Of a stretch of DNA of 21,974 nucleotides, positions 1 to 21,974 are shown one piece after another; within the stretch, counting starts at the first letter, position 1, and every line of letters begins with the position of its first letter. The notes beneath the pieces are model-generated. The model did not search any database, was not told where the DNA came from, and saw nothing but the letters and a program-made list of their open reading frames with translations. The translations under genes were made by a program, and so were the position numbers. Source of the DNA: Fidelibacterota bacterium (GTDB taxonomy: Bacteria > Fidelibacterota > Marinisomatia > Marinisomatales > S15-B10); assembly GCA_046861655.1 (NCBI GenBank), contig JBHIAI010000018.1, forward strand, positions 1-21,974. Direction: 5' to 3'.

Positions 1-138
1 AATCAGGGAACGGTCTGTCCCCGTTGACAGCACGCTCGAACAGCTTCCTATCAGGACATCATTGGGTTGAACCCCCGGTGAGGGGATTTCTCCCATATCA
101 ATCTTTCCGGATCTGGGGTCAAGTGTGATCTGCTTCAT
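1..138 (-). CDS. Bi-domain oxidoreductase (Zn-dependent dehydrogenase/GroES-like N-terminus, usually fused to Gfo/Idh/MocA), N-terminal 46 aa only; runs off the window
   Basis: Not in the ORF track. Manual translation from ATG 138 gives MKQITLDPRSGKIDMGEIPSPGVQPNDVLIGSCSSVLSTGTDRSLI, matching the recalled MKQ...G....E.P.P....VLI....S..S.GT[ED]R start of oxidoreductases common in O-antigen/EPS loci. Confidence 0.75.
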   Translation of the reverse strand, partial: MKQITLDPRSGKIDMGEIPSPGVQPNDVLIGSCSSVLSTGTDRSLI

Positions 139-179
139 AGGCTCATACCTGTGATCAAAGGAGAACTTCTAGACCGCCC

Positions 180-1385
180 TCAAGAGGCCGGGGACATCAC
201 GCTCCCCCGCAGCTTGGTGAGGAGAGGTCTCACATTCATGCCGAATTCTTCCTCTCTATTCAGTGAGAGGGCAAGCTGGCGGGCCCTCCTTCCCACCTCT
301 ACCGCCTTCCCTTTGTGATTCATAAGATAGGTAACGAGGGGCTGCATTTCACCGATGTCATGTACTCTGAAAAAGTGGGTACCATGAACACCTTCGATAC
401 CTTCAAGGCCCTTAGATGTGGATATTAGAACTTTCCCTGCCAGCATTGCAATGATACTCTTCAATTTGATGCCTGATCCCCGTATCTGGGGATTGATGCA
501 TATAGCACCTTCCGACAGCACATCCGCATCATTCTCTACGTATCCTCTACCCTCTATGTTCTGGGCAGGAGACCCAAATCTGTCCGTGTAGCGTCCAGCC
601 AGCACCAGTCTGGCACTGCTGTCCTCCTGAACAATGGACTTCCACACACCCTGGATGAACTTGATCAGTCCGTGTCCTTTTCTAAGGTCAGCCGACCCTA
701 CATACACAACGGTACGGAGGTCTCCAATGGGCACATTCCTGTACGGATCGGGGTTCACACGCACCCCTAAGATTCCGTCACAGATTTTCCCATACCTCCT
801 TCGATACTCAGCCGAATCCCTGGAGGAAATTGCCCAAACTGCGTCCACATAGCTCAGAATGGAATACTCGAACTTTCTCAATTTCTCCAATTCCGTCTTC
901 CAGGCAAGCCGCGTGGCTATCCCCCCCTCCTTGTCAAACCCCTCAAAGATCTCTCCCCCTATGTTGTGACTTCTCAGGACAAACCGGCCAGGGGGCAGCC
1001 TCCTTTTCAGCGCTGGGAGATGGTAAGCGGCGGGAATATCTTCGAAAACTACAACCATGCCATCAGCAGGAGAGGAACGTGAGATACAGCGAACAAGTTC
1101 CTCCGTCACTTCCCTCGAAGCGTACTGCTGAATCGAAGCGGGACATGGTACAGAAAGGCTTTTCAGGAACCGCTTCCATTTCGACGCCTTTGTCACCGGT
1201 ATCTGCTTCCAGGTTACGTCTGGATAGGAATCTCTGAGTTCCCCTGGGAAGGGATCAGGGGTCACAGCAAAGTAGTTGACGTCCGAAAAGACCCCGCAGT
1301 ATTCTTTCAGCGAACTGGCTACCGCAATCCCATAGCCACGGTCCGGGCGAGGCCACGATTTTGCCACTACGAAGAACGGGCCCAC
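180..1385 (-). CDS. Glycosyltransferase, GT-B fold (GT4-like)
   Basis: 401-aa ORF with RSHN, YVGS, LVLAG and the C-terminal INPQIRGSGIKLKSIIAMLAGKVLISTSKGLEG motif typical of GT4-like enzymes. GTG start abuts the wzx stop. Confidence 0.88.
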   Translation of the reverse strand: MGPFFVVAKSWPRPDRGYGIAVASSLKEYCGVFSDVNYFAVTPDPFPGELRDSYPDVTWKQIPVTKASKWKRFLKSLSVPCPASIQQYASREVTEELVRCISRSSPADGMVVVFEDIPAAYHLPALKRRLPPGRFVLRSHNIGGEIFEGFDKEGGIATRLAWKTELEKLRKFEYSILSYVDAVWAISSRDSAEYRRRYGKICDGILGVRVNPDPYRNVPIGDLRTVVYVGSADLRKGHGLIKFIQGVWKSIVQEDSSARLVLAGRYTDRFGSPAQNIEGRGYVENDADVLSEGAICINPQIRGSGIKLKSIIAMLAGKVLISTSKGLEGIEGVHGTHFFRVHDIGEMQPLVTYLMNHKGKAVEVGRRARQLALSLNREEEFGMNVRPLLTKLRGSVMSPAS

Positions 1386-2816
1386 TTACAGGTGCTGCCT
1401 GAAAATTCTGAGTGAAAGCCTGGGACTATTCCTGACATAGATGGCCGTGAGGATCGCGGTAAGGGCAAAACACAGTCCCATCCGAAGAGTCACTGACGAC
1501 GTCAAACTGGCGGTCACACTGTACAGGCCTGCTATACCCACCACGGCGAACACAAGGTCTCTGTAAAGACTACGATGAAGACGGGGCACGTTCAAGAGGT
1601 GTCTGATGACTGCGATGCTCATCACGCATGCTGCGACGTGACCCAGAAGAAAACTCATGGATCCCGCCATAAGGGGACCGACCCCCAGAGACCTCGCGGC
1701 CGCGAACGTCAGGGCAAGAACCAGAACGGAAACAACAAAAATCAACGAATTGTATCCTCTTTCTGAAGCCGCATCAATGGGGCCCCTGAGAATTCCCACC
1801 ACGGCATAGAAGGGAATGGTCAAAAGAATCGTCCGTACCGAGCGTGCCCCGGTTTCCGAAATATCATTGAGCCAGAGCCTGAGGATTTCCGGCCCGAAAA
1901 GTGTGAGAGAAACAGCGACAATCGTTCCCAGCAACAAACCCATTTCCGTTAGTCGACCCAGGTAATGGCTTACTTCAGACTCCCGTTGTTCTCCGAGAGC
2001 CTTCGACACCCGGGGCAACAGAACGAGACCCAAAGGACCAACGACGATCAAGAAGATCCGCACCAGACTTATGCTGGAATTCAGGAAGGCCAGATCCCTG
2101 TAGGATACCTGCGATGCCACCATGACGGGAACCCCCGCCAGGAGAATGAACTGGAAAACGAAGCTCGGTACCCTCTCCGTACCGTAGGACCAAAGTCTTG
2201 CCACTTCGGCCCTTCTTATCTTTCTCGGATCCAGACCCTTATTCCTCAGCAGGTACCCCCAGCCAGTCGTCACAAGCAGCCCAACCCCCAGGACAAGGAG
2301 AGCCACATCCAACTCCATGACGAAAAAGAATACACCTATGGGCAGAAGAGCGGATCCCGTTATTTGGAAAATGTTGCCTCCAACGATGTTGAGGTGACCC
2401 CGGAACAGTCCGTAGGTCAGATTCTGCATGCAGACACCCAGCGTGAAGACGTAGATGGGCAGAGCAAGTTCCGGCCTGAATCCGGGGACCAGGTTCCTCG
2501 ATATGAGAAAAGCCAGAACGGCGGTGACCGGCAGGGTAAACGTCAGAAACGTGAAAACGGCTCCGTGTCCAAAGAACCCCCTGGGGTCTTTGGCGACGAA
2601 ATTGGGAAGGCCCACATTCATCCCGAGAAGAAGGATGCCAACCATAGCATAGCTGGTTCTTCTGATGAGAAGGTACTCACCCAGAGTTTCCATGCCGTGG
2701 ACCCTGGCCATGTACCCATTCAAAAAGAGAACACCAAGAATAATTCCCAGGGCGTTCAGGACCGTAATCGTGATGTCTTTTTCGAGGCTGAGGGTCTTTG
2801 AAAGGACTCTAAACAA
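1386..2816 (-). CDS. wzx: Polysaccharide repeat-unit flippase (Wzx/MOP superfamily)
   Basis: 476 aa with ~12-14 hydrophobic segments; AR..G.E.LG.Y, LGMNVGLPNFVA and VLLPRVS patterns typical of Wzx; polysaccharide-locus context. Confidence 0.82.
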   Translation of the reverse strand: MFRVLSKTLSLEKDITITVLNALGIILGVLFLNGYMARVHGMETLGEYLLIRRTSYAMVGILLLGMNVGLPNFVAKDPRGFFGHGAVFTFLTFTLPVTAVLAFLISRNLVPGFRPELALPIYVFTLGVCMQNLTYGLFRGHLNIVGGNIFQITGSALLPIGVFFFVMELDVALLVLGVGLLVTTGWGYLLRNKGLDPRKIRRAEVARLWSYGTERVPSFVFQFILLAGVPVMVASQVSYRDLAFLNSSISLVRIFLIVVGPLGLVLLPRVSKALGEQRESEVSHYLGRLTEMGLLLGTIVAVSLTLFGPEILRLWLNDISETGARSVRTILLTIPFYAVVGILRGPIDAASERGYNSLIFVVSVLVLALTFAAARSLGVGPLMAGSMSFLLGHVAACVMSIAVIRHLLNVPRLHRSLYRDLVFAVVGIAGLYSVTASLTSSVTLRMGLCFALTAILTAIYVRNSPRLSLRIFRQHL

Positions 2817-2871
2817 ATCTCCACCCTGCGGGGATCAGGCCCTACGTCTGCCGGCCCGGGTCATAGACGAC

Positions 2872-4362
2872 TTAGACAACACCAGATTTGGGCTTTTCGT
2901 ACCGGGTACGAAAGGACGTGATCATCCAGAAGGCGAGCACAAACAGGATGATTCCGTGGCTTATGATCAGTATCGGAAAATTCGCGCCGGCAAAGTAAAA
3001 CGAGAAGGACATGGCAAGGACCGTGACAGTTGTGACATATATGACATCCTTCAGATAATGGCAAGTTCTCAACAGGACCCAGTAGATGTAATGGGTAACC
3101 ATCCCCACCAGAAGGGACGAAACGATGATTCCCACCCACCCGAAATCAGCCCAGAAGAAGCTCATGTAGTTGGCACTGGCCAACCCCGCAGTGACTGTGC
3201 TCACGTCCAGGGTTTGAAAGAGCCAGTTGGCCACAGGAAAATGTCCCTCCGGGTGGAGCCAGGAATAAAGGTGGGAGGTTCTCCCTCCGAGAAACGAGTG
3301 ATACGTGGGAAAGATCTCGAAGTATTTTTTCAGGACCCAGGCCGGAACGTAGAATGTTCTCAGCCAGAGAAGGTACAAGACCCTGGAAAATGTGAAGGGA
3401 ACCCCCGCGGTAAACTTTATCACGATGTAGGGGAAGGCGAATACAGCCGCCATGGAAACGGCCATCAGTCTCGTGGAGATTCTCCCCCTGTTCTTCAGGA
3501 AAAAGAACAGAGCTAATGCCAGAACCAGAGCTGCTGTGTGGGCTTTGGCGATGGTCAGGGAATTATTGAAAAGGCCAAACACCAGGAACACAACAAACAG
3601 AACTCTGAACCTTCGTTCCCTCGTGATAACCGCCATGAAAAGGCTGGCGATAACACCCACTCCGTAAAGCGCTGTCCGTGCCCACGAATACAGGTAAATC
3701 TCCACGGCGGGAATGTCGAGAAGGTTGATCGACTCCAATCTGAGCCACGCCAATTTCACTTTCTCCCCCGGATTCAGAATAAGTTCAATGAGGGGAACGC
3801 TTTCCATTCGCGAAATGTGCCTACCCATAATGGCCAGGCATACAACAAGCAGAATGATCAGGAACACGTAGACCCTTTGGGAACTAACAGGTCTAACCAG
3901 GTTCTGACGACCGAGTCTGCCGACTTGATCCAGGTCAATACGGAAGAAGTAGTTCGCGAAGAGCAAACCCAGAGGGAATAGGAGGTAGAAAGAATTGACC
4001 GCGTAGAAAAACGTGTCCGCCGCTCTGGAGGGCTCATTGAGCACCACCCACACACTCGGAATAGCAAGCATGGCCGTGAATGAGACGTAAGCAACCGCAG
4101 GAAAGGAGAGAATCCGAAGTCCCGAAAGGCCGTAAATCTCTGCCCGCTCATAGATCAGAATCTCATACAGGAAAATCGCCACCGTCAGCGTGCAGGCGAG
4201 AGATCTAACGGGTTCGTCGAGAGAGAGGAAGAAAAGAAAAAGGACGGGCAAAACCACAAGGAACACGGTGTCCAGACGCCGGGTGTTTCCTGGGGTCAAC
4301 CAGCGCTCAGGCCAGAAAAACGCCAGCTTCCGTCTGCGCTGTGCTACCGCTTGTGCTTCCAT
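2872..4362 (-). CDS. wzy: Probable O-antigen/EPS polymerase (Wzy)
   Basis: 496-aa polytopic membrane protein with a large late loop and a WADFGWVG motif; lies between the co-polymerase and the flippase. Confidence 0.75.
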   Translation of the reverse strand: MEAQAVAQRRRKLAFFWPERWLTPGNTRRLDTVFLVVLPVLFLFFLSLDEPVRSLACTLTVAIFLYEILIYERAEIYGLSGLRILSFPAVAYVSFTAMLAIPSVWVVLNEPSRAADTFFYAVNSFYLLFPLGLLFANYFFRIDLDQVGRLGRQNLVRPVSSQRVYVFLIILLVVCLAIMGRHISRMESVPLIELILNPGEKVKLAWLRLESINLLDIPAVEIYLYSWARTALYGVGVIASLFMAVITRERRFRVLFVVFLVFGLFNNSLTIAKAHTAALVLALALFFFLKNRGRISTRLMAVSMAAVFAFPYIVIKFTAGVPFTFSRVLYLLWLRTFYVPAWVLKKYFEIFPTYHSFLGGRTSHLYSWLHPEGHFPVANWLFQTLDVSTVTAGLASANYMSFFWADFGWVGIIVSSLLVGMVTHYIYWVLLRTCHYLKDVIYVTTVTVLAMSFSFYFAGANFPILIISHGIILFVLAFWMITSFRTRYEKPKSGVV

Positions 4363-4465
4363 TCCATGATAGGCAGGATGAGAACTCCCCGTGGTTCCCC
4401 TGAAACCAAAAACAGGCTAACGCTCAAAGAACCTCAAGGACCCAGGTGAGAAAACGTTCAGGAGT

Positions 4466-5833
4466 TCACCTAACAGAAGAATCGAGCTCCTTCCACCGCT
4501 CCCAGAATAAGATACCGACCACCGAAAAAACAGAGGACAGCACAAACGATATGATGACCATGAGAGTCCGTTGCGGCCTGTACTTCTTCTCGGGTTCCTT
4601 AGCCCAATCAAGGACCTGAATTGTGGGGGTGTCCCTCGCCTCCTGAATTCTCGCCTGTTCATACTGCTCCACGAGGAATGCATACAACTGGTTTTGCACC
4701 TCAAGGTCCCGTTCCAACCGGACAAGCTGCATGCTCAGATCGGGGACTTCAGACAGGATCGGAAATGGACCTTTTGGACCGTCCGCATCTGCGGGCAGCC
4801 TGTCTTCTATGGAAGCCAGTTTTTCCTTCGCCGATGCAATTTCCAATTCCAACCGCTTCAGCTCCGGGCTGTCGGGATTCCTGAGAGCCTCCAGGGCTTC
4901 GTAGGTCACCTCATTCGTCAGGATCATGGCATTCAACTCAGCCGCCATCTTGATGGTGGCCTCGGTCTGAACGGGAAGGGAAATAGTGCCGTAACGCTCC
5001 TGGAAACTCCGAAGTTTTTCTTCCGCCCTGTTGAGATCCCTTCGATTCCGTTCCAGTCTATCTTCAACAAAAGTCCGCTGAAGCCGGGCACTGGTGGAGT
5101 TCAGTTTCTTGTTAACCAGGTCCACTTCCCTCACCAGGCTGTTTACCATGCCAGTGCACAACTTTCGGGCGTTGCTGTCCGACCGATCACCAGGAAACCA
5201 CTGGGTCTTAGCATCCATATCAATGCGTATGGTACCCTCCTCTTGCAGACCAAAATGAAGGTCACTGTCCAGGGCGGCAAGGGCTTCCTCCATGGTTTCT
5301 ACGTCGTATACCCGCATAAGATCGAATTCTTCGACGATTTTTTCCCTCACCGTCCGGCTCGCGAGTATGGCCAGGAGACGATTCGTATCCGTCGTATTCC
5401 TTCCGATATCCAATCCAGAAAGAGGAAGGCCTTGAAGGGCTTGGAACAGTCCGGTCGGCTCCTCCGATTCAGAGGGCATGATCACCGCAGTCGCCCTGAA
5501 TGTCTTCGGCATGATGAGACTGATGACCGCCACGATAACACAGGTGAAAAAGACCAGGGCACCAATTCTTACTTTATACTTTAGGAGGTGGCGCACATAG
5601 GCCAGGACCGGTACGTCACCTCTTGCCTTAACAAGAGGCTCCTCCGTCAGCAGGCGGCCCGTGTCAGACACCAGCCCGTACCGTTTCAAATCGGCAATCC
5701 GGTTCCGCAGCGTTTTCTCGTTCATCCCGAACTCGGCTGCGATTCTTCCTCTTTCAGCCTTATTGACAACAATCTCCGGGTACCGCCTGATCAGTTCAAG
5801 GATGGTTTTTTCGTGCTCGGTTAGACTGGGCAT
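4466..5833 (-). CDS. Polysaccharide co-polymerase/chain-length determinant (Wzz/GumC family) with N-terminal HTH-like domain
   Basis: TM1 followed by PKTFRATAVI, a periplasmic coiled coil (LERNRRDLNRAEEKLRSFQE), EQARIQEARDTPTIQVLD.A..PEKK.RP.R, then TM2. No kinase domain. The first ~56 aa look like a wHTH. Confidence 0.88.
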   Translation of the reverse strand: MPSLTEHEKTILELIRRYPEIVVNKAERGRIAAEFGMNEKTLRNRIADLKRYGLVSDTGRLLTEEPLVKARGDVPVLAYVRHLLKYKVRIGALVFFTCVIVAVISLIMPKTFRATAVIMPSESEEPTGLFQALQGLPLSGLDIGRNTTDTNRLLAILASRTVREKIVEEFDLMRVYDVETMEEALAALDSDLHFGLQEEGTIRIDMDAKTQWFPGDRSDSNARKLCTGMVNSLVREVDLVNKKLNSTSARLQRTFVEDRLERNRRDLNRAEEKLRSFQERYGTISLPVQTEATIKMAAELNAMILTNEVTYEALEALRNPDSPELKRLELEIASAKEKLASIEDRLPADADGPKGPFPILSEVPDLSMQLVRLERDLEVQNQLYAFLVEQYEQARIQEARDTPTIQVLDWAKEPEKKYRPQRTLMVIISFVLSSVFSVVGILFWERWKELDSSVR

Positions 5834-5837
5834 GAGC

Positions 5838-6856
5838 CTACTTTATGGCAGCCAAATAGATCAGATAAAAGGTAGACACCAGGGTGGACAGGGCCTCAAT
5901 AACACTGGTGTCCCCAAAAAATCGACTCTGAAGGTTTTCGGGGACGTATATGGTATCCCCCGGCCGGGCATAGTTATCAAACCGATATCGATCTTCTTGC
6001 TGGAACGGAAGACGTCTACTTTGCTCCCACTTCCCGTATCCAGAACACCCCCGGCCATGCCAATATAGTCGCTGATCGAATACCCCGGAAAATACCGGAA
6101 CGCCCCTGGATACTTCACGAATCCCGTCACGAAAACGGCATTCTTATTGTAGGTAATGAATTCTCCCGCCTCCTGGGAATACCCCGGAAGAAAAGGGACT
6201 TCAATCCGGTCGTCTTCCTGAAAGGTAGGATTCTGGGGAATATCCCCATTCATGAGGAATCGCTTCAGCGATACCGTTTCGGTCCTGTCCCCGCCGTGGC
6301 GGAACACCTCTATGTGTTCTTCGTCGGCGTACCGGTGGAGTCCACCTGCAGCTTCCACAACCGCCGTCAATCGGTCCACCGGCGTCGCCTCCACAAACCC
6401 CGGCTCCTGAACCGCCCCCACCACCAGAATCTGGAATCTCCTCAAACGCGCCAGGGTCACGTCCACCACGGAGTTCCGGTAGGCCCTCCCCTGTACGTAC
6501 TCCCTGATCACCTCGGCGGCTTCGGAAACGGCCATCCCCGCCACCGTTATGATCCCCACCGTTGGAATCAAGATGTCACCCGCAGGGTTTACCTTCACGC
6601 TGAAGGTTAGACTTTCGGTGGCAATGATATTGATACCCACGATGTCTCCCGGCCCCAGGATGTACGAATCGGGATCAATAGGCCTTTCTATAGGGATGAT
6701 CTCCAGAATCTCTTCGGGCTTCACCTCCTCAATGACCGGCTCCTTGAACTCCGTCTCCTCTTCGCCAAAAGGACGAAACCGGGCGGAGGTCTGGGCCCAC
6801 GATAGGGTCAGGGAAGCGAGCAGGATTCCAATAAACAAGTTGACTGGTTTCTTCAT
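5838..6856 (-). CDS. Polysaccharide export protein (OPX; Poly_export + SLBB domains), frameshifted near the 3' end
   Basis: Y.LGPGD, V...G.I.IP.VG and two V.G.V..PG SLBB repeats. Likely start is ATG 6856 (GGAG 8 nt upstream; signal peptide MKKPVNLFIGILLASLTLSWAQ). The unshifted frame stops at 5861, but the conserved tail RPGDTIYVPE...LIYLAAIK* is in the -1 frame and ends at TAG 5838. Confidence 0.85.
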
Positions 6857-6897
6857 GGACATGACTCCAAAAACGAAAGTGTCATGAGGACACTCCA

Positions 6898-7908
6898 CTA
6901 CACCTCAAGGGGATACTGATTGCGGTAATACTCTAGGAACTCGCCCGACTTGATCCGGCGCCACCACGACTCATTCTCCCGGTACCACCCCACGGTCTTC
7001 TCCAGGGCCTCCTCAAAATCATGAGCAGGACTCCAACCCAGGGCCTGCAGCTTGGAGCAGTCCAGGGCATACCTCCGGTCATGGCCCTTTCGGTCCTTTA
7101 CGTGCCGGATAAGATCTTCGGACTTTCCCACGTAGGAGAGAATCAGGCGGGTGATCTCAATGTTTTCCTTCTCATTGCCTCCGCCGATATTGTATACATC
7201 GCCCCTCTGGCCCTTCTCAAGTAGAAAATGGAGGGCCGAACAGTGATCCCCCACGTACAGCCAGTCCCGAACGTTCCGGCCATCCCCGTACAGCGGAAGA
7301 GGGCGGTCCTCCAGGGCGTTGGTGATAAACAGCGGAATCAGTTTCTCCGGGTACTGGTAGGGCCCAAAATTGTTGCTCGCCCGGACAATGATTACCGGCA
7401 GACGGTAGGTAACATAATAGGAATAAGCGAGCCTGTCCCCCCCGGCCTTGCTGGCTGAATAAGGACTGCTGGGCATCAGTGAATCCGTTTCCCGGAACTT
7501 CCCTTCCCGAATGCTTCCGTACACCTCGTCCGTGCTTACCTGGACGAAGAGGTCCACCCCATGTCTTCTGGACGCCTCCAGAAGCACGAACACCCCAAAC
7601 ACATCGGTTTGAATGAAATTGTCGGGTTGACCGATGGACCGGTCCACATGGCTCTCGGCGGCAAAGTTCACCACGACATCCGGATGAGTGTCCGCAAAGA
7701 TCTTGTCCACCAATGCTCGATCGCAGATGTCACCCCGTACAAAATGATACCCGGGATGGTCTTCCAACCCGGAGAGGTTTTCAAGATTTCCTGCGTAGGT
7801 GAGCTTATCCAGGTTCACGATTCGATCCGAGCCCTCCGTCTCGAGGAGATACCGAACGAAATTGCTCCCTATGAACCCACACCCGCCTGTGATGAGATAG
7901 GTGGTCAC
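6898..7908 (-). CDS. rfbB: dTDP-glucose 4,6-dehydratase
   Basis: TGGCGFIGSNF, DKLTYAGN, NFAAESHVDRSI, STDEVYG, PYSASKA, YGDG.NVRDWLYV, DR.GHDRRYA. Start moved to GTG 7908, which overlaps the upstream TGA (GTGA). Confidence 0.96.
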   Translation of the reverse strand: MTTYLITGGCGFIGSNFVRYLLETEGSDRIVNLDKLTYAGNLENLSGLEDHPGYHFVRGDICDRALVDKIFADTHPDVVVNFAAESHVDRSIGQPDNFIQTDVFGVFVLLEASRRHGVDLFVQVSTDEVYGSIREGKFRETDSLMPSSPYSASKAGGDRLAYSYYVTYRLPVIIVRASNNFGPYQYPEKLIPLFITNALEDRPLPLYGDGRNVRDWLYVGDHCSALHFLLEKGQRGDVYNIGGGNEKENIEITRLILSYVGKSEDLIRHVKDRKGHDRRYALDCSKLQALGWSPAHDFEEALEKTVGWYRENESWWRRIKSGEFLEYYRNQYPLEV

Positions 7909-8390
7909 TCCACTCCCGCCCAGTCGAATCCTATGGTGGAATCGTTCCACGGGATCCGCTCTTCATCGGGGTTGTCACGGTCATAACTGCGGGTGCTGTG
8001 GTAAAACAGCAGCACCGGCTCTTCACTGACCACCTTGTAGCCGTGGGCCACGCCAGAAGGAATAAGAATCACCTTGTAATCGTCTTTTCCTGCGGTAATG
8101 GCCTGGGTGAGCCCAAAAGTGGGAGACCCTTTCCTCAAATCGTGAAGAACCACCACGGCTTTCCCCGTGGCTACGAACCAGAGGTCATCCTGCTTTCTGT
8201 GCCAGTGAAAGGCCTTGATGGTCCCTTCGTAGGCCACGGTGAAAGTGGATTGTCCAAAGTGTGACATAAGCCCGTCATCCTCACGAACCACCTCCATCAG
8301 AAACCCAGGTCTGGCCGGAGAATCCTCCAGGTCCGGAAGGTCCGAATGGAGGGTGAGCTTCTTGATGACAACCCCGTCAATGCCGCTCAT
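7905..8390 (-). CDS. rfbC: dTDP-4-dehydrorhamnose 3,5-epimerase family cupin (RmlC/SpsL-like)
   Basis: IKAFHWH..QDDLW, HDLR.GSPTFG, IP.GVAHGY and DE.RIPW.D..IGFDW motifs; coupled to ugd and rfbB. Confidence 0.85.
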   Translation of the reverse strand: MSGIDGVVIKKLTLHSDLPDLEDSPARPGFLMEVVREDDGLMSHFGQSTFTVAYEGTIKAFHWHRKQDDLWFVATGKAVVVLHDLRKGSPTFGLTQAITAGKDDYKVILIPSGVAHGYKVVSEEPVLLFYHSTRSYDRDNPDEERIPWNDSTIGFDWAGVE

Positions 8391-9703
8391 CCGCTGTTCC
8401 CTCTGCCCATACTTTCGAACCTGAAATTCAGTCGCTTCAACTCAGAAGGATTCAATATGTTTCGGGCGTCCACCATGGCTCTTTGCTTCACCAGACCGGC
8501 CACCGCCTCCAGATCCATGCCCCGGAATTCATGCCATTCGGTCATCACCACGATGGCTTCCGCACCCGTCACCGCTTCATCCAGACTCTCGCAGTATTCG
8601 ACCTGAGGAAACAGGGCCGCCATGTTGTCCATGGCTTCCGGATCGAAAGCCCTGACCCTTCCCCCCGAGTCTAACACGTGTTGAATGACCGGAATGGCGG
8701 GCGACTGGCGAACATCGTCGGTGTTGGACTTGAACGCCAGACCCAGGACGGCTATGGTCTTCCCTTCGATGACATCATCGAGGACACGCTCCAGCTTCGC
8801 AATCACTCGCTGCCGTTGATGCTCATTGGCCCTGACAGCGGCCTTGATGACACCCAGCTCCACCCCTCGCTCTTCCCCCTGATGAACGAAGGCCAGCGTA
8901 TCCTTGGGAAAACACGATCCCCCAAACCCCGGACCTGGATGCAGGAACTTGGGACTGATACGACCGTCAAGGCCCATGCCTCGTGCCACAACATGAACAT
9001 CGGCCCCCGTCGCATCGCAGAGATTGGCCATCTCGTTGATAAACGAGATCTTCGTCGCCAGAAAGGCGTTGGAAGCATACTTGATGGTTTCGGCCGTCAC
9101 TATGTCGGTAATCACCATGGGCGTTTCATTGATAAAGAGAGGCCGGTATACCTCCCTCAAGATTCCCAGCGCCCGGTCGGAATCACTCCCAATGACCACA
9201 CGGTTGGGAATCAGGAAGTCCCTGACTGCAGCCCCCTCCCGGAGAAATTCCGGATTGGAAACGATATCGAAATCGTGATCCCCAGCCGCATGCTCACGAA
9301 TCATGCTTCTCACCAGCTCACCGGTCCCGATGGGAACCGTGCTCTTGGTGCAGATAACCTTGTATCCGTTCAGATTCCTCCCAATGGTCCTGGAAACCTC
9401 CTTCACCGCGGACAGATCTGCCTTCCCGTCCTTCCCTTCCGGAGTCCACACCGCAATAAAGATCACCTCCGAGCTCCTCACGGCGTTACCCACATCCGTG
9501 GTAAACCTCAGCCTTTCTGCCTCAACATTTCTTGAGACCAGCTCAGCCAGCCCGGGCTCAAAAAACGGAATTTCACCATTCTGGAGCTGACCGATTCTTT
9601 CTCCGTTTACGTCGGAGCAAATGACCTCGTTGCCGAAATCTGAAAGACCAGCGCCACTCACGAGGCCCACGTAGCCCGTGCCGATGATTGCGATTTCTTT
9701 CAT
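8387..9703 (-). CDS. ugd: UDP-glucose/GDP-mannose 6-dehydrogenase
   Basis: GTGYVG Rossmann motif, KSTVP.GT, SNPEFLREG, KYASNAFLA.KISFINE, catalytic GFGGSCFPKD, GLAFK.NTDD.R.SP. Confidence 0.96.
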   Translation of the reverse strand: MKEIAIIGTGYVGLVSGAGLSDFGNEVICSDVNGERIGQLQNGEIPFFEPGLAELVSRNVEAERLRFTTDVGNAVRSSEVIFIAVWTPEGKDGKADLSAVKEVSRTIGRNLNGYKVICTKSTVPIGTGELVRSMIREHAAGDHDFDIVSNPEFLREGAAVRDFLIPNRVVIGSDSDRALGILREVYRPLFINETPMVITDIVTAETIKYASNAFLATKISFINEMANLCDATGADVHVVARGMGLDGRISPKFLHPGPGFGGSCFPKDTLAFVHQGEERGVELGVIKAAVRANEHQRQRVIAKLERVLDDVIEGKTIAVLGLAFKSNTDDVRQSPAIPVIQHVLDSGGRVRAFDPEAMDNMAALFPQVEYCESLDEAVTGAEAIVVMTEWHEFRGMDLEAVAGLVKQRAMVDARNILNPSELKRLNFRFESMGRGNSG

Positions 9704-9729
9704 ACCTTATGCACTACGATTGGACCTGA

Positions 9730-9758
9730 AAACTACCATCCTGCAAAGGGAATGTCAA
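9730..9758 (-). promoter_or_regulatory. Sigma70-type promoter of the polysaccharide operon
   Basis: Minus strand: perfect TTGACA (9758-9753), 17-nt spacer, extended -10 TGG-TAGTTT (9735-9730), about 27 nt upstream of the ugd ATG. Confidence 0.75.
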
Positions 9759-9764
9759 ACACTT

Positions 9765-9799
9765 AGGAGTGCAGAATTCCAACAAAACCCTGCACTCCT
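9765..9799 (-). terminator. Inverted repeat/hairpin after the VWA gene (possible terminator or operator)
   Basis: Perfect 10-bp arms AGGAGTGCAG (9765-9774) and CTGCACTCCT (9790-9799). On the minus-strand RNA the stem extends via G-U pairs. It starts 8 nt after the stop at 9808 but has no strong U tract. Confidence 0.5.
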
Positions 9800-9807
9800 G
9801 GGGACCC

Positions 9808-11991
9808 CTATTGCAGGCCGAAAAGCCTGCGAACAGTCCACTCGGCCGTGAGGAACACGATCAGGACAATTCCCAGAGGAAGCCAGTGACTGACATGGAA
9901 GGTCCTGGCGGTCCTCGTCACCCGGGAGGAAAAGGTTACGTATTTCCCCACTTCCAACCTCCGGGACCAGGGCAGATACACGCCGCCGGTGGCTTCAGAC
10001 AGATCCTTCAGGAGTTTTTCGTTCAGGAACACCCGGTTCAATTCTATCTGACTCTCTTCCACCCTGAATGTTCCTGTATGCCGCCCGAGGACAATTCCCT
10101 GGGCCTCGGCTTCAATGACATAGTTGTACGTCCCAGGTCTGGCCGCGAAGAGGGTGGCCTCCCACCCTTTGTCAGGAGAAAACGCCAGAGGGTACGAGCG
10201 GATGTCACCAGTTTCCCGGTCTTCCAGGAAGAGGGTAACCTCCAAATCTTCCGATGGGAATTGCCCCAGGTCCAGTACAGACCCGGAAACATAGATCGTT
10301 TCCCCCTGCTGGTACGTGGACTTGTTCAGCCGAACGTAGACCCCGTCATCCCCTCCCTTCTTCGCCAGCCAGCTGAGGGCCCTTTCCCACCATCGTTGAG
10401 TGAAATCTGACGTCTCCGTAAACTGGGTTTTGAAGTGAAGTTGCCAGAGATCGGCGGAGGTAAACGTCACCACCCGGAGGACCTTCCCCGGTGCCTGGGG
10501 GAGGGCCACCGTTCCAGCCGTAAACAGCGGAATTCTCCCGGGGCCCTCCAGGTATGCCTGGACGGAAACTCCTTCGGATACGGGTGCAGCGAGTAGGGTC
10601 GGTCTCAAGGGAGGAAGGGAACCCGGGGAAGGACTTTCTCTAGAGAGAACCCCGGCCCCGGAAAAAATAGCATGGCTGAACCTCTCCTCTGAAAATCCTA
10701 CAGGATAGGGTCGATCCGGATCCACCTCTGCTTCCAGCGGTTCAAGCCCAAGCAGAGGCATGAATACTCGGAAATCCCCTCCCGAAACATCGGGGCCCGC
10801 AACGAAGGCCAGGGCAGCGGGGAATCGCTCCAGTTTTCGGGCCAGATCATTGATCCACTGCCCCGGAATGGAATTCTTTCCAAGATTGTCCAGGACGATC
10901 ACGTCGTAGTTTGTCCCCCAGAACGATACCAGGGGAGGAGACCACCGGTTCCCCAACTTGACGAAGTGATCGATCTCAAACCCGTCCGATCTCCGAAGAA
11001 CCCGCTTTAGAAACATCGTATTCGGCGATGGCGTTCCCGTCAGCAGCGCCACCCGGAATCGATCCTTGAGGGTCGTAATCACGAAGGTGGCACGGTTGTT
11101 CAGAATGTTGATTTCGTCCTTGAGGGAGGATACCTGTACTCGGTACTCCTCTGTCCCGGGATTCTCCAGACGGAACTGGAACCTCACCGTCCTCACCGAC
11201 CCCCGTCCCTCCAGCATGACTACCTTCGAACCCAGCAGTTTCTTCCCCCGGTTGAGGGTTACGTGAACCCTCTGCCTGAACTGTCCCACCGACGAAATGA
11301 ACACCGTGGCCGTGGGCGCATCTCCGCGAACACCCACCATCGGGACCTCCACTTTTTCCACATGAATATCGACCATGGGGGTGAGTTCCCCTATCCCTAT
11401 GGTGTGAACGGGGACGTCCAAATCCTTCGCCAGGTCCCGGGGATCGCCCCCCATCGTTATCTGTCCGTCCGTTACCACCACGATCCCCGCCAGGTACTCC
11501 TGACCGGGGACGTCCTCAAAATCCTTCACCACCCGGGAAAGATGGGTGGTCGGTTCAGAGAAATCCAGATGAAAGTCCTCCTCGTCAATCCTCTGAATCT
11601 CCGATCCGAAGGAATACAGGTCCACCCGGGGGGCGTCCGCTGAATGGTTTCTGGCAGCATCCCGAAGCAGGGAGGCTATTTCCCGGTACCCATTCGTAAG
11701 CGAGCTGCTGGAAATGGTCTGGTGATAAGCCGCGCTGACAGAATTGTCAAGAAACACTTTCACAACGGGTTTTCTCAACCGCACGGACGTCCACGAAAGG
11801 ACCACGTCAGAAAGGAGCACAACCGAAAGGAGAATGATCCCGGCCCGGAGCAGGGCGGGAATGAGATACCGCGTACGCTCCCGGCGTCTGTGAATCCCGT
11901 AGCTCCAGATGGCCAGGACCAGCCCCAGCAGGAAAACCGGCGGAAGGATCCAGACGGGAATCCCGTCGCCGGCAGAAAAAAAACTGGTCAT
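9808..11991 (-). CDS. Membrane-anchored VWA-domain protein with Ig-like and GATase-like (DUF1355-type) regions
   Basis: Two N-terminal TMs; MIDAS-like FLDNSVS, VVVTDG and VHTIGIG; an E....NN Ig-like segment; a YDVIVLDN segment; C-terminal L..LSEATGG and a TM ending LTAEWTVRR..GL, typical of this family. Confidence 0.75.
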   Translation of the reverse strand: MTSFFSAGDGIPVWILPPVFLLGLVLAIWSYGIHRRRERTRYLIPALLRAGIILLSVVLLSDVVLSWTSVRLRKPVVKVFLDNSVSAAYHQTISSSSLTNGYREIASLLRDAARNHSADAPRVDLYSFGSEIQRIDEEDFHLDFSEPTTHLSRVVKDFEDVPGQEYLAGIVVVTDGQITMGGDPRDLAKDLDVPVHTIGIGELTPMVDIHVEKVEVPMVGVRGDAPTATVFISSVGQFRQRVHVTLNRGKKLLGSKVVMLEGRGSVRTVRFQFRLENPGTEEYRVQVSSLKDEINILNNRATFVITTLKDRFRVALLTGTPSPNTMFLKRVLRRSDGFEIDHFVKLGNRWSPPLVSFWGTNYDVIVLDNLGKNSIPGQWINDLARKLERFPAALAFVAGPDVSGGDFRVFMPLLGLEPLEAEVDPDRPYPVGFSEERFSHAIFSGAGVLSRESPSPGSLPPLRPTLLAAPVSEGVSVQAYLEGPGRIPLFTAGTVALPQAPGKVLRVVTFTSADLWQLHFKTQFTETSDFTQRWWERALSWLAKKGGDDGVYVRLNKSTYQQGETIYVSGSVLDLGQFPSEDLEVTLFLEDRETGDIRSYPLAFSPDKGWEATLFAARPGTYNYVIEAEAQGIVLGRHTGTFRVEESQIELNRVFLNEKLLKDLSEATGGVYLPWSRRLEVGKYVTFSSRVTRTARTFHVSHWLPLGIVLIVFLTAEWTVRRLFGLQ

Positions 11992-11994
11992 GGA

Positions 11995-12993
11995 TCAGCC
12001 GGAAAGCCGCAGATTGGGAACGACGGTCAGATCGAGGGGCATTTCCCCGGGGGATTCCTCCAGATATCTTTCGCCCAGGAAGGCCACCATGGCCCCGTTG
12101 TCCGTGCACAGCGGCGCAGGGGGGTAAAGGACTGCACAATCCGTCAGTACGTTCCGGGCGAGGATCCGGAGCTGCTCATTCGCGGCGACTCCCCCTGCGA
12201 TGACCGCCACCTGGATCCCCGTTCGTTCCACCGCCTGCTTCAGTTTGGACACGAGAACGGATACGATCGCTTTCTGATAGCTTGCCGCCACATCAGAAAG
12301 ACTATCCCCTTTCGGGGGGGACTCAAGCTTTTTCACATAATTCAAAAGAGAGGTCTTCAGTCCGCTAAAACTGAATTCAATGGCGTTTGATGTCAGGAAC
12401 GCCTGGGGAAAATCCACCGCGTCCTCATTGCCGCCCCGGGCCGCCCTCTCAATGACAGGACCTCCGGGAAAACCCAGCCCCAGTATGCGAGCTCCCTTGT
12501 CAAAGGCCTCCCCCGCCGCATCATCCCGAGTCTCTCCCAGAAGATCGTAACGGCCCAGGCCATCCACCCTCCAGATCTGGGTGTGGCCCCCGGAAACCAG
12601 GAGGCAAAGAAAAGGGAACTCGAGATCCGGATAGGCAATGAAATTGGCAAAGATGTGAGCTTCAATGTGATCGATTCCTAGACAAATAACGCCTGTGCCC
12701 CGGGCCAGCCCCTGGGCGAAAGAGACTCCCGTGAGAAGGGCACCCATGAGTCCCGGCCCCCGTGTGGCAGCAATGCCGTCAAGATCCTCCAGGGTGATTC
12801 CCGACCGGTTCAGAGAGGCTTGAACCACACGGGTAAGGAATCTCTCATGCTCCCTGGAGGCCACTTCAGGGACCACACCTCCGTACCGTGAATGGATACC
12901 CTGGGACGATACCACCGACGCAAGGATGACACCGTCCCTCGAAATGGCAGCCGCCGTTTCATCGCAGGATGTCTCGATACCGAGAACGGTCAT
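11995..12993 (-). CDS. tsaD: tRNA N6-adenosine threonylcarbamoyltransferase
   Basis: LGIETSCDETAAA, YGGVVPEVASREH, GPGL, HIEAH, LVSGGHT, GETRDDAAGEAFDK, FSFSGLKT, GGVAAN, CTDNGAM. Confidence 0.97.
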   Translation of the reverse strand: MTVLGIETSCDETAAAISRDGVILASVVSSQGIHSRYGGVVPEVASREHERFLTRVVQASLNRSGITLEDLDGIAATRGPGLMGALLTGVSFAQGLARGTGVICLGIDHIEAHIFANFIAYPDLEFPFLCLLVSGGHTQIWRVDGLGRYDLLGETRDDAAGEAFDKGARILGLGFPGGPVIERAARGGNEDAVDFPQAFLTSNAIEFSFSGLKTSLLNYVKKLESPPKGDSLSDVAASYQKAIVSVLVSKLKQAVERTGIQVAVIAGGVAANEQLRILARNVLTDCAVLYPPAPLCTDNGAMVAFLGERYLEESPGEMPLDLTVVPNLRLSG

Positions 12994-13976
12994 TCAGTGA
13001 TTCTGGCGACAACCAGTTCAATGCTGTTGGGGGAAAGGTCCCTCCACTTGATCACGTCCTCAGGGACCCTGACGGTGGGGGTGTAGTAGAGTTGATCCTT
13101 CTCCCACTGGGCCTGAAAATCCAGAAGAACCTCTATGGTAGAGGGCTGTAAAGCGCTGATGTAATCCACGCCGCCTGTTACCGCCAGGGATACCGTACTG
13201 GGGTTGGCAAAGACCCGGATGTCTTCCGGCTTATTGAGAACGACCACAGGAACCCCGCTGATGATCCTCTCCCCGATTTCCTGAATGTTCGCCTGCAGCC
13301 GGACGGCCGGAGGGGAAGCCTCAACTACCCGGGCGAAATCGAGATTCACCGGGAGAGTGACATCTACAGGATCCTGCATGTTAAGATACTCCGCGAATTC
13401 CGTCTCGACCGTATCCACCTGCCGTATGATTTCCTTGGGACCTTTGAGTTCGATGGTCTCCGGGTCCACCGATAATGATCCCACCTGAATGAATCCCTGC
13501 GCTGGCTCCACCACAATACCGGCGACCACCTGGACCGGCTTGATCATGTAGTCGGTCAGGTCAATATCGATGGAAAGGGGATCCACCACCTCCACGAATT
13601 CAATCTCGAACCCTTTGGGAACCACTATGTTCTGATGGTACCGGTCGTAGTACTCGTTGAGATCAAAATGGTATTCCGTGCTGATGCGTTCCAGGTCGAG
13701 CACCAGCTTGAAATCGGTAATGGACTTCAGGAGCAACGACTTCAGGAGGGCACGGCCGGTGCCCTGGAATCTTACATGGGCCGTGTGAGGGGTCTCCCAG
13801 CGAAGGGTCTTACCCTCTTTGATATTCCGGATCTGGATGGGAATCTCAATAACATGACTGTACTCGTGCTCCGAGATGACAAACAACCAGAGAATGGCGG
13901 CAAAAAGTCCGGCCCCTACCCAGATGCGAAGATTTCCCACCTCCACCACATTCCTGAGTGAAGACGGCTTTGCCAT
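12990..13976 (-). CDS. YbbR/CdaR-like domain protein
   Basis: N-terminal TM (LFAAILWLFV) followed by repeated beta-rich P..V.L.GP units characteristic of YbbR domains; ATGA overlap with tsaD. Confidence 0.8.
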   Translation of the reverse strand: MAKPSSLRNVVEVGNLRIWVGAGLFAAILWLFVISEHEYSHVIEIPIQIRNIKEGKTLRWETPHTAHVRFQGTGRALLKSLLLKSITDFKLVLDLERISTEYHFDLNEYYDRYHQNIVVPKGFEIEFVEVVDPLSIDIDLTDYMIKPVQVVAGIVVEPAQGFIQVGSLSVDPETIELKGPKEIIRQVDTVETEFAEYLNMQDPVDVTLPVNLDFARVVEASPPAVRLQANIQEIGERIISGVPVVVLNKPEDIRVFANPSTVSLAVTGGVDYISALQPSTIEVLLDFQAQWEKDQLYYTPTVRVPEDVIKWRDLSPNSIELVVARITE

Positions 13977-15791
13977 CTAAGACGAGGGATCCGGTTGGTC
14001 CTGGTCATCGGTCTCGGTCCCGGCGGATTCGTCAGCGGATGCCTCGGCCGTTTCCACCAGATTCATCACCACCTTCTTGTCTTCCGCCTCTACCCTGACC
14101 ACCTCTCCCGTGATCTGCGTTCCGGGCTCGAACTTCTCCAGGATCTCCTGTCTGTTCTTCCGGGGAAGGCTTCGAGCGGGAATGATTCCCTCCACATCCA
14201 TCTCCAGCTGGAGAATGATCCCCTTGTCCAAAGAGCGGATTACCTCTCCCGAAAACGTTTTCCCGACTTCGAAATGCTGGGTGATGGCGGGCCAGGGATC
14301 CTCAGTGGTCTGCTTCAGTCCCAGGGCAATCCGCCGGCTGGTGGGGGAAACGTCTAGAATCCGTACCTCCACTTCCTCCCCCTTCTGTACCACTTCCCTG
14401 GGGTGCCGGATAACCTTGGTCCAGGACATGTCAGAAATATGAATCAGGCCGTCAATACCTTCTTCCATTTCCACGAAAGCACCGAATTGAGTCAGATTTC
14501 TTACCGTTCCCTTGTGAACGGAATCCACAGGATACCGGACGTCTACCCCTTCCCAGGGATCTGGCTGAAGCTGTTTGAATCCGAGGGCGATCTTCCTGTC
14601 TTCCTCGTCCACGCTGAGAACCTGGGCCTCAACTGTGTCGCCCAGCTCCACCACCTCTGACGGATGCCTGATGTTTCGCGTCCATGACATCTCGGATACG
14701 TGGACCAGTCCTTCTACCCCTTTTTCGATTTCCACAAAGGCACCGTAATTGGTCATGCTGACCACTTTCCCCTCCACCTTCTCGCCTACCTGATACTTGT
14801 CGGAGATGTTTTCCCACGGATGAGGTGTGAGCTGTTTAAGACCCAGGGAGATGCGCTGCCTCTCCTGATCCACATCGATAATCTTTACGTTGAGCTCATC
14901 GCCGATATTCACCATATCGGATGGATGATTGACCCTCCCCCAGGAAAGATCTGTAATGTGAAGGAGGCCGTCCACTCCTCCAAGATCTATGAAGACGCCG
15001 AAATCGGTGATATTCTTCACCCGGCCCTCCACAATCTGACCTACCTCAATCTCCTTGAACAGGGCTTTTCTCTGTTCCCGGAGGGTATCTTCAAGGAGGG
15101 CCTTTCTGGACAGGACGATGTTCTTTCTCAATCTGTTGAGCTTAACGATGCGAAACTCCATTTCCTGACCCAGGTACTGGTCGAAGTCCTGAACAGGCCG
15201 AACGTCAATCTGGGAGCCCGGTAAGAAAGCCTGTATGCCGTCCAGATCCACCACCATTCCCCCTTTGATCCGGCGGACAATTTTTCCGTCCACCGTCTCC
15301 TTGTTTTCATAGACCTCCACAATCTTGTTCCACCGTTTCATCCAGTCTGCTTTTTCCTTCGAAAGGATGGTTTGTCCACTGGAGTCCTCCATCCGCTCCA
15401 GGTAAACATCCAGAACATCACCTATGGATGGCGTTTCTTCATCCATGAAGTCCGAACGGGGGATGATTCCCTCAGACTTGAATCCGATGTCCATGATGAT
15501 TTCTTTTTCGTTCTGACCGATAACCCGGCCCGTGACAATCTGGTGCTGACCGATATCAGAAAGGGTCTCCAAATACCTCGAGAGTTGATCGGGACCCACT
15601 TTTTCGTCTATGTCTTCGGTTTCCTCAAGGTCGCCATAGGTCACCCGTTTGACGTTTTCGAACAACTGGGGATCCAGGTAGTCCGTCGTTTCCGGACCGG
15701 CCAGGCTGTTGTCCTGTTCTGTGTCGCCGGAGGAACTCGCCTGGGCTTCCCCGTTAAGATCTTCGGTACCGACCTTCTCTTCCTCTTCCAT
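13977..15791 (-). CDS. rpsA: 30S ribosomal protein S1
   Basis: Six S1 repeats (DIGFKSEG, AFLPGSQID, DGLLHITDLSW, EGLVHVSEMSW, DGLIHISDMSW); directly downstream of cmk. Confidence 0.97.
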   Translation of the reverse strand: MEEEEKVGTEDLNGEAQASSSGDTEQDNSLAGPETTDYLDPQLFENVKRVTYGDLEETEDIDEKVGPDQLSRYLETLSDIGQHQIVTGRVIGQNEKEIIMDIGFKSEGIIPRSDFMDEETPSIGDVLDVYLERMEDSSGQTILSKEKADWMKRWNKIVEVYENKETVDGKIVRRIKGGMVVDLDGIQAFLPGSQIDVRPVQDFDQYLGQEMEFRIVKLNRLRKNIVLSRKALLEDTLREQRKALFKEIEVGQIVEGRVKNITDFGVFIDLGGVDGLLHITDLSWGRVNHPSDMVNIGDELNVKIIDVDQERQRISLGLKQLTPHPWENISDKYQVGEKVEGKVVSMTNYGAFVEIEKGVEGLVHVSEMSWTRNIRHPSEVVELGDTVEAQVLSVDEEDRKIALGFKQLQPDPWEGVDVRYPVDSVHKGTVRNLTQFGAFVEMEEGIDGLIHISDMSWTKVIRHPREVVQKGEEVEVRILDVSPTSRRIALGLKQTTEDPWPAITQHFEVGKTFSGEVIRSLDKGIILQLEMDVEGIIPARSLPRKNRQEILEKFEPGTQITGEVVRVEAEDKKVVMNLVETAEASADESAGTETDDQDQPDPSS

Positions 15792-16472
15792 TTACGTTTT
15801 GTCTCCTCTCTTTGCCAACCTCAACTTCACACGGTTGACAATGAATTGTATTTGCTCCTCGATGGTCAGGGCTGTGGTGTCCACTTCCACCGCATCCTCC
15901 GCCTTCAACAGCGGAGAATGACGTCTGCCCGAATCCTTCTGATCCCTCCGTCTAAGATCGTCAATGATCTCCTCCACGGGTTGCCGAATACCCAGTCTTT
16001 TGAGATCCTTTTGCCGGCGTCTGGCCCGGGTGGGGTAGTCCGCCACTAGATAGAATTTCAAGTCAGCGTCAGGGAACACAACCGTTCCCACATCCCGTCC
16101 CTCAACCACAGAGTCGTGTTTGCCGGCAAACTTTCTCTGAATGGCCACTAGGTTTTTTCTCACGGATGGGTGGGCACTCACCGTGCTCACATGAGCCGTG
16201 ACATCCGGTCCACGGATCTTTTCAGAGACGTCCCCGGTCCCAAGAAAAATCCGTGTCCTGGAGTTCTTGGTCCGAAATGTAAGGCGTAGCGCGGGAAGGA
16301 GGTTCCCGATGGCCTGCTCGTCCCCGGGATCAATACCCGCCTCCAGAACGGCCAGTGTCACCGCCCGGTACATAGCGCCCGTATCCAGATAGATGAATCC
16401 CAGTTTCCGGGCGACCCCTTCTGCCGTGGTGCTCTTACCCGATGCGGCCGGACCATCAATCGCGACGATCAC
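15792..16472 (-). CDS. cmk: Cytidylate kinase
   Basis: AIDGPAASGKST, LDTGAMYRAV, EGRDVGTVVFPDA, RD..DS.R..SPL..A.DA..VDTT. Confidence 0.97.
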   Translation of the reverse strand: MIVAIDGPAASGKSTTAEGVARKLGFIYLDTGAMYRAVTLAVLEAGIDPGDEQAIGNLLPALRLTFRTKNSRTRIFLGTGDVSEKIRGPDVTAHVSTVSAHPSVRKNLVAIQRKFAGKHDSVVEGRDVGTVVFPDADLKFYLVADYPTRARRRQKDLKRLGIRQPVEEIIDDLRRRDQKDSGRRHSPLLKAEDAVEVDTTALTIEEQIQFIVNRVKLRLAKRGDKT

Positions 16473-16553
16473 GCCGCGTCCCCAGCCGCCGGGCGGCCTG
16501 AGTGTGAAAACGTTAGAATCAAAGGTATGTTCTGAAGTTTCAAAAAGCTAAAA

Positions 16554-16582
16554 AATTTAATCACCCCTTCAGCAATACCCAA
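16554..16582 (-). promoter_or_regulatory. Putative sigma70 promoter for cmk-rpsA-ybbR-tsaD
   Basis: Minus strand TTGGGT (16582-16577), 17 nt, TAAATT (16559-16554) in an AT-rich gap; same -10 hexamer as the candidate at 21020-21048. Confidence 0.45.
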
Positions 16583-16621
16583 ACACTATCCCCACCCTGG
16601 TTACTGGTTGCTGGTCCCTGC

Positions 16622-17362
16622 CTACTGCCAACTCGTCCTTTCCATCAATTCCTTCACCTCGGAGGACGTCAACTGTCTCCACCGACCCGGAGCTAACCCC
16701 TCCGCCCGGAATCCCGCGAAGGACTCCCGGTGAAGATGGATCACCCGGTAGCCGAGAGCTGAAACCATCCGGCGAATCTCCCGCTTTTTCCCGTGAGTGA
16801 GCCGCAGCTGAACGCAGGCTAACGATTTCCCGCGATCGCGAGAAACTCCTCCTTCTTGCCCCAATACCTGAGCCTGCCCCTTTTCCCCCTGTCCAATCTC
16901 AACACCCCTTTCGATTTTCCTGAGGTCTTTCTCCGGTATGGGCCTGTCTACAGTCACGTTGTAGATTTTTTCCACTTCGAATTTCGGGTGGGTGAGACGG
17001 TAGGCCAGATCGCCATCATTGGTGAGCAGCAAGACACCCGTGGTGTCCCTGTCCAGTCTGCCCACAGGGAACAGACGCTCCTCACTCTTTATGGGGTCGA
17101 GAACCGTCGGTCGGCCCCGATCATCCCGAACGGTCGTCAGGACCCCCTTTCGCTTGTTCAGAAGGACTACCACTGTTTCAACCGCCGGGAAAACCTGTTC
17201 GCCGTCCAGGGTGACTCTGTTGTCACGGGAAACCTCCTGAAAGGGATTCGTTACAGTCTCCCCGTTTACCTCAACCCTCCCTGACCGGACAAGATTCACG
17301 CTTTTTCGGCGGGAAGCAATCCCCGAAGCAGCAAGATACCGGTTAAGCCGCACTCCGTTCAA
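16622..17362 (-). CDS. rluB: 23S rRNA pseudouridine synthase (RsuA/RluB family)
   Basis: S4 domain (RLNRYLAASGIASRRK), catalytic PVGRLDRDTTGVLLLTNDG, G.KREIRRM; follows scpB, the usual arrangement. Confidence 0.9.
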   Translation of the reverse strand: MNGVRLNRYLAASGIASRRKSVNLVRSGRVEVNGETVTNPFQEVSRDNRVTLDGEQVFPAVETVVVLLNKRKGVLTTVRDDRGRPTVLDPIKSEERLFPVGRLDRDTTGVLLLTNDGDLAYRLTHPKFEVEKIYNVTVDRPIPEKDLRKIERGVEIGQGEKGQAQVLGQEGGVSRDRGKSLACVQLRLTHGKKREIRRMVSALGYRVIHLHRESFAGFRAEGLAPGRWRQLTSSEVKELMERTSWQ

Positions 17363-17886
17363 CCGGAGAGAAGTTCCGATATCTCCCGGAGCTTGGGAAG
17401 GTCCGACAGCGAATCGATCCCGAAGGTCATCAGAAACGTGGGAGTGACCGCGTAGATCAGGGGGCGGCCGGGACCCTTGGCCCGGCCTTTTATCTTGATG
17501 AGGTCCTTCTCCAGTAGAGTCTTGATCACACTTCCACTGTCCACACCCCTGATACTTTCGATTTCAGCCCTGCTGACGGGACCCTTATACGCCACAACGG
17601 ACAGGGCCTCCAGGGCAGCCCGGGAAATGGACGAGGCAGACGTCCGGGTCTGAATCCTCTGGATCCACGGCTCATATTCGGGCCGGGTGACCAGACGATA
17701 TCCACCGGCAACCTTCTCGATGGTGAAAGAGTGATCCTCCTTCCCGTACCGTTCGTTGAGTGCAGATACGATGGTATCCAGCGACGGAGAATCGCCGTTG
17801 AAAACAAGATCGACCCTGGCCTGGGTCAATACCTCAGAAGATGTGAAAAGGAGCGCTTCGATGATTCGCTGTTCTTCCGTGATCAT
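17359..17886 (-). CDS. scpB: SMC-ScpAB complex subunit ScpB
   Basis: IEALLF, VAGGYRL.TRPE, SRAALEALSVVAYKGPVSRAEIESIRGV, GPGRP.IY..T..FL..FG..SL.DLP. Confidence 0.96.
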   Translation of the reverse strand: MITEEQRIIEALLFTSSEVLTQARVDLVFNGDSPSLDTIVSALNERYGKEDHSFTIEKVAGGYRLVTRPEYEPWIQRIQTRTSASSISRAALEALSVVAYKGPVSRAEIESIRGVDSGSVIKTLLEKDLIKIKGRAKGPGRPLIYAVTPTFLMTFGIDSLSDLPKLREISELLSG

Positions 17887-17900
17887 GCCCGGGACCGCCG

Positions 17901-18638
17901 CTAGGCCTCCGCCACCGGTTCCCGGGTTGTCTTCTCCACAAGAAAATCGTGGAATATGTCTTTCTGTCTCACGGTGATCTGACCGTCGCGGATGAGCTCC
18001 AGCATGGCCATGAAAGCCACGATGAGCTGCTGTCTCGACTCAAATTGGGGAAACAGCTCGGAAAACCTGTAAGATTTCCTGTCCACGAATTTCGCCATCA
18101 GCACGGCCATCTGTTCCCTCACAGTCACCAGATCTTGATTTACATCATAAGTCACGGACGGCGGCAATCGGTCCAACATCTGTTTGAACACCTCAACCAG
18201 ATCAAAAAGCGATGTGTGCCCTAGATAGTGAAGGGGATCTCCCTTGAGCTCGTCGTCTGCCAACAGGGAGGGCCTCAGGAATACCCCTTTGCGGGCTTCG
18301 AACATCCGGCCCAGGTCGTCGGCTGCTTCCCGGTACCGCTGGTATTCCAACAACTGGTAAGCCAGCTCATTCCTGGGATCTTCCACCTCCCCCTCATCCT
18401 TCTCTTCAGGCCTGGGAAGGAGCATCTTGGCCTTGATCCGCATGAGAGTGGCGGCCATGACCAGAAACTCCCCGGCGATGGCCACGTTCAGGGTCTGCAT
18501 GGCTCGAAGATAGGAAAGGTATTCCTGAGTAATCCTGGCGATGGGTATGTCCATGATGTCGATTTCATCCCGGCGGACAAAAAACAGAAGAAGGTCCAGA
18601 GGACCGCTGAAGGCATCCAGATGAACCCTGTAGTCCAT
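17901..18638 (-). CDS. scpA: Segregation/condensation protein A (kleisin)
   Basis: F.GPLDLLL, IDI.DIPIA.IT.EYL, EFLVMAATL..IKAKMLLP, DPR.EL..QLLEY, F.A.LEL...G.I...Q...F. Confidence 0.96.
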   Translation of the reverse strand: MDYRVHLDAFSGPLDLLLFFVRRDEIDIMDIPIARITQEYLSYLRAMQTLNVAIAGEFLVMAATLMRIKAKMLLPRPEEKDEGEVEDPRNELAYQLLEYQRYREAADDLGRMFEARKGVFLRPSLLADDELKGDPLHYLGHTSLFDLVEVFKQMLDRLPPSVTYDVNQDLVTVREQMAVLMAKFVDRKSYRFSELFPQFESRQQLIVAFMAMLELIRDGQITVRQKDIFHDFLVEKTTREPVAEA

Positions 18639-19618
18639 CAGTCCCAGTAGTTTAGCCCCACGTTCTCACGGGCTTTCTTGAGGAATCCCTGAGCCACACC
18701 CCTGGCCTTTTCGGCCCCGTCCTTGAGGACGTCCACCACTTTTTCCCTGTCCTCCCATAAGGCCCGGCGCGCTTCGCGGTAGGATTCAAAAAAGTCCCAG
18801 ATTACCTCAATAAGATCTCTCTTAACCTGGCTGTACTTTAGCCCCGGCTCCAGGAATCTCACCCTCAATTCTTCGGCTCCGGATTCATCCAGGAAAAGTG
18901 AGTAGATCTGAAACAGAACATTCCCTTCAGGGTCCTTTGGCTGATCCACGGGTGTGGGATCTGTCACGATTCCCATAACCTTTTCGGCCAGGTCATCCTT
19001 TTCACAGAAGATTTCGATGGTGTTCCCGTACGATTTGGACATTTTCTGACCGTCTGTGCCCGGGATGACGGCCCTCGTTTCCTCTATGAGGGGCTCAGGA
19101 ACGATAAAGGTTTCCCCGTAGGTGGCGTTGAACCTGAGAGCAATGTCCCGGCTCATCTCGATGTGCTGCTTCTGGTCCTTTCCCACGGGAACCATTTCCC
19201 CCCCGAACAGAAGGATATCGGCGGCCATCAGCACCGGGTAGCTGAACAGGCCGTGACTGGGACGGGCACCCCTGGCAATCTTGTCCTTATAAGAATGGGC
19301 CCTTTCGAGCAAACCGACGTTGGTCACGTTGCCCAGCAACCAGGTCAACTCCGTGACCTCAGGAACGTCCGACTGAACCCAGAATACCGATTTTTTCGGA
19401 TCCAGCCCCAGGGCCAGAAAATCGCTGGCGGCTTCCAGGGTGTTCTTTCTCAGCCGCTCTTTATCCGTGACGGTTGTGAGGGCATGATAGTTGACCAGAA
19501 ACGTGAACAGTTCATTGTCTTTCTGGTACTCAATCATCCGCTGCATCATGCCGAAATAGTTTCCAAGATGGAGGTGCCCAGAGGGCTGGATTCCGCTCAA
19601 GACACGCTTTCTCTTCAT
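18638..19618 (-). CDS. trpS: Tryptophan--tRNA ligase
   Basis: SGIQPSG.LHLGNY, YPVLMAADIL, VPVGKDQKQH, KMSKSYGN. Start moved to ATG 19618 (MKRKRVLSG), overlapping the HNH stop (ATGA). Confidence 0.97.
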   Translation of the reverse strand: MKRKRVLSGIQPSGHLHLGNYFGMMQRMIEYQKDNELFTFLVNYHALTTVTDKERLRKNTLEAASDFLALGLDPKKSVFWVQSDVPEVTELTWLLGNVTNVGLLERAHSYKDKIARGARPSHGLFSYPVLMAADILLFGGEMVPVGKDQKQHIEMSRDIALRFNATYGETFIVPEPLIEETRAVIPGTDGQKMSKSYGNTIEIFCEKDDLAEKVMGIVTDPTPVDQPKDPEGNVLFQIYSLFLDESGAEELRVRFLEPGLKYSQVKRDLIEVIWDFFESYREARRALWEDREKVVDVLKDGAEKARGVAQGFLKKARENVGLNYWD

Positions 19619-20181
19619 GCTTCCGCCCTTGACCTCTCCAGAGGCTCCATGTACAGATAGGGCCGCCACCTTTCCTGCTCCTTTTTCACGAACTGTCGAA
19701 TGTAATGAATCCTGTTGGGCTCCCGGGGACGCCTCAAAAGCTTGAGGCCGGCCTCGTCCGGAGTCCGGTTCCCCTTTTTCCGGTTGCAGACATGGCAGCT
19801 GCACACCAGATTCTCCCAGCTGTCCCTGCCTCCACGCTCCTTGGGTATGACATGATCGATGGTCATGGGTACGCTTCTACGGCCGCAATACTGACACTGG
19901 TGCCGGTCCCGCTTCAGAATATTCTTCCTGGAGAGAACGATGTCATTCCCCCTTACCCTCACATACTTCTGGAGCTTGATGACGCTAGGGAGAGCCAGGG
20001 TGGTACTGGGAGAGTGCACCCTATCCCGATAGCTTTCCACAACCTCCACCTTCCCCAGATACATCATGCAGATGGCCCTCTTGGCCGTACAGATCAACAG
20101 GGGCTGATAGTTCTGGTTGAGAACGAGCACCTCCCGGTTGAGTATGCCGTTTCCGAATCGCTTGAGAGTTTTCAACGGCAA
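19615..20181 (-). CDS. HNH endonuclease (McrA-like, 'LVLN..Y.PL' family)
   Basis: VLVLNQNYQPL, PSVI.L, RKNILKRD...CQYCG, TIDHVIP..RGG..SWENLV..C..CN.KKG.RTP.EAG. Exact start uncertain (TTG 20181). Confidence 0.9.
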   Translation of the reverse strand: MPLKTLKRFGNGILNREVLVLNQNYQPLLICTAKRAICMMYLGKVEVVESYRDRVHSPSTTLALPSVIKLQKYVRVRGNDIVLSRKNILKRDRHQCQYCGRRSVPMTIDHVIPKERGGRDSWENLVCSCHVCNRKKGNRTPDEAGLKLLRRPREPNRIHYIRQFVKKEQERWRPYLYMEPLERSRAEA

Positions 20182-21005
20182 ACCCTTTCTATGCTCTTCA
20201 CCCGGTGAATGTGAGTACGTAAACGGTGATTGTACACGGAAGACTTCCCGTCGAACGACTCGATTCTAACAAATCCCGAACAGTGGATAAAGCTGTCCTC
20301 ACCCAAAGAGATGGCCACGTGATCCACTTCCTCCCCTTCCAAAGAGAAAAAGATGAGGTCCCCTTCCCGGACGGTTTCAAGATCTGTATCCACCAGGTGG
20401 AGATCCTCCGCCTGGTCCCGGGCGTCGCGGGGCAGAGGGAAAACCGATTTCATCACCGTCTGTGAAAAGCCTGAACAGTCAAATCCCTTGGGCGACTTAC
20501 CACCCCACAGATACTGAATGCCCGAAAACCGCCTGGCCAGTCCCGTCACGTGTCTCCTGACATCCCCGGACACAGCCGGCGTCCGGGGGCTGTCAGTCCA
20601 CCCTGACTTCCCGTCGGGAAGCAGGACCCGGGTCCACTCCGACCTGCGATCCAGCCTAACGAGTTCATCCCCGTACACCAGATCCCGGATCACCGGAGAG
20701 GACCGGCTGTGTTCCGCGTGAACACGACCAAACAGGTCATCCACCACGTAGGATTCTCCCGTGGCAAATCCCTCTGAATACCTCCCGTTGGCCTCGGCAA
20801 GAAAGAATCGGTGAATCCATCCCTCGTACCCGTCCCACTGCCTGATCCGGACCCAGTCTGAATCCTTCTCCAGCTCTTCCACCCGCTCCCCCATAAGAGC
20901 CTGGGTGACCACCTCCGAGCCAAACGTGCAGCCCGAATGGACGTTGGCCACGGAAACGTTGACGTAAAGGATGCTGCGGGTGTCGCTGTTCATCGTCGTA
21001 TCCAC
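20172..21005 (-). CDS. SH3b + NlpC/P60 peptidase (YkfC-like peptidoglycan-peptide recycling enzyme)
   Basis: Two SH3-like repeats (VTQALMGE...DGYEGW; LPDGKSGW), YLWGG.S..GFDCSG, LPRDA..Q, GDLIFF, HVAI, FIHCS. No signal peptide. Start is GTG 21005 or ATG 20993. Confidence 0.9.
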   Translation of the reverse strand: MDTTMNSDTRSILYVNVSVANVHSGCTFGSEVVTQALMGERVEELEKDSDWVRIRQWDGYEGWIHRFFLAEANGRYSEGFATGESYVVDDLFGRVHAEHSRSSPVIRDLVYGDELVRLDRRSEWTRVLLPDGKSGWTDSPRTPAVSGDVRRHVTGLARRFSGIQYLWGGKSPKGFDCSGFSQTVMKSVFPLPRDARDQAEDLHLVDTDLETVREGDLIFFSLEGEEVDHVAISLGEDSFIHCSGFVRIESFDGKSSVYNHRLRTHIHRVKSIERVCR

Positions 21006-21019
21006 GGCAAAATCAGATG

Positions 21020-21048
21020 AATTTATTTTGACCCCTATAGCAAGTCAA
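21020..21048 (-). promoter_or_regulatory. Sigma70-type promoter for the NlpC-HNH-trpS-scpAB-rluB operon
   Basis: Minus strand TTGACT (21048-21043), 17-nt spacer, TAAATT (21025-21020), just upstream of the NlpC/P60 start. Confidence 0.65.
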
Positions 21049-21051
21049 GGC

Positions 21052-21075
21052 AAAACCCCCCGACTTCCGTCAGGG
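21052..21075 (-). terminator. Possible intrinsic terminator downstream of the hydrolase gene (alternative to, or overlapping, the ncRNA)
   Basis: Minus strand CCCUGAC-GGAA-GUCGGGG (7-bp stem, GNRA loop) followed by GGUUUU, immediately before the -35 box at 21048. The U tract is short. Confidence 0.35.
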
Positions 21076-21198
21076 CGCTCCCGGATTCATGAGAATAGCC
21101 ATACACCGGAGGACCGCCTGAACTTTGGACGTTCCAAAGGCCAAGCCAGGTGAGTAGGGAGGTCAGGATGACAGGGTCCGGTCCTGGCACTCGGGGTT
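21053..21198 (+). ncRNA. Candidate structured ncRNA with 6S RNA-like rod
   Basis: Nested helices found by eye: AACCCC..GA/UCGGGGUU; GUCAGGGC(21069-76)/GUCCUGGC(21181-88); CGGAUUC(21082-88)/GGGUCCG(21174-80); purine-rich central bubble; CGCCUG/CAGGUG; apical CUUUGGA/UCCAAAG. The G-U pairs in these helices work only on the + strand. Confidence 0.45.
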
Positions 21199-21207
21199 CG
21201 AGTACGG

Positions 21208-21974
21208 TCATTCACCAATAACGTCAAGTAAGAATTCCAGAACGTCGTTCCAGTAGGGCTCTTGGACCTTCCAGAATAGTTCATGCCCGTCGTCATTTTG
21301 ATCAATGGTTCCGTCACCATTCGCATCATATTCAGGATACACAATCAGCGTAACATCTTTCCCTTCTTCAAGCAGAGCATCGTAAACATCATTTGCAGGT
21401 TGAACATGGTTGTCCTGATAAAGATCATTTTTCGCTACCAGGATCAGAACGGGTACAGCGATAGCAGATACTTGCTGAAGTGCCTCGTTCAAAGAGTTGC
21501 CGCCTGCCGCGGGAGCCATCAGGATAACAGCATGGATTTCATCCGATCTTACGATGGAAGCCTGTAAGGTGAGTAAGCCGCCTCGCGAAAAGCCCATAAT
21601 ACCCGTGCGGTCAGTATCGGCATCCTTGTGGGATTGTAGCTCATCCAGTGCAGTCAGAACCTCATTTAGATGGCCTTCCAAGGACACAGTTTCCCGACGT
21701 TTTTCTGCACGTGCCAGGTAACCCGCCTCCGCTAGAGCCCTGCAGGTACCTTCCAGGTCACCCCCAACGTTTTGCCCGAATCCACCATGATTATAGAGTA
21801 CGGCTGGGAACGGTCCTTTACCCGGAGGACGACACAGATATGAAAATCCTGAGCCATCGGGTATCGACTCTACGGTGACTTCTTGAGGGTAGTCCTCCTT
21901 TTTTTCATCGGAATCGAGGCCACAGTTGAAAAATACGACTAAACAAAGTAGCAGAACCGGTTTGGGAACTGTCT
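21208..21974 (-). CDS. Lipoprotein alpha/beta hydrolase (dienelactone hydrolase-like fold, Ser nucleophile); start lies beyond the window
   Basis: The frame of the 159-aa track ORF stays open to the window end: ...PKPVLLLCLVVFFNC (lipoprotein-like signal)...YLCRPPGKGPFPAVLYNHGG...GIMGFSRGG...LVAKND...GHELF. Confidence 0.85.
   Translation of the reverse strand, partial: TVPKPVLLLCLVVFFNCGLDSDEKKEDYPQEVTVESIPDGSGFSYLCRPPGKGPFPAVLYNHGGFGQNVGGDLEGTCRALAEAGYLARAEKRRETVSLEGHLNEVLTALDELQSHKDADTDRTGIMGFSRGGLLTLQASIVRSDEIHAVILMAPAAGGNSLNEALQQVSAIAVPVLILVAKNDLYQDNHVQPANDVYDALLEEGKDVTLIVYPEYDANGDGTIDQNDDGHELFWKVQEPYWNDVLEFLLDVIGE

Follow-up and report, generated by a model that had tools for sequence, protein, structure and literature searches.

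We identify a kinase-less Wzz/GumC-type polysaccharide co-polymerase (PCP) with a helix-turn-helix (HTH) domain ahead of its first membrane helix, encoded in a contig of a Fidelibacterota bacterium (hereafter, the window, that is, the whole 21,974-nucleotide stretch of DNA analysed). The conserved HTH-co-polymerase fusion is real, is absent from the literature searched, and provides a testable protein-site pair. Judging from sequence comparisons, the HTH head, carried on a tether, would bind the palindrome GCCCGGGC in the upstream genes, such that the export ring would fix the locus that encodes it to the membrane, a reading to which we assign a probability of about 0.45; binding of the head to GCCCGGGC as such appears probable.

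A helix-turn-helix head on a Wzz/GumC-type co-polymerase

The open reading frame (4466-5833, minus strand) encodes 455 amino acids and starts with MPSLTEHEKTILELIRRYPE, as originally read. Pfam families Wzz (residues 78-169) and GNVR (368-442) are matched above cut-off, and the full-length model contains two transmembrane (TM) helices, TM1 (87-107) and TM2 (422-454), with a coiled-coil periplasmic body between them; its best Foldseek matches are Wzc (E 1.6e-13), WzzE, and KpsE. The proline motif preceding TM2 is conserved among 73 sequences, with P420 invariant and R422 nearly so. This layout, together with the Wzx/Wzy-type locus, is that of the PCPs. The protein ends after TM2, which bears out the claim that the BY-kinase is absent, and the BY-kinase model TIGR01007 has no match above cut-off in the window's genome (93% complete). 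Hence, the protein lacks the C-terminal BY-kinase of PCP-2a (Wzc), and in place of the short tails that are all PCP-1 (Wzz) proteins have, it carries a 56-residue folded head and a linker. Where an Lrp/AsnC protein has its RAM domain, Wzz follows the head instead. As modelled, a DNA-binding-type domain and a TM helix in one chain correspond to the layout of a transmembrane transcription regulator. PCP proteins form inner-membrane rings and have a cytoplasmic N-terminus. By analogy with this family, the window's protein is expected to form such rings and to control chain length or export.

Residues 1-60 match 13 HTH-type Pfam families, every one below its cut-off. The best of these, HrcA_DNA-bdg, scores 19.6 bits (E 7e-4) against a cut-off of 21, and weak matches to this HrcA DNA-binding domain (PF03444) occur in 9 of 26 members. 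AlphaFold, run with a 26-sequence alignment, predicts helices at 6-17, 19-22, 25-34, and 39-51 (pLDDT 90.7) and no strand. The HTH fold that was originally predicted is thus present in the model, but the label 'winged' has to be dropped: no beta-wing is predicted, the sequence after G53 is unconserved, and neither model has a strand of at least three residues. The head is therefore best described, as modelled, as a three-helix HTH with a short extra helix. In VIA, the nearest shape is the Lrp/AsnC protein PH0061 (Z 7.6, rmsd 1.8, 53 residues), with many ties, and the top Lrp/AsnC rows reach at most Z 7.6, against the tool's threshold of 8, whereas the sequence of helix 3 is nearest to Csa3 (E 8.5e-5) and GerE (E 0.0018). 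A Foldseek search with the head alone matched nothing at E 0.001, and the ESM Atlas hits of the head, all below 0.9, are at best leads.

The HTH runs in frame into the Wzz body, as had been noted, with no methionine between residues 37 and 108. In the full-length model the linker is disordered at residues 66-72, and the distance from helix 3 to TM1 ranges from 25 to 51 residues among 72 orthologues. Contigs of three sequencing runs, X1 (4657-5734), X2 (5489-5920), and X3 (5387-5784), which come from one study and are possibly the source samples, span the HTH-Wzz junction without a gap. These contigs, together with the recurrence of the fusion in relatives, rule out an assembly artefact, and a translation start downstream of the head is ruled out because orthologues begin at the head.

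Table 1. Positions in the window of the HTH-wzz gene, its parts, and its surroundings
Feature	Position	Strand	Remarks
Variable downstream block: wzy-like multi-pass protein (no Pfam match), wzx-like flippase, GT4 glycosyltransferase	180..4362	-	
Co-polymerase body: interfacial helix 76-85, TM1, periplasmic coiled-coil, GNVR region, TM2; no kinase	4466..5608	-	
Linker, residues 57-75; variable, low-confidence	5609..5665	-	pLDDT <50 at 66-72
Three-helix HTH head, residues 1-56	5666..5833	-	Pfam, AlphaFold, structure comparison
Helix 3 of the head, residues 39-51	5681-5719	-	
wza, outer-membrane export protein	5838..6898	-	stop 5838-5840, 4 bases before HTH start
rfbC-like epimerase/cupin and rfbB-like dehydratase, between ugd and wza	6898..8390	-	
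ugd, by sequence of the UDP-glucose dehydrogenase type, opening the polysaccharide block, with palindrome	8387..9703	-	
Candidate binding site, palindrome GCCCGGGC in ugd codons E-P-G-L	9550..9557		
Intergenic region	9704..9807	-	9-bp hairpin 9766-9798; by eye TTGACA-N17-TAGTTT 9730-9758

The usual gene order is rpsA, ybbR, tsaD, a 700-aa membrane protein, ugd, rfbC, rfbB, wza, and HTH-wzz, followed by variable wzy, wzx, and transferase genes, the last of which encodes the priming glycosyltransferase; in the window's genome this block continues in contig C115. In a second arrangement, wza comes first, back to back with serS. The wza gene of the window has a frameshift near 5978, where one base is missing in a T run. 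Because the X1 and X3 contigs carry the extra base, the frameshift is put down to the assembly, with the true end of the gene at 5838.

Several further observations concern these loci. The 727-aa membrane protein of the window (9808-11991) has no Pfam match above cut-off; its gene type is conserved in the tsaD-ugd interval of most of the order's loci, is missing there in family f15, and carries the palindrome in 5 loci. A perfect 9-bp inverted repeat (9766-9798) lies immediately ahead of the promoter-like TTGACA-N17-TAGTTT between the 727-aa gene and ugd, and was not seen in the other loci; the promoter and terminator scan returned 0 promoters and 0 terminators and did not call this by-eye motif. 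In f15, cmk and rpsA form one fused frame (L165:239-2824; L166:103-2676); in the window, they abut at 15791/15792. Many loci contain sulfotransferase genes (e.g. L131:1990-2967), so that a sulfated polymer is probable in several lineages. The priming transferase gene is often preceded by a divergent Wzi-like gene, and the ugd-like match of locus L240 (G066:C12:18869-20197) contains an internal TAG stop.

Spread and evolution of the head

Named relatives belong to Marinimicrobia / Fidelibacterota, marine bacteria that are uncultured. Within the phylum, the head was found in 72 of 301 genomes, 70 of 145 inside the order (Marinimicrobia) and 2 of 156 outside it, whereas Wzz itself is present in 230 of the 301; among 61 relatives, 44 have the head, with a single match each except for G052. 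The HTH-Wzz architecture for which a domain search had been proposed is thus a recurrent one. Nearly all of the best 120 among 900 clusters from the alignment search are Wzz/GNVR-bearing or short fragments, and a full HMM scan gave 117 hits, 85 of them at E 1e-10 or better, beyond which the matches fall off sharply into unrelated repeats. The genome collection gave 103 confirmed places, and the 80 best of these comprise 74 Wzz fusions, one place cut by a contig end, and five archaeal ones; accordingly, the head is in frame with Wzz in 74 of 75 bacterial-type loci, the remaining one stopping at the contig edge. The fused gene lies behind wza and is almost always single copy. A few short contigs labelled Scalindua or Proteobacteria show the same wza-wzz order and are probably misbinned. 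Stand-alone soluble heads were rejected: the short HMM hits were read as contig-end fragments or chimeric calls, with the exception of the archaeal TM form (the search of the annotated protein set covered lengths of at least 103 residues). A phage origin of this head was likewise discarded, no relative being present among viral contigs.

Eighty heads align without an indel and share 12 invariant residues, six of them in helix 3 (E39, K40, T41, R43, N44, and R45), in line with the conservation of the recognition helix (EKTxRNR) that had been proposed as a check; since the loci were chosen by patterns that contain helix 3, its invariance is inflated and partly built in, and L037, with N at H7, was filtered out of this alignment. 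Separately, the full HMM scan contained one Wzz with a decayed head (P0282), the only one with a degenerate helix 3, no longer EKTLRNR, which is a candidate for a natural loss of function on the basis of its sequence.

The head is better conserved than the protein that carries it. Among 72 proteins, median identity is 60% for the head and 28% for the Wzz body (44% in the best body window), and in 43 loci the identity of the head is level with that of TsaD and Ugd. Divergence of the head tracks that of TsaD (rank correlation 0.44) more than that of its own Wzz body (0.06). In bacterial heads, helix 3 has pN 0.11 and pS 0.88; conservation of the HTH-coding stretch at the DNA level was ruled out because synonymous sites are close to saturation. 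The same head is found on many unrelated Wzz bodies and is kept despite a swap of the body, as in L108 and L082 (head 92%, body 29%). A quick tree of 71 Wzz bodies requires the head to have been gained or lost 9 times, with strong branches forcing 7 of these changes. The locus thus exchanges wzz alleles, and newcomers acquire or retain the head.

Other heads occupy the same position. An XRE domain above the Pfam cut-off is present on Wzz in G017, G022, G201, and G218, and 10 matches to a phage-CI-type head were found in 9 genomes out of 301, each of them belonging to the order; all 10 continue in frame into Wzz (HMM or BLAST for nine, inspection for L226). Both types replace an absent window-type head or belong to an additional wza-wzz pair. 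The XRE heads are of the HTH_3 type, and these Wzz genes lie directly behind wza (L168:4458-5777 in G017, L170:3789-4949 in G022, L204, and L205). The window's genome encodes, on contig C20, a second Wzz with a phage-CI-type N-terminal HTH (L212:1252-1848), which ends at the contig end and has a HEPN/nucleotidyltransferase-like gene pair (named from sequence) upstream. Family f15 has a plain, headless Wzz at the same locus position, so the head is dispensable for export. The presence of three unrelated DNA-binding folds at one position is the best indirect sign that DNA binding may be what is selected.

Outside bacteria, six Poseidoniales genomes encode, at a fixed locus, a protein of 101 amino acids made up of the same head, a polar linker, and a single TM helix at the C-terminus. 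Of 251 Poseidoniales genomes, 80 match the query and only 5 match its head; among 20 loci fetched, the other 15 encode a headless peptide, ~33 residues long, that shares the TM helix. The archaeal heads group together in a single branch beside the window-family heads, with weak resolution over 52 columns, have diverged about as much as their hosts, and are scattered on the neighbouring-gene tree (6 changes among 20 rows). Their helix 3 is kept under purifying selection (pN 0.016, pS 0.65). The gene for the 33-residue single-TM peptide (L039:5771-6073; L111-L130) is conserved, probably unannotated, and has a TATA-like box of its own; alleles with and without the HTH head occur in close sister genomes. 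Neither Wzz nor a protein of MreB size was matched in the five archaeal hosts tested, whose only MreB-family matches are of 630 aa and 74-80 bits (read as DnaK-sized). Selection can thus act on head and membrane anchor even where there is no Wzz, and this speaks for DNA rather than a bacterial protein as the ligand.

A candidate binding site and the proposed role of the head

The original prediction placed the target of the head in the promoter region at 9704-9807. Among 29 dereplicated ugd upstream regions, no order-wide dyad, palindromic or direct, was found, and CCCGGG is present in 1 of 37 such regions; the candidate site lies instead inside ugd. When amino acids were fixed and codons resampled according to per-locus usage, ugd, rfb, and wza contained 55 copies of GCCCGGGC against 2.7 expected, a count from kin loci rather than independent lineages. 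The 700-aa gene has 5 copies (0.9 expected from synonymous resampling), the housekeeping genes rpsA, ybbR, tsaD, and cmk have 0 (0.8 expected), the downstream genes 0 (0.4 expected), and the wzz genes 0. Among 15 control palindromes, the highest, the unrelated CGGCGCCG, reached 12 against 1.7 in the same genes.

Of 51 loci, 42 have the site at most 5 kb upstream of the head, and none of 56 has it in the first 5 kb downstream. In the upstream genes it falls for the most part at synonymous codons, mostly 150-750 bases into ugd or inside wza. Recurring places in ugd are codons near 49 (E-P-G-L), 103, and 240, the E-P-G-L codons alone holding GCCCGGGC in 20 of 44 loci (0.27 expected); others are wza codons near 17 and 65, the end of rfbB, the 700-aa gene, and the serS-wza gap. 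Of the 9 loci with no GCCCGGGC in this upstream 5-kb range, two (L036 and L042) carry it at ~5.4 kb, three (L041, L043, and L051) have the one-base variant ACCCGGGC at the E-P-G-L codons, three related ones (L049, L053, and L066) have no CCCGGG in 20 kb, and the last is L048. Copies of GCCCGGGC are absent from all 10 ugd genes examined from genomes without a window-type head, which represent few lineages (three f15, three XRE-headed, four from other orders); in one control locus (L234), the palindrome is present, but outside ugd. Genome-wide, four head-bearing genomes have 4, 5, 6, and 17 copies and the headless G053 has 0; in G048, none of 4 sites lies on the contig of its locus. The window's genome (56% GC) has 118 copies, so that GCCCGGGC alone gives little specificity there. 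Exact GCCCGGGC is absent from 9 archaeal loci checked, and the archaeal hosts have no genome-wide excess (9-14 copies against 7-18 in sisters); the bacterial palindrome is not evidently used in archaea.

The original suggestion that the locus is tethered to the membrane fits the finding of a candidate cognate site in the same locus. Mechanistically, the co-polymerase ring would display several heads together on flexible tethers. As the 52-residue head has no dimerisation domain, a two-fold palindrome could be gripped through neighbouring ring subunits, and two heads gripping GCCCGGGC would keep the operon's 5' portion where the machine is assembled. The selected outcome would be an anchor, whereby the locus, its mRNA, and the nascent membrane enzymes are retained at that site; a transcriptional side effect, by roadblock or loop, would be likely but secondary.

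The same palindrome might instead serve a membrane-bound transcription regulator whose selected output is control of operon transcription, through feedback from idle or free co-polymerase and possibly through cleavage of the linker. Such a regulator would be in keeping with the transcription-factor folds of all three head types and with sites occupying the leading genes of the block and none lying downstream; in serS-type loci, one copy of GCCCGGGC is intergenic before wza, as seen in seven such loci, and a second site follows ~385 bases further on, and in G021 a copy is inside a second sugar-transferase gene. Transmembrane transcription regulators are common (PMC10269533). We nevertheless consider this alternative, the main rival, less likely than the anchor, given that the distance from the site to the likely promoter varies by hundreds of bases and most sites are coding, that ugd upstream regions have no conserved dyad and the linkers of orthologues no conserved cleavage motif, and that the PCP body would be the sole possible sensor domain. 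Anchoring is preferred over regulation because the site floats among at least six positions, with no fixed promoter distance.

The head could also act as a sequence-independent tether to the nucleoid, where any HTH would serve and which would replace the BY-kinase/ParB route between export, chromosome, and cell cycle. This would account for the interchange of three unrelated heads on Wzz, for an archaeal form reduced to head and membrane anchor, with no Wzz match and no excess of sites, and for the window's genome having no BY-kinase above cut-off; RocS is reported to bind DNA regardless of sequence through its N-terminal HTH and to contact CpsD (10.1101/359943). It leaves unexplained, however, a palindrome that is restricted to the locus and absent without the head, which argues for specificity; moreover, the base-reading positions are invariant and the net charge of the head is modest (-1 to +7). 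We regard such a tether as improbable.

Still less credence can be given to binding of a protein by the head, with the palindrome read by something else, a soluble regulator or a methyltransferase for instance. The HTH of RodZ binds MreB, and the order of HTH, linker, and TM helix resembles that of RodZ; MreB is present in the window's genome, and one of the many tied VIA matches is a protein-binding wHTH (2xvc_A, Z 6.0). However, helix 3 is kept in the five archaeal hosts without an MreB-sized match, three different heads would require three interfaces, and the palindrome tracks the window-type head rather than the whole order.

A structured leader RNA of ~120 bases precedes the priming glycosyltransferase gene (L131:6654-6795 in contig C115 of the window's genome, L070:19520-19632, and ~25 further loci), directly 3' of a TTGACA-N17-TAAATT-type promoter. 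Its parts are AGGAG..TATCG, a long stem with compensatory changes, and a GTGA(T/C)CCAGC hairpin, which in the window's family is terminator-like, with a T run; a variant precedes wza in serS-type loci, and some copies contain a short open frame and a ribosome-binding motif. No Rfam match at gathering score was found in 7 sources, and none that was meaningful at E 10; RNAalifold gave no consensus structure on leader alignment A4. The pairing was set by hand from one member, and the leader model (R2) matches in 10 of 150 genomes, all within the order. Binding of the head to this leader, with control of attenuation, is a very remote prospect, even though the leader lies in the same locus of many head-bearing genomes, including the window's (C115:6657), was not found in G053 or G028, and has changes on both sides in 5 of 21 pairs (11 sequences). 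It was not found before the priming transferase gene in the head-bearing G029, G060, and G008, its range is poorly known since the model misses the copy of the window's own genome, and HTH recognition helices usually read DNA.

Returning to the tether between ring and locus, we tentatively extend it to a self-addressing machine: the ring might read GCCCGGGC as a postcode in the synonymous codons of its own operon and pull that DNA to the membrane, the order might have re-installed heads on incoming Wzz proteins many times from three HTH families, and an archaeal lineage might have borrowed the head as a minimal link between membrane and DNA, present in some sister species and absent from others.

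Significance and comparison with known systems

To our knowledge, polysaccharide co-polymerases are not known to touch DNA. If the head binds a site in its own operon, this would be a dedicated, sequence-specific placement of one locus at the machine encoded there. Transertion and gene positioning are long-debated ideas that normally come without a single protein-site pair to test; here, the pair consists of 56 residues and 8 bases and could be moved into E. coli. Three unrelated heads on Wzz in one order suggest a general, overlooked design. No description of an HTH-Wzz fusion was found in the literature searched, with bioRxiv supplements and most subscription papers beyond reach. Wzz and GNVR do not occur in the main text of the survey of transmembrane transcription regulators (PMC10269533), nor do Wzz, GNVR, or Marinimicrobia in nine of its supplement files, and the accessible part of PMC12419801 describes HTH fusions to VanZ lipid enzymes in exopolysaccharide contexts, and none to Wzz.

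The PCPs Wzc (PCP-2a), WzzE and FepE (PCP-1), and KpsE (PCP-3) resemble the window's protein in the layout of TM helices and coiled-coil, in the Wzz and GNVR domains, and in a gene adjoining wza in a Wzx/Wzy block. The window's protein differs from them in having no C-terminal BY-kinase and a conserved HTH on its cytoplasmic N-terminus; in those Wzz/Wzc proteins from outside the order that were compared, the N-terminal tails are short. ToxR, TcpP, and CadC share the succession of cytoplasmic DNA-binding-type domain, linker, TM helix, and periplasmic domain, but here a structural subunit of an export machine takes the place of the dedicated periplasmic sensor, the head is a three-helix HTH rather than an OmpR-type wHTH, and the candidate sites are intragenic. 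The HTHs of Lrp/AsnC, GerE/LuxR, Csa3, HrcA, and LexA resemble the modelled head in fold, at VIA scores under the threshold for Lrp/AsnC, and in the sequence of helix 3, whereas the head described here has no effector or dimerisation domain and no wing, has an extra short helix (19-22), and stands sharply apart as a family, with 85 representatives reaching at least E 1e-10.

The sites of parS/ParB, matS/MatP, and SlmA are short palindromes that place DNA independently of promoters and often lie in coding sequence. They serve the whole chromosome, whereas GCCCGGGC clusters in one biosynthetic operon and its candidate reader is part of the machine encoded there. Finally, RocS of Streptococcus pneumoniae likewise combines an N-terminal HTH with a membrane anchor and is functionally linked to a capsule co-polymerase/kinase system (10.1101/359943), but it is a separate protein with an amphipathic anchor and no sequence preference that acts via CpsD and ParB. 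In the system described here, by contrast, the HTH is fused to the co-polymerase, the kinase is absent, and a specific palindrome tracks the head.
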